Shown here piece by piece: positions 1 through 64,000 of a stretch of 64,000 bases of DNA. The position numbers were made by a program, and so were the translations under genes. Numbering within the stretch: position 1 is the first letter of the stretch; the number at the start of each line of letters is the position of its first letter. The notes beneath the pieces are model-generated. The model was not told where the DNA came from and searched no databases. It saw nothing but the letters and a program-made list of their open reading frames with translations. This DNA comes from Phaeosaccion multiseriatum (Eukaryota; Protista; Ochrophyta, other classes), in assembly GCA_965112735.1 (NCBI GenBank), contig OZ218953.1, positions 3,472,001 to 3,536,000 of the forward strand. Direction: 5' to 3'.

Positions 1-91
1 GGTCGCAAGAGGGGGAGGGGAGGGGAGGGGAGGGGACGGGAGGTCAGTCTCGTGTCTGTCGCGGTCCCCTCAAGGCCTCCTTCGCTCTCAC

Positions 92-568
92 CAGCAGGAT
101 TGGCCCTCCTCTCCTCGAGCAGGGTGGCAATGGGACGCATCGCGCAATCTGTTCGGGGGGCACCTGGGGAAGCAGCTCTTGGAGCTCAGCGAGCGGCACG
201 GTGGCCATGTTGGACACCACCGTATGCTCGGCAGTGAAGGAGAGTTCCGGCAGCTGGGTCTTGGCCACGTCCGGAAGCAGGCTCACAAACACCACGCTGG
301 AGCCGTCCACCACCGCCTGGTTGGAGGCGGCGACGCTCACGAGCGAGGGGTGTAGAGCAGCCAGCTCCTCGGCCCGCTCCTTATTCCTCGGCGATAGCGT
401 TATATGAGCAGGTTTGCAGCCGCCTTCAGAGCAAAAGCCCCGAACCATCGCCGAGGCAATCTTGCCGCAGCCAACGAACCCGATCCTCACAGGGCTGGCG
501 CTCATGGTGAAGAAAGCCTCTGCAGGCGCCCTACAGCACACAATCGCGACAAAGAGGAGCCTCAACAT
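92..568 (-). CDS. Pyrroline-5-carboxylate reductase-like NAD(P)-dependent oxidoreductase; first exon only, gene continues off the left end
   Basis: Rossmann motif RIGFVGCGKIASAM, plus SPRNKERA and SNQAVVDGS typical of the P5CR/F420-oxidoreductase family. N-terminal signal peptide ends AEA-FF (ASAFAP-like). A GTGAG donor follows position 92. Confidence 0.8.
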
Positions 569-1135
569 GCACACCAGGACACCAAAAGACAGAGGGGGGA
601 GGGCAATTTATTACGTACCAGGCCGGGGGAGGATATACTGACTCAAGAGGAATCACACATAGGGGGGGGGGGGGAAGAAAAAGGAAAGAGGGATGTCGGG
701 AGGGATGGGAGGGGAAACATGGATGATGCAGCCAACTGTGATCCTGACTCACCAACTTCTCCTCCTCCTTCCTTCCTTTGTATTTGTCTTCTCCTTTTTT
801 TCCAATAAAGAAAAAAGCCTACTGATGGAGGAGGTGCTTCCGTGTCTTCATTCTGTGATGTAGTGAGCTTGCTTTTTTTACATGTACTCCATATATGCGT
901 CTGCTGTTGTGTTCTTAACCTCTCCCGCCCTCCTCGGCTCCTGACAAAGCTCTAGTACCTTCAAAATTGGGACCAGGAACGCAGGCCGGCTGGAGAGACG
1001 GCTAGGACTGATGCCATAGAACCTTGTCAGGGCCCGATCCCCCCCCCCCCGCCCCACAGACTCCTCCCTCACTACATCGCCACCGAGCAGCAGTAGCTCA
1101 GGAAAGAGTTTGGCCAAAGCACCCCAGCCCCACGC

Positions 1136-2183
1136 TCACGCAGTGGAAGATACGCTGACCCGCACCCAGACCTCATTGTGGCGATTGAAGGCAACGAAGG
1201 GGCTATCGTAGCCTAGGAAGACGGAGCCCCACTCGCCTCCAGCGAGCTGCACTCCGTCCCTTTCCAGCAGGGCCAGCAGCTCACTCTTCTTGGCCAAGTA
1301 GTCCGCGTATTTCGCGAATCCGCCAAACTCAATCGCAGCAAAGGTCACGCCCCCTTCGGGGAATGCCGTGATATGTACATTGTCGTCTGTAGGCTCGGGC
1401 ACCGCCTCCCTGGACGCAAAGGAGCTGGGGACAAAGAAGCTCACCAACCAGCCGCTCCCATCGCTGCCTTGCCGAAACAGCACAGGAGAGGTCATGGGGA
1501 TCTTCTCCTGCTTATCGTTGGCACCCGATATGTAACCAAAGTTCTTGTAAAAGCCCTCCTCACCTGTGTATGCCAGCGACAGTCAGTGGGCGCGTGTGAG
1601 AGAGGGGGGGGATGAGGGTAACGAGCGCGTAAGGAGCGCGACAAGTACAGCCGGGAACGGAGGAAGCCAAGATGAATTTTGCATCATCAGTAAACATCCA
1701 TTCCCGAGGCGCACGCTTGCTGAGGCACGGATGAATGGAGAAACGCAATCTTGCAATGTCAATAGACATCCAACCCACACTCAATGTGCACGCTTCTCAC
1801 ATACCCGCGGCGTCAAAGTCTGACGACTCCACCTCGGCACTCGTCCAAAACTGCGGCGCGGATTCTGCGTAGCTCCGGATCTGGTAGCTGCGAGGAGTGA
1901 GCAGGGCGAAGGAAGGGGAGAGAGAGAGGGGCTGTCAGTATTCTGAGAAAGGCGCTTGCCGGGAGGTCGGTAGATGAGGAACTAAAATCATGATGACCTG
2001 TCCCAAGGAGACCGCACGGGACATATCAAACCTGTCGGCCTGCTTGATTACGGTGGTACACGGGGCTTCGATTGTTGGTGAAAAGGCGTGGCAAGGTTCC
2101 CCCGCTTCTGCTGTCGCTGCTGTCCCCATCGAGGCCCCGATTACAACTCCGACCAAGCTGGCCCTCCACCGTGACATCCTCAT
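1136..2183 (-). CDS. SOUL heme-binding protein, 3 exons (~2183-2031, ~1890-1801, ~1564-1136)
   Basis: The spliced product contains IEAPCTTV, YQIRSY, GFYKNFGYISGAN..EKIPMTSPV, VSFFVP, AAIEFGGF and GYDSPF..NRHNEVW, which are SOUL/HBP family motifs. Hydrophobic N-terminus. Confidence 0.9.
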
Positions 2184-2312
2184 GTGCTTTTTGCTGTTGT
2201 ATTATGGATAAAATATGCCCTCCTTTTTATTATGTGTGCGAACACAAAAACCCGTGGAATAGTTTGAGTTTCATTTTTTTTCCCCTCTTTCTGTGAATCT
2301 GTAAAATCTGTG

Positions 2313-2540
2313 AGTCATCGACACCTGGCCACCAAGGGCCACGTCCTGACACGACTACGCCGCCTCGTCAGCTGCAGCCACCAGATGTGGCTCTCGGAGC
2401 GGGAGCGCGCCTTCCTGGGTCGGCTCAACCGCGGAGCCGGTCCCGCACTCCCCCTCCCCGCCCTAGAGGGGCAGTAACCGGCCCCTCGAGGGCCCCGGAG
2501 ACACAGCGACACCTACACACACACACACACACACACACTT
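2313..2540 (+). mobile_element. Possible 5'-truncated non-LTR retrotransposon 3' end (ORF remnant, hairpin, (CA)n tail)
   Basis: A start-less open frame HRHLATKGHVLTRLRRLVSCSHQMWLSERERAFLGRLNRGAGPALPLPALEGQ* ends at TAA ~2477. It overlaps the hairpin GAGGGGC..GCCCCTC and is followed by an (AC)n tract. Confidence 0.4.
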
Positions 2541-2609
2541 TCACACTTTCAGTTTCTTAGGTGATTCCTATTAAGTCAATAAAGTCCTCCCCCCCCCTGA
2601 CTTTTTTAT

Positions 2610-2902
2610 AGCGCGCTATCGCGCTATCGGCCGCCGGCCGATAGCGGATAGCGTGCCGGCTGGCGCCGGCCGATAACGGATAGCGGATCGGCTGGCGCCG
2701 GCGACAGCGGATAGCACGCCCCCCCCCCCCAAAGCCGGCTGGCGCCGGCGATAGCGGATAGCGTGTCAGGGGTCGACCCTGACATGATTATGGTTGTTCT
2801 CAGGCAGCCGGGCAGGCAGGTGCATGTAATGAGGCAATGATGAGGGCCAAGGTTGGTTCCTGGTTCTGGGCTGGCCTGTCTCAGAACCATGTCAGGGGTC
2901 GA
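2610..2902. repeat. GC-rich palindromic/tandem repeat cluster plus a small inverted-repeat element
   Basis: Perfect hairpin GCTATCGGCCG-C-CGGCCGATAGC. Three imperfect copies of (GC)CGGCTGGCGCCGGC.GATAGCGGATAGC. TCGACCCTGACATG (2773-2786) is inverted against CATGTCAGGGGTCGA (2888-2902). Confidence 0.7.
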
Positions 2903-2921
2903 GAGTCAGACAGCGCGCCCG

Positions 2922-4148
2922 TCAGTCCTCACTGCCTTGCGTCTGTTGCTTGGGGGTCACGAAGGAGGTGACTTTCCTCAGCACATCCTTCTCGAAGGCC
3001 TTCCAGCTGCCCGCCAGGGACCCCGCCAGCGCCTTGCCCTCCTTCCTGCTCTCCACGTCGAACACAAGGGCCTGTTCTGGAAGCTTCCAGATAGCGTCTG
3101 CGTCTACGGCAGCCGTGTCCTCCTCCGCCCACTCGGCGAGCAGAGCGTCCCACTCGGCCTCCGCGGCCTCGGCCTCGGTCTGGGCCTCGGCCTTCGTCTC
3201 GGCCTTGGTCTCGGCCTCTTCCGCCCCGTCTCCTGCCAACACGGCATCTTCTATGTTTCCTGCGTCTCGTTCTACGGCTTTCCCGCCCTCCGGCGCGGCC
3301 AATATTGCCTCTTCTATGTCTGCTGCTTCTCCCTCTGCGGCTTGTCCGCCCGCCAGCGCCGCTACCACTGCCTCTTCTATTTCTCCTGCGTCTCCTTCTT
3401 CTCCCTCTAGCTCTTGTCCGCCCGGCAGCGGCCACATATCGTTCTCCTCCTTGGGTTGCAGCCCCAGCTCACTCGCAATGACCACCACCCACTCCCCCAT
3501 GGCCACTAGCTTGGGCAGCTCCGCGTCGTTATCCTCGGAGAGCCGCAGCGTGGAGAAGTCCACTCGCACTTGGTCGACCGCGAGATCCTGCTGCCCCAGC
3601 TGCCCCAGGCCTGTCACGATGCTGATACAGGGCATGGCCTTCGCGTCGCACCACTGGCGCCAGATGTTGGCAAGGGGGCTGCCCTTGCGCTCCCTCCGGT
3701 AGCCCGCTCCTCGGAGGACGACAAAGCCCTTGGTCTTGGCCAACTCGAAGGCCGTCCGTTCGCTCTCATTGAGGCGGTGGCACACTCCTCTGCTGCCCGT
3801 ACCACGCTTCTTCGCCCTCTTGCCGTACGAGATGCGATCGACATCGTCCTTGGTGGCCCTGCCCCCGAAGCCCTGTCCGCCCGCGGCCTTGCCCCTCCTC
3901 TTCTTCTTAGAGCCCGACGATCGCACCATCATCATGCTCAGCCCCTGCTGCCCTCGGGGACCACCTCGTCCTGGGGAGAGAGAGGCGCGCTGAACCCCGC
4001 CCCGTTGAGGGCACACACCCAGGAAGCCCCATGCTCTCCAAGCTGAGAGCAGAGGCAGCAGGGCGGCTGCAGCTATACGTACCCCTCCTGGGCGCTGTCG
4101 AAGCCGCCGGCCTGGTCTCCTGCCTGCTAACTGCCGCTGCTCAAGCAT
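2922..4148 (-). CDS. Conserved hypothetical protein, single exon, probably plastid-targeted
   Basis: 408-codon ORF with a signal-like segment ending AWG-FLG. Globular basic core GTGSRGVCHRLNESERTAFELAKTKGF...GSPLANIWRQWCDA. Acidic C-terminal half with three ~21-aa imperfect repeats. Confidence 0.7.
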   Translation of the reverse strand: MLEQRQLAGRRPGRRLRQRPGGVRIAAAALLPLLSAWRAWGFLGVCPQRGGVQRASLSPGRGGPRGQQGLSMMMVRSSGSKKKRRGKAAGGQGFGGRATKDDVDRISYGKRAKKRGTGSRGVCHRLNESERTAFELAKTKGFVVLRGAGYRRERKGSPLANIWRQWCDAKAMPCISIVTGLGQLGQQDLAVDQVRVDFSTLRLSEDNDAELPKLVAMGEWVVVIASELGLQPKEENDMWPLPGGQELEGEEGDAGEIEEAVVAALAGGQAAEGEAADIEEAILAAPEGGKAVERDAGNIEDAVLAGDGAEEAETKAETKAEAQTEAEAAEAEWDALLAEWAEEDTAAVDADAIWKLPEQALVFDVESRKEGKALAGSLAGSWKAFEKDVLRKVTSFVTPKQQTQGSED

Positions 4149-4225
4149 CACAAATTATGAGGCAGGCCTGATCCAGTTTCAGTTTGTGAGTCCTCCACAC
4201 GGCTCTCTGGACACACACAAAGAAA

Positions 4226-6357
4226 ATGAAGCATGTCGTCGCATATGCCGTGGCTGCAGCCTCACTGCTTGCCCAAGGGCCTTCCCCGGTTAGTTCTCTA
4301 CTGGCGCCCTTCCCAGGCGGCAGCAGTTGCAGTGGCGGCGGCAGGAGCAGCTCCCAGAGGAGAGCCACGGTCAGCAGGAGAGCTGCCCTTCGTGGGGACT
4401 GCTGCGGATGCCGGAGCTACCAGCAGCAGCGGGAGCGGGAGCAGCCTTCTTCGGCGCTACAGTCTGCTTCGTCCAATGAAGCTAGCAGCAGGCGCGTGCG
4501 ACTCATGATGGCTGGAGGGGGGGGGATCGGGGACGGGCGAGGGGCGAGACCGAATGAGAAGTGGTACGATCGCTATGGCAAGCAAGGGCGTAAGGGGCTT
4601 ACGTACAACAAAAAGGAGTGGAGTAGGGGCACCATCAATGGCCGGCTCATCGAGAGCATCCCGGGGGGCGACAAGAAGAGCAAGGGCGCCAAAGGGTTGT
4701 CAGGGGAAGGAAGGACGCCCTCCGAGCTGCTGCTCGAGTCGGGCGCGCGGCTGCAGAAGGTGCTGGCACACGCCGGCGTTGACAGTCGGAGGAACTGCGA
4801 GGTTATCATCTCCAAGGGGAGAGTCAAGGTAAGTCCTCTGAGCTGCGAAGCGCCTGCCTCTCACGGGCTCAAAAGAAAGGAGAGAGAGGCGGGACACTTA
4901 CTTACCCCCCCCTCCGTGTGAAACAGGTCAATGGCCGAGTCGTGACCATTCCTGGTACCAAGGTGGACCCCTCCAAGGACGTCCTTCAGGTACATGCCCC
5001 GCTGCGCCGCCCCCCCCCCTTCTGTTCGCCCCTCTCCCCGCCTCACTCACCCATCCCCAACCCCGTCCCGTCCCTGTTTGGCGGCCCCAGGTGGACGGGA
5101 AGCGCGTGCAGGTCCGCACACAGGGGGACAGATTTTGGGTGGCTCTGTACAAGCCCAAGGGAGTCATCAGCTCCCTCGCAGACGAGGTACGTACGGGGGG
5201 GCGTGAGCGGGGGAAGAGCTGGAGGCCCGGTCGAAATTGAATCTTGTCCTCGCCCGCTGCTCTGTTTGTTGTCCACCAGAGAGGGAGGAAGACCATTGTG
5301 GACCTCATCCCCGGGGCGGCTCGGATGCGCCTCCTCCCGGTGGGCAGGTAAGAGAAAGGGTGACAGGGACATTGGCGAGGGAGAATTGGCAGTGAGGTTG
5401 TCCGCCAGAAACAGGCACAGAGGGTCACCCTGTGTTTACTTCCTTGTCCGTCCGTCCGTCCGTCCGTCCGCCCATCAGGCTGGATCGCGACTCTGCCGGG
5501 CTGATGGTGATGACCAACGAGAACGCGTGGCTGAACGTGCTCACACACCCGCGCTACGGACACGAGAAGGTGTACCGAGTGAGCATTATGAACGGGCAGC
5601 CCACAGACAAGGCGTGGCAGCTGATCATCAACGGCATGCTGCTGCCGGGAGAGAAGACCAAGTGAGTTGACGAGAGGGGCAAGGGCGGATGGCAATGCGT
5701 CCCACCATATTCTTGTGCATGCCCCTCCTTAACGGTTGTTGCTGCCGTGCCGTGCCCAGAACTGCGCCCTGCACCGTGGAGCTGCTCGAGTTCGACCGCG
5801 GCCTGCAGGTGCTGCATCTCGACATTACTCTCACGGAGGGCCGCAACAGACAGCTCAGGCGCATGTTCGAGGCCATCGGACACCCCATCCGGTCCATCAC
5901 CAGGTCAGTCAGTCAGTCAGTCAGTCAGTCAGTCAATGAGTGAGTCAGTGGGTCAGTGAGTGAGTGGCTGAGTGAGTCAGCGAGTCAGCGAGTGGCCAGA
6001 GCACTGCCCATCGCCGTGTCCAGTCAGGAGTACCCGTCGTAACCCACCAACCCAATCGCGAAACGAATCCTCCCGTGTACACACAGAACCCGGGTGGGGC
6101 CGCTGAAGCTCAAGGGCATGTACGCTGGAGAGTGGCGCCAGCTGACGCCCTATGAGATCACCAAGATCAAGACGGCGGGGCGGAGAAGCATCAGCAAGAG
6201 CCAGACCAGGGCCAACGTGCGCGACTACGCTATGAAGGGCGCCTCGGAGGACAAGGTGAAGCAGGCCAAGCAGAGCCTCGAGGACTTCCAATGTGATGAC
6301 GCGGAGGAGGAGGAAGATTGGGAGAACTACTTTCCCGCCGCGCCTTCCGCGTCTTGA
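4226..6357 (+). CDS. RsuA/RluB-family rRNA pseudouridine synthase with S4 domain, 7 exons, probably organelle-targeted
   Basis: S4 domain RLQKVLAHAGVDSRRNCE..GRVKVNG. Motifs YKPKGVISS, catalytic PVGRLDRDSAGL (spliced), LTHPRYGHEKVY and EGRNRQLRRMFEAIG. GT-AG introns. Confidence 0.93.
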
Positions 6358-6748
6358 CGTGAGTATCTGCACGTCCTGACACAAACCCTGACAGGCTTTG
6401 CTTGTGCTGCCTCCCGTCGCCCCTCTCTCCCGACTCTGACACCACCTCCCCCTTGCTGCTCCGGCACTGCCCACGCTCCCACTTTGCTGTGTCCTCTGCG
6501 CGCACAGCTCTACCCGACGAGGGGCCTGAATGTACACTGCGCTTGGGTTGGAAGGCGGGGGGGGGGGCTGTTATGGTAAGGTTCAGGTATAAGCACTGTA
6601 ATACAGCCGAGCTCCAGCCCCGGGAGGCACTCAGGCATTCAAAGGAACGAGTTGACGAACACAGAGAAGACGTGCTTCGATTAGGATATGGCGAAACGAC
6701 GTGTGCTATGCCGCTGCTGCTGCCTCGCCAGTGCCTCTCGCACATGCA

Positions 6749-8214
6749 TCAATTCGAGTTTCCACCCACGAGCAGCTGCTCAAAGTTCTTCTGCAGATTG
6801 TTCCGCAGAGCCTGTCTGCTGGCTTGCACGTCGGTGTTGCCCTTCGCTTTGGCCGCCTTGAGCGCCTCCATCTCCTGTGCCATCGTTTCCATGGGGCGGC
6901 AGATAACAGCGTCAGCAGAGGGCCGGGGGGACCGTAGGACGTACACAGAACGGGGTAGGGTACCCTCCCACCCAAATACTCGGGACGCCGCACAGGCACA
7001 GAGGCATGCAGGCAGGCATACACATGCACACAATTACATAAACGTACCTTCATGAGCGCGAGGTCGATGTCGTCCATCTCGTCCTCCTCCTCGTGGTCTC
7101 CGTCCCCCTCGGCGCCCCCGAGCATGGCCAGCAGACTGCCCCCGCCGCCCATCATACACCCCGCCTCCGCCTGCTGCTGCTGCTGCTGCTGCTGGTGCTG
7201 CTGCTGATGTCCCTTGCTGCCCGCCCCTGCCTTGCTCTTACTGGTACTGGTGCTGCTCCTGCTGTCCTTGCCGTTCGGCGCGGCAGCTGACGCATTCGCC
7301 ACACTCCCCGAACCCCCTCCTGATCCTTTCCGCACCGGGGTTTGCTGCTGCTGCTGCTGCACGCCCGACGCTGCGTCGTTTGGCGCAGCCACAGCCACGG
7401 GGTGGTGGGTGTGGTTTCCCTTGGGGCAGGCATTGTGATCCAGCACCGTGTGGTCCTCCTTGCGGGCCTTGGCTCTCGCCTTGCGCTCCTTCTTCTTCTT
7501 GGACTTGCTCTTCTTGCTGGCGTCTCCCCCTTCCTTATCGTCATCAAACAGGTCCAGCGCCGCGGCACTCACCCCCGTACCTCCGCAGTGCGGGCAGCCT
7601 GGGTGGGGTGCACGACGGCGAGAAACAAGAGATGCCGTGTGTGAGGAAGACAAAGGACGTGTGTGAGGAAGGGGGGTAAGCCAGAAGGGAGAGAGAAGCA
7701 AGCAAGGGCGAGAGAAGGGAGGCATGAGCAGTAGAGGCCCACAGTCCCCACAACCCCCCCCCCCACACACACACACGCGCACACGCACACCCTGACACCC
7801 CGTACCTGCTCGCACGTCGTCTCCGCAGCTGAGGCAGCTCGCCAGCGCGGAGGAAGCCCCCCCTGCCGCTAAACCCTGCAGCCCCCCCCCCTGCACGCCC
7901 CCCTCCTGCAGCAGCCTCGCCCCCCTGCCCCCGTCCAGCAGGGCCAGCTGCGTGCGCACTGCGTGCAGGACCAGGGAGAAGAGGTACTGCTCGCCCTGCA
8001 CCTGCGCGAGGTGGTTGTGCCAGGAGGCACGCAGCTGGCAGAGGAGCACGCTGCCCACTATGGAGCGGATCTCTCGCTGGCCGTGCTCGAGGGTGGCGGC
8101 GTGCCTCTGCGAGGAACGCGAGTACTCTCGGCTGTCAAAGTCCTCGTGCCAGCAGATGAGCTCCTCCACGTCCTCCAGGGGACAGCACAGCGTCTTGCCC
8201 GTCACTGCGCACAT

Positions 8215-8254
<40 letters not shown>

Positions 8255-9339
8255 TGGAGTAGAGAGTTGGGCGTGTTGTCACGACAAAGCAGGGCACTCG
8301 TGCCCCAACTCCTGCACAGCCTGCGCGAGAGACGGAAAGACAAGACGTGGCCGTGACAGCGCTCACCTTCTTCGGTGACCCTTCCCTCGAAGGGGTAGAA
8401 GAGCTCTGGGTTGAACTCGTCGTCGTTTTCAATCTCGCTGAGGTCATATTTGCATGTGAGCACGTCAAAGGCCGTCACCACGTTGTGTTTGCAGTCGGCG
8501 CAGAAGCGGTGCGTGGCGGTGGCTTGGTGCATGGCAGTCTCGAGGGCGGCCACATCAATAAAGCCCACCTTGGCTCGGAGACCAGCCGGCAAGCGCTCCC
8601 ACGCGTCCTCCCAGTCCCAATTATCATTGTTGGTGGAGCTGGTGCCTGCGTTCCTCCTGTGCGTCTCGCAGCGCAGAGACACGCCCTTCACGCCCTTGGG
8701 CTGCACCTTTTTCACCACCGCGGCGAGGGGGAAGGACTCCAGCAGCTGCTGCAACTTCTGCCGGTCCCGCTGGTACACAGGCCGCAGCCGCAACGCCCCG
8801 GCCAGGCCGCAGGCCTGGCTGTCATGGCAGCAAATGTGGTCGGTTCCCTGGCCGAGACCTGCCGGCCCTCCTCCTACTGTCCCGCCTCCTGCTGGTCCTC
8901 CTCCCAACCCCCCTCCCGCCGCTCCTCCTCCTCCTGCTCCTCCTTCCCCGCCTCCGCAGCGCCCTATATCGCCTGCGGCCACTCCTCTCTCCGCCGTCTC
9001 CTCCATGACCGCATTCAATAGCCGCAGCTCCGCGATGGGCCGTTCCAGCAGTGACTTTACAGCAGCGCTGCACCCTGCACATGTTGTGTACTGGCTGGCC
9101 ATGCGCACGATGTGCGCCTTGTCAATCTCCAGCGGCCGGTCTGCTCCATTGTTGCCCCCATTACTCTGGCTGCTGTTACTGGTGCTGCTGCCGCTGCCAC
9201 TGCTGCCGCTACTGCTAGTGCTACCATTCGCGTCTGCTACCGTACTATTACTCTCTCCTCCGTCCTGCTTCTTCCTCTTGTCCTTTACACAGAGCACTTC
9301 CTCCTGGTGCTGTTGCTGGTGATGATAGTGGTTCGCCAT
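6749..9339 (-). CDS. GGNBP2: Gametogenetin-binding protein 2 (GGNBP2/ZNF403)-like protein, multi-exon; start codon uncertain
   Basis: CAGCSAAVKSLL, RCETH, HRFCADCKHNV, RHAATLEHGQREI, a Lys-rich stretch and the C-terminal RQALRNNLQKNFEQL follow the order of conserved GGNBP2 blocks (recognised from memory). Confidence 0.78.
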
Positions 9340-9664
9340 CTGGATGCCGACCAAGGGGACAAAAGAAGTCCTACCAAGACCCGGCTCTTCCCACCACTCT
9401 CTCACACGTTATCCGGCAGAGGAGAGAAGAGTTTGCTTAACTTATCTTAACTGCACAGCTGCAGCGCGCAGTATTGATTTCGTTTGTAGCCCCCCCCCCC
9501 CCCGGGGAAACCGAAATTGTAATTCAAATTATTTACGACGGCGCCGGCGATCAACGTGTCAGGTTCTCTCCCAGGAAAAGTCTCTCTCTTTCCCTGGGAA
9601 GGCCAAGGAGGCTTTGACACGCTGAGAACGAGCAAGGTTCCAAGGCTGCAGTGCAAAACACTAA

Positions 9665-11177
9665 CTAATACTCCGTCTTCTTGTACCTCACGGGGATGCC
9701 GAGCTCGTCCAGAAGCTGCACAAGGGCAGCCCTTTGGGGGCCCTTAAAGGCCTTCTTGTCCACGTTAGCCACCAGCCCCGAAGGAGCCACCCCTGGGAAG
9801 GCCGCCTGAGTGGAGGACGCGCCTTCTCTCACGGCAGCCTTCCACGCGTCCTCATTGTCCCAGTCAAACACGTAGTTGGCAAGCATGTGCCCCACGTATA
9901 CGCCTTCCATTCGTGCCACGTCGCCGTGCCGGGGGGCGTCTGTGGGGTCGTGTGTCGCAAGGGGCAGAGAGGGGGAGGAGGACATCAAGAGGCTCGCTAG
10001 GAAGGAAGGAAGGAAATTCGGAACAGCCTGTCACGTACAATGCCCCCCCCCGATGCCCAGCACAACCGTCCTCTGCTGGCGCTGTTCCAAGCTGAGTGAT
10101 GCCCAAGTCTCTGTGCTCGTGGATGCCGCCGCCTCTTCTCCCCCTTCTCCCTCCGTCAGCCCCATGCAAGCTCCAAGTGTGTCGGCCCAGCACTGCCCCG
10201 CCTCCTTGCTGGGCCAGTGCTCTTCGGTGCTCCCAATCTCCACGAAGCAAGAGGGCGTTTTCAACCATGGCCCGTGGTGAGTGGTCTCCAGGCACACCTC
10301 AAAGGTGTCATCCAGGCCATGCCTCTTGGCCTGGGAGCACAGAAACCAAAGGATGAGGGGAGTCTTGCGAGAGCAGCAGGAGAGTATGCAAAACACATAG
10401 TCTATAAACACACCTGCTTGAGCAGCTCCCTGAACATGGGAGCTATTCTTGGGCTGCTGGGGGGGGCTTTGCCTGGTTTCCCACCTAGAGTGATTCCCTT
10501 GCCGTCCAGATTGAGGACACCTTTCATGGTACAAGTTCCCAGAGGTGGATAGTGAGCAGCTTTTCCAGAGTCCCATTCATTCATTTCGTCTCTGCCCGAC
10601 TCACCAATGGGATGGATAGTCAGAGCGGGTCGTCCGGATGCCGCGCTGTGCCTGTGAGGTGAGGCCGCCGGACAAGGAGGAGAAATCGTCAAGTCAAGCC
10701 CACAGGAAACTGCGTCCAACCAAACTCCCTGAAGCCTTACTTGGAGAGGAAGATGACCTCGGTCAGAGGCCCCAGCGCAGTAGCCTCCTCCCAGTGCTCG
10801 TCGAGATCATCCGCCCCGAGCATGCGCTCCTCCAGCACCCACAGCCACAGGTCTGTGGCATCGGTATTGCTGTGGGCGTACTTGCGCCCGCGTGACGGCT
10901 CCTGCTCTTTTGTCTCCAGCTCTTCCCAACCCTTCCTTTCCAACAGGGCCTCGACAATGGTCATCGACGCCGTGTCGGTCGTTGATGCTATCAGGAGAGT
11001 CCGAGGTTTTGTGGGGGGGGGTTGGGGGAGGGTGGCCCCCTCCATCACTGCCGTACTGAACAGAGGAGAGCCCCTGCTCAGTAGCGCGGACGGCAACGTA
11101 CTTGGGGAGAATGCCCTTCCCCCTCTGGCAAGGATTCCGAGGCCGAGCACTGCAGACCGGCAGCTGCTCGCTCGCAT
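9665..11177 (-). CDS. GEK1: D-aminoacyl-tRNA deacylase, archaeal/plant type (DTD2/GEK1/DtdA family), 5 exons
   Basis: Spliced motifs IFLSKHSAASGRPALTIHPIG, FEVCLETTHHGP, PSCFVEIGSTEEHW, VLGIGGGHYAPR and VGHMLA. The N-terminus ends GRA-FSP (bipartite targeting-like). Confidence 0.92.
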
Positions 11178-11439
11178 CACAGCCAGCTGTTATTGATCAA
11201 TCATCATTCGGCGGAAATTGCTTTGGTCGGGCCATTGCCTTATCCTCACACGAACGTCGATCGACCTTCGAGACGATTATTTTTTTCTTTTCTCTTTTTC
11301 TTGTCACCTTCTTCCCTTCCTTTGCCTCTCTCTCCAGTTTGCTCCCGCTGCAACCCCCCCTCCCCCCCGTCTCCATCCTCCCCCGTCTATGCTGATGGGG
11401 ATTCCTTACTCTTGGTGAGATGCTTCCTTCGCAAACAAA

Positions 11440-12474
11440 ATGGCTTTGGACAGGGAGGAGGGGGTGGGTGTTTCGACCTTGGAGATAGCGAACATGAAGA
11501 GGAGGCTGGGAAGCCATGTCCCTATGGATCTAATAGGTGCTAAACGGGTTAGGGGTGGTGCTCCCGCTGGTGTTGGGCCGCTCCCTCCAAGTACTGGGGT
11601 GTTAAAGGTTCCGTCGCCTGGAGCTGTAGCACCAGCTCTCCAACCGGTACCAGCAGTGCTGGGAGACTGTACGGGGCACCCGCATGAGCAGTGTCTTACG
11701 GGGCTTGTGTACGACGATGCTCTGCTGAAGCACCAACACCCACAGCGTAGGCACCCCGAGCGGCCGGAGCGACTGTCCTCCGTGCTGGAGCACCTGCGCA
11801 ACTTGGGGCTGCTGAGGCACTGCCGCGTGCTGGCTGCCCCCCTCGCCGAGGCGAGCGCGCTGCAGGCGGTGCACCACCCCGTGTACCTCTCCAGGCTGCG
11901 CTCCTCGGCGGACATGACGGAGGAGCGGCGCCTGCAGGAGGCAAATGAGCTGGACTCCGTGTACCTCAACGAGCACAGCCCGGACTGCGCGCAGAGGGCG
12001 GCGGGGGGGCTGTGTCTCCTCGTGGAGAGCGTATTGCGCGGGGAGCTGCGGAATGGCCTGGCGCTAGTCCGCCCGCCAGGTGAGGCTGGGGACGGCTGGG
12101 GGGTGCTGAGGCTGTCGGGGTGAGTTTAATTTCGCCTTGTCCGTCAAGGCAAGGACGACACCTCTACAATCTTTTGATAGAGTTGTCTACCATTTCGCTC
12201 CCTCCTCGCTTCCTCTTGTTTGTACTGCAATGTGAGCAGGGCACCACGCGTCCACCCACGCCGGGAAGGGCTTCTGCCTCATCAACAACGTGGCCGTGGC
12301 GGCGCGCCATGCTCTGGACAAGTGCAGCATCGGAGGAGGGGGGGGGGCGGCGCAGGCGGTGCGGAGGGTCCTCATCGTGGACTGGGACGTGCACCACGGC
12401 AACGGCACACAGGAGGCCTTCCTGAACGACCCCGCGGTACGTATTTCAGTAGTAGGCCTGCACACGCACACACA

Positions 12475-12517
<43 letters not shown>

Positions 12518-13912
12518 TTCTGCCTGCTGTCGATTGCTCAGAGAAGCTCACTTCGGCCAATGTTGCTGCCAAGTTTGTCGGTATTGAGGCGGTGCCAGAA
12601 CATCTCACAAATGGCGCGTGCACACACACACTCACTGGTCTTCCCTCCTCAGGTGCTGTACTTTAGCATTCACCGCTACGACTTCGGACGCTTCTACCCA
12701 AACGAACGGTGCGCCTCCAGCCAGGAGGTGGGCAGCGGCGCGGGGCAGGTGAGGCATCAAGATGCTCCGCACAGAGAGGCCTACGTGCACAATGGTTGCC
12801 TGATAACTTGCCTTGCCTGTGTCTCTCTCTGTGCGCAGGGCTTCACCATGAACGTGGCGTGGAATGGGGCGGGGATGGGCGACAGGGAATACCTGGAGGT
12901 CTTCTCGCGTCTGCTCCTGCCTGTGGCCGCAGCGTTCGACCCGCAGCTGGTGAGGCAGGATGAGACGACGAGCGGAGGGGGTTATCGATCGGGGGTCGTG
13001 CAGTCGCCGCCCTGCTGTGCACTAATGTGGTGCCCTGCTACTGCTCTCGCCGTATGGATGTGCTTACCTGTGCTGTCTTGCACTGCACTGTGCCGTGTTG
13101 TGCAATAATAGGTGCTCGTGTCTGCAGGCTTCGACGCCGCCGTCGGAGACCCTCTCGGGGGCTGCAACGTCACCGCACAAGGATTCGCCACCATGACCAA
13201 CATGCTCAGGAAGCTTGCACACGGCAGGTGAGGCCCAGGAGGGGGGTATGATGAGTCGTGTGCCGCCCTGTGCGGCGCCTATCCAGCAGCTGCTTGCCGC
13301 CCTCTTTTGAGTGCTCTCTCGCTCCCTCTCTTCTCTTGGGAGTGCGCGCCTGCTCCAGGTGCTCTTCTCTCATGCCCGCCTCCCCTCCGTGCCCTCGCCT
13401 CCTCGTCTCGCTGTAGGCTCGTGCTGTCTCTGGAGGGCGGCTATCAGCTGTCCATGCTGCAGCACTGCGTGGCGGGCTGTGTGGGTGCGCTGCTTGCTCC
13501 TCCGCATGGCGAGGACCACCACCACCACCAGCAGCAGCAGAAGCTGAGATTTTCCGTGGTGGCAGACGGAACGCACTCAGCAGCAGCAGCAGCAGCAGAA
13601 GCAGCAGCAGCAGCGGCGGCGGCGGCGGCAGCGGCAGCAGCCGCAGCAGCAGCCGCAGCAGCAGCCGCAGCTGCAGCAGTAGTAGTAGCAGGAGTAGGGG
13701 CAAGCATGGGAAAGGGGGAGAAAAGCCGGCTCCTGCCTGTCCCCGGGCTGCTTGACGTGGCTCTGCTGCGGGCGTCGAGCAGGCCATCTGCCAAGGCGGA
13801 GGCCTCGCTCAAGGCCACCATGCGGGCCCATGCACGCTTCTGGGCCGTCTGTGGCGCCGAGGTAGAGGCAGATGCGGCAAGGGGGGAGCAGGAAGGGATT
13901 GCGGCGCGCTGA
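11440..13912 (+). CDS. Class II histone deacetylase (HDA1/HDAC6-like, single catalytic domain), 6 exons
   Basis: [67 protein letters not shown] and LSLEGGY; all catalytic motifs are intact. Confidence 0.95.
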
Positions 13913-14017
13913 GCGCCGATCGACTGTGACTGTGCGGCTAAACTCCCCCCCCTTTAGTTGTTTTTACTGTTATTTGTCATCAGCGTCAATTTTTTAATTT
14001 TTTTTTTTTTATTTTGA

Positions 14018-14264
14018 CACTCGATTTGCGTAAGAATCGCCCAAATCGCCCCCAATAATTTTTTGCACCAACTCCGCAAAATGACGCTGGGAGAAGCGCT
14101 ATACCTCTTCGTGTAGCTCTTTGAGGTGCCTACAGACACACAGTCTTTCGGTTTTCATCGCTTTTCCCCTTCCCTACTCGTCAGCATTTCTGCAAGAGCA
14201 CTCCCCCTTGCCGCCCGACCCCCAAAAAACGGGCGATTTGGGCGATTCTTATGCAAATCGAGAG
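14018..14264. mobile_element. MITE with 34-bp terminal inverted repeats, possibly piggyBac-derived
   Basis: 14018-14051 CACTCGATTTGCGTAAGAATCGCCCAAATCGCCC matches the reverse complement of 14231-14264 at 32/34 positions. Flanked by TTGA (left) and TTAA (right). Non-coding interior, lying between convergent genes. Confidence 0.8.
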
Positions 14265-14433
14265 TTAAATTAATCAAAATTCCTCGCGGAGCCTCTTTGA
14301 ACGGGCAAGCTCGTCCTCTTGCAAACTGCTGAGGGCTCCCTGACTCCCTCCCTTCCTCCTCCCTCCGCAGCAGCGCCCCGGTCCCCCTGCCAGAGCCGCT
14401 CTACAGACAGACAGACAATACACGGTAGTCCCA

Positions 14434-15571
14434 TTACACCATGTTTCTCCCTCGGTTGTTCGTGTCCTCCACCTGCTCCTTCATGGCCGTGGCGAGCTCC
14501 GTGGCGTAGGCGGCGTCAGCCCGACTAAAGGGCACACAGAGCAGAGCGGCAAAAGCAATGGGAGTCGGGCGGCGGGGAGGGGGGGGGGCGGCAAAGAACG
14601 TTTGTTTTCCGTGACCAAACACACGAAGACCTTCCCGGACAAGAGAGGAGGCAAGGTCCCATCCCGAGCCTGGGCATACCCCTGTCCGTGTGCGAGGTGT
14701 GCCCAGCTCAGTCGCCCCCAATCACTCTCAGTCCCTTTCGATTCCTCTCAGTCACTCACCGATCCGACTCGTCGGGCACGTGGTGCATGGGCGGCAGCAT
14801 GGAGTCCGGCACGGCCTCGCACCACAGGTCCGCACAGTTGGCCAAGAAGGGCTTGTGCGGTTCGTCTCCCCGGCGGTGCTCCCCCCTCAAGAACTCGTTG
14901 GTGGTCTGCCCCTTGCACAGCAGGAACACGTGGAAGCCCACCATGGCCCCCACAAGGAGGGTGATGAGCAGCGTCCAGGTGGCCAGCAGCGGCACGGCGT
15001 ACTTGCTGCCCTTGATCAAGCCCTCCCCGTCCGTAAGGCCTGCAGAGAGAGAGATATAGAGAGAGGGAGAGAGCCACACACCGCACACCGTTGTAAGCGC
15101 TGGTAGCGTGCAGGTGGCAGGTGACAAATGGCAAGCTGTGGAATGCAAGCCCTACAGCCCTGTTGTCCGAAAGCCATGGCCTGCCCCACCGCACACTATT
15201 CCCTCTCGGGAGTGTTAGCCCTGCCCATATGCCCCTGCCCATATGCCCCTGCCCATATGCCTCTGCCCACCTGCCCCTTCCCATATGCCTCTGCCCACCT
15301 GCCCCTGCCCATATGCCTCTGCCCACCTGCCCCTTCCCATATGCCTCTGCCCACCTGCCCCTTCCCATGCCCCTGCCCATATGCCTCTGCCCATATGCCT
15401 CTGCCCACCTGCCGGCCCCTTCTTGCCAATCTTGGTCATGATGTGCAGCACGCTGAGGCCCAGCACGTAGCTGCTCGACGCCAGGACGAGCAGGATGAAC
15501 ACGAAGAATGGGCGGTAGTTGCGCCGCCCCACGCAGTTGCCCGTCCTGCGCGATGGCCAAGCGAAGCGAGA

Positions 15572-15615
<44 letters not shown>

Positions 15616-18454
15616 AGCGCACGAGCCCTCGTCAGTCAGAGGCACGAGGCAAGACATCTCAAAGCGTCGCTTGCTTTCGCTTCTTACGATGCACTTACCA
15701 GGGGCAATGGTGATCGAACCGGAGCACACAGTTATTACAGTGCCGGCAGTGCTGTGCGACGAAAGCATAGGAGAGGGAGAGCATCGATCAATCGCCGGTG
15801 GAGCAGCTCAAGAGGGACAGGGAGGTAGAGGGAAGGGGGGATCTTGAGCACTCGCACTCCTACCTACACTCACCTTGGCTCGGGGCGGCCTCAGAATGTG
15901 GCACGTGCTGCAATAGTTGAGCTTGTCCTTCACGTCGGGAGGCATGCTCTGGAGGAAGAAGAAGAGGGGAGGGCGGAGAGGCAGGCAGAGGAGGGACGAG
16001 CGCCGGGGGGCGTGAGGGTTTCCGCGCTCGCGCATCCACCTCTCAACTCTCAATTCTCAACTCTCTCTCTCTCTGACACACACACAAGCACACACAGACT
16101 CACCTCCACCAGTCTGTTAAAGGGCCTCCTCGGAATGATGCCCGGGTCTTTGGCCGAGCTCAGAAAGAGCGTGACGAACGTCCCGACAATGAGCACAGCG
16201 GGCACGGCGGCGTAGGGCCACTCCGCGATGTCGGGGTACACAATCAAGAAGAAGAGACCCCATGTTGTCGTCATCATGAAGATGGATAGGAACTGAACTC
16301 GGCCATGAAATAGAGAGAGAGAGGGAGAGGAGCCAGAGAGTTGAGAGAGGCAGAGCAGAGTGAGAGGGAGAGGGAGAAACGAGAGAGAGACAACAACAGA
16401 GAGAAAGGCAGCGTGAGATAAAAGAGAGAGAGCAACGAGACAGACACAAGACAGGAAGCGAAGCCATGGCAGACAGGAAGGGAAGGGAGAAGACGCACAG
16501 CTGCGTCAATCACGGCCACAGCAAGCAGCCCCCCCCCCCCCCCTCACCCTCATCTCCAGCCCCATCCTTCCTCACCAGCTGCCTCCAGTGCACACCGAGC
16601 ATGAGGCGCCCGCCGCAGAAGAACCTGTTGTTGCCCTTCCAACGTGTAAACCTACGCTTGTCCACACCGACATTCTCGGCCATGCTGTTCGCCCCCCCCA
16701 CCGACCCTCCGCCGGCCCCCGCCTGGTTGTTTACCCCACCGCCGTTGCCCTCCTCCAGCGCTACCCACCCCTTCCTGCTCCTGGACGACACCGAAGAGCT
16801 CCTGTATCCCCCACCGCCATCCGTGTGGCTGCTCCTGCTCCGGCTGCGAGCTCTCCTCTCAGATTTTTCTTCTGAGCGGCCTTGGCGGCCTTGCAGGTCG
16901 CTGAAGCTGCCCCCTGGGGACGATTGCCTGTGTCCGCTGCCATCCCCCCTGCTGTGCCTGCGCACCCTCCTGGTGTGCATTACCTCGCTCTCTATAGAAG
17001 GGCTCCTGCTCCTCGAGGCCCTGGAACTTCGCCGGGACGATCTCCTTCCCTTGCCCCCCCTGCTCTTATCCCTCACCGAGCTTCCCTCCGGGGAGGCCGG
17101 CTCACTATCCGTCTGACCCTGACCCTGGCCTTGATCATGACCCTGACCCTGACCCTGACCCTGACCCTGACCGTGATTCCCGTTACTAGACGAACGCCTT
17201 GAGTTCGTTAACTTCTTCTGCAGACTATTCGTCGAGCTCGAGAGTCTCCTCTGTAGCTCGCGGATCGATGCGGGAACGTTGCTCCCGCTGGAATGCGTCC
17301 CCGCTGCCTTGGGCGGCACCACAGGAACCATCTCCACCACGCCGACTCCGTGGCTGCTGCCGTACCCCGACACCAGAGATTCACCCTCCGACTCGCCCCC
17401 CCCCCCAGCGTGGGACACGGACTGGGACCCTCCGTCCGTGGTGAGAATGCCCAACGCGGATAGGCTGTCGTCAAACATGTCATGTTGCTGTTGGTCCTGA
17501 TACATGTCCATGTGCACGCTCAAGTCCTCGTCCTCGTCCTCGTCATCGTCCTCGTCCTCGTCCTCCTCCTCCTTGTCGTCCCCACCCCCCCTCCCCTCGT
17601 GCGGATTGAAGTGAGTGCTCGCGCTCCCCCTACTCCCCGCCCGGGAGCTCTTGCTGCCGTACCGCACGGCCTCGCCATAGGGCATTTCCGCATACTCCAC
17701 CTGCCCAGAGTGGAATGGATATAATGCAGTGCGTCGGTCATGTGTCGTGCCGCAGGAGGGGGGGAAGTGAGGCGTCCCTCCCCGCGCACCTCAAGGCGCA
17801 CACACACTCACTAGTCTCCTTCCACTCACTCACCTGGTCGTCTTCGGCCCTCTGCCGCTGCAAGGCCTCCTCCAGCTCTCTGATGCGAGCTTTTGCGCTC
17901 CTCCTTCTGCCTCCCTCCCCCCCTGCCGCTTCTGCTGCCGACTCTCCCTGCCACCCCCCTTCCTCCTCATCGTCAGACATTCTCTGGTAGCTGCTCTGCT
18001 TGCCGCCCGTACTCGCCCTCTCTGCTCCCCCTGAGGTCTTGGTTCCTCCCGTCGCCGCTCCTGCCCCTGCTGCATCTCCACCCTTGGCGGGAGAGAAAAT
18101 ATTTCTGTTCGACCCTTTCCTCTTGAGCAAGGCGCTCACTCCAAACTTACTCTTCTTCTTCTTCCCAGCTGGGGGTACCCCGAAGTCGCCTGATTCACCC
18201 CTCTCACCCCTCTCGGTAGGTGCGCCTCGGTCGCTTGCCCCAAAATCCGGCGCCGCGGAGAAATTGGATTCCTGCCCGACGCTTATGATGGACTCGTCCC
18301 CGTCGTACCCGCCATCGACGATCGGGTCGGAGCTCCGACCAGCGCCTTTCCGCCTCCCCCCGCCCTCAGCCATCCCGCCCCTTTGCTCCACTACTGCTTC
18401 CCTTCTTTGGGAGACCAGGCCTCCTCCTTCCTCGGGAGGTGTTGAGACCTGCAT
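14434..18454 (-). CDS. DHHC palmitoyltransferase (ERF2/ZDHHC9-14-18-like) with long disordered N-terminus, ~8 exons; start uncertain
   Basis: [65 protein letters not shown] and [14 protein letters not shown]. Confidence 0.93.
15220..15411. repeat. Intronic minisatellite (~29-30 bp units built from CCCATATGCC/TCTGCCCACCTG)
   Basis: Visible tandem copies starting at the minus-strand donor GCAG|GTGGGC of the DHHC gene. Confidence 0.9.
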
Positions 18455-19043
18455 GGGGCCCAGGCAAAGCCAATGCCAGAGAACGAATCACACAGCAGCA
18501 GCAGCAGCAGCAGCACCGGCAGCAACAGCAGCAGCGGGAAAGATGCACGCAATTGTGTGGCATGTGCGTTAGTGCTAAAAGCAACAGCAGCGGCAAATCG
18601 TATGTTCCGGCCCCTCCCATAGGGGGGACAAGATTTTGAAAGAATTTGCCCAGTACGAATCTTGCCTCTACGGCAGCAATGTCGGTGCGAATGCAGGCAC
18701 ACGAGGTGGAGCAAGCACATAAGGGTGGGTGGAAACAGGAGACCAATTCCTTCTTCCTTACCTTATCGGAAGACCCCCTTCCCTTTGCCCAACCCCGGGC
18801 CCTTTGACTAGGCCCAAAGAATGGTTACCGCAGAGAACAAGCAAACAGGTTCCGGAACGAGACACACCCTCCCCGACCAGTCTAATGAAGCAGAGGAGCA
18901 GAACTGACCAACAGTGGTTTGCCTTTTGTCTTGTTTTGCTTTTTACGAGCCCTCTCTTGATGACGATGGGACAGAACCGGGGTAAGTTGAAACTCAAACT
19001 CCTTCTCTTCTGTGTTCTTGTGCCCGAGAGGCGGCATCCAGCC

Positions 19044-22000
19044 ATGGCGACGGGATGCGGAGGAGGCCTCTCGCCGCCGCACTTCGTGCCAAAGCTCGGG
19101 AAGAGCAGCAGCCAAAAGGTACGTCGAACTTTGCTCAAGAGGGTGCGCCTTTTTCGGGCGGACCTTCGGAAGGTCTCGTCGGATGTCCTCGTCGATGCAA
19201 ACCTGGAGGGAACCATGTTGCGATTGATCGTTAGTCGCGTTATGTACACCCCTTCTAACGTCTGACGTCTAGCTTTTTCTTGTTGCCTTTTGTTGGTCTC
19301 TTGCTCTCTCTTCTCTCTCGCTTGCTCTCTTCATCTCTCTCTCTCTCTGTCTGTCTGTCTCTCTCTTCTGTCTCTTTCTACCCCTCTCTGCCTCTCGCTC
19401 TCTCTCTTGCGGTATCTCTTGCTCTCTGTCCCCCCTCTCTCTGCATCGCTCTCTCGCTCGCTTTCTCCCACCCTCTCCCTCTGTTTGCCTCTCTGTATCT
19501 CTCCCTCTCCCTCTCTCTGCCCTCTCCCGCGCTCGCGCCCTCTCTCTCGCTTTATCTCCCGCGCTCTTGTCTCTCTCACCCTCTCTCTCTTGCTCCCCCT
19601 GCTCCCCCCCCCCAGGCGTTGGTGAGTGTGGTCCCTGTGAAGGACGTGGTGGCATGGGGGGAGATGTCGAGCGTGGACCTTCTCAGCCTCTCCGCCATGG
19701 ACCTCGGCTTCGGTGGCGCCATCTCCTCAGTCGGCAGCGACAGCGGGGTAGGCGAAGTGCTCCTCCCTCCCCAGCCGCCTGCTCCTGGAGGGGGAGCCGC
19801 TTCGAGGTCCGCGGAGAGCAGAGAAGCAGGAGGGGAGTTTGGGCAGCCATACGGCCGCACCAACCAAGCATTCGGCTGTGGCGGAAAGGCGGGCATGGGG
19901 CGGGAGGGCGGTGGCTGTAGTAAAAGTAGTAGTAGCAGCAGCAGCAGCAGCAGCCGCAGCAGCTCAGGCCCCGCGGGGTGGGAGGCAGGTGGCATCGACT
20001 TTATGGGCGCCGTGGACGGCTTCAAGACGCTCTTCAAGTGAGGCTGACCGGGGAATGCGCACTCGTCTTCGGGGTTGAGGACCCGGCTGCTACTTACTAC
20101 TGGCACCCTCACAAACACGTCATTGGATGACCAACTGCTGTACCCCCCTCCCCACTAACGCATCCCCCACCGCCCCTCTGCTGCTCCTTGTCCGGGCAGA
20201 GTACCCTACACGCAGGATGCAGTGGTGGTGGGCTTTCACCGCGTGGGGCGGACGCTGGTGGTGGATGGAGACCTCGGAGACGTTTTTTCTCACCCCCCCC
20301 AGCAGCAAGGGCAGCAGCAGCGGCAGAAGCAGCAGCAGCATCAAGGGCAGCAGCAGAAGCAAGGGCAGCAGGGGGCGAGAGGGACAGGCGAAGAGGACCG
20401 CGGCAGTGGGAATCGCCAGAGGGAAAGCGTTGGGACCGAAGGAAAGGAGGAGCATAGCCGCACCCATCAGCAGCAGCAGCAGCAGCAGCCGTGGCTCTTG
20501 GCAGGAGGTCGGGGCGAGAGAAAGGCGCCGGATAGGGAAGCGGACAGCACTACGGCACAGACGGTGGCAGAGCCGACAAGAGGCTCCCAGCCCAGCCCTG
20601 GGGATGCCATTGCCAATCACGCGGTCACGACTTGGGCCTCGGCAGTGGCGCGGGGCGGCAAGAGTGAGGGGCCGGGGGTGGGCAAGGCCGTGCTCTCCGA
20701 CGGCATCACCTCGCTCGTACCCTCGCGTCTCACGCTCACGGCCACCAAGCGCGGGCGGCGCAGCCCCAGGCAAAGGCGAGTCGACGCGGACGCCGATCTG
20801 TCTCCCCCGCGAGACCCCCACAGCTTCTGGAGGCACTCACCCTACGAAGTGGGCGGCGTGAAGCTGCTGTGCGGTAGTAGCAGCAGGGGGCAGGCCAGGA
20901 ATAGTTGCATCGTGTCGGCGGAGGGGCTGCCACGAGTGTCCGTCAAGGTGCACGACGAGGAGGAGACGTTGGAGCTGTGTACCACGCTGGACTACTACCT
21001 GGAGAACGTTATGGAGAACATTCCCGAGCTGGCTCTTTGCATGCGAGCCAAGGGCTACATTCAGGGGTGCCGTGTCGTTCGCACGGAGGACATTCCCTAC
21101 CTGGCGTCAGGACGGACGACGAGGAGCAGAAGCAGAGCAGCAGGTGCAGCCGCAACAGCCGCGGCTGGTGATGGTGATGGCAGCCGACAGGAGGAAAAAG
21201 GAGGGGGCAATGGGGAGGGTGGGGCCGGATTGAGCGGCGGAGGAGGGCCGCGTGTCTTGCCGGGAGGCACGGGCCCTAACAGCAGCAGCAGCAGAAGAAG
21301 AAGAAGAAGCGAGAGCAGAACCGGCAGAGAAAACAGCCGCGCCGCTGAGGCTGAGCCCCCCCCGTCTCCGCTGTTCGATCCCGCAGTGGTGGACCTCAAT
21401 GCTACAATGCTCATGCGCTTCTTGCAGGAGAACTGCTCCAGAGAAGGAGGGTAAGTAAGTCGCGAACAATCAAGTGACAGTGACAGCCTTTCACCTCCCT
21501 TTCATCTCCCTTTGACAGTCTTTCGTCTCCCCACTTCGTTTCCCTTGTCATGTCCACCCTCAGGACGTACCTCCTGCACCGCGAGGCTGGCGGCCGGCAC
21601 GTGCAGCTCTTCGACGTTGGCGTCCTGAGCCAGCAGCACGCCAAGAAGTGGAAGTGGCTCCTTGCCATGCTGTGCTACCGCTTCGCACAGAGGATCAGGC
21701 ACCACGTTCGCCTCGCGCTGCCCGGAGACCGCAGCGAGGCCGAGGCGTTCCGAAGGCAGCTGCAGGGAAGGAGGAGGCAGCTGCTCACCAACTCGCTGCA
21801 GCTGTTGCACGAGCTTGCGGACTTGGGCTGCGGTAGGCATGAGACCATATGCGCCAATGTCCAGGCCCTCATTGCAGACACCTACCTCGAGGGACTGGAG
21901 GGAGGGTTGGAGGGGATGGGAGGGAGACGAGGTGGTGGGGAGGTAGCGAGGAGACGGGGGCGCGGGGAGGCGAAAGAGGAGGACGGCGCGAGGGCGGAGC

Positions 22001-25000
22001 AGAGAGGGGCGAAGAAGGATGGGGGTGGGGCTGCGGCGGACGGCGGCGATGGCGGAGGAGGAGGAGGAGGAGGAGGAGGAGGAGGAGGAGGAGGAGGAGG
22101 AGGAGGAGGAGGAGGAGGAGGAGGAGGAAGCGGAGGGCGAGCAAAGGCCCTGAAAAAGGGCAAGGGCAAGGGCAGGGGCAAAGGCAAGGCGGGCGGCGGT
22201 GGTGGTGGCGGTGGCGGCGGTGGCGGCGGTGGGGGTGCGGGCAGCGACACGAGCAGCGATGGAGCAAAGGCCTTGATGGCCAACGGGGACAAAGTCGGTG
22301 AAGGCGAAGGCCAAGGCATGGTTCAGGTGCATTCGCTGTATCCCGGCGGGGACGTGCTGAAGGCCTCTGAGCACCTCTCCAACGCCATCGCCGCGCTGAA
22401 GCTGGCCATGCTCCGCCAGGAAGCCGCCGCCGCTACCCTACAGAGGAGGAGGGCGAACAGGGAAGCACCAGGCCAAAGGGACGGTGAGAGAGGGGGAGGA
22501 GGGCCGGGGCGGCGGACACCGGGGGGGGAGGAGGTGACTGTGATTCTGCATGAGAGCACGCCGGTGGCGGTGATGCGACCAGCGGGGGGCACTCTCGAGG
22601 GGCGCGAGGAGGACGGGCAGGAGGAGGCCGAGGAGGAGGAGGGGGGGGAGGAGGAAGGGCGGAGAGAGGAAGATGCGGATGCCGCCGTGGCTCTGTTCAT
22701 GCTGTCACGCCAGCTGCTGGAGCTGCAAGTGAAGCTTGTGCACGTGGGCCTGGCGGGCCTGGGATCGGGGCATGCCGCGGTGACGGCAGAGGGAGAGGCA
22801 CTGCTGCAGGAGCCCCCGCCCTCTCCTTCCCCCTCAGGACCCTCTCAATTGGGCCCCCAGCCCCAAGCAGCCCCAGCGCCCGCGGTGGCGCTCGGAGACG
22901 CCATCAAAGAGGCGGCGGGCGGCTTGCAGGAGGTGGTGCGGCAGGTAAGGACAGGAACGATAGAGAGGCAGAGAGGGAGAAAGAGAGAGAGAGGGAGTTA
23001 AGAGAGGGAGGGCGAGAGAGAGAGGGAGGGAGGGAGAGAAAGAGAGAAGGAGAGGGAGATGAGAGAGTGAGAGAGAGGGAGGGAGGGAGAGAGACAGAGA
23101 GGGAGAGAGAGATGGAGCGGCAGATAGGGGCAGGGACTGTAGGCGGCGAGGCGGGCTGTGTGTGTGCCCTGCGCTGGGGGCCGCAGAGGTTGGGTCACCA
23201 TTGACATCGTCCCTCACCCTGCCCCTCGTCCTTTGCTCTCTCTTTCAGCTGAGTGAAGCAGACATGATGTTGGAGAGGCATGCCGCTATCGTGCGGCAGC
23301 TTCAGGAAGCAAAGCAGGCCCTGGCCGGCGCCTTCAACCCCGACTTAGATGGGAGAGTATCCCCTTCCCCTTCCCCGCCCCCTGCTCCTACTGCTCCTGC
23401 TGCGGGAGGAGGTGGCCACAGCGGCGCACGAACCAATTCTGGGGGCGGGGGCGGGGGCGAGGATGAGGACGCCAACGAGGGCGGGGAGGAGCTGCGTCAT
23501 TCCCGCCGCGAGCTGCACAGGCAGTGGGCCGACGCCCTCGCGCTGAGCGGCGACTTGTGTCGCGCTGCGGCTCTGCTACCCCCCTCTCTGCAGTACGGGG
23601 GCGCAGAGGACGGGGGAGTGTGTGATTTTGGGCCGGGCGGCAAGGCGAGCAGCGGCGAGGCAGGCAGTGCCGAGGCTGGCAAGGCAAGCAGTAGCAAGGC
23701 AGGGGCAGGCAGCGGTGGTAATGGCAGCAGCGGTGGCGAGGGAGGTGGCCGGAGGGGCAGCGGAAGGAGTCGGAGCAACCGAAACACTCCGGTGTGGGAC
23801 TCGCTGGCTCCTCTGCTGCGGTCTCTCACGCCCCCCCTGGCGCCGGAGAGCATGGACGTTTGCGAGGCGGTACACGGGAGGGTGCTGCAAGCGTTACTTT
23901 TGCACGGGGGGACAAGCAGTTGTAGTAGCAGTAGTAGCAGCAGCAGCAGCGAGCCCGAGAGGGGGGAGCAGCCGCCAAGTGAGGCCGAGAGGGGGTGCGA
24001 CGGACATGCCGAGGTCGATTGCCCGTGCCTCTGCAGTGAATGGAGGAGTAGTAGCAGCAGTAGCAGCAGCAGTAGTACTATTAGTAATAGCGCTGCCGCT
24101 TGTCAGGCCGGTGCGGATGCATGGCAAGCAGACTTGGCGGCCTACGCGAGCTACAAACACGCCCGGGGGCGGCTTCGGCAAGAGAGAGACGCACTGCGGG
24201 AAGAGGGGGTGGAGCCAGGGGGGGGGGGGGGCACGGCAGCAGCAACTCACGGTGGTGGTGAGGCAGCAAAGAGCGATGGTGGCATTGGCGGCGACTGGGG
24301 CACGGGCGGTATGCATGGGGTCTCTGCAGCAGAGGAGGGAATAGACATGTTGGAGCTGGAGCTTACCCGCAAGATAGCAGACGCGGCCAACGAAGTGGGT
24401 AAGCGCCTGGCAGCGAGAACCCGCGCTCTGCACCGGAGTAGTGCGCCCCACGGGGAGGGGAAGGAGGCCACAGGGGAGCGGAAGAAGGCCTTGCTCTGCG
24501 CGGCGAGCCTGGCTGCGGGGCTGCACTGGTTCGAGAGCAGTCTGAAGGAGTGGGAGAGCGTGGCCGACGCGCCCAACACGGCCCTTTTGCTGTGTAACTT
24601 GTCTAACATGTGCAAGCTTAGGCCAGGGGTGTGGCAGGCAGCCATGCAGCAGCAGCAGCAGCAGCAGCAACAGCAGGAGGACGACAGGGAAGAGGATGAG
24701 AAGGAGAATAAGAAGAAGCCGCAGCAGAAAGAGGACAGGGAGGAGAAGAAGCAACAGCAGGAGGAGGAGGAGGAGGAGGAGGAGGAGGAGGAGGAGGCGA
24801 GGGGAGTGGAGAGGGAGGGCTTGACGACAAGGCCCAAGAGTGGACAAGATGCTTTGCTGCGGGAACTGACCGTGTCAGCATTCGAACACGCCGTGGCCTT
24901 GTGCGAGAGGGCGCACGACAAAGTGTTGTTCCAGAGGGAGCTGCACCCCGCGGCGTGGGACGGGGTCAGCGCTGAGCTAGCCATGACCTACCTCGCACAT

Positions 25001-25780
25001 GGTGTGTGGAGTAGACAGAGGGAGAAGGAGCTGGGTGAGGGAGGGGGAGGGGGGGGGAGAGAAGGAGGAGGAGGAGGAGGAGGAGGAGGAGGCGGAGGAG
25101 CAGCAGAGCTGCTCGAAAAGGCCCTCCGGATCTACTCCACCCTGGGCAACAGTCGCCAGGCCGCCGCGACGCACTACCAACTGGGCCTGCTGCATTCCGA
25201 CAGAGCGCGCCGCTCCTGCTCCCTGCGGCTGCTGCCCAAGGTGCGACTGAGTGCCAAGAGCGCTGTGCTGCATCTGGAGGCGGCGGAGGCCTTCTTCGGC
25301 AAGTACGAGCGGGGCTCTACGGCGGTGTTGGTGGGCCTCGCGCAGGCGGATGTGTTCCTGGACTCGGCGGAGGCGCTTGGCGGGGGCGGGGTGGTGGAGG
25401 AGGCAGCCGTCAAGAGCCTGCTTAGGGCCCTCAGCGCAGTGGTGCTATCCCCCGGCCCGGCCTCCACCCCAGCCCCCATGTCGACTGCAGAAACCACCAC
25501 CGCCAGCAGCAACAGCAGCAGTGTGAGCGTGAGTGAGGGCACCCTTCGCCTGCTCGATCGCCTGCGGGGAAGGCTCATGGATGCACTCAAAGCGGCCCTC
25601 AGGGCGGGCAAGCAGAGCGAGCAGAGCGAACAGAGCGTGAAGGGAGGGGGGGGCGGTAGCAGCAGCGCGCCGCTGGGGCGACTCAAGGCTGCGTACAGAG
25701 AGTGCCTGGCGTGTCCTGACACCCCCTCGCTGCCCGCCCTGCAGCATCTAGAGGTGCGCCTCAGAGCCAGCCTTGAATAG
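19044..25780 (+). CDS. EDRF1: Erythroid differentiation-related factor 1 (EDRF1)-like protein, ~5 exons, with many low-complexity insertions
   Basis: FKTLFK|VPY..VVVGFHRVGRTLVVD, LDYYLENVMENIPELALC..GYIQGCRVVRTEDIP and FDPAVVDLNATMLMRFLQENCSREG|TYLLHR match EDRF1 conserved blocks. TPR-like C-terminus (ALLLCNL, AAATHYQLGLL). The first exon is inferred. Confidence 0.85.
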
Positions 25781-26120
25781 AGACTGTACATTGTAAGTGC
25801 TGTACAACTTGTGCATGGGGATTAACGGGTGCGGGGTTTCCTTGCTTTTTGCCTTTACAAATAAAGTCTTCTGTTAAGTTACTATTAATTTTGTAATACA
25901 TGTACAAATGAACCGCTATGACTCTACCCTCCTCCCCTCCTGGGCCTATTAAAGACACAAGAAGTTAACTGAACATGCCTTCCTTGAATGAAGCAGACTC
26001 GTTCAGCACGCGCAGCCCCTCCCTAGCCGTGCCATGTACCCGTATCCCGGCTCGGAAGTCTCCTCCCCCCCCCCCCCCGTCCTCCCCCTTCCTCCCCCTT
26101 CCTGACTCCCCCTCGGCTAC

Positions 26121-29100
26121 TCAGTGGCGAGCGGGGGCGGCGATGCTAGTCATCCAGTCCAGCCCCCCGCCGGCTCCAACATCCCCCCGCTCGACATCGG
26201 CGCTGCCTGCTGGAGCGGCTGCCATTTTGATCCAATCGGGCGCCGCATTGGGGTCATCGTGGACCGACATCCGCCGGACATCCTCCTTGAGCGGGGGCAG
26301 CGCAGCGGGAGCGGCCTCCTCCTTCTTCCCTTTCTTCTTCTTCTTCTTGTCCTTCTTGCTCTTCTTGTCCGCGCTATTAGCCCCGATGGGAGACGTTAGT
26401 CTGTCTCGGACGCGGCTGGTGAAGGAGGGGACTGCATCGGTGCTACTCGGGCCCGTTAGAAGGGCCTTGTCGCCTCCTTCCTTGCCCGCCGCTGCCTTGC
26501 CCCCTATGAGGCGCGGTCGCACGAGGCGAATCTTCGGCAAGTAGTCCGCTAGAGCAGCGCTGCCCCCCTCCGCGGGCGCCTTTCCTCCCGTGAGGTCTGG
26601 CTTTCCGTAGGTGGCGCCTCCGATGCCAACGCCCGTGAGCTGCTCTGGCTGAACCTTGCCACTCGTCCCTTCCTTGCCTCCCTTGAAGCAGCACCTGTAG
26701 GCCAGCGCGAGTACTCCCAGACCCCCCACCACCATGCAAATCTGCACCCACAGCTTGTCGCGCCACCATGTACTGTCCGACTGGGGCAGCTCCATCAGCT
26801 CGATGGCAGGGTCGTAGAAGATGGTGCCGTTGCTGCTCGGTAGGCGCACCACGAAGGCAGACGAGCCTGCCCCTTCCTCCGCCCCACTGGCAGTCGCGTC
26901 CGGCTCCACGAGAGACACCTCCGCCGCTGCCCAGCCTCCCTCCGAGGTGTGGGCCCACTCCGACATTACCACCGTCACGCCGAGCGCACTAGAGGCCATG
27001 TCGAAGGACTGCCCACTGCTAAGGCCACTGCTGTCTGGACTGCTGGCTGTACTGGCTGTGCTGGCGGCGCTGTCTACCGTGGCGGTAAGAGCGGAGGCCC
27101 CCTCCGGCCCGCTGACGAGAGCAGTGACCTCGAGGAAGCCCCCGTCCATTCCGCAGGCCGCAAAGTCGCAGAAGGGCCACCCCTCGACCGTGAGGCCCAG
27201 CTTGAGTGTACCTTCCCCCACGGCGAGGGCCTCCCCTCCCTGACCCTCCCCCTCCGGCCCGTTGCTCACGCTGCCCGCTTCTTGGAAGACGTACATGTCT
27301 AGCACGACCTTTGCCGTTCCTCCGGGCAGCACGGCGGAGGCTGTGAAGTTGCAGTTGACCGCCGCCACCCCTCCCAAGCGCACCGCGTCAGTATCTCCCT
27401 TGGTGAAGTTTAAGGTGGTGAGGTCGATGGTGTGTGCGTCGGCTACGGAGGTGGGTAGCGCTGCCCCCTCCGTGTCGAGCTCTCTCAGGAGGGACACGCT
27501 GAAGGCTACCCCGCCGAGGGACGCGTCTTCGGTGGCGAGGCTGATGACGCCTCCCTCCTCCTCGTAGCTCACCTCGCGGCTGCTGTAGTCGTACACTTTC
27601 ACTAGGAGGGAGGGACGGAGGGACGGAGGGACGGACGGAAGGAGGACCGACGGACCGACGGACCGACGAACAAGAACGCAGCAAGGCAGCGAGGCAACGG
27701 GGAGGAGCAGCGAGGGGGGGGAAGGGTGCTTTGTGTCAGAGCCGATAAAGAGGAGCGGTCCAGGACCGTGGAGCGGAGGAGCGCAGGGCGGGCTTCGTCT
27801 CTTTCTCTCTCTCTTCTCTCTCCCTCTTTGCCCTCCCGCTCTTCTCCCTCTCTCTCCCTACTGCTCTCTCTCTCTTTCCCTCCTTCTCCCTCTCTCGCGT
27901 GCTCCCCGTTCCCCTGCCCAGCCCGGCTGCACGCACTCACCCGCGGACGTGGAAGCTCCTGAGCTTGGATCCTCCTCGTCGTTCTCGTCGTCGTCATTAT
28001 CCCAGAAGTCAGTGGTGGGGAGCGGGCCGGGCGTCGGGGCCGGCGAGCCCCACTCCAAGCCGAGGGAGCCGGAGATGAGGTAGGCAGAGGCGCCGTCTCC
28101 GGACACCCCCGCGCTGTCGTCGAACGATCCCACCACCAAATCTGCATGCATTCAACAGGAAGGAAGGCGCGGAGTGAATCAATTGAGTCGAGGAGGGGAG
28201 ATGGATAGTTGAGCCAGTTTGGGGGGTGCACAGCAGCTGGGGGCAAGTGACGGTGCGGGTGCGGTCAGATGAAAAGAGAGGAAGAGAGTGAGGGAGGGAG
28301 GGAAGGAGGCGGACTTTGCCTGGCCAGAGTATGCCTATGTCGACTTGGTCACCACCCCTCTCCCCCAACCACTTAGGGAAGTGCCTCACCGTCAAAGCCG
28401 TCCCCATCCACGTCCCCCGCCCCGTGAACGCTGTAACCGAAAAAGTGATCTTGCCCCTCCCCGTACAGGGCAAAGCCGTCCGTCCCGTCGAGGTCCTCCG
28501 TCGCCACCTGGGCAGGCAGGCCACACGGAGAGGGGGGGAGAGGTGCAGAGAGGAGCAGAGATGCAGACGAGCAGAGGAGGAGAGGGGAGGAGAGGAGGAA
28601 AGGGGGTGAGGAGAGGAGAGGAGGAGAGGGGAGGAGAGGATCACTCGCGCACGAGAGCGAGGAGAGGGAACATCGCCGGGCAGGCGACATGCCACACGCC
28701 AACACCACACGCCAACGCCGCTCTGATACGCCCGCACACTCCGACGCGGTCCCACGCACGCACGCACGCACATACCTTGGCTATGTTGTCCCTGGTGCCG
28801 AGAACGACGTACACGGCTCCCGTGGCGGTGGCGGTGTGATTTCCGCCCTCCTGCTCGGCCTGCACGGCGCCGATGACGACATCCGCCAGCCCGTCTCCAT
28901 TCACGTCCCCCGCGGGCCCCACGCTCCACCCCGCGTAGTCGGAGGCGTCCGCTCCGGTCACGAGCAGTCCGTTGCGACCGTTGAGGGCCTCTAGAGACAT
29001 GTCTGCCTCTGTGGAATCCGCGTCGTCGCCAAAGATAATGTAGGCCTCCCCCGCGGCCCCATTGGAGTGGCTGCTGGACGCTGGCGTGGCGAGGTGCGCG

Positions 29101-30823
29101 GCCACGACAAAGTCTGCGAGGCCGTCTCCGTTGAAGTCGCCGAGATCGCTCACGGAGAATCCCAGCATGTCGTTGACCTGTGGAGTGGAGGGGAGTGATG
29201 GAGCGCCGTGGGGAGGGGGGTCAGCTCTTGCGTGAGGGTGTGCCGCGTGTGTGGGAAGACGGGTCAAGCGGGAGCAGGGGAGGGTGGGGCGTATGTGCTG
29301 TCTGCGCAGGAGGCAATAGGAGAAGGCGAGGCGTCGCGCTCGCTAATTGCTCCACCCAGCCGCACGCACACACGCGTACCTCCTTTCCGTGAAGGGCGAA
29401 GCCGCGCGTCCCGTCCATGAGGTTGCTAACTTTGAAGGCCCTGCTCCACGAGGAGGCTCCGTACAGCACGTACGCCCGGCCGGAGTCGTCATTGGCGTGA
29501 GGGGCACCGATGATGATGTCGTCGAGGCTGGGCAGTGGGCAGAAGAGGGATGGATGGAAGCCATCAGCAGGGCAGGCAAGATGGGGCGGGGGAGAAGGCA
29601 GGGGCTGAGAGGTGGGAGGCGTGGTGGGGTCTCTTACAGTGGCGCTGTGGCAGCAAGCCCCAGATAGACGATGGACAAGAAGGTCTCTCTCTCTCTCTCT
29701 GGTGCCGTCGGAGCCGTGTCGCCAGCCATGTGTCCGAGCAGAACCCCCCACCCTCCTTCAACCCTCCTGCTCTCTTTGCAAGCAACATCCTTCACTAACC
29801 CTCACTCCAGCAGCTTATGTATTGTGAAGGAAACTAAACAAGGACTCCCCCCTCTCTATGTGTGGCACTTGTTGCGTCCCGCTCACCCTCTGCTATGGCC
29901 GCACCGCACACACGGACTGCTTGCACTTACTCACGCACTCACCCGTCTCCGTTGATGTCACCCCCCGTGCTAACGCTCCACCCCATGTAGTCGTCCCTGG
30001 CCTCGCCTAGGACGAGGAAGCCGTTGTCCCCGTCCAAGGCCTGTGCAGACAGCCCCACTTCTCCTGCGCGGCTGCCGGTGGAGGCCCCGAAGACTACGTA
30101 CACCTCTCCCGCCCGACTGCGCCCGCCGGGGTCTGCCCCATAGGCCCCAATCACCACGTCCCCAAGCCCGTCTCCGTTCACGTCGCCCGCGCCTGCCACT
30201 GAGAAGCCTGCGCTGTCTCCGTTGTCGATGCCCTCCACAATGAGGCCCTGCGCCGCCGTGAGCTCTGTGAGGTTGAGCTGGGGGGCGAAGGAGGCCGCCC
30301 CGTAGACCACGTAGGCTTGTCCGATGCTATCACTGTGCGTTTCGGAGGCGCCAATGACAATGTCCGACAGCCCGTCTCCATTAAAGTCTCCGGCACAGCT
30401 CACAGAGGCGCCTGTGAGGTCTCCGTCATTAATGCCCACCACCCGGAAGCCGTTGCTCCCATCCAGCTCGCCCAACTCCATCGCACCCATCGTGTCGCTG
30501 CCGCCAAACACCACAAAAGCCTGCCCCTTGCTCGATCCTGCTGCCTGAGAAGCGCCCAACAGAATGTCGCTGAAGCCATCCCCGTTCACGTCGCAGGAAC
30601 CCCCCACGGACACACCCAAGCCGTCGGTACTGTGGATCGCAGTGAACGCGAAGGCCCCCACGTCCTCCGACAGAGTAGCGCTGGAGGGATAGTTAAACAA
30701 GCCCTCAGCCCCTCCAATGAACCAGGCACTGGGGGAATGTCCATCCTGTAAGAAAGAAGGCCAGTGAAGGCCCGAGAAAAGCAGCAGGAACGGGGCCAAG
30801 CGCGGCGTTGCTCCTGTGCGCAT
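26121..30823 (-). CDS. Type I membrane protein: FG-GAP (integrin-alpha-like beta-propeller) repeats, acidic linker, beta-rich domain, TM helix and cytoplasmic tail; ~6 exons
   Basis: Signal-like N-terminus. About 7 repeats of G.SV..AGD(V/F)NGDG..D..(I/V)GA. Linker DNDDDENDEED. TM segment LWVQICMVVGGLGVLALAY followed by RCCFK and a Lys-rich tail. Confidence 0.9.
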
Positions 30824-31494
30824 GGTGTCTCACTCTACCCGGTGAGGCCACGTGCAGTGCGCGACAAGAAGATTAGGAGGCGTCTTCACCCTCCATGCGT
30901 TTCAATAAAATATAAAAAGCCTCTGCACAAGGGAGCACCGGGTTAGAAGAGGGCGTTCCCCTTTCCTCCTTTCCTTTCCTCCCTCCGGCTCGTGTTCTCC
31001 TCCACCCCTCTTCCGTCCAAAACTGCCGATCCTCGCTGCCGGGCCACTCAAGCTCTTGCTGTTGCTCTTCCTCCTCCTGTGCTGGGATGGGATGGGATCA
31101 ATAGCCAGCTTAGCTCTTGGAGGGCAAAGAAACGCCCAATTTTTCTGTAACGTTCCAAGTGGAAACTCAAATTATACTTTCTCCTGCCCTTCCCAACTTG
31201 CATTTCCTTCCCCCCTTCTTTTGATTCCTCTTCCGTACAGGGTTTTCCCTAAGTCTAGTCTACCATTGCCTTCTACAGTAATCCATCTGCGTGCCTCTCC
31301 CTGCCTGCCCCCCGACCAGACAGCTGACAGATCGAGAGCGCGAGTCCCTGCCCTGCCGAGCCGCCCAGCTTTGTGCACACGGCAAAAGCCACAGTCCCAA
31401 TGGGCGGGGGCGCGTCTCTGTTGATGTGGCACATACGCCGAGCTGGGGGCATGTGTCCGAGTGGCGCTGCTTTTTCTGCTGCCACTGCTGCCAC

Positions 31495-34231
31495 TCATGC
31501 TGGTACCCCTCCTGCTGCTTCTCCTGCTTCTCCTCCGACTGCTCCTGCTGCTGGCGCTGCTGCTTTTGGTGAGGTAGGCAGGTGCGCATCATCCGCCTCC
31601 TTCGTCTCCTCGCCCCCCTGCCCCCCCCCTGCCTCTAGCTGCTGTATCGCCAACTGCTCCTGGCTGGACAGGGGCATCCCGTCTCCTCCCAGCTTGTCCG
31701 AGAAGTTCGGCAAGCGTGACGGGGGGATGGCGCCGCAGAGGGCCGTGATCCAGTTGCGCAACCAGCCCTTGTCGTAGGGGTTAGGGTCGTCGATGTATAC
31801 ACCGCGCACCTGGGGGGGGGCAGCACGCACGCACACACGCACACACGCACACACGCACACACGGACATACGCAAGCCCCTCCTATCGTCAGATCTGCACG
31901 CTCGACTTGCCTCGGGAGGGTGTAAGGCGGGGAGGGAAGCTTTGGATCCAGCCCCTCTCTTCTCAGCTCTCTTCTGAGAGCAGGGTACCAAGGGCACTTG
32001 CCCAATCGGGTGTTGGGCATTCAGCACGGGGGCATGGGACCCAACTGCACTCACCCGCTCGTTGGTGGTCTGTCCCACCGCCAAGATGAAGGCGTGGTAC
32101 ACGAACAAGCTGTCAGGCCAGGCCAGGCCAAGGCGAGGAGATGCGATGGGGTAGGCATATGGGCAGAGGGCGGGCAGCAGACACACAACAACAGGCTTAG
32201 AAAAGGAGCGCAGCACCAAGCGGGGCCCAGACACAGCACACAGCACGTGCAAGGCACCAGAGGAGGCGCTGTGCGAGGTCAGCGTCCCTACCCGTCCCTC
32301 CTCGTGCCCAGTGCATATGTTAACTCTTACGTAATCATGGCCCATGTCATGAAGGCGGCTGCCAGACCCACGAGCAAGGCGATGGGCTGCTTTGCCACAG
32401 CCACGAGCACCGCAGCGCCCGAGTGGTGGTGTGTGCTTGGAACCTGCAGGGGGGGGCATGCACCAGTGGGAGAGGGGTGCGAGGCGGCGGGGGCGTCACG
32501 GGGTTGCAGGAAGGCAGCGGGTGGTGGGGACGTCCTCTGGAGCCGGCCACGTTCGACTGCCCTGCCCTCCCCTCCCCTCCCCTCCCCTCCCCTCCCCTCC
32601 CCTCCCGCGCACCTGGAGCATCCTCATCTGAGTGGTCCTTACGAGCAGCAGCAAGCACATGCCCGTCGCCAGGGCCGTGTAGAGCAACAACACCACCACG
32701 AAGGCCACGAAGTACCGGTAGTTGCGCGCACCCACGCACCTGCAGAGAGGGGGGGAAAGGGGGAGAGGAGGGGAGGGGCAGGGAGGCGCAGGGGCAGTGT
32801 ACACGCGGGATGGGATTACGCGCACAGCAACGCGACACGAGGGATGACATTCGCAAACGCAGCCAACAGCCGAGCTCAAGTCGAGTACTACAGGGGAAGC
32901 AAGTCGACGCGGAGGGAGGGGGGTTTGTGGCGGAGCTCCATGTATGGGGACGGAAGGGGGTAGAGCAGAGAAAAACGGCACCACCGAACCGAAGAGCCAC
33001 AATCAACAAGTACAAGCACACGCAAGAGGAACTTCGTTGTAGCGCCTTACGTGCCGACCCTGAGGAGGAGGAGGGGGGGGGAGGGGCAGGAAGGAGGGAG
33101 AGCGGGGGAGAGGACGGAGAGGGGCACGGGGTAAGGGGCACACGGCAAGGCAAGACAAGGCAAGGCAAGGCAAGAAATAGACGCCACACTCGAGAACATG
33201 TACCGCCTTCCCCTTCTCGGGCACTGCGCTGACCGGAATTGCCCACAGCCGCCCAATCAATCAACCACGGCTGTCTGACTGCTGACTGGACTGCTCACTG
33301 GCTGCTGACCGACGGCCCACTGACTGCTGACCGACTGACTAACTGCTGCGTTTCCACGGCGTACCATGGGCAGTGGTGGTCGAAGACCTCTACGCAGTTG
33401 TTGCACGAGTGGCAGTGCTTGGACCGTGGGGGGCGGAACAGGTTGCACGTCGGGCCTGGGGAAGAGAGAGAAGGGAGGAGGGTGGAGAGGAGGGAGGAAG
33501 GGGCAGGGACAAGGCAGCAGGGCGTAGACAAAGGGGGGGGGGGGAGGGGGCGAGGAGCGCCAGCGTGAGACGCACCACTCACTCCCGTGCACGCGTAGGG
33601 CATCCGTTCTTTGCTCGCAAGAGGAAAAGAGCGAAGGCTGGGGATGGTCTTTGGGTATACGGGTAAAGGCGTGAGACAGTCATACTCACAGTACTTGTAG
33701 CCGTGTAGTCCCAGGGGCAAACCCGGAGGAGGCTCGGCCTGTACAGCGAGCGCCAGCGGACAAAGGTCGAGAGGAGAGAGCGTGAGGAGGGCGTAGGGGG
33801 GGTCCAGGGTCAGGTGGGGGCGGGGAGAAGGGAGAAGGGGCGAGGGGCGAGGAGCACTGTGACGAGCACACCAATCCCACTGCCTTGCTGACGGACTGAC
33901 CGTCTTTCTGCCTGATTGACCGCCCAACTGACTGACTGACTGACTGCTTGCCTTACTGACTGACTGACCCACTGACCTTCGTGTGGGCGGGGTTGGGCGG
34001 AATGATGCCCGGGTCTGAGAGAGCGCACCGCCACAGCAGCACCATCGCCATACAGCCCAGCACCAGCAGTGCCAAAGTGAAGAGAGTGCGTTCTGACCCC
34101 GTCGGAAGCCGCAGCCCCACCGCAGGCACGAGCAAGAGCAGGCTCCCTGAGACCGGGGGCCGAGGGAGGGCCGAGAGGGAGCGGCGATAGGGAGAGAGAG
34201 AGGAGGCAGACAAGGTAGACAAGGCAGACAT

Positions 34232-34268
<37 letters not shown>

Positions 34269-35625
34269 ACGGTGAGAGGGTTGGGGTTTGCGGCCGGTTG
34301 GCCCCACATGCCAAGCTAAAATATCGAGAGGGGGGGGGCTTGCTTTAGTCTGTTCAGTCACGACAAGGCCCTGCGACAGAGGTACGCAGGCAGACAGGCA
34401 GGCAGACAGACAGGCATGCAGGTAGACACATAGACAGGCATGCAGGTAGACAGATAGACAGGCAGGCCGGCAGGCAGGCAGACAAGCAGACACATGGGCA
34501 GGTACATGGGCAGGCAGCCAGGCGATGGGGCTCTCCTTCGCACCTACGATGAGCGCGTTGGACACGAAGAACATCTTGATGTCCGAGCCGAACATGCACT
34601 TGCCCCCGCAGCAGAAGTAATTGAAGCCCGCCCAGTCCTCGAAACGCAGGTACTCGTCAACGGGCACGAGTACCTCTGCTCTCTGACGGCGCTCCTCCTG
34701 CTGCAGCCGCTGCCATTCGCTGCCCGGAGCTGCTGCTGCTGCTGCTTTAGCTGGTGTCAGGGACGGCTCTTGTTCGTAGTGGGCGTACAGGTTGTAGGCC
34801 CAGCCCTCTTTGCCCCCCGAGCGCACCTGGGAGGAGTGGAGGGTGGAAGAGTAGAACGAAGGGGGGGGGGGGGGGGGCTCGGTCATTAACGGGGTTGCTG
34901 CTGAGTGTCTCGGACGCCGCTGACCCTCTAGGCTCTTCTCGATGAGTTGGACGAGCGATAGATGGGAAGGCCACACAACCAGAGAGAGCCGTCGCCTTGA
35001 GCCTTTGGCCTTAGAGATCTGTGGTCTCCTCTCCAGTTGGGGGGCTGGCTCGAGAGCTCGACTATCGAGGGGGACACGCCAGGCATCGGCTCTATCGGCT
35101 CTCTCTGCCCTCCGCCCTCACCCACCTTGATCCAGTCCCCCTGCCTGGCCACCCCCGTGACGATGCACTTGCGGGAGAGCACCGCCACCACCTCTGCATC
35201 TTCGTAGGGCATGAGCTGCAGCGGCCAGTACTTGGAGCTCGGGGACGGTGTGTACCTGGGAGGGAGGACGTTGAGAATCAGCTTACAGGCTTACTTCCCA
35301 TTGCGTGGCAAATGCACAACAAAGGCAAAACCGAGCTGCCCTCTGACGCCGTCCGAGCTCACCTGAACTTCTTCTTGGGGATGAGGACGATACCCTGAGC
35401 CAAGCCGCTGAGGGCGTTGTCCGACGGATGCGTAGCGATGGTGCTGTCCTTCCAGGCGTCCCCAGACTCAGTGCTCCCATAGAGGGAGAACGCGTCTCGT
35501 GCCAGGGGCTCCGTAGATTGAGTACCGAGACTGCTCACAGCGGGAAGCACTTCGCCAGAACTTTTGCTGTCGCCGTCTTGGTGCATAGGAAGAAGCCCCT
35601 GCCTCTCTCCGTCAGGCGGAGACAT
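31495..35625 (-). CDS. Second ERF2-like DHHC palmitoyltransferase with an N-terminal SH3b-like segment; ~10 exons including a 9-nt microexon
   Basis: [57 protein letters not shown]|VGT|[21 protein letters not shown] and [10 protein letters not shown]. Confidence 0.93.
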
Positions 35626-35893
35626 GCTTGTGCGTGCCAGGTGTCTTTACGATCAACTACTCGTCAGTCATCCAGAAGCGCCCCTAGGAAGGCGGGACCT
35701 CCACGCAGCCTACACATTCTGTGATGCAGTCCAGCAACAGGGATCGTATCTACTTTGCCCGATTTTCCCTTTTATCTTTGGCAATGATCAGGGTCTTCAA
35801 AAAATCCAGGAAAGTTTGCGCTCAAGGGGGTAAAAGTAAAGAAGGGGGGGAGTTCGATATCGGCACAAGAGAACAAAAAGAAGAAAAAAAGGC

Positions 35894-36735
35894 ATGGGGG
35901 TGTCCTTCACGCTGGAGCCGCTGCATGCGTGGCTGGTGTGCGTGGTGTGGGCCGTCGTATACGTTGGCGTGTTGTACCTGGTCCCTCCACGCATCCGAGC
36001 GCTGCCCAGGGGTCACGACAAGCACGTGAGGAGAACACATGGGAATTAGGGGGGAAAAGGCGTTGTCGCAGTGTAGTGTGCCCCTATCGCTCACACCGCT
36101 ATCCTGTCGACTTGCTGCGGCTGCCTGTTTTGCACAGATCATGGCGAGGTTTGGATGCGTTGGAGGCGCCACTGCCTGCGTGTTGGGCTCCCTTTGGGTG
36201 ATGGCCAAGGAGGTGAGGGAGGAAAGTGGGGAGAGAGGAGACATTGCGGGCAGAGGAGACATCGCAATTGTAGGATCAGGCCTTCAGACAGCTCGGGTAG
36301 AGTTCTCCATCTCCCATCGCCTTCCATCGCCCTCCGTAACAAAGAGCAAAATCGTGTTGTCTCTTCGTACGCATGCCCGCCCCTTCGCAGGACCCCTCCT
36401 CGCCTCCGCTGCTCGTGTGGCTGGGCGTACGCTTGCCTGGCTTGCTGCCTGCACTGGTGCTTCCCCTGCTCCTCACCAAACTCCTCTTCATGGGGCCGCT
36501 GCTGGCGCTGTTTCTCATGGCCGGCGTAGAAACCGGTCAGGAGGTGGACGCAGTTGGGGTGGGCAGCCCAAGAAGCGACCAAGGGCGTCCGAGCGCTTCC
36601 TTGGCTGGCGCGCTCGTGCGAGAGGTCGTGGTGAGTGGTGAGGGCTGCGGCAAAGCGGCAAGACCAGCCATGGGGGGGAGAATCCCTGGGGGGGCGCCGG
36701 TCTTTCTCGGGGCATGGCATGCCCTCCCTCGCCGC

Positions 36736-36771
<36 letters not shown>

Positions 36772-38144
36772 GCGTGCGTGTACATGTGCATGTCCTCATC
36801 ATCCCCATCCCCGCTACCCCTATGTTGTGGTCTTTCAGGGCAAGTCCGGCTACCGCAGACACCGCCTCGGCTTCTTCCGGAACCTCGTGGTGGGGCCCCT
36901 CAGTGAGGAAGTGGTGAGGCATACCACACAATGCTGTCACTCTCTCTGTAACCCTCCAGACATACCACGCTGTTACTCGTGCGCGCTCTCTCTCACTTCT
37001 CTACCATCTATGGTCATCGTCCTCTCTCGCCGCCCGCCTGTGTGGCGGGGCGTGGCCGCTCATCTCGTTAAAAGGCATGGCTGTTGTGGCCGCGCGGCAT
37101 CCAATCCTGTGGACTCAAACTCCCCGCCCTCCCTCTGTGGCAGGTCTTTCGAGCGTGTGTGGTCCCCCTGCTCCTTAGCGCGGGCGTGGGTGCCAAGACA
37201 GTGGTCCTGCTCAGCCCCTTCGTGTTCGGCATAGGTGAGCGGCTGTCCTGTGGAGGACAAAGCTGTACTATGGGGAGACGAAGGCCTTCCCTTGGGGAGT
37301 TCTCTTTCCCTCCCGCTCGACAGTCACCCGTCACCCCTGCTTCCCGGCCTTGCGCGGCTCCTTTCACCGCTATGCATCTGCACCCCGAGGCGCGAACTTT
37401 GATCGCTCTCGGTTGTGCCTATCTTACCTCCTCTCTCTTTTGTGTCTTACGACCTCACTCTCTCGCCCCACCTCCCTCCCTCTCTGTACGTGTGGTCGTG
37501 TACCGTACATCGCTCTCCCAGCGCACCTACACCACTTACGCGAGACCCTCCGCCAAGGCGCGCCCCTGCCGGCGGCCGTGCTCATGACACTCTTCCAGAC
37601 GCTCTACACCTCTCTCTTCGGGGCCTACGCCGCCTTCCTCTTTGTGCGCACAGGTGAGTCTGAGGCGGGGGTAAGGGTAATTGCCCTGCTGGATCTGCTT
37701 GTGGTGTTGTAAGCAATGGCTCTGTGACTTGACCTGCTGGATCTGCTGGTGGTGTTGTAGAAGGAATGGCTCTGTGACTCTCGCCCGTTGCCTCGGGGCC
37801 AAGGCGCTGTCCTCTCCCTTGTCCCTTTTCATCATACACTTACGCACCACCCAACCTCTCCTTATCTCTGCCAACCCCTCCACCCCCTCCCAGGCCACTT
37901 GCTGCCCGCGTTGCTAAGCCATGTGTTCTGTAACTTCATGGGCCTGCCCGATGTGTCCTTCAACACCCCCCCGGGGGGCCAAGCCTCGTACCGCCTCTCT
38001 GTGCTGTACCCGCTCCGGGGGGTGCTGTGGGGTGCGTATGGGGTGGGAGTGGCGCTGTTTGTGGGTCTCCTGCTGCCTCTCACTCGCCCTGCCCTCTACA
38101 GCACCGCGCAAGTGCCCTGGGACAAGGTCATGCCGTGGGCGTGA
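35894..38144 (+). CDS. RCE1: CAAX prenyl protease 2 (RCE1), ~7 exons
   Basis: RNLVVGPLSEEVVFRAC, SPFVFGIAHLHHL, FQTLYTSLFGAYAAFLFVRTG and HVFCNFMGLP are Rce1 catalytic motifs (EE, H, HxxxN). Confidence 0.93.
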
Positions 38145-39283
38145 GGGTGGGAGGCAAGGAGGGGAAGCAGGGGAGGGACGGAGAGGGAGGGGAGGGAGGA
38201 AGGGAAGGGAAGCCGGCGGGGGGGGGTGAAGGGTGTGGAGGAGTCCTCACGCACCGCGCCGAGCTCTGACGGTGTGGAGAGCACCGGCGTTTCCTTTTGG
38301 CGTGTGTGTCCGCATGGCCCGGTTGGACCGACGGTCATGAGAGACAGCGCCCGTGGGGACGAGCGGTGCAGCAGCAGGCCTTGCAGCAGTGCGCTGGGAC
38401 GGTGACGCTACTCTACAAGGGGGGCTAAGAACGGTACATTATTAGCCCCCCATGTGGCTCCTCTACGATCCTCTTGCATAGGACTGGGGTGCAGCCAGCC
38501 GAATCGTATTACAGATGAATGCGATAGTGCGACGCGCCCCCCCCCCTCCGAGGGACCTTTTCTTTGTCCTCTTGGAGATGCGTGGTGGAGTGCTCCTTGT
38601 CGTCTACTCCGGAAGGAAGAGCTCCTTGGGGGCGGGTTGGAGCCATCCATCTTCCCTCGTCGCTTTGGCCGAGGTCGGACAGTTCCATGTCTGTGTCTGC
38701 CTGAGTGCTACCGCGGAACAGCAGTGCGGCTGTGGCCACGCTGCGCGCTCCGCTATTAAGTGAAAGTGTGTGATACGGACATCCTGCTATTGCATGAGGC
38801 AATACCGTGCCCTTGAGAGTCGAAAGGGGAAGTGGTCAGTACAAAGTGGGGGGGAGGGGGGGCTCTCGCTTACGGAGCGCACCCCCGTCTCGTTGTTACA
38901 CATTCCAAATACATTGGTCGCTTCCTCGCCCTCGGGGGAGGTCCACCTCAAACTTAACCCTTTCTTTGCGGGGATGCATTCTCCCTCCTTCCCTCGGAGC
39001 CTTTCTCCTTCATTTATATACCCGAACCTCTGCTGCCCGAAGGAGCCCTTCCTCCCGCCTTCCTCCAATCCGCCTACTCTCGCTGCTCCTTGGCAGCTTC
39101 CCCCCTCCCCATACCCTCGACTTCTTCACTCGACGGTGGTGGAGGAGGGGCGCCGGAAAGGGCGCTGCGGCTGCTACTGCTGCTGCTCTACTAAGCTTAC
39201 TTACGTGAAGCTGCTACGACCTTCTCTTACCACTACTTCTTAATGCCCGTAAATAGCCTTTCTCTCTGTCTCTCCGACTTCCC

Positions 39284-40267
39284 TTATTCCTTGAGCTTGA
39301 TGCTCCGGAAGTAGTTCTCCTTGTCGGCCTTGCGCTTCACAGGGTCAACCTCTCCTGTGCTCCCGCTTGTGCCCATGGGCCGGCGGTACAGCAGGATGTG
39401 GGGCTCCGGCCTGGGGTTGGGTTGGGGAGGGGGGCACATAGGGGCAGGCAGGATGAGGAGTGCTTCCAGGGGCGATGGGCAGTCTGAGGTAGCTTTGAGC
39501 CGCAGTACGGAGAGAAGCAGCACTTACTTGTGGTTGGCATAGTGCACCTGCTCGCAAAGGAATCGAAAGAAGCACAGCGCAAGGCCCACGTTGGGAGGGG
39601 TGGAGAGAGGGTCAGGGATGACACGCAAGGCAAGAAGCAGGACAAGCATGAACGTGCCTTTACACCGTAGCCCAACGTTCTTGTTTCCCCCTCCCTTCTT
39701 TTCGACTCCCTCACTCACCCATCCGCGGCCCATCTGCACGCCGATCTTGTTCCTCCACTCATCCTCGGTGAGCACGCGGCCCTTGGGGAGGTGCTTCACA
39801 AGATGCTTGGGCAGAAGTACGTGTCTGTCGAGGAGAAGCAGTGACAACAGCGGCGGGGCAGTCGCAGAGGAAGGGGAGGGGCATCGTGAGCGATGATACG
39901 GACGAAGTGCAGCAGAGTAGCCCGAGACAGGGCGAGAGTGCTTCTCCAACTGAAGGATACGTCTTCAGGACCCCCTCAGAACCCCCCGCCTTCGTTCCTT
40001 CCTGTCCCAAATACTGCTTCCTCTGTCCGGACTTGACGTGATAGCGATGAGCACCTTTCTGAGGCGGCACGAAGAGAAAGGGCGGAGCACGTGCGTGGGA
40101 GGTGCCTACCTTCCTCCCCTACCCCTCCTCCCCCAAACGTTGCCGAGGGTTACGAACTCCTTTCCCAGTGATCCACCAGTTGACGAAGGATGCATCACTC
40201 ACCTATACTCCCACTCTCCGTCGTAGTAGTACGGCGAGTACTCGATCTCGGCTCCGTAGTCTCCCAT
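39284..40267 (-). CDS. CKS1: Cyclin-dependent kinase regulatory subunit CKS1, 4 exons including a 20-nt exon at 39528-39547
   Basis: Spliced product [62 protein letters not shown]. Confidence 0.96.
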
Positions 40268-40777
40268 GGTCTCTCTCTGTCGGCTCGCGGATTAACTGCT
40301 CTGCTGCCCTTCTCCTCCGCCTGCTCCCGCTACTGCTGTGCTGCTGCAGACTAAAGTGGTTGTCCTCTCTTCAAATCCAGCCTGTGCCCCTTCCTTCTCC
40401 TCTGCGTTGCCGCTGTTGGTCCTTTGCTATCGGTGTGCTAGTGGTGGAGTTTTTCTCTCAAGCTTTTTTTTTGTGGCCGTTTGGTTTTTAGCGCGGTCGA
40501 CCGATGATTGATGACCACGCTACCATCAAATTTCCCAACAGCAGCACTGAGCAGCAGCAGAGCAGAGGGGGATAAGAAAGCAGAGGCAGCAGACGTAGAG
40601 AGAGCAGGGGGAGTCCTGTGTTCTTCTCAAGCGGCGGCAGAAGGACGGCAGCAGCAGAAGCAGTAGGACCTTAAACAGTTGGGAAGGAGCAGCAGGTGGG
40701 GAGAGAAGAGGCAGCAGTAGCAGCGGCAGGAGGAGGAGGGAGAAGGAGAAGACGTCGAAGGAGAGAGCCAAGAAATC

Positions 40778-42371
40778 ATGGAGCGCTATCATAACTTGGA
40801 GAAGAGAGGGGAGGGGGCTTACGGAGCAGTCTACAAGTCGAAGGATATACAAACGGGCAAAATCGTGGCTTTGAAGGTGAGGGGAAGGGAGGTTACCATG
40901 GCAGCAGCACCAGGAGAGAGGAGGACACTGGTCATATGTGGTGTAATCCGAGAGGAGGGTGCTGCTCTTCTTGGCGTGGTGGATTTCTGCCCGTCGCAGC
41001 TGCTTTTGACCTCCGATTTTCATCCAATGCCTTGCGTCCAAGCCGTGACTCGTGGCTTGCTGTGGCGGGGCAGCGGGCTTCCCCGGTGTCCACCCTCCCC
41101 TGGCTCTGACCCTCTTTATGCGCACGTGGAACTCAGCTCTACAATGCACCCCGCCGACCCGTCCTTCTCCCCTTTTCCATCCCCAGAAAATCTTGATGGA
41201 CACTTCCGATGAAGGCATCCCCTCCACCTCTCTGCGGGAGATCTCCATCCTGCGGACGCTGGACCACCCCGACATTGTGCTGCTTAGCGACTGCGTCCAG
41301 GTGGACCATCGGTTGTGGCTGGTGTTCGAATACGTGGACATGGATCTCAAGAAGTACATGGACCAGGTATAGCTGGGTTGGGCAGGGGTCCCGAGCATCT
41401 GCTTTCCTCTCGCCCCACTCACCCATCCCTTCCCTCCCTCCGCTGTCATTGTTGTCTCGCCCCCCCTCGGCCCCCTTTACAGGTGCAGGGCAAGCTGGAC
41501 CCGCAGGTGGTGCAGAGCTTCATGTTCCAGCTGCTGCGCGGCATGGAGTTCTGCCACAAGCGGGGCATCCTGCACAGAGACCTCAAGCCGCACAACCTGC
41601 TCGTATCCAATGGCCTCAAGCTCAAGATTGCGGACTTTGGCCTGGCCCGCTCCTTCGCCCCTCCCATCCGTCCCCTCACGCACGAGGTGGTGACGCTGTG
41701 GTACCGCCCCCCTGAGATATTGCTGGGCTCTCCCACGTACGCGCCCCCCGTGGACATGTGGGGTGTAGGCACCATCTTGGCCGAGCTCGTGTCAAAGCGG
41801 CCGCTCTTCCCCGGGGACTCGGAGGTGGACGAGCTGTTCAAAATCTTCCAGGCCTGTGGGACACCCAACGACGACGACTGGCCGGGAGTCACCAACCTGC
41901 CCGCCTGGAACCCAGGTAAGTGGGTACTTTCCCCCTCATCTGAGCGGAGGCTTCTTTTCCTTCCCTCTCCCTCCTTAACGCTCCCCCTTCCCCGCCGTCC
42001 TCCCCCTTAACTCAGCTTTCCCCAAGTGGAAGGCGCAAGAACTCACGCACTGCTGCCAAGGTCTCACCCCGCTTGGTGAGTCTCTCTAGTCGGTGGGATA
42101 TGTTCGCTCCTAAGGCGTTCCCGCTCTGCTCACCGACTCTTAGATAGTGTCAAGTCTCTGTCGTGCTCCCCTTTCCCCCGCTGAGGAGGATACAAGTGTC
42201 TATGTCTCTCCCTGCCCTGACCTCCACCCCTCCTCCCTCCCCGCCTTGACAGCCGCCGACTTGCTGGAGAACCTTCTGGCGCAGAACCCCACCAAGCGTC
42301 TGTCCGCCCGGGCTGCCCTCAAGCACAGCTACTTCAACGGCTTCGAGGAATCCTCCATCCCAGCCGCATAG
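40778..42371 (+). CDS. CDK1/cdc2-like cyclin-dependent kinase with PSTSLRE cyclin-binding motif, 5 exons
   Basis: [60 protein letters not shown] and GDSEVD (CKS-binding GDSEID-like motif). Confidence 0.96.
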
Positions 42372-43770
42372 AGAGGCCTACAAAGGCCTCCGTCCGTCCG
42401 TCCGTCCGTCTGTCCCCTCAGCGCCACCAGCACCACTTTCAGGTGTTGTCCTTACTCTGCCATTGCCCTTCCACAGCAAGGGGGTGAGGACGGCCTTAAG
42501 GCTATGTATGCTTGTTTGGAGACCAAGGTGTGAGGGGAGTGACAACTGCGTGTGAGAGACGCGCCCTCGCTGTGTGTGTGCCAGTCGTGGGGATGGCGGG
42601 GCACCGGTGAGCGAGCGCTGGAGGAGTCGTGGAGCGGTGCGAATCGATAGAGAAGAAGAAAGGGGGAGGGGGGGGGGGGTCAGGCGCAGTCATTCCGTGG
42701 CGCCGACTTCCGAGGGGTGGTGGTGTTAAGTCTGCGGGGGCCTCGCGCTTCTGCCAATCCGAGGGGAGAGGCAGACGAGGCAGCTCGTAAGGGGGGTGGA
42801 GCGAAAGGGGCGTCTCCCCCCCGCGTAGGGAGCGGGGTGAAACAACAATACACAGCAGTGCTCAGGAGTGGGCGTGTGTGTGTGCGAGTGGTGTCTGGCT
42901 GATGGACTCGCAGCCTTTGTTGTGCATGGGTGATATGTAAGTATGTGGTGGGTGTGATTGAGCGCCGCGAATAAAGGACTTGAGCTATAAAAAGGAAATG
43001 CCCTACGTCGTTCGACAACGGTACACATGCCTTTGCTTTAGTACATTATTAAGTGCCATCTATCATTGTGCACATCCAAACTCACAGATGGCTGGCGGGT
43101 CTGGCAGACCCGGAGCTAATTCAAAAAGCAACAACAACGCAAGACCTCCCACGCGTGAATAAAGTAGGCAGCATAAGGAAGGGGGTGAGGCTGATAGAAA
43201 GAAAGGATTCTGCTGGCGCTGGTACGTGCCTGCTACCGGAGATAGCCCGCCCTTCTGTTCTTGAAGGGGGAGCAAGACGGGGGAAGCGGGGAAGCAGCTA
43301 CGGGGAAGAGGATTAGGAGGAGTTACAACAGATGTGTGATCATGCCGGCCATCTGGTCTCTCTTCTGCTGCCCTTCCTCCACAGCTGCTCATTTCGTTAG
43401 TAGACACTCTTTTTTTGGGCCCTCGGCGCGGCGATCGTGCGGCCGTGAGGTGCCAGCCAGTTTTCCTTTTTTTTGTTCTTTCAATATCGAACACATCGAC
43501 TATCGATATCGAAGCTTCTGTGCTTGCTTGCTCCAAAGGAACAGCGTCTGAAGTATTTTTTCCCCACCACTCTCACTCAGAAGCTCAGAAGTGAGGTCAG
43601 AGGTAAAAGTGAAGGGTGGGTTTATTACATCTTTAAGTGCCATCTATCTATGTCAGAGGTGGCGTCGGAGAAACCAAACTGAAACTGTAACGCCATCTCC
43701 GAGGATTCAGAAAACCAAACATAACATCCTTTTATATGAGGAGGAAGAGACGTCTTAGGATACAGGAACG

Positions 43771-44837
43771 ATGAATGCCTCTATGCAGAAGCTGTACGCT
43801 GACCTGGAGGCCGAGATCGGTCTGGCCGAGACAACGGGTGTGCAGCAAGCCGAAGAGAACCTCTCTGCCGCGGAGAAGGCGAAGCAGTTCGTCGCCGAGA
43901 AGCGACTGGCCATCGAGAGACTTAAGGAGGTGTGCTACTCAGGCAGGCACGGTGTGGGATTGTGCGAAGAGATGGGGCGGGGGAGGCAGCGGTAGATTCG
44001 CGTACACTTAGCGGGCTGGTCTATGCAGCTATATCACACAGAACGTCCAAAAGGACTCCTCAAAGAGGAAAGAGGGAGGATTTGGACGACGTCCCCGTAA
44101 CATCTGTCGTGTTCTCCGCCTCAACCTCCTTTGGTGTGCTCAGATCAGCGACCGTCGCCTGCAGGAAGAGGAAGAGCGGCGCAAGAAGTGGCAGGAGGCG
44201 GAGCTGGTGCGAAAGCGGCAGGCCAAGGAGAGGGCCAAGGCGGAGAAGGATTTGCAGCAGAAGGAGCTGCTCGCCGATCTGAAGCGAAAGACAAGGCGCT
44301 TTTGGGTGCGCAAGACGGACTTCAAAGGCTTGCCCGGAGAGTCGCCCTTCTTAGAGACGGGAGTGGTGGTGAGTCCGCGGAGCGAAGTAGAGCGCAGGTT
44401 TAGGCGCAGAGCAGGCTCTACGCGCTGCAGTCCCTGTCTCTACACCACGAACTCTCACTTTGTACTTCACCACTTCTCGTGTCCACCCACTGTCTCGCTC
44501 TCAATCACCAGTACGTAGGAGAGTTCAAGCAGCTCGGCGATGCCTGGATTCCCCACGGCCACGGAGAGTACCGCCTCCGGGGCGAGGTGCTGTACGAAGG
44601 AGGATTCTGTAACGGCAAAATGCACGGCAAAGGAGAGATGCTCTTCACGGCCACGGGCGAGAGTTGGGTGGGCGGCTTCGACAACGACAGCCTGCACGGC
44701 TACGGAGTGATTGTGGCCAAGGATGACAAGTACGACAAGAGGGCTGCCATCTACCGTAGAAACAAGCGCATGTGCTTCGTGGACGAGCTCACTGCTGGGG
44801 TGCGTGCATACGCCGCGTGTCGGCTGTCTTGTGTGTG

Positions 44838-44879
<42 letters not shown>

Positions 44880-47017
44880 GGGGGGGCTGATCCATCAGTA
44901 TCAAAGTACTCTTTCTGCTTGACCTCATTTCGCTCAACAACCCCCCTGCCTCGCTTCTCCCTTCTCTTTCTCCTCCCCTCCTTCCCCCAGGTGCGACTGA
45001 GGCTTCTCTCTACGCTGCACTTTCCGCAAGGCTTCATGGCGACCCTCATTCGTCCTACGAATAGACCCGCATGGTGAGCGCGCGAGTGGGTGCGTGCTTC
45101 CCCTGGCCTCCGGACGAGCAGGGGGGCGACTATTCCGTCGTTTCGCGCAGTGCAAGCCCTCCTTTCTCCTTTCTCAGCCCTTGTCGAGCCGCTGTGACCC
45201 GACAGTCTCCATGTGTGGTCAATAATTGCCCCCCCCCCCCCCACATCCATCTTCCAACTTTCCAAGCAAGCAAGGAACTAACGAAGCCCCTCCTCCCCCC
45301 CTCTCCTCCCCAACGTCCTTCCCTGGCATCCTCCCCGTCCTCCTCCTTCACATGTTCGGCTGTTTCGCCGCAGTTTCGTCGTGCGGTTCGATACGTGTGG
45401 CGAGGAGAAGACGCTGGACCTTTCCGTGCACGAGTTTGAGCTACTGAGAACTCTCCCCCGCGCTATCCTCATTGAGGACGTCCTCCCTCCCAACGGAGGC
45501 ATCGCCGCCTTCCAGTGCCCTCCGCCGCAGTCCGCCCTTCTGCTGGAGGAGCGAACGAAGCGAAGGGCCGGCCCGAGCATCCGGCTGGACAGCGTGTTGC
45601 AGCCCAGGCCGGCCCTTACATCGGACTATACGTACGTGTGCTGTGCGCGCTTCTCTCTGCCCCCCCCCCTCTCTTTCTCTCTCTCACTCTCTCTCTGTGT
45701 GTACGCGTGTACGTACGTGCTTGAAAAGGTATTGCCGAAACATCTCCGCTGTCAATACAGCCCAAATCGTCTGTCTCGTGCCGTGCACCTTCTTTTGAGT
45801 GTCATGCTTCCCCCAAGCCCTTCTTTTGCTTGCCATACTCGCCGCCCTAAGCTCCGCCGCTTGCCTTGTCCACGCACCGTCTCCACCCCCGGGGCGACAG
45901 CGAGAATTGGTTCTACCCGAAGGACTTAAAAGAGGAGCGGGAGCTGCTGGTGCGTGTGTGCGTGTGTGTGCAGATGGGAGCGATGCTTCGCTTCGTTCGT
46001 AGTGCTTTTTACCCTTTGGCTTCCGAGCAGAGTCTTACAACGGGAAGGGAAGTACAGGAATGGCAGCTTGAGGTCGTCTCCGCGGCGGGTGCCGTCTCCC
46101 GGCGGATGGACAAGTATCTCAGCTCTTCCCTGCCAACCAATCTCGCGCCTAGTGTACGCACTCACGCCGCAGAACGGCCTCTGCCTGCCTGCCGGCCTTG
46201 GCTGCCTACGTGCCCATCTGCCTGTCCTACTCCTCTGTCTGCCTCTCATCGTGTGCTCAGGAGAAGAGCAAGGACGAGGAGGCCCTGAAGCTGCGCAATG
46301 AGCTTCTGTCCAAACGGGCGGAGCACAAGGCTCAAATCAAGGTACATTAGTGCGCAGTGTGCGCTTTGAGCTGTCTCGTCGTCCTATCGGGTTTCCGTAT
46401 CGCCCTACTCTTACTCTGAGAGCGGTCTGAGCCTGAGCCTGAGAGCAAAGGGAGATGTGGACTACCATTGACTCTTGTCCCCCGCCCCCCGAGCGGCCAT
46501 TGTAGCACCCCGCCCCTTCATCCTCTCACCCCCCCCCCTTTGCACTGACCTGCCCTGCCCTGCCCTGCCCTGCCCTGCCCTGCGCTACCCTGCTCGGCCC
46601 CGCCCTCTCAGCGGGAGGAGGGTTCGGAGGCTCTGCGGGAGGCCGGCTCCAAGCAGAAGGCGCTCAAGGCCGAGGAAGCGCAGGAGCAGAGGGCCTTCGA
46701 GGAGCAGGTTGGCCGCCAGTCTTTCCTCTTCTGCTGTGGGACTCTCTTGTTGTCTAATCTCTGGACTCTCTGCCTTGACAGGTGCGGTCTTCGCGCGAGC
46801 AAGCAGTGTCCAAGAACGAGGAGCGCAAGCGCATGATTCAGTCGCAGCACCTGTGAGCAGCGCCTGTGAGCAGCGAGCGTGAGTCGGACTGGGTCGGGCT
46901 GTGACTGATTGACTGATTGACTGTGACGCACACCGCCCCAGCAGCCTCGCCCTCGCCTCCGTGCAGTGTGCGCGTGTGCGGGCCTCGCTGAGACCCCGCT
47001 GCGGGGAAGCTCGTTAG
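43771..47017 (+). CDS. MORN-repeat and coiled-coil protein, multi-exon; 3' end approximate
   Basis: YVGEFK..PHGHGEY, YEGGFCNGKMHGKG and WVGGFDNDSLHGYG are MORN repeats. Charged coiled-coil exons lie on both sides, with GT-AG boundaries. Confidence 0.75.
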
Positions 47018-47249
47018 TGGGAAGCTGTAAGCCATGAGCTTGCTACCCCGAACAGACCAAGAGCGCCGCGCCACTGTGGGGTCGCTCACTCTCTTTCTCG
47101 TCCAGACGGGTGACTTTCGCCGAGTGAGGCGATCGCCATCTAGAGCTCCAGAGCATCCCCGAGGGGCTTCGGCTCGTCGCAGCGACGAAGCGAGGAAGAG
47201 GGAAGCGCGGCAACGGCCGAGCCGAGGGAGGGCCGAGAGAGAGTGGACC

Positions 47250-47289
<40 letters not shown>

Positions 47290-47372
47290 CGAGAGAGCAG
47301 AGCGAGCGCCGAGAGAAGAGCCGACGGAGATCCCTGAGGGGCGCTGGCGGCGAGAGCATGACCTCGCCTGGC

Positions 47373-47631
47373 GTCGGCTCCAGGCGAGGTTTCTCTGGCC
47401 CCCGATAAGCAGAAGCCAGAGGCGGCCTGCGGCCGAAAGCAAGAAGCCAGGGGCTGGGCGTGCGGCTTCAGAAGCCAGCAGGACAGTAGCGAGCCCCCCC
47501 CCCCCCTTTAATTTGTTTTTTCTCCCAGCCTGAGAAGCCAGAAGCCAGACCGTCTGGCCTGAGAAGCCCGAAGCCAGGAGGGGGCTACGGCCCAGAAGCC
47601 AGGAGCCAGAGAAACCTCGCCTGGAGCCGAC
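47373..47631. mobile_element. Foldback/MITE-like element with perfect 27-bp inverted repeats and internal AGAAGCCAG repeats
   Basis: GTCGGCTCCAGGCGAGGTTTCTCTGGC (47373-47399) is the exact reverse complement of 47605-47631. The interior has multiple AGAAGCC(AG) copies and a poly-C tract. Confidence 0.7.
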
Positions 47632-49071
47632 TGGCGACGGCGATCGGGTATTGCTCCAACGACGAGGTGGAGGGCTTGTATGCCATTCGGGCGGCAGAGA
47701 CAGCGAGACAGAGCGCAAATCAAACGGGGGTGGAAACTTCTCATTTTGTGCAAGGCAGCCGATTGGCCAGCCTATGCAGGCGCGTGAGGTGGATATGGCG
47801 ATGTCTCTGGAGGCAAGTAAGTCCCTACCCTACCGGCATTCGAGCACTCAATCTGCCTCCTTTGCGACAAATCCACTTTTCTTCCATCCAAGCAAGAAGT
47901 CTGGTGAGTCTCCAATGCGACCACATTTCACCACTCTACATCCGGGGCCTGATGTTCCTGATCAACAAGTGTCCAAGGCCCGTCTCACTCCCAGAGCCTG
48001 CTTGCCGCTTGCTCGGCGGCTGTCGCTCGCCTCAAACCTTCCTCTAGTAGTGGCTCAGGTGCTCACCGGCGCGGCAGCACTTGCACACCCAGGGGTCGGA
48101 GCCTCACCAGCGGATGTGCCATGGTAACCCCTCCAATCCTCCCAAGAGCGCGTGGCAGTGGCAGCGTGGTAGGCGCTCCATATCGTCAGCTCACAGACCG
48201 TGGACCCTGTCAGGTTGGCACAAGCTGCCCCACGGCACGGAGTCTCATTCACTCGGGTGCTGTGGCCTGTGGCCTACGACGGGGCGGCGTCGCGAGCCGT
48301 AAGCTGGCTGGCGACTCAAGCTCAGTCATTTGCTTCTGGCGGTGGTGGCCCTTAGTTACGAGTCCACGTGTCCAATCCTGCGCCACTTCGCAAGAGCGAT
48401 GGAGAGAATGAAGGAGTTGCCCATAGAAGGCGGCGGTGTGCACTTTGCTCATCTCCTGCCTTACACCTTACAGCAGCTCATTCAGGAGAGGGAAGCAGTA
48501 CTCGTCATCACCATCAGCGGGAGCTGAGGAGAGAGGACGAGAACCATAGATTGCAGAGCGGAGCGAAACACACACATGAGGCCATTAGCTTCGAAGTAGG
48601 TCGCGCGACCCGAACACCAACCACATTTTCCCTCATCAATACATCTTTAGTCTCGTCAAGCCATGGAGATCGAATTCCCGGCAGTTCCGATAGAGCTAAT
48701 ATATCTTCAGTCATTGGGAACGAGGCAGACCTCCCCTCCCCTTTCATAAATGAAACCTGGACGCCATACTTTACTCGCCTCGTTTGGTAGGAGGAAATCC
48801 TGGTGGGGCAGCTGTCCTCCTTCTCCACTCATCGGCAGAGGGAAGCAAGGGATTCTTATTATCGACCACCACGCACCAAAGGCGGCCCTCTGGATTCGAC
48901 TGTGTAAATCACAGATGCCGGAGCCAGTTTCAGTGCCAGTTCTCCCACGAAACGCCACTTCCTATCTGATCCCTATCTCCTCTCCTCCCTCCTCCGACTG
49001 CTCCACTAAGTTCCACTCTTAGGCGCAGCTGAATGACAGGGGGAACTTAACGCCCGGTTCGGGAGAGCGGC

Positions 49072-52000
49072 ATGGGGCCAGCGCAAGAACAGAGCCGTAC
49101 GGCGGGGCTGGAGGAAGCCAACGTCGCCGAAATCGTAAGTGGCTCGCTTTCGCTTGACAAGCAGCCAGGCACTGCTCCTGACGTTGACATGATGTATCTT
49201 CTCCTCTCCCAGGCTTCGAAAGACGCTCTGAGTGCAGTTCTGGACGGCGTGGAGGTGCATGTGACGAACACGATTCTGCAGCCTCTGTACGTACCCTTCG
49301 CCGCGAGATGCGCGGTGGAGGAGCTGCAGCTCGTATTGAGCTTTGCTGACGTCTCCAGAGACGATGGTATCATCAACGGCAAAGCAGGGCAGCCAAAGAG
49401 GCAGGAGCCAAAGAGGCAGGAGCCACAGAGCCGGGTCTTGCCAATTCACCCCCAACACAAAAAGTGTGTTCTGCCGTGCGGCCCAGTGGCAGTAAGGGAG
49501 CTGGTGGGGGGGCAGCGGCGCGCGGGGACGGAGGAGCGACAAGGGGAAGAGATGCGGATGTCAGATTCAAGGGACGAGCGGGAGGGGGTGGGAATAGAGA
49601 GCGCAGAGGATGAGGAGGATGCGGGCTTGCAGGAGCCTTTGCCTTGTCCAATTGACCGCTGGGCCAGAGGTGTGGTGTCGAGTCGCAGCAAGCATAGCGC
49701 TTTTGAATCCGATGGAGACAGTTTCAATTGGAGGGGCGGATCAGGAAGCGGACCGCGACGCCCCCCCAGTGAGACGAGCCAGCAGTCCAAGCGCAGCTAC
49801 CTCTCCCAGTCGAGGATGGGTAGGGCATCGGGCATCAGGAGGAAGCAGCAGCAGCAGCAGCAGCAGCTCCAGATAGATTCATGGGAGGTGTTCCCCATCG
49901 CCGGTGAAGAGGGCGACGAAGCAAGCGTGGAGAGCGACTCAGTGGCCGAGCTCAGGCAACTCACCCTCTACGGGAACAAGAGACGAAGGGGGGGGGGCAA
50001 GGGCGACGGCAGCAAGGCCGGAGGCCGGAAGGAGGGGGGCGCGGCGGGAGGAGGAGGTGGGGAGAGGGAGGGGGAGGGAGACAGGGAGGGGGAGGACTCG
50101 CGCATGAGCAGCGAGGACGCGGGGAAGATGGAGGAGCTCACCCTTCGCCTCAACGTAAGTGGTGACGTACAGGCCTGCAAGGGGGATGGATTGTGGGGCG
50201 TGAGGTTGGCTGTGTTGGGTGTAAGGCGCTTGGAAGAGATGGGGGCAGTTGTCGCCAGTTGGGGTCGAGATATATGGGCTCCCTCAGGACTATACCAGTT
50301 TAAGCTATCTCCTTGGTAGCGCGATATACTAAGCCCCAAGGGAAGCGCATCCAGCCAAAGGGCGTTCCCCCAACGAGCCCACCCCCCACCCACCCACGCA
50401 CATGCACACACACGCATACCCCCACACACCAACACGTAGGAGGCCAAGGAGCAGCGCAAAGAGTGGACCCTCGACAAGGACGGGGAGCTCGTGGTCATCA
50501 TGCGCGAAGACGGAGACCGCCTCGCCAACACAAACGTGTTGGCGTCCTTCCAGCTCAAAGAAGGGGAGGATGGCGGCAGCGGCAGCGGCAGCGGCAATGG
50601 CAGAGAGCGGCATACCCTCACGAGTATCAGCCGTAAAGGCAGCAAGCCGGGCACCGTGCGTCTTCTCGAGGCGACTGTCTTGGCGTACGCAGACGAAGAC
50701 CCCAAGCACAACAAGAAGGGAGGCACTAAAGGCACTAGCGCAAGCGGCGCGGGTCAGCGCAGGGGCTCCAGAAGCAGCACTGCGCCAGGAAGTAGCGGCA
50801 GGAAGAGTAGCAGCAGCAGGAGGAGGAGCAGCAGCAGCAGGAGGAGGACGCACGTATGGTTGCGTGGGAAGGCAGGGGCGAACGCGGGCTTTACGTTGGA
50901 GCCCTCCCTGCAGCCGCCGCTCGCCACTGCCATGGGGGCGGCACTGAGGGCCGGCGTTACGCTCATCACGGATGACGGGGCAGGGGATGGGGAGAGCGTA
51001 GTGTCAGGACCGGGGTGGCCAGAGGACCCGCTGAGGCTCAGCATGCAAGCCTATCGCACACGCAAGGAACAGGCTGACGGACTCACGGGAGGGGGCGACA
51101 CACACTCTCTTATGAGTCTGGACGTGGACATGGCGTCGCTGGGGGGTAGGGGCTCCATCCCGGGGAGCAGTGTGTCCATCAAGTCGGCGCAGGTCAGTCA
51201 GTCAGTAAGTCAGTAAGTCACTCAGTAAGTCAGTCAGTGAGTGAGTGAGTCAGTCAGTCAGTCAGTCAGTCAGTCAGTCAGTCAGTGAGTCAGTCAGTCA
51301 ATCACTCAGTCAGTGAGTAAGTGGGATCGTCAGGCAGGGCACGTGTCAATCAACTGAGACTGAAACTGAAACTCCCTCCCGCCCTCCCTCCCTCCCTCCC
51401 TCCCACAACAGACGGCTCCCTCGGAGCTCTTGCATCGACTCTCCTCAGCCAGCAACACTTCTCATCGTCCGTCTCAGCAATCCAGTGGCGGCCTGGGCTT
51501 CGGTCACTTACCGAACAGTGCGGCCTCGAGCATGAGTGACCATGACCCCTTCAAGGGAGCGCGTTACGAGTATTCGAATGATTACTCTCTCGGTGGCCAC
51601 TCCTCACTCGGGCCGGAGTCCCCAACCGACAGCCTCGCCCTCACCGATCGTTCACCCTTGGGTCGGACAGGGGGGACAGCGTCGCCGCTTACCCAAACCA
51701 CCCCCGGGGGCGGCGGCGGCACAGGGGGGGGGGAGTGGGAGGAAGGGGTCGGAGTGGAGGCGGGGAGGAGCGGCGGGAGAGGGGGAGGAGGAGAGGGGGC
51801 GATCCTAAGTAGCAGCAGTCCTTTCAACGATCCTGCCTACGATCCGCACATGGAGTTGCTGAAGGACCCGCAATGGGGCTCTGCGAACTCGGGAGGGGGG
51901 GGGGGGGGCAATCACAAGGGGGCGGATTCGGGGACGGCGGCGGCAGTAGGAGCAGCAGCAGCAGGACTGCCGCATGCTCGAGTGGGCGGCAAAGAGCAGG

Positions 52001-52320
52001 GAGGGAGGGCGCGCAATGCCCGAGACAGGAGCCCGCCTCGGGCGGCGCAGGCGGCAGGAGGAGGAGGAGGAGGAGGAGGAGGGGCGGACGGCACTAATGT
52101 GAGCCTCGAGGAGAGCGTGAAGCGTGCACACGAGCATCTGCAGCAGCACACCCTGAAGCGGGAACTGCCGCACGGAAGCGCCACCGCGGGGGCGGGAAGG
52201 ACGGGTGGAGGGGCGGGGGGAGGGGCGGCAGGAGGCGGAGGGGGAGGCGAAGGGGGCAGGCGTATACCCAGGCGCCCCCCCCGAGAGCCCCCACGCTTGC
52301 CTCCAATCGCTTCACAGTAG
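49072..52320 (+). CDS. Hypothetical low-complexity protein with a C2orf81-like N-terminal block, 3 exons (~49072-50154, ~50440-51192, ~51412-52320)
   Basis: Three long in-phase ORF blocks separated by GT-AG introns. LYVPFAARCAVEELQLVLSFADVSRDDG...EPLPCPIDRWARGVV resembles the PF...RDEG...EP...DSWAxG pattern of C2orf81-family proteins (from memory). Confidence 0.6.
51193..51320 (+). repeat. (GTCA)n/(GTGA)n microsatellite starting at an intron donor
   Basis: CAG|GTCAGTCAGTCAGTAAGTCAG... seen directly. Confidence 0.9.
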
Positions 52321-52795
52321 GTCACTAGCAGCGGGTTGGTTACTCGGCAGTCTCGATTTTAGGAAAGAAAAATGCATACAGTAATGCATACAGTAGGGGT
52401 CACAATGTATAACACGACGCATGAACAGGCCACTTGTGCTTCTGTTCGCGCATGAGCTCATCAAGTGGGGACTTGATCCACCCCACATCTCATCGGGCTT
52501 CCACTCGCGCCCTGCCGTGTTGTCTGTGCCTGCCTGCCTGCCCATATGCCTGCCTGCCCATTGCCAAATCTTCACAACCGTCACCACCCCAGTCCTTCAC
52601 CCACTCGATAGTAGGGTGGAAGGGGAGATGCCTCCTGCCCGTTATCGCCCGCACCCGCCCATCACGACGAGAGCACCAAGACATGATAAGAGCTGCTGCT
52701 GCTGCTCCTGCTACTGTATCACCAACTGCTACTGCTGCCACAGGTCTCCTTGTGGCAGCCGCAGTAAGTGGCCAAGTAACCGTAGCTCTCCCCCC

Positions 52796-55700
52796 TTACC
52801 TCCAGCCGGGCTTGAGGCCACCCCCCCACTCCCCCTCCCCCCTTGCTCCTACTCCCGCTCGCTCCCTCTCTTGCTTGATGGCCGCATACCCTCGAGCCGA
52901 GCGAGACACAAAGGCCGGTGCCCCTTTAAGCGTCACCGGGTTGAAGGTACACCCCTGCATCTCCCTCTGCCTGTCCGCCAGAGCCCCCTGTGCCGCCCGT
53001 TTGTCCCTCTGCCTCTTGCTCTGCTGCAGCCTGGCCATGAGTGTGTGCGGCTCACTCACCACCCGCAGCTTGGAGCGGATCCCCTCAGGGGCCCATTGCG
53101 TGCCCGTAGTGGCCAGAGTGGGGCGGAAGGAGGCCCGCTCATCTTGGAAGCGGTAGTGCGCCGTCTCTCTGAGCCTCTGAGAGGAAGAAGGAGAATAGGT
53201 CGCCCCTTGCTGCCCGCCCCATCCGCTGCCATCCCCCCCCCCCGATCCCAACCGACTGGCCACCCGCCTGAACTCCGTCATCTCCTGCCTCCGTCTGCGC
53301 CTCACAGTGTCCCCTATGGACAGCTCCCCCGTGGTCCGCTTCCGAGTAGACACCATGTATCGGCCGACGCTACTGCTGGCACTGGCCCCCACGCTGCCCC
53401 CCAAGCTGCTGCCATTGGTGCTACTGTTGCAGCTGGCGACGCCCCCACTCCCACCCCTCCAGTTACACGTGGCGGGTTGGAAGGTGCAGCCCTTGAGCTC
53501 CTCCTCTTGCTTGGCGGTCATCGCCCTCCTGCCCCTCACCGCCCTGCGTGCAGACGTGGCCTTGACTCTCTCTAGGAAGGGCATGTTGAGGTGTGCTGAG
53601 GAGGCAGCCCCCCCACCCCGGCGGGCCAGCGCCTTCTCTCGGCGCTTCATGTGGGGTGTCATCTCTGGTTTGAACAGCGGCGTGGCTGTGGCCTGGAGCT
53701 GCTGCAAGCGCTGCTCCTTGCGAATCTCGCTCTGCGCCTGGCGATGCAGGAAGTTGCGCAGGCTGAAACCGCCGCCGCCGGAAGACCCCAGGGTACCGCC
53801 GCCACTTGCACTTCGCCGCCGAGTGAACGTCGTTGTTGCAGGCCTACCGTAGCCTCCACCTCGACTCCGATCTTGCTGCTGCTGCTGCTGCTGCTGTTGG
53901 TAGGACTGGTGCTGCTGGTGCTGCTGCTGGTGCTGCTGCTCCTGCTGTTGGTGATGCCATGGGACTCGTCGGGCCCCGGGGGGGGCAGAGGAGGGTCTCC
54001 GAGGGGGGGCGTCACGATGGCCCGCCCCCCTGCCGCCGCTGCCACTGCTGCTGCGATGCATACCCTGAGGCGCACTGGCGTGGCTGAGGCAGTCATCTTG
54101 CGTGTAGCGCGGACAAGTAGGCTCCTCCCGGCAGGACAGGGGTGAGAAGGACCCCTCCTGCTCCTCCTCCCCCCACTCCCCCTCCTCCTGCCACCCCCCC
54201 TCCTCCCACTCGCCTTGTCCCTCCTGCCCCTCCCCCTCCCCCTCCCCGTACTGAGGCTGAGAATGATGATACTCGCCGCCTCTGCGCGGCCCCGTCGCGA
54301 GGAAGCTGTTGACATGCATCACTGCTACGCCCTCCTGAGAGGCCTCGCCGCACCCGTGCTGAGGATACCCGTGCCCGCCATACCTATCTTGGCGGTGGTG
54401 GTGGTGGTGGTGGTGGTGCTGGGGCTGGTGTTGGAACGCTGTGACAGGCGGAGGCGCATCAAAGCACTCGTTCACGGGCGCCCGCGGGAAGCCCCCTCCC
54501 TGTTCCTGGTCCGCCCAGTCCGCGTGATCGGCCCCCTCCTCCCCCCCTTGCCCTCCTCCCTCCCATCCCCGCCCTCCTCCTTCCCCCCATTCCCCTCCTC
54601 CTCTTCTTCCTCCTCCTCCCCCCCCCCCCCCTCCTTCTCCTCCTGCTGCTGCTGCTGCTGTACGGCCCGGGCTCAGACACGCCGCCCTCTTGGTGAGGCG
54701 TGACGTCACATCTTCCTGCAGATACAGCGCCGCCGTCGCCATGCCTCGCCCCAGGGGGTTGGTCACAGGATGGAAGGTCAGCTGCGGATCGTCGGGGGGC
54801 TCATAGCCCCCTTCTCGACATCGATATCGGCCTCTATATTCGTCCCTGTACCGAGGCCGCACGTCCCTCGGGCGCACTCCCGTGCCGCTGAGCGTCAGTC
54901 CCAGCGTGGCCATGCCGGGCATGGAGGGTTGGAAAGTGCACTCTTCGTCCTCGTCGGACGCGTCACCGGACCCCCCCTGCTGTAACACACACTGCCCACC
55001 GCCGTCTTCTTCCCCACCCATCTGCCCCCCCTGCATGCCCAGCCAGCCGTCTCTCCTCGACGGGTCCGTCTGTGCGCCCCTGCGAAGCCTAGAGCGGCGC
55101 CTCTGTTTGTCCCACTCAGCCTTATTCGCCTCCCGCTGCCACGCCCCGCTCGCGTATAGCCTCTCCGATGCCGACATCCTCACGTCCTTTACATCCCTTC
55201 CTCCGCCATCTGCATCTCCGCTGCTACCACTGACCCTGCGCCGACGGTGACCACTCTGGGCCCCCCCCCCGCCGCCCCGGCCGCCGCCGGAGTAGGTGGT
55301 AGGTTGAAAGGTGCAGTTCGCCATCTCCTTGTAGAGCTTAATCTTCCTCTCCTGCTCCAACACCGCATCCACGCGCCTGCGCCTCTCCTGCCCGCGCTCG
55401 TACATGTCCATCGCGCCTCCCTCCGCCTCCGCCTGCATCTCCATCTCCGTCTCTGTATGGGTATGCATTCCCATCTCACTCTCCTCAAACCCGTCGAAAC
55501 TACCGTCTGTACCTTCCGTACCTTCTGCTGCCATCGCTCCCCCACCCCTCGCGTCCTCCTCTTCCTCATACTCCTCCTGCTGCTGCTGCTGCTGCCTCTG
55601 CCTATGGAGCAATGCCTGCATGGACTCATAACTTCGCATCCCGGGAAGGTCGGGCTGGAAGCTGTGGCACGTCTTCCCGCCCCCGCCCCCAGCAGGGTAA

Positions 55701-57022
55701 GTGCTCGAACGAATGTCGACGTCGACATCAAAGTCGAGATCGATACCCTCTCGGACGCCTGACGCTCTCCGAGCCTGCTGAGCCAGGCCCTGCCCATACG
55801 TTTGTCCCCGTGCCAGTCCCTCCTCCTCCCATTCCTGCTGCTCCTCCTGCCATTTCTGCTGCCCCTCGAGAGCCGGGCCTTCTCGTGCAGAGCTGCTGCT
55901 TCGGTTGTGCTCATGTTCAGGGACAGGGGAGGCGTCGGGGGTGCCTAACGTCAGCATCATGCGCTCCACTGGACCCATCGAAGCACCCCAATCCCCCTCT
56001 CTCCGCTGCTGCTGCTGCTGCTCGCCGTTTCCAAGGTGCTGCCGTGCTTGCTGCTGCGGGCTGCACCCAGAGCCCCTCCGGCTGTGTCCTCCTCCCTTCA
56101 TACCTGGCATCGATCGTCGTCTCAACGGCGGTGCCGATGCTCCTCTTGCCTTCCTGCCTGCCTCTCCCTCTCCCCCGACTCCTCCTCTTCCTCCTCCTCC
56201 TGCTGCTGCCGCATCCTCCGATCTTCTCCTCTGAAGGTGTATATTCTCCATGTGTTTTTTTCTCTTTAGATGGATGAGCTCGGCGACGCTTCCCTTGTGC
56301 AGAAAGCCCTGCCCCTGCCCATGCTGCAGGGTTAGGGCTTGGGCTCGCGAGGAGTGAGATGTGGCCACCTGCTCGGAAGAGCAAGCGGGCGGCAAGGACG
56401 CCCCCCCGGGGGCCGGCTTGGTATCGTCTGGGACATCATCTGACTCGCTGCTTTCCCCCCACTGCTGCTCCTCCTCCTCTCCTGGAAGTGAGGCCCCAGC
56501 TGCCACACGCTCAATGGCCCCACTCTCACTGTTCCGCCGGAAGGCAGGGCGATTCCAGCTCTCACCCCCCTCAATGTCCTCCTCAACCGGGAGCGCAGAC
56601 ACTCGTTGGTTCTCCTTCTCATGCTGTGTACCAGCGCTGCGGGCCTCTGCGGTTACAGCGATGCATCCCTGGCCTGCTACCGTATGGGCGCCGATGTCTG
56701 GCGAGGGCGGTGGCGAAGACGTCGAGTTGCTCGCCGTCGTGGGCGTGGAGGCCGGCTTGTGCTCGAGCAGACTTGCAGATGGGTGAGGTGACGATGCAAG
56801 CGCTGCTGGCTCACTCTCCTCAGCTGCCGTTGTTGCTCCTGCCCCTTCCCTTCTGGTGCCATTCTGAGCCTGACTTCCCTCGCTCTCTGCCTCTGGAGTC
56901 TCTGCGGAGGAAGCCAAGGTAGCCGCGGGGCGTTTTAGCTTGGTCAGGTGACTATAAAGCTGCTGCTGGGAGATTTGCCCAGCCTTCAGCTTCTTTACGA
57001 GCTCGACGACCTCGCTTTGCAT
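52796..57022 (-). CDS. Large intronless disordered protein with dispersed CTFxP repeats (candidate cytoskeletal/microtubule-associated protein)
   Basis: ~1400-codon uninterrupted ORF. Repeats ANCTFQP, EECTFQP, QLTFHP, PLFKP, KGCTFQP, ASFRP and QGCTFNP are each preceded by charged helices. Confidence 0.75.
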   Translation of the reverse strand: MQSEVVELVKKLKAGQISQQQLYSHLTKLKRPAATLASSAETPEAESEGSQAQNGTRREGAGATTAAEESEPAALASSPHPSASLLEHKPASTPTTASNSTSSPPPSPDIGAHTVAGQGCIAVTAEARSAGTQHEKENQRVSALPVEEDIEGGESWNRPAFRRNSESGAIERVAAGASLPGEEEEQQWGESSESDDVPDDTKPAPGGASLPPACSSEQVATSHSSRAQALTLQHGQGQGFLHKGSVAELIHLKRKKHMENIHLQRRRSEDAAAAGGGGRGGVGGEGEAGRKARGASAPPLRRRSMPGMKGGGHSRRGSGCSPQQQARQHLGNGEQQQQQRREGDWGASMGPVERMMLTLGTPDASPVPEHEHNRSSSSAREGPALEGQQKWQEEQQEWEEEGLARGQTYGQGLAQQARRASGVREGIDLDFDVDVDIRSSTYPAGGGGGKTCHSFQPDLPGMRSYESMQALLHRQRQQQQQQEEYEEEEDARGGGAMAAEGTEGTDGSFDGFEESEMGMHTHTETEMEMQAEAEGGAMDMYERGQERRRRVDAVLEQERKIKLYKEMANCTFQPTTYSGGGRGGGGGAQSGHRRRRVSGSSGDADGGGRDVKDVRMSASERLYASGAWQREANKAEWDKQRRRSRLRRGAQTDPSRRDGWLGMQGGQMGGEEDGGGQCVLQQGGSGDASDEDEECTFQPSMPGMATLGLTLSGTGVRPRDVRPRYRDEYRGRYRCREGGYEPPDDPQLTFHPVTNPLGRGMATAALYLQEDVTSRLTKRAACLSPGRTAAAAAGGEGGGGGGGGGRRGGGEWGEGGGRGWEGGGQGGEEGADHADWADQEQGGGFPRAPVNECFDAPPPVTAFQHQPQHHHHHHHHRQDRYGGHGYPQHGCGEASQEGVAVMHVNSFLATGPRRGGEYHHSQPQYGEGEGEGQEGQGEWEEGGWQEEGEWGEEEQEGSFSPLSCREEPTCPRYTQDDCLSHASAPQGMHRSSSGSGGRGAGHRDAPPRRPSSAPPGARRVPWHHQQQEQQHQQQHQQHQSYQQQQQQQQQDRSRGGGYGRPATTTFTRRRSASGGGTLGSSGGGGFSLRNFLHRQAQSEIRKEQRLQQLQATATPLFKPEMTPHMKRREKALARRGGGAASSAHLNMPFLERVKATSARRAVRGRRAMTAKQEEELKGCTFQPATCNWRGGSGGVASCNSSTNGSSLGGSVGASASSSVGRYMVSTRKRTTGELSIGDTVRRRRRQEMTEFRRVASRLGSGGGDGSGWGGQQGATYSPSSSQRLRETAHYRFQDERASFRPTLATTGTQWAPEGIRSKLRVVSEPHTLMARLQQSKRQRDKRAAQGALADRQREMQGCTFNPVTLKGAPAFVSRSARGYAAIKQERERAGVGARGEGEWGGGLKPGWR

Positions 57023-57594
57023 CCTTGAGACTTTCTTGGCTGGGTACTGCAGCAGCAGCTTCCAACTCTGCACCCCCGCTCGCGCCGCGGCCCCTGCCTA
57101 AGATCTTGAGCTCGCTATGGATTAGCCCTTGGCAGCCAACGCCATCTAGCTTCTCTCTTTTACTCCTTTAGGGTGGGAGACAAATAATTTAAAGTCGATG
57201 TGTGCCGTTACACGATTACGCTTCCGGCCTTTAATAATCCTTTTCTTTTCTCATGGCCGCCCGCCCGGTGTGGACTTTAATGACCGGTGAGTGACCCCAT
57301 GCTCCGCATCTCCGCCCAACGGCTGGTGGAACCGCCGATATGGACGCCCGTGGATGGTAACATTGGACATGGGACATGGGACTCAGCACTGATGCTACCC
57401 AATTTTGCGCACTTCTCCACGGCGAAAGGAAGAGCAGTTATGAAGTTTGTGAGTATTCCCGGAGAGAAACGTTGAGGTGAGTCCACACGTCAGTACCGCT
57501 GTGGCATGGCACGGCCCACAACTGCCGATGGACCGTGTGGTGATGTTCGGTCATGTGCGGCATTTCTTCACTCACAACACAAGCCTCCCTTCAA

Positions 57595-57812
57595 ATGGAG
57601 ACCACCTTTCACGCTCGGGCGCTCGCCGTGGTGGAGCAGCATACCAATGAGACGTTCGCACATTGGTACGATGGGAATGGCAGGGAGGTGGAGAAGTACA
57701 CCTTCGGAGACATGTGGGATCAGGTGAGAAAGGGGAAAAGGCGAGCTACTCTGACAATAATCCGACTCCTTGCTACTCCTTCTCTCCCTCCAGCCCTAGG
57801 CACTGTACGCGC

Positions 57813-57848
<36 letters not shown>

Positions 57849-60800
57849 AGACAGATGAGGCCCACCTCACCGCCGTTTGGCCACTTTGTTCCGTTCCCGT
57901 TACACCTTGGTCTCCGTTACACACAGGCGGGCACCATCGCCTGCTCGCTGCGCGACGATTGGGGCGTGCCCAAGGGAGCCATGGTGGTGCTGTGCTACGG
58001 GCCGGGCATGCACTTCTTCGCCGCCTTTCTGGGCTGCCTGAGAGCGGGCGTGGTGGCTGTGATGGTTTACCCACCCTCCCCTCCCCTGACCACGTCCCTG
58101 TCCAAGATGAGCAAGATCGTCGCGGACTGCCAGCCCGTGCTGTGCCTCACCGACTCCAAGATTATGACCATGCGTAGGCTTGACAGGGCTAATCCGATGT
58201 CTGCCTCCCGCAAGCTATGGCCCAAGGACCTCACCTTTAAGGCTACCGATGGAGGGCTACTCGACAGCCTGTGGCCCGCGTCCTCCTCCTCCGCCGCCTC
58301 CGCCTCCGCCTTCTTCGCCTTCTCTCCCCCCTCCTCCGCCACGGCCGCCACCACCTCCTCCTCTTCCTCTGTCTTCTCCTTCTCCTCCTCTTCCACTACC
58401 TGGCCCGGGAAGAGCCTCTACGGATCCCCTGGGTTGGGCCCAGACGATCTGGCCTTCCTGCAGTACACCAGTGGCTCTACTGGCGATCCCAAGGGCGTCA
58501 TGGTGACCTATGGTGCGCTCATGGCTAACGTACACTACATTGCAAACCACCCCTCGGGCATGTGTGGCCTATGCCCCTTCAACAACGAGCAAGGCCTACC
58601 TTCTCCGACACCGAAGAGACCGCAGCAGGGCATTTGCCCCTATCTTGCGAGCCTCGGCAGCAGCTCCGACGCCGAGGTGTTTGATGTACCGCTGGTGGGC
58701 TTCTCCTGGCTGCCGCAGTATCACGTGAGTGAGAGTCATATGTGTGCGTATGGCATGAGTGAGGGGGCCAATGAGGGAGGGACTGCGTGAGTGCGTGAGT
58801 GAGACAGTGAGCGAGCGACTGAGAGAGGCAGGCAGGCAAGCAGGGAGCAGGGAGAAGATGGAGAAGAAGCAAGTACACTACCCAGGCTGTCTCTAGAGTG
58901 TCTTTTAACGCACCCTCTCTCCTCCCTCTCTTCCCCTATAACAGGACATGGGCCTGGTGACTGGTCTGCTCATGCCCTTCCTCACTGGCATGACCATGCA
59001 CTACATGTCCCCCGTCAGCTTCATCAAGCGGCCCCTGCTCTGGCTGGAGCTCATGTCTCGGCACCGCGTGGAGTGGTCTGTCGCCCCCGACTTTGCCTAC
59101 GCCCTCTGCGCCCGGTACATGGCCAAATTGCGTAGTGCGGGCCGGCAGCCCCCCCGGGAAGCTCTGGACCTGTCCCGCCTTTTGAGCCTGCAAAGCGCGG
59201 CAGAGCCCATCCGCAGAGAGACTATCGACAGTTTCGAGAAGGAATTCAAGCCCTACGCCCTACCCGATCGGTCAGTCTGCCGGTCTGCCCGCTCATATGC
59301 CTCCATCTCCCTCCCTCCCTCCCTTCCTCCCTCCCCGCCTTAACCCCCCCCCCTTCCTCTTGTGCTGGAACAGATGGTTCTCTGCCGGCTACGGTCTGGC
59401 CGAGCACGTTGTCCTTGGTGAGTTCCGTAGCTTGCAATACAATAGCACAATTCTTTCCTTGTACCCATCCACGTGCGAGGCCTGCGCTGACTCTTCCGTC
59501 TCTCTGCCTCTTGGTCTCTCTTGCCCCCCCTCCCCTCCCCTCCCCTCCCCTCCCCCCCTCAGGCTGCTGGACAGACTCCAGCCAAGCTTCAGTCTCAAGG
59601 CCCGAGCTCATGAGCGTGGGCTGCCCGGCCAACCTCACGGACTTCATGGACATCCGCATCGTCGACCCGGAAACCAAAGCGGAGGTGAGCGCGGAGGGCA
59701 TCACGGGCGAGATCTGGCTCTCGTCGCCCTCCGTGGCCAAGGGTTACCTCAACCGGCCGCAGCAGTCGGAGGAAACCTTTCGCGCTTGCATCAGTCAGTC
59801 TCCGCACACACTGACAGCGGCAACCGCAGCGACGGCGGCAGGAGCGGCAGCAACAGCAACAGCAACTACAGGACGGAGTGTTCGCATTGTGGAGCTGTTC
59901 TCCGCAAGTGACCGAAGCGACAGCGACGAGGACGAGGAGGACGAGGAGACAGAGATCGAGGGGTCCAAGCTCGACCGCGGCGGCGATGGCAGCGGCAGCG
60001 CCAGCATCTGCACCATCAGGACCATGAGCAACAGCAGGAGCAGCAGCTGCAGCATCGTGCCCACCGCGGAGTCCTCCTCCTCGCCGCCAGCCACATATTT
60101 GCGCACCGGAGACCTCGGCTTCTTGGAGAATGGACTGCTCTTTGTGTGCGGCCGCATCAAGGACCTCATCATCTTCAACGGGGTCAACCACTACCCGCAG
60201 GACGTCGAGTTTGCCGTGCAAGAGGCCTCTCCCACCATTCGGCAGGGGTGCGTGGCCGCCTTCTCCTCCGACGAGACGCGAGGAGACGGCGTGGTGGAGG
60301 TGGTGTTCGAAATTCGCAAGGAGCACGAGGGAGCTGGCGCCCAGGCTGTCAAGGCGGCACAAGCGGCGGTGCGTGCGGCCGGCCTAAACCCCGGCTGGGT
60401 GGTGGCCATCAAGCAGAAGACCATCCCCAAGACTACGAGCGGCAAAATCCGACGGCGGGCTACCCGAGAGGCGCTTCACGCCGGCGAGTTGCACGTGGTG
60501 AGCGAGGCGCGAAGAGGCAAACATGCCGCTGCCAGTGTCAGTGCTAGTGCTGCGGATGGTGAGGCCCTCGCCAGAGGCCGTCGATCAGGGCCACCACAGG
60601 CGCAGGAGGACTTGTTCCCGTGCCACCACAGCAGCGGCCTTGTGTCGAGGCTCGTGTCGGGCCCAATGACGAGCCCTGTCTTCCCCGCCAAGAGCGGCCG
60701 AGGCTCGCGGAGCAGTGCCCTGCCCCCTCCTTGTCGGGAGGCACGACAGATGCTCCTCCTCCGTGGTGTGCTGCAGCTCGAGAGAGCGGTGCTCTTCCCC

Positions 60801-62169
60801 GAGGGGGGCGCAGACAGCGACGGAGGGTCTGCGGCGGCGGGCCCGGGAGCACATGTTGGCTTCTTGGAAGCGGGTCTGACATCCGTCAACCTGGCAGAAC
60901 TCGCGGTGGAGGTGGAGAACTGGTGAGTCTGTGAGTGCGTGTGTGCGTGCGTGCGTGCGTGCGTGTGTGAGTGAGTGATTGAGTGAGTGAGTGATTGATT
61001 GATAGAGTGAGTGAGTGAGTGAGTGAGTGAGTGCGTGAGTGAGTGCGTGAGTGAGTGAGTGAGTGAGTGAGTGAGTGCATGAGCGAGTGAAAGAGTGAGT
61101 GAGTGCGTGAGTGAGTGCGAGCGTGCGTGTGTGGACGAAAGGCCGGTGCTTTCTTCGTCCATACTTCTTCCCTGCTTCGCTTTTCCTCGCTCGGATGATT
61201 TTTTTTTTTTCTTCATTTTTCTAACATGTTCCAACACATGAACCCCCTCAGGCTGAACCCGACCAGCGACGACCGCCTCTGCATGGCCAAGCCTGGGACA
61301 GACATGCCTCGATTACTGGAGCTGGACACCGTCGCCCTCCTCGAGCATCCTACCCCCGCTCTGCTGGCCAAGCACCTCGACGAGCTCCTATTCGGGGCCG
61401 AGGGAGGGAGCGGCGGGACAGAGCAGGAGGGCTCCCCACGCGCCACCAAGGGCACCGACGAGAAAGAGGAGCAACTACCGCAATACAAAGAGGAGCACCA
61501 ACAGCAGGAGCAAGGCCAACAGGACCAGCAGGAACATCAGGGCGTGGACGTGGCCATTATCGGTATGGCTTGCCGCTTCCCCGGGGGTTGCAACAGCCCG
61601 GAGGAGCTGTGGGCCAAGCTGTGCGCAGGGACGGACTGTGTACGCGACGCTCCCCCCGAGAGAGGGCTCGGCAAAGACGTGCAAGGTGAGCGCTCTCCCT
61701 CCCTGTCGAGGCAGGGGAAGTCCAGGGTCGGGGGCTTGGGGGTCAGAGGATCACAGTCAGCGTGCGTAAGGAGGGGCAGGGTCCGGGTCGGCGTAAAGAG
61801 GGCAGGGGTAGGATCGGGATTCAGGGGCAAGGACATCGGGCAGGGGGTCGGGGGTGGGGCTTGCAGAGCGCTTTTAGCAACATGAGCTCGTGGGTGGTCG
61901 TGGAAGGAGGCGTGGAGCGCAGCCTTTGTCGACCCATCCAAGCACACCACCAGAGCCCATCATGCCGTTGACGCTCCTCATGTACCCCGCTCTTCTTTCC
62001 CCGTCTGTGCTGCCCCTGTCCCCTGTGTGTGCTGCACTACAGGCGGTTTCATCGACGACGTGGAGCTGTTCGACAACGCCTTCTTCGGCATCTCCGCGGC
62101 CGAGGCGGCGGCTATGGACCCCTCCCAGCGCCTCATGCTCGAGACTTCCTACAAGGTGAGTGAGGGGTA

Positions 62170-62201
<32 letters not shown>

Positions 62202-64000
62202 CAAGAGTACATTTTTTTGGACGCAGATTAAAAGTAAGAAGTGGAAAGCCTGTCTGCCTATCTGCCTGTCTGCCTGTCTGCCTGCCTGTCTGCTTGCCTG
62301 CCTGTCTGCCTGCCTGAATATCTACCTGCCTGTCTGTCTGCCTGCCTGAATGCCTGCCTGCCTGTCTGTCTGCCTGCCTGTCTGTCTGTCTGTCTGTCTG
62401 TCTGTCTCCCTGTCTGCTCGCCTGTCTGGCTGACTGGCTGGTTGGCTCGCCGCCCCTCCTTCCGGCCGGCCTGCCTGCCTGCCTGCATGCTCCTCACCAA
62501 GAGAATAAATCTAAACCTCTGTGTGACCTTGAACTTCAAACAAACTTTAAACAGGCCCTGCATGCGGCCGGGTTTCCGGGCCGGCACGCTCTTCGGGGAC
62601 AGAAAGTGGGTGTTTTTGTGGGTATGGCGGGTAGCGACTGGGCCGCCCTGGAGCACAAGGTGGCGCACGGCAAGGCAGTGAGCGGCAGCAGTAAGGCAGT
62701 GAGCGGCAGCAGTAAGGCAGTGAGCGCCCCTCCCTCGGGCTACTCCGTCGTGGGCAGCTGCCCCGGCTGCGTGGCGGGCCGCGTCTCACAGAGCTTGGGT
62801 CTCACGGGCCCAAGTCAGACCCTGTGCGCGGCATGTCCATCCTCGCTGGTGGCGCTGGATGCGGCATGCAACAACCTGGTATTGGGGCGGTGCTCGGCGG
62901 CGGTGGTGGGGGGCGTGAACCTGCTGCTGCATCCAGATACCTTCCACTCGCTGGGAAGGGCCGGTCTGCTCTCCAAGCGACGGTAAGTGCGGGAGTCAGT
63001 GAGTGAGTGAGTGAGTCAATGAGTGAGTGAGTGTGTGAGTGTGTGAGTGTGTGAGTGTGTGAGTGAGTGAGTGAGTGAGTGAGTGAGTGAGTGAGTGTGT
63101 GTGTGTGTGAGTGAGTGAGTTAAATAACGAGGGAAAGTCAGTGGGCAGTCGTCCGTATGCCTCGCCTCACTGCATGCCCCTTCCGACCCCTTTCCGACCA
63201 CACACAGCCGCTGCAAGTCGTTCGACGCTTGCGCCGACGGTTACGTGCGGGCCGAGGGCTGCGGCGCTATCGTTGTGAAACGCCTCGACGACGCTGTGGC
63301 GGCGGGGGACAACGTACTCGCGGTCATCAAAGCCACAGCCGTCAGCCACAACGGAGCAAGCGCCTCCCTCGCGGCGCCCAAGGGACAGGCCATGCAGAGT
63401 GCGGCTAGGGACGCACTGGCCCGAGGGGGCTTACATGGTACGGAGGTGAGCTACGTGGAGGCACACGGTACCGGCTCCAAGCTGGGGGACGCCATCGAGA
63501 TGGGTGAGTGTGTGAGGTATAGCAGAGGGGGGAGGATGAGGGAGCAGAGGAGAGGCGGGAGGAGGGAGTAGAGGAGAGGGGTGGGGGTGAGCGGGTTTAG
63601 GAGAGTAGGGGTGGACGACGGAACACAGGATAGGGGTGGATGAGTACGTACAGTACAGCAATGGGGGGTGGGTGGAGGAGTGCACTACAGCAGAGGGGGG
63701 TGGGCGAGTGGGTGGATGAGTGCAGCAGAGAGGGGTAGGTGAGTGCAGCAGTGGGGATGGGTAAGGGACCAGGCAAGGACGACGTGGGGTTGTGGGAGGT
63801 GCAGAAGAGAGGGCGGGCAGCAGTGACAAAGCGACTTGACACCCTGTTCTCTCAAACTCTCACGTCACGCGCCGCATGTGTGCACTTGTGCTCTTGCTTT
63901 TGCTTTTGCTTTGTCTCCTCCTCCTCATGCAGGGGCTCTTAAGGCCGTGTTCGCCCCTTCCGACCGGCCTCTCCGCTCGCCCCTCGTGGTTGGGTCGGTC
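57595..64000 (+). CDS. Type I polyketide synthase with FAAL loading module: fatty acyl-AMP ligase, ACP, ketosynthase; runs off the right end; at least 10 exons
   Basis: FAAL motifs: [79 protein letters not shown] and [14 protein letters not shown] motifs: [17 protein letters not shown] motifs: [42 protein letters not shown] and EAHGTG. Confidence 0.95.
60923..61130 (+). repeat. (GTGA)n/(GTGC)n intronic microsatellite in the PKS
   Basis: Follows the TG|GTGAGT donor that splits the ACP coding region. Confidence 0.9.
62170..62490 (+). repeat. (CCTG)n/(TCTG)n intronic microsatellite in the PKS
   Basis: Directly visible degenerate tetranucleotide array. Confidence 0.9.

Follow-up and report, generated by a model that had tools for sequence, protein, structure and literature searches.

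A predicted ochrophyte membrane receptor with an integrin-type FG-GAP head and a SAARP-type stalk

The window analysed here is a stretch of 64,000 nucleotides from the ochrophyte alga Phaeosaccion multiseriatum (contig OZ218953.1, positions 3,472,001 to 3,536,000). A gene of six exons occupies positions 30823..26121 on its minus strand; the exons total 3231 nt, or about 1076 codons, and end in a TGA stop codon at 26123-26121. All five introns are of the GT-AG type, and phases and frames are consistent throughout, as established by a check of the splice borders on the sequence. The predicted product runs from a putative signal peptide (hydrophobic LAPFLLLFSGL after MRTGATPR) through seven FG-GAP blades and an acidic stretch to a domain of about 270 residues, followed by a transmembrane helix and a tail. 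The signal peptide and the transmembrane helix were assigned by eye from the translation rather than with a predictor, and single exons were used as queries in searches and fold predictions. The features, all on the minus strand, are as follows.

30823-29943, minus: exon 1; start ATG, putative signal peptide, FG-GAP blades 1-3 and first half of blade 4
29527-29380, minus: exon 2; second half of blade 4, with AG acceptor and GT donor in frame
29177-28776, minus: exon 3; FG-GAP blades 5 and 6
28507-28390, minus: exon 4; first half of blade 7, GT-AG borders
28141-27941, minus: exon 5; end of blade 7 and linker carrying the acidic stretch
27969-28001, minus: acidic stretch DNDDDENDEED, 11 residues, in the exon 5 linker
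27601-26121, minus: exon 6; SAARP-type domain, transmembrane helix, cytoplasmic tail, stop
26790..27601, minus: SAARP-type domain, predicted GLMP-like beta-supersandwich, about 270 aa, first part of exon 6
26685-26747, minus: transmembrane helix, 21-residue hydrophobic stretch, read from the translation
26688-26693, minus: juxtamembrane Cys-Cys, read from the translation
26124..26684, minus: cytoplasmic tail, about 190 aa, from the translation and the alignment of homologues
about 26325-26370, minus: Lys-rich patch in the tail
26217-26258, minus: tail motif DDPNAAPDWIKMAA, also in environmental contig L003
26136-26171, minus: tail motif GGGLDWMTSIAA, also in L003

All elements named in the initial annotation of this DNA (blades, acidic stretch, domain motifs, transmembrane helix and the cysteine pair) are found where it had placed them. 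Exons 2 and 3 are supported by tblastn with two related proteins, P0002 from Chrysoparadoxa and P0003 from an environmental eukaryote.

The head can be assigned, from its sequence, as an FG-GAP beta-propeller of seven blades and integrin-alpha type, and the calcium-loop consensus recurs in every blade. FG-GAP repeats are matched by Pfam in exon 1 (E 6.5e-24, four stretches) and exon 3 (E 1.8e-13), and weakly in exon 4 taken alone (E 0.23); among solved structures, exon 1 is closest to the propellers of integrins alpha-V and alpha-IIb (E about 1e-10). The consensus D-x-N/D-x-D-G-x-x-D is present in 7/7 blades. Five of these loops lie wholly within exons, three in exon 1 and two in exon 3, and two are rebuilt by splicing: DINGDG/LDD at the border of exons 1 and 2 (within DINGDG/LDDIIIGA) and DVDGDGFD/D at the border of exons 4 and 5, where the slash marks the joint. 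A seven-bladed FG-GAP propeller with Ca2+ loops and a type I topology are common to the algal protein and integrin alpha chains. In integrin alpha, however, Ca2+ loops occur only in the last three or four blades, whereas the algal protein has them in all seven, like bacterial propellers, and the thigh, calf-1 and calf-2 legs of integrins give way to a predicted supersandwich stalk. Exons 5-6 have no Pfam match to Integrin_alpha2 legs at E <= 1, integrin leg structures are absent from the 50 best of 48,161 chains matched to the stalk model, and there is no GFFKR-type motif after the transmembrane helix, where the algal tail opens with YRCCFKGGKEG. Integrin-like or FG-GAP membrane proteins have been described from brown algae and from other stramenopiles (Cock 2010, via PMC3192720; Denoeud 2024, 10.1101/2024.02.19.579948), and the present protein fits the class of FG-GAP proteins that, according to the Phaeoexplorer preprint, lack the domain structure characteristic of integrins (10.1101/2024.02.19.579948).

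The domain that opens exon 6 has the motifs LRELD.EG, NF.A, MYVFQEAG.V, GTLK..VEGWPFC..C..GFL and FVVRLP..IFYDP, which coincide with conserved columns of a 28-sequence family alignment (A1). W141 is invariant in this alignment, and C144, C149 and Y262-D263-P264 are at least 90% conserved; the hallmarks of the family, the W-x-F-C...C pair and the terminal Y-D-P motif, are thus present in the algal domain. Pfam, NCBIfam and PDB sequence searches with the exon 6 domain gave no match. Of 1.84 billion proteins, HMMER/phmmer matched 37 with E <= 1e-3 and a best value of 9e-15, so the similarity is not due to chance. Among these matches are P0015 (E 1.4e-5), P0033 (E 7.1e-4) and P0037 (E 9.2e-4), whose source names are, respectively, SAARP2 of Crassostrea gigas, SAARP2-like of Priapulus and SAARP1 of Nematostella, and NCBI gives oyster relatives the names SAARP1-like, SAARP2-like and acidic SOMP-like. 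Alignment of the algal profile with the animal family profile by hhalign gives a probability of 99.9% (E 8e-33, 231 columns). The resemblance to coral SAARP and acidic SOMP proteins that the initial annotation had proposed is supported by the SAARP-named matches and by this hhalign result; a significant profile match to the SAARP family had been set beforehand as a test.

The link to the coral proteins, strong though indirect, runs via oyster XP_011442506, a member of the P0015 cluster that the algal domain matches directly, and via a published alignment (S21 Fig of PMC4890752), where this oyster protein is aligned with Adi/Ami SAARP1-3, acidic SOMP and Stylophora CARP4/5. The order of motifs, read from the text of the Adi-SAARP1 sequence (PMC4890752 supplement), is the same as in the algal domain. 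These comparisons support homology between the algal domain and the conserved, non-acidic core that corals have in SAARP, CARP4 and acidic SOMP, and they assign the predicted stalk to one sequence family with the core of SAARP1-3, CARP4/5 and acidic SOMP and with non-skeletal cnidarian, bivalve and priapulid relatives. Non-skeletal homologues of the core have been described in Nematostella, Hydra, oysters and Pinctada (Ramos-Silva 2013, PMC3748352; Takeuchi 2016, PMC4890752; Conci 2019, PMC6824150). Coral and algal versions share, besides motif order, the W-x-F-C...C pair, a site just before a C-terminal hydrophobic anchor and the lack of a Pfam model; the algal version differs by the FG-GAP propeller ahead of it and the long cytoplasmic tail behind it, and, compared with the animal SAARP-type proteins, by its occurrence in stramenopiles. 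In the place of the D-G..M..G-Y-P motif of the animal family, the algal branch has its own MSEW..GW.

Other search methods recovered little. A word-index protein search with the domain alone had no match, and with the 28-sequence profile it had only three, all unnamed, because low-complexity words probably filled the candidate list; a language-model atlas search gave nothing beyond weak archaeal matches, whose score of 0.82 does not reach the level required. The bacterial repeat protein P0009, with its seven short stretches, was set aside as a compositional match. No further copies of the SAARP-type domain are present in the window.

The same architecture, a propeller followed by a SAARP-type domain, is found in P0002 of Chrysoparadoxa australica and in P0003, where it is encoded by one uninterrupted 1278-codon ORF, present on two contigs. 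L003, a second environmental contig, has collinear FG-GAP and domain exons and the same tail motifs. The three FG-GAP-linked domains cluster as a clade (support 96/96). Together with the gene model and the FG-GAP matches, these homologues uphold the original proposal of one membrane-anchored protein with an integrin-alpha-like propeller. Its architecture had been noted as not recognizably described before, and our literature search likewise found no description of an FG-GAP/SAARP-type fusion.

The predicted tail carries conserved DW(I/M/L) motifs: the P-D-W-x-K and G-G-x-D-W columns of the tail alignment (A4) are invariant, and the tails of P0002 and P0003 match window positions 26321-26124 in tblastn. 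A juxtamembrane cysteine is kept in 4/4 homologues; in the alignment with P0002 and P0003 one Cys column does not vary, and the counterpart of the algal cysteine pair in L003 is a CCGCCCCHC cluster. Since this cysteine is conserved in all four homologues, its proposed palmitoylation is plausible. DHHC genes do lie on both sides of the locus, as had been pointed out (minus-strand motifs near 15715 and 33381); a functional tie between these neighbours and the receptor gene is unsupported.

An AF2 model of the algal domain (pLDDT 85.7, pTM 0.84) has its best match in the luminal domain of GLMP, a galactose-mutarotase-like beta-supersandwich (6nyq_C; Z 18.7, rmsd 3.0 A, 225 residues); another GLMP chain, 8r8q_B, gives Z 16.0. 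GLMP also ranks first for the AlphaFold model of the Nematostella domain (Z 16.8), and an exhaustive search of 48,161 chains again finds it best for the algal model. It stands above general supersandwich matches by 3.9-5.1 Z in the re-ranked lists and by 2.9 Z in the exhaustive search, and the GLMP cluster of a structure atlas is matched with TM 0.69 over 234 residues. The predicted fold of the stalk is, on these models, closest to the GLMP luminal domain. The likeness is structural only: neither the window nor any of 23 family members has PF15065 (GLMP) among its matches at E <= 1, and a profile search of PDB sequences, GLMP chains included, gave no match. A supersandwich match by itself gives no function. 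Shape look-alikes of the domain occur in Bathyarchaeota and Thorarchaeota.

The gene thus probably encodes a type I plasma-membrane receptor of a brown-alga-related ochrophyte, made of an integrin-type FG-GAP head, a SAARP-type/GLMP-like supersandwich stalk, a transmembrane helix and a tail, and most likely serving as a Ca2+-dependent adhesion or sensor receptor. The Ca2+-loaded propeller would bind an extracellular ligand, for instance a polymer of the cell wall or matrix, or else another cell. The supersandwich would keep the head away from the membrane and might also be a binding site for a glycan or a membrane partner; the tail motifs could dock a cytosolic partner, and the juxtamembrane cysteine may be S-acylated.

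GLMP (NCU-G1, PF15065; PDB 6NYQ, 8R8Q) is an accessory subunit of the lysosomal dipeptide transporter MFSD1. Like the algal protein, it has a beta-supersandwich directly ahead of a single transmembrane helix, but it is lysosomal, lacks a propeller, has a short tail and shows no detectable sequence similarity to the algal domain. We consider it unlikely that the algal supersandwich and helix act as they do in GLMP, that is, by pairing with a multi-pass membrane protein and stabilising it as an accessory subunit, with the propeller as an added sensor head. GLMP is the best structural match for the algal and cnidarian domains alike, the domain ends about 10-15 residues ahead of the single helix in both proteins, the GLMP helix packs on the transporter in the GLMP-MFSD1 structure (PMC11252000), and on environmental contig L001 P0003 has an MFS transporter gene two genes away. 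A sequence-level link to PF15065 is lacking, however, and the C-terminus of many family members is a short hydrophobic tail, which resembles a GPI signal more than a partner-binding helix. The 64,000-nt window has no MFS homologue near the gene, and so offers no conserved MFS neighbour as a GLMP-like partner.

It is quite improbable that the protein acts like coral SAARP/CARP4, binding mineral or free Ca2+ at the cell surface and nucleating or adhering to CaCO3 or another biomineral. The SAARP-type core is common to both, the extracellular part is net acidic (D+E 14.1% and K+R 3.5% in the exon 6 ectodomain), and a transmembrane anchor is also found in SAARP2 and SAARP3 (PMC3748352, PMC4890752). 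The 11-residue Asp/Glu stretch is present as well, in an exon that has no family match in Pfam and contains 21% D+E and 0% K+R; this stretch, however, sits outside the SAARP-type domain and is replaced by a Cys-rich linker in both full-length relatives, P0002 and P0003. In skeletal SAARP and CARP4-5 proper, the core carries two Asp-rich insertions and Asp stands at about 20%. These defining inserts are coral-specific (PMC4890752, PMC6824150), and as putative mineral-binding elements they are confined to scleractinian skeletal clades, non-coral homologues being without them. The algal domain has no Asp-rich insert; where SAARP proteins have acidic region 2, it has a loop rich in Ser, Thr and Ala that is modelled with low pLDDT. 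Mineralisation by this organism is without support. Because the coral-type inserts are absent, the mineral-binding role put forward in the initial annotation is not upheld, and the algal protein is, judging by its sequence, a non-acidic member of the SAARP-type domain family and not a skeletal acid-rich protein.

For the conserved core of the skeletal proteins that are most abundant in corals there is no Pfam model and no assigned function, and the literature derives it from a metazoan ancestor (PMC3748352, PMC4890752, PMC6824150). Since the predicted algal gene carries a SAARP-type core, this domain should not be regarded as animal-specific. The locus puts the coral core into a stramenopile receptor context, with a propeller head, a membrane anchor and conserved cytoplasmic motifs, and the predicted fold ties it to GLMP; context and fold therefore suggest testable ideas for the core, namely a role as a stalk or in binding a glycan or a partner, rather than mineral binding. 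The locus also names a previously undetected extracellular domain in one stramenopile class of FG-GAP membrane proteins that brown-algal genomics left unclassified. More tentatively, the SAARP/CARP4 core, the GLMP luminal domain and the algal stalk may possibly belong to one ancient juxtamembrane beta-supersandwich superfamily that predates animals and whose original task was to be seated at the membrane next to a partner or a matrix polymer. On this view, the main skeletal acid-rich proteins of corals would have arisen by the insertion of Asp runs into an existing cell-surface adhesion module, which ochrophyte algae would have taken up as the leg of an integrin-like receptor.

From the splice logic and the unspliced homologue we infer that exons 1-6 form a single transcript. 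Four public sequencing runs hold the locus, all of them DNA contigs of one sample, and the only joints in them are artefacts of repeats in CT/GA-rich stretches of introns. Exons 5 and 6 are separated by a 339-bp intron rich in simple repeats, yet an artefactual fusion of a secreted FG-GAP protein (exons 1-5) with a separate membrane protein (exon 6) is hardly credible: frame is maintained from the exon 5 donor to the exon 6 acceptor, exon 6 has no ATG or signal peptide upstream of the domain, P0003 encodes both parts without interruption, and the order of parts is identical in Chrysoparadoxa and in L003.

The region between 30823 and 26121 is a single six-exon gene on the minus strand, with one transcript predicted from the genomic sequence. 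Exons 1-5 encode a propeller, and exon 6 encodes a second domain, a transmembrane (TM) helix and a tail. Each of the five introns is bordered by GT..AG, the exons sum to 3231 nt, and two FG-GAP repeats that would otherwise be split are rebuilt at the exon 1/2 (DINGDG/LDDIIIGA) and exon 4/5 (DVDGDGFD/DLVVGS) junctions. Exon 6 has neither an ATG nor a leader upstream of its domain.

30823-29943, minus strand, exon 1, splice borders
29527-29380, minus strand, exon 2, splice borders
29177-28776, minus strand, exon 3, splice borders
28507-28390, minus strand, exon 4, splice borders
28141-27941, minus strand, exon 5, splice borders
27601-26121, minus strand, exon 6, splice border, TGA stop at 26123-26121
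26748-27599, minus strand, second domain, first 284 residues of exon 6

The introns contain CT/GA- and CA-rich simple tracts (27602-27673, 27790-27830, 28565-28642, 28753-28771 and 29684-29700), which interrupt public contigs and have 4- to 9-fold higher word depth, and are therefore regarded as dispersed simple repeats.

All sequence searches were run with single exons, one at a time. Pfam FG-GAP is matched by exon 1 (E 6.5e-24, four stretches) and exon 3 (E 1.8e-13), and more weakly by exons 2 and 4; among solved structures, exon 1 is closest to the propellers of integrins alpha-V and alpha-IIb (E about 1e-10), and its N-terminus looks like a signal peptide. Each of the seven repeats has the calcium loop D-x-N/D-x-D-G-x-x-D, five of them within exons and two across junctions. 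A loop in every one of the seven blades has been reported from bacterial integrin-type propellers, not from animal integrins (PMC3192720). The Phaeoexplorer preprint reports stramenopile FG-GAP proteins that are not built like integrins, and does not decide how the two are related (10.1101/2024.02.19.579948).

The second domain has no match in Pfam, NCBIfam or PDB sequences, and a word-index protein search with it was blank. Searched exhaustively with HMMER, a set of 1.84 billion representatives yielded 37 matches at E <= 1e-3 (best 9e-15): many secreted one- or two-domain proteins from bivalves and a jellyfish, and two long proteins with the architecture of ours, P0002 from Chrysoparadoxa australica and P0003 from a metagenome. 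The 28-sequence family alignment has a common motif order, beginning with E-x-D..G, H-x-F-N-x-F-A and Y-x-F-x-E-x-G, continuing with G-T-x-K-F-N..I..W-x-F-C...C..G..G-x-F-L-D, and ending with F-D-L-G and F-x-F-R-F-P..Y-D-P. The domain motifs listed in the initial annotation fall on these conserved columns. Its observation of a propeller and a second domain in one gene is confirmed.

Several relatives are named after coral skeletal proteins: the P0015 cluster includes XP_011442506, "skeletal aspartic acid-rich protein 2 [Crassostrea gigas]", P0037 is SAARP1 [Nematostella], P0033 is "SAARP2-like [Priapulus caudatus]", and other oyster relatives are SAARP1-like, SAARP2-like or acidic SOMP-like. 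As these names are automatic, published work was consulted for independent support. According to Takeuchi et al. 2016 (PMC4890752), the conserved SAARP/CARP sequence between acidic regions is also present in Nematostella, Hydra, Pinctada and Crassostrea and may derive from a metazoan ancestor of unknown function; in their S21 Fig, Cgi_011442506 is part of an alignment with Adi/Ami SAARP1-3, acidic SOMP, CARP4 and CARP5. In their supplement, Adi-SAARP1 has the motif order of the second domain, interrupted by Asp runs at two places, behind the first strand and ahead of the F-D-L-G-like block. When the algal branch and 23 animal domains are compared profile to profile, the match has 99.9% probability (E 8e-33, 231 columns). 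On the strength of names, literature and profile match we accept the homology to the coral SAARP-type core that the initial annotation had proposed; at the sequence level, assignment as a SAARP-type domain is supported, with the link to coral proteins running through oyster XP_011442506 and the motif order. In the tables of the same paper, Stylophora skeletal P27 (partial acidic SOMP/SAARP3) is labelled 'Integrin alpha' / 'Spi_integrin_like', a label that may stem from BLAST matches to FG-GAP fusions of the present kind.

The same architecture is found elsewhere. P0003 is an uninterrupted 1278-codon ORF on two contigs, so that the fusion is seen there without inferring splicing; its parts, in an order shared by P0002, are a signal peptide, FG-GAP repeats, Cys-rich linker, domain, TM helix and tail. 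On L003, a metagenome contig, the FG-GAP exons and the two domain exons after them share one strand; next come a TM helix carrying a CCGCCCCHC cluster and a tail with DPNAAPDWIK, GGLDWL, PSWM and GGLSWL. The brown alga Discosporangium contributes a fragment, P0026. The tree, built by maximum likelihood, places the three FG-GAP-linked domains in one clade (support 96/96) separate from animal sequences; the root is arbitrary and no direction of transfer is claimed. Another clade (100/99), L005:1807-3342 and P0016, comprises environmental eukaryotic proteins with two tandem domain copies; they are Ala/Ser/Thr-rich and without FG-GAP, and one adjoins a PPR-repeat gene.

The model of the exon-6 domain, built with the family alignment, is confidently all-beta (pLDDT 85.7, pTM 0.84), and its top Foldseek match is the luminal domain of GLMP (NCU-G1, PF15065), a subunit of the MFSD1 transporter. 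Re-alignment gave Z 18.7 for 6nyq_C (rmsd 3.0 A, 225 residues) and Z 16.0 for 8r8q_B, followed at Z 12-13.6 by galactose-mutarotase-like supersandwich domains of glycoside hydrolases, phosphorylases, lyases and YidC. The order was the same when the model was compared exhaustively against 48,161 chains, with GLMP on top and no integrin leg among the best 50. GLMP is also top for the Nematostella domain model (pLDDT 89.8, Z 16.8), so the resemblance is a property of the family and not of our protein alone. No sequence-level signal between the family and GLMP was found by profile search of PDB sequences or with the PF15065 model. In the ESM Atlas, archaeal hypothetical proteins scored TM 0.70-0.71 and the PF15065 GLMP cluster 0.69; the first three rows, from Bathyarchaeota and Thorarchaeota (TM 0.63-0.71), match the predicted fold at least as well as the GLMP cluster does. 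For the CARP4/SAARP1 core, the description in a 2026 preprint goes no further than an Ig- or FN3-like beta-sandwich. An MFS/sugar-transporter gene (L001:13811-15436), two genes downstream of the P0003 homologue, recalls by analogy the GLMP-MFSD1 pairing; no MFS homologue was found near the gene in the window.

The mineral binding suggested by the initial annotation is not supported. Skeletal SAARPs/CARPs are defined by Asp-rich inserts, which are restricted to scleractinian skeletal clades (PMC4890752, PMC6824150); the second domain lacks them, and its loop at the position of acidic region 2 is Ser/Thr/Ala-rich and poorly predicted. The 11-residue acidic stretch (27969-28001) lies upstream of the domain, not inside it, and is replaced by the Cys-rich linker in P0002 and P0003. 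With D+E at 14.1% and K+R at 3.5% in the domain, the extracellular part is net acidic, yet nowhere near the level of acid-rich proteins.

Our preferred interpretation of the protein is a Ca2+-dependent adhesion or sensor receptor, a function we infer, with the second domain, a SAARP-type, GLMP-like supersandwich, as its leg. Our literature search, incomplete and hence weak evidence, found no paper in which a SAARP-type domain is connected with FG-GAP, with algae or with GLMP.

Alignment of the three tails reveals an invariant juxtamembrane Cys and invariant P-D-W-x-K and G-G-x-D-W motifs, candidate docking sites that, to our knowledge, fit no named motif. DHHC motifs do flank the gene, as first noted: two DHHC-CRD motifs (C-x2-C..F-DHHC-PW) lie on the minus strand at ~15715 and ~33381, about 10.4 kb past its 3' end and 2.6 kb past its 5' end; no evidence linking them functionally to the gene was found. 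Tail-to-tail with the gene, about 340 bp from its stop, is an 872-aa open frame (23162-25780, plus strand) with Gly, Ser, Gln and Glu runs.

Follow-up and report, generated by a model that had tools for sequence, protein, structure and literature searches.

Gene structure at the locus

Analysis of the window (the whole 64,000-nucleotide stretch of DNA) and of the contig sequence extended beyond it, numbered here with the prefix L009, revealed one intact nuclear gene of an ochrophyte, a microalga related to the brown algae. The predicted gene comprises 13 exons and 2,633 codons, starts at position 57595 of the window and ends 4.7 kb past the window edge at a TGA (L009:5742, the last base of exon 13). 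The encoded domains run from an adenylation domain of the FAAL clade through a carrier-like segment, a type I ketosynthase (KS) with a Cys-His-His triad and a second carrier-like segment to a C-terminal domain of the Pls/PosA type, which carries the single invariant His of its family. Profile matches to Pfam and NCBIfam were taken exon by exon, each exon separately, and the exons are as follows:

Exon 1: 57595..57723, + strand; ATG and start of the adenylation domain, donor GTGAGA at 57724; similarity to the paralogs starts at its Met.
Exon 2: 57927..58724, + strand; adenylation core with P-loop, Ser/Ala-rich low-complexity insert and SWLPQYH at the end; AMP-binding 93.4 bits.
Exon 3: 58945..59270, + strand; part of the adenylation domain from DMGL onward; FAAL and related NCBIfam models 68-73 bits; aligns to FadD28, FadD32 and 3kxw.
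Exon 4: 59374..59417 (44 nt), + strand; a stretch of 15 letters with motif A5; split codons fit, and three paralogs have the same exon end.
Exon 5: 59563..60922, + strand; short stretch at the expected place of the FAAL insertion, GEIW, 98-residue insert, a 24-letter conserved stretch, linker and first half of carrier 1.
Exon 6: 61252..61685, + strand; second half of carrier 1 and KS start; ketoacyl-synt 38.2 bits.
Exon 7: 62043..62155, + strand; KS, including an 11-letter stretch; ketoacyl-synt 40.9 bits; identity to paralogs 62-79%.
Exon 8: 62555..62982, + strand; KS active-site exon; ketoacyl-synt 87.4 bits.
Exon 9: 63208..63503, + strand; KS part holding the first of the two catalytic His (codon 63464-63466, in EAHGTGS); Ketoacyl-synt_C 59.7 bits.
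Exon 10: 63933..64000 and on to L009:2635, + strand; second KS His, linker, carrier 2 and first membrane helix; Ketoacyl-synt_C 51.2 bits.
Exon 11: L009:2908-3134, + strand; part of the Pls/PosA-type domain.
Exon 12: L009:3418-3664, + strand; part of the Pls/PosA-type domain.
Exon 13: L009:3946-5742 including the TGA, + strand; part of the Pls/PosA-type domain; AlphaFold pLDDT 82.6.

Neither a stop nor a frameshift was found in any exon of the model (2,633 codons checked), all 24 splice sites are canonical GT-AG, and the phases of the 12 introns, the largest of which measures 429 nt, are consistent across the predicted model. Ten exons fall within the window (exons 1 to 9 and the first 68 bases of exon 10, + strand), in agreement with the at least ten spliceosomal exons counted in an earlier sequence-only reading, which was also right that only the first three domains lie inside the window. 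A downstream frameshift, the mark of a pseudogene, was looked for in the extended sequence and none was detected; exon 10 alone is one uninterrupted frame of 567 codons that joins the KS end, via the linker, to carrier 2 and on to the first membrane helix. Contigs from four sequencing runs (one study, none recorded as RNA) over 57500-63499 cross the predicted introns unbroken and without GT-AG joints, which identifies them as genomic DNA, and the few joints listed in them fall in low-complexity repeats.

An alternative in-frame ATG is located at 57553, 42 nt upstream of the exon 1 start. An additional intron in the Ser-rich insert of exon 2 was considered and rejected, since the paralogs are colinear through that stretch. 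The 98-residue acidic/Ser-rich insert of exon 5 (297 nt, 59793-60089) is bounded by GTCAGT and CAG and could be an in-frame intron, in which case the protein would have 2,534 residues; a coding insert is favoured, as the paralogs carry an acidic/Ser-rich linker there too, though a shorter one. The open reading frames on both sides of the gene have no Pfam match and thus give no sign of a gene cluster, and the 3 kb after the TGA match no family. The suggestion that the gene has long resided in an algal nuclear genome was borne out by its 12 spliceosomal introns, by paralogs with common intron positions and by about 30 LHC genes of the genome that carry an ASAF-type plastid-targeting motif. An LHC gene also served to place the organism, in preference to HSP90, which is broken up into short exons.

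Domains of the predicted protein

The three FAAL-type motifs quoted in the sequence-only reading were all found on the + strand: SWLPQYH at 58704-58724, joined across intron 2 to DMGL at 58945, GYGLAEH at 59387-59407, and NHYPQDVE at 60186-60209. A 10-letter P-loop lies at 58467-58496 in exon 2, and the ANL core motifs (stretches of 33 and 10 letters) are all present. The Pfam AMP-binding model matched separate exons with 93.4, 32.6 and 26.8 bits. Among NCBIfam models, exon 5 matched a FadD32-like family with 141.5 bits, FAAL PRK12476 with 137 bits and FAAL models generally with 132-141 bits, as compared to 105 bits for PRK07768, the best of the models named as CoA ligases, and at most 72 bits for the others; in exon 3, PRK07768 scored slightly above the best FAAL model (72.9 vs 68.1 bits). 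Core motifs and model scores, taken as the mark of a FAAL, hence place the domain with the FAALs rather than with the CoA ligases. Exon 2 is colinear with the paralogs at 48-55% identity, and exon 3 is 71-75% identical to them.

FAALs carry in their N-terminal domain a specific insertion, roughly 20 residues long, that acyl-CoA ligases lack (PMC11837247). Between the parts of exons 3 and 5 that align, 45-49 residues are present here, compared to 62-68 in FadD28, FadD32, the Legionella FAAL 3kxw and 7r7g, so that the interval expected to hold the insertion is 16-19 residues shorter than in the solved FAALs; both the short stretch and the exon border recur in the paralogs. The exact place of the insertion inside this interval follows the FadD28 papers. 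The FAAL-specific insertion appears to be missing, and because the interval is 16-19 residues short, transfer to CoA is possible. The label FAAL-type therefore stood as to motifs and model scores, but not as to the insertion.

The first carrier is predicted by motif alone, from GLTSV (Ser codon 60882-60884) followed by a 14-letter stretch that is kept in the paralogs; Pfam PP-binding matched neither half even at E<=10, which is attributed to the intron that splits the segment. The proposed order adenylation-ACP-KS in one intron-split gene was supported, with the KS matched by Pfam and the ACP predicted from its motif. Carrier 2 has its Ser codon at L009:2066-2068, and this Ser, within a DS pair, is invariant in five paralogs and opens a predicted helix. 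A Pfam PP-binding domain occupies the corresponding place in homologues. In carrier 2 itself no PP-binding match was obtained at E<=10, the carrier-2 segments of five paralogs, run as a profile against the PDB, gave no match, and the structure model was poor (pLDDT 49.6).

The KS extends over five exons, three of which match its N-terminal Pfam model (38-87 bits) and two its C-terminal one (59.7 and 51.2 bits). The Cys-His-His triad is present, with Cys codon 62834-62836 and His codons 63464-63466 and L009:1016-1018. The active site reads LCAACPSS, with a Cys (62825-62827) at position -3, where the Asp of DTACSSS normally stands. Among 17 other KSs of the genome this position is Asp in 14, Glu or Gln in two and degenerate in one, so the Asp-to-Cys change is unique to this copy in that comparison. 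DNA contigs of three runs cover the active-site codon without any difference. The rest of the domain is kept, the KS being 47-68% identical to its paralogs, and the closest solved KSs are from PKSs that lack an acyltransferase (AT).

No match to an AT (PF00698) was found in any exon or at the locus, and none is expected to be hidden in the gene, since its introns are too short. A genome-wide search with PF00698 detected ATs at other loci only: 64 domains within large open frames, plus a small gene that stands alone. In the 4.7 kb from the window edge to the gene end, no AT, KR, DH, ER, ST, TE or R domain was found.

The terminal domain matched TIGR02353 on three exons with 14.4, 24.5 and 131.8 bits, and the sum of about 170 bits against a curated cut-off of 423.1 indicates, at the level of sequence, a divergent relative of this family and not an equivalog. 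Hydropathy analysis revealed six hydrophobic membrane helices in three pairs, and three left-handed beta-helix (LbH) segments are predicted. The AlphaFold model of exon 13 (pLDDT 82.6, pTM 0.82) shows the order beta-helix, helical hairpin, beta-helix, hairpin, beta-helix, which matches the description of PosA. Its best Foldseek matches were LbH acyltransferases, including LpxD with ACP; searches by sequence and by Foldseek returned generic LbH enzymes only and no solved structure of a Pls-type terminal domain. The invariant His of the third repeat (55 of 55 bacterial members) is kept as residue 508 of exon 13 (L009:5467-5469), and it is the only kept residue of the bacterial Q.HLFED motif, whose flanking LFED is changed.

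Paralogs and related systems

The genome holds about ten such genes, including eight or more colinear copies, and the seven others compared share intron positions and a conserved C-terminal motif. The paralog on contig 1 contains a TAG and no longer has the KS Cys and His, and a version without KS is present on contig 12 (locus L027). As compared to its paralogs, the window copy has the most divergent terminal domain and long low-complexity inserts. Approximately 33 Pls-type domains were found in the genome, most of them on PKS or NRPS genes, and the genes that end in such a domain range from enzymes of about 2,600 residues to giant modular PKSs. A word-index protein search for other multidomain fusions, with the terminal domain of a long paralogous open reading frame as query, gave no matches, low-complexity words having probably swamped it.

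With Pls (epsilon-poly-L-lysine synthetase) and PosA (delta-poly-L-ornithine synthetase), the protein shares six helices in three pairs, three beta-helices, a position after a carrier domain and the invariant His. It differs in having a FAAL-clade adenylation domain and a KS upstream instead of an amino-acid A domain, in an identity of only about 20-32% with an HMM score far under the cut-off, and in the change of most residues conserved in bacteria. A homopolymer of the Pls kind is unexpected here because the donor would have no amine. To our knowledge, the only studied members of this domain family make polylysine and polyornithine.

In its proposed logic the protein also resembles FadD32 and Pks13, the mycolic acid condensase of Corynebacteriales, where a FAAL loads an N-terminal carrier and one KS performs a single Claisen condensation on a second carrier before transfer to an acceptor in place of hydrolysis; FadD32 and Pks13 models were among the best NCBIfam matches. 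Unlike that pair, it is one polypeptide with no AT, its release would be through a membrane LbH domain and not a transferase of the TE type, its FAAL insertion appears missing, and the Asp needed in Pks13 is replaced by Cys. Olefin synthases of the Ols/CurM type start with the same FAAL-ACP-KS, but their AT-KR-ACP-ST-TE was not found.

A FAAL-like domain (35-60% identical in the motif regions), a carrier and the same terminal domain also occur in MpACOS18 of Marchantia (P0176), a Stygiella transcript (P0112) and a metagenomic protein (P0001). MpACOS18 and P0001 have no KS, while P0112 has KS modules in between, with two full reducing modules that include AT, and none of the three terminal domains is more than 32% identical to that of this protein. 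No mention of MpACOS18 was found in the literature, nor anything on TIGR02353 or a "terminal domain of unknown function" in connection with PKSs. We know of no study of an enzyme with the arrangement FAAL, carrier, KS, carrier and Pls-type domain.

Type I PKSs with an LbH at or near the C-terminus, often without AT, have been described in the dinoflagellate Karenia brevis (PMC5725682) and the pelagophyte Chrysophaeum taylorii (PMC10366177), the latter including some with N-terminal adenylation domains (PMC10366177). Both papers list the LbH just as "atypical", without a tie to Pls/PosA, membrane helices or chain release, and no description of the compact FAAL, carrier, KS, carrier, LbH form was found in either (PMC5725682, PMC10366177). 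We rate LbH-ended protist PKSs as a kind already noted but uncharacterised, and the compact form as a variant of that kind. Among characterised PKSs and FASs, no close orthologue of the gene was found.

Proposed function and alternatives

The domain order suggests an enzyme in which the adenylation domain would convert a fatty or other lipophilic acid into an acyl-AMP and load it on carrier 1, while a separate acyltransferase would place an extender, probably malonyl, on carrier 2. The KS would then take the chain from carrier 1 and condense it once with the extender, giving a 3-oxoacyl chain on carrier 2, and this chain, without hydrolysis, would be moved by the membrane-embedded beta-helix domain to an amine or hydroxyl of a membrane acceptor. 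The transfer step is proposed by analogy with Pls and PosA, in which lysine or ornithine passes from a carrier to a free amine, and with LpxA and LpxD, which use acyl-ACP. Taken as a whole, FAAL activation, a single condensation and transfer by the membrane domain form an explanation that we hold to be probable, if only just.

A KS that no longer condenses, and instead passes or gates the chain so that an unextended fatty acyl is attached to the acceptor, is unlikely. The Asp-to-Cys change, unique among the KSs compared, at the position where D264A cripples Pks13, the versions without KS (L027, P0001 and MpACOS18) and the lack of an AT in the gene to load an extender would all fit such a KS, but the Cys and the two His on which decarboxylative condensation depends are retained, in a domain otherwise well conserved with its paralogs, and 430 residues that stay open over five exons would be difficult to account for if the domain were idle. 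It is improbable that the terminal domain acts as a polymerase, linking (hydroxy)acyl units from carriers head to tail and extruding at the membrane an insoluble product, be it a polyester or an aliphatic polymer of the wall or surface. Characterised members of the family do polymerise iteratively, with free monomer or polymer as acceptor, and the roughly 33 such domains of the genome end lipid-building synthases; however, the protein has no KR to provide a hydroxyl, the predicted 3-oxoacyl chain would have no nucleophile, so that a hydroxylated primer would be needed, and apart from the His the residues conserved in the bacterial polymerases are changed.

We give just as little credence to the view that this member of a large family is redundant, decaying or silent and has no function itself, even though colinear copies are numerous, the contig 1 copy is degenerate, and the window copy combines long low-complexity inserts with an odd KS motif and a terminal domain more divergent than in the other copies. 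With about 0.03 stops expected per random codon, 2,633 open codons are incompatible with long neutral drift, and the 24 canonical splice sites, the catalytic residues and the C-terminal motif are kept. Highly improbable, finally, is the view taken in the sequence-only reading, according to which the gene is the loading end of a multi-module megasynthase, possibly a hydrocarbon synthase of the OLS/CurM type. FAAL-ACP-KS does start such lines and giant modular PKSs are present in the genome, but extension of the contig revealed only a second carrier-like segment and the Pls/PosA-type domain before the TGA, with no AT, KR, DH, ER, ST or TE in the 4.7 kb that complete the gene and no family match in the next 3 kb; neither the megasynthase nor the olefin-synthase analogy survived this result.

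Polyketide and fatty-acid lines are thought to release their products via thioesterases, reductases or condensation domains. In the reading preferred here, the approximately 33 Pls-type domains, which mostly end PKS or NRPS genes of one alga, would represent a membrane beta-helix transferase in place of these usual release domains. A bolder proposal, which we regard as quite unlikely, is that fatty-acid and polyketide lines of this alga and of scattered other eukaryotes generally release their chains through the Pls-type membrane domain, and that the compact FAAL-KS enzymes polymerise or graft lipid chains on a membrane or wall acceptor while extruding them; if true, this would be the first lipid, non-amino-acid substrate for a Pls-type domain, and the reaction would offer a way to make insoluble aliphatic polymers at the surface. 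With a single predicted step each of activation, condensation and transfer, the compact form is the smallest member and the easiest to work with for learning how the domain acts on a lipid chain, which acceptor it takes and whether a membrane lipid, a signal or a wall polymer results. Because relatives occur in a liverwort, a chytrid, a jakobid, a dinoflagellate and a pelagophyte, the answer may well apply widely.

Gene structure and genomic setting

The assembly of Phaeosaccion multiseriatum comprises 67.1 Mb in 22 contigs, with a G+C content of approximately 62%; the window occupies positions 3,472,001-3,536,000 of contig 4. Each open block between window positions 57553 and 64000 was profile-scanned singly, and exons were kept separate in searches and folds. 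The blocks matched, in order, AMP-binding, FAAL families, the N-terminal ketoacyl-synt domain (three blocks) and the C-terminal ketoacyl-synt domain. Direct reading of the junctions revealed that every conserved block carries GT at its 3' end (mostly GTGAGT) and that the next block follows a pyrimidine tract and AG. The sequence-only reading had claimed at least 10 exons, and ten were counted inside the window with consistent junctions and phases; the motifs that it quoted were all found in the sequence. Extending the contig to the right and annotating its domains, as it had proposed, reached the end of the gene through stop-free exons. Exon 10 starts at 63933 and contains 567 uninterrupted codons, which begin with the KS end (GHMEG) and continue through a low-complexity linker and a carrier-like segment into a hydrophobic helix. 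Three more exons follow, the last of 598 codons, with a TGA at continued coordinate 68742 (L009:5742 in the downstream stretch). The complete 13-exon model has 7,902 coding bases and encodes 2,633 residues; its split codons are all sense, its phases are consistent and its exons contain no stops. The splice joins predicted inside the window are 57723/57927, 58724/58945, 59270/59374, 59417/59563, 60922/61252, 61685/62043, 62155/62555, 62982/63208, and 63503/63933, and three more are predicted downstream of it. The protein would have 2,534 residues if a 297-nt acidic/Ser-rich stretch of exon 5 (59794-60090) is an in-frame intron.

TIGR02353, the Pls/PosA terminal domain, was the sole specific family matched by the downstream exons; generic acyltransferases of the hexapeptide-repeat type, such as LpxD, LpxA, and WcaF, matched as well. 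The domain scan, for which 40 kb of downstream sequence was fetched, detected no AT, KR, DH, ER, ST, TE or reductase domain in the gene, and none could be hidden in the introns, since the largest of these measures 429 nt. The observations of the sequence-only reading were thus confirmed and its interpretation was supported in part: the gene had been taken for the front of a fatty-acyl-primed megasynthase, a view that does not hold, as the KS is followed by only a carrier-like segment and a Pls/PosA-type domain before the TGA.

Microsatellites with tetranucleotide units, of the types (GAGT)n/(CACT)n and (CTGC)n, fill the introns at window positions 62983-63120, 60923-61100, and 62156-62500, and the GAGT-type stretch has more than 250 other genomic matches at approximately 90% identity. 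A minus-strand ORF of 1,425 codons, rich in Gly/Gln/Glu/Ser runs and without a hit in Pfam (window 52796-57073), lies upstream of the gene at a distance of about 500 bp, and the two would have a divergent promoter region in common. The summed depth of read contigs rose 10- to 30-fold at 57900-58100, 58900-59100, and 60100-60500; these peaks coincide exactly with the most conserved FAAL motifs and all four variant positions fall there, reflecting paralog cross-mapping and not heterozygosity.

The genome also contains approximately 30 single-exon light-harvesting-protein (LHC) genes. One LHC protein has an ...ASAF/MAP... signal-cleavage motif, as is usual in algae that have secondary red plastids. 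Among named sequences, its best relatives were those of Chrysoparadoxa australica (51-52% identity), Tribonema minus (46%), diatoms, a chrysophyte and a brown alga. On this basis the organism was placed among the ochrophyte (stramenopile) algae, close to the brown-alga/xanthophyte group. A tandem array at G000:C9:474910-521083 holds about 11 LHC genes, nearly identical and repeated approximately every 4.5 kb, in two inverted halves that join near 498-499 kb.

Adenylation, carrier and ketosynthase domains

Sequence models grouped the adenylation domain with FAALs, exon 5 above all.

Profile scores of exon 5
FadD32-like family: 141.5 bits
Other FAAL models: 132-137 bits
PRK07768 (named a CoA ligase): 105 bits
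Other acyl-CoA ligases: at most 72 bits

The FAAL-specific insertion, a defining feature of FAALs (PMC11837247) thought to prevent reaction with CoA, appears from the alignment to be missing: the interval between the aligned ends of exons 3 and 5 is 45-49 residues here, compared to 62-68 in FadD28, FadD32, 3kxw, and 7r7g. The same short interval and an identical exon border are present in three paralogs. The assignment as FAAL-type therefore stands as regards the model scores but not as regards the insertion, and the domain would be a FAAL-clade enzyme without the supposed CoA-blocking element. The likely function of the domain is still the loading of the adjoining carrier.

Carrier segments of the gene
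Window 60882-60884: Ser codon of carrier 1 (GLTSV), which is interrupted by intron 5
L009:2066-2068, downstream stretch: Ser codon of carrier 2 (LSHDSMAIAEL), which is directly N-terminal to the membrane domain

Neither carrier had a match in Pfam or in the PDB profile search, and the predicted structure of carrier 2 was of low confidence. The identity of carrier 2 is supported by an Asp-Ser that is invariant in five paralogs, by a predicted helix that begins at the Ser and a conserved ...TPAALFDMPT... segment, and by a Pfam PP-binding domain that relatives and the large PKS paralogs have in the corresponding place.

The KS retains Cys, His, and His, and its nearest solved structures belong to AT-less PKSs; CurL, DEBS, and animal FAS come next. 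Its active-site motif is LCAACPSS, while the closest paralogs have IDTGCPSAL or IDAGCPSAI, other paralogs VDAACPSAL or VDTACSSAI, and the big PKSs VDTACSSSL. This copy alone, among the paralogous KSs compared, has the Asp three residues before the catalytic Cys replaced by Cys, a codon confirmed by contigs from three read sets. At the equivalent position of Pks13, the D264A change caused a severe loss of function. The loss of this Asp is the main reason for allowing some chance, although a small one, that the KS is non-condensing. Two other rivals were considered, namely that the terminal domain acts as a polymerase and that the gene is silent; both are quite improbable, more so than a non-condensing KS.

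In the preferred reading, condensation by the KS is retained. Domain order, catalytic residues, membrane topology and the lack of a cis-AT and of a classical release domain are established; beyond these, the adenylation domain would activate a fatty acid and load it onto carrier 1, and the KS would perform a single decarboxylative condensation, using an extender that is placed in trans on carrier 2. The loader of carrier 2 could be encoded by a malonyl transacylase-like gene that stands alone on contig 11 (about 2,365,340-2,366,251). The beta-helix domain would then pass the 3-oxoacyl chain to an amine or hydroxyl at the membrane.

The terminal domain

Hydropathy analysis revealed six helices in three pairs. 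The AlphaFold model of exon 13 (36 aligned relatives; pLDDT 82.6, pTM 0.82) contains three beta-helices, of which the first and second are separated by a helical hairpin and two short helices, and the second and third by a long hairpin and helices. This layout equals that predicted for PosA. The best Foldseek matches of this model were serine and maltose acetyltransferases, LpxD with ACP, and LpxA; no solved structure spanning the whole terminal domain was found. A single His invariant across 55 bacterial family members is kept here, whereas the LFED that lies beside it in the bacterial family is lost. The domain's score is far under the curated family cut-off, and it was therefore classified as a divergent relative which probably retains acyl transfer and is not a Pls/PosA equivalent.

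Paralogs and relatives in other organisms

Approximately 33 loci of the genome matched the TIGR02353 profile, and long ORFs at several of them encode KS-AT-DH-ER-KR-...-LbH, KS-AT-ACP-LbH-reductase or KS-DH-ER-KR-ACP-LbH-reductase. A genome-wide list of AT domains comprised 64 in open frames of 675-2,218 codons and, in addition, one small AT gene that stands alone. In several giant modular PKS genes the Pls-type domain, encoded by ORFs of about 880 codons, seems to form the end; example PKS/AT/TIGR02353 regions are C1:1.18-1.32 Mb, C2:0.50-0.54 Mb, C7:0.54-0.57 Mb, and C8:1.91-1.97 Mb.

Colinearity with the gene, from FAAL through terminal domain, is seen at seven other loci: one each on contigs 4, 6, 7, and 10, two on contig 2, and a degenerate copy on contig 1; two tandem copies lie outside this set. 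Identities of the intact copies in the set to the gene were 69-78% for the conserved FAAL exons, 43-79% for the KS and 30-49% for the terminal domain, the degenerate contig-1 copy being lower; five paralogs have the end motif ...AGVP..P...Y..C in common.

Related loci with altered architecture
G000:C1:6977501-6993500 (L036/L037), minus strand: colinear paralog, KS without the catalytic Cys (DDASSPS) and the first His (EADAEGS)
G000:C12:846001-856000 (L027), plus strand: FAAL (approximately 70% identical) and Pls-type domain, without KS
G000:C6:691001-697000 (L033), minus strand: extra FAAL-carrier-KS copy immediately upstream of the paralog on contig 6

The terminal domain of L036/L037 also contains a TAG, and this locus probably represents a pseudogene or else a copy without catalytic function. 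The room after the L033 copy seems insufficient for a terminal domain, so a tandem duplication with truncation may account for it. L027 is built like Marchantia MpACOS18 and the metagenomic protein P0001.

A full HMMER search of exon 13 against 1.84 billion representatives returned 1,074 matches, with identity never above 32%; the source alga's own proteins are absent from the public collections searched. The majority were bacterial A-T-Pls proteins of approximately 1,300 residues, and the best was P0001 (FAAL, carrier, Pls-type), the FAAL of which is 42-46% identical to that of the gene. Eukaryotic matches included transcripts of Stygiella (one, with FAAL, two PKS modules, Pls-type) and Artemidia (one), besides MpACOS18 (amine oxidase, FAAL-like, carrier, Pls-type) and an NRPS of Cladochytrium. 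In the ESM Atlas, exon 13 was nearest to a mainly diatom cluster of hexapeptide fragments. PKSs ending in LbH domains were listed, and not analysed further, for Karenia brevis in 2017 (PMC5725682) and in 2023 for the pelagophyte Chrysophaeum taylorii, whose PKSs also have N-terminal adenylation domains and AT-less modules (PMC10366177). The gene, for which FadD32 plus Pks13 is the closest functional analogy, is a compact new form of a class noticed before and never characterised.
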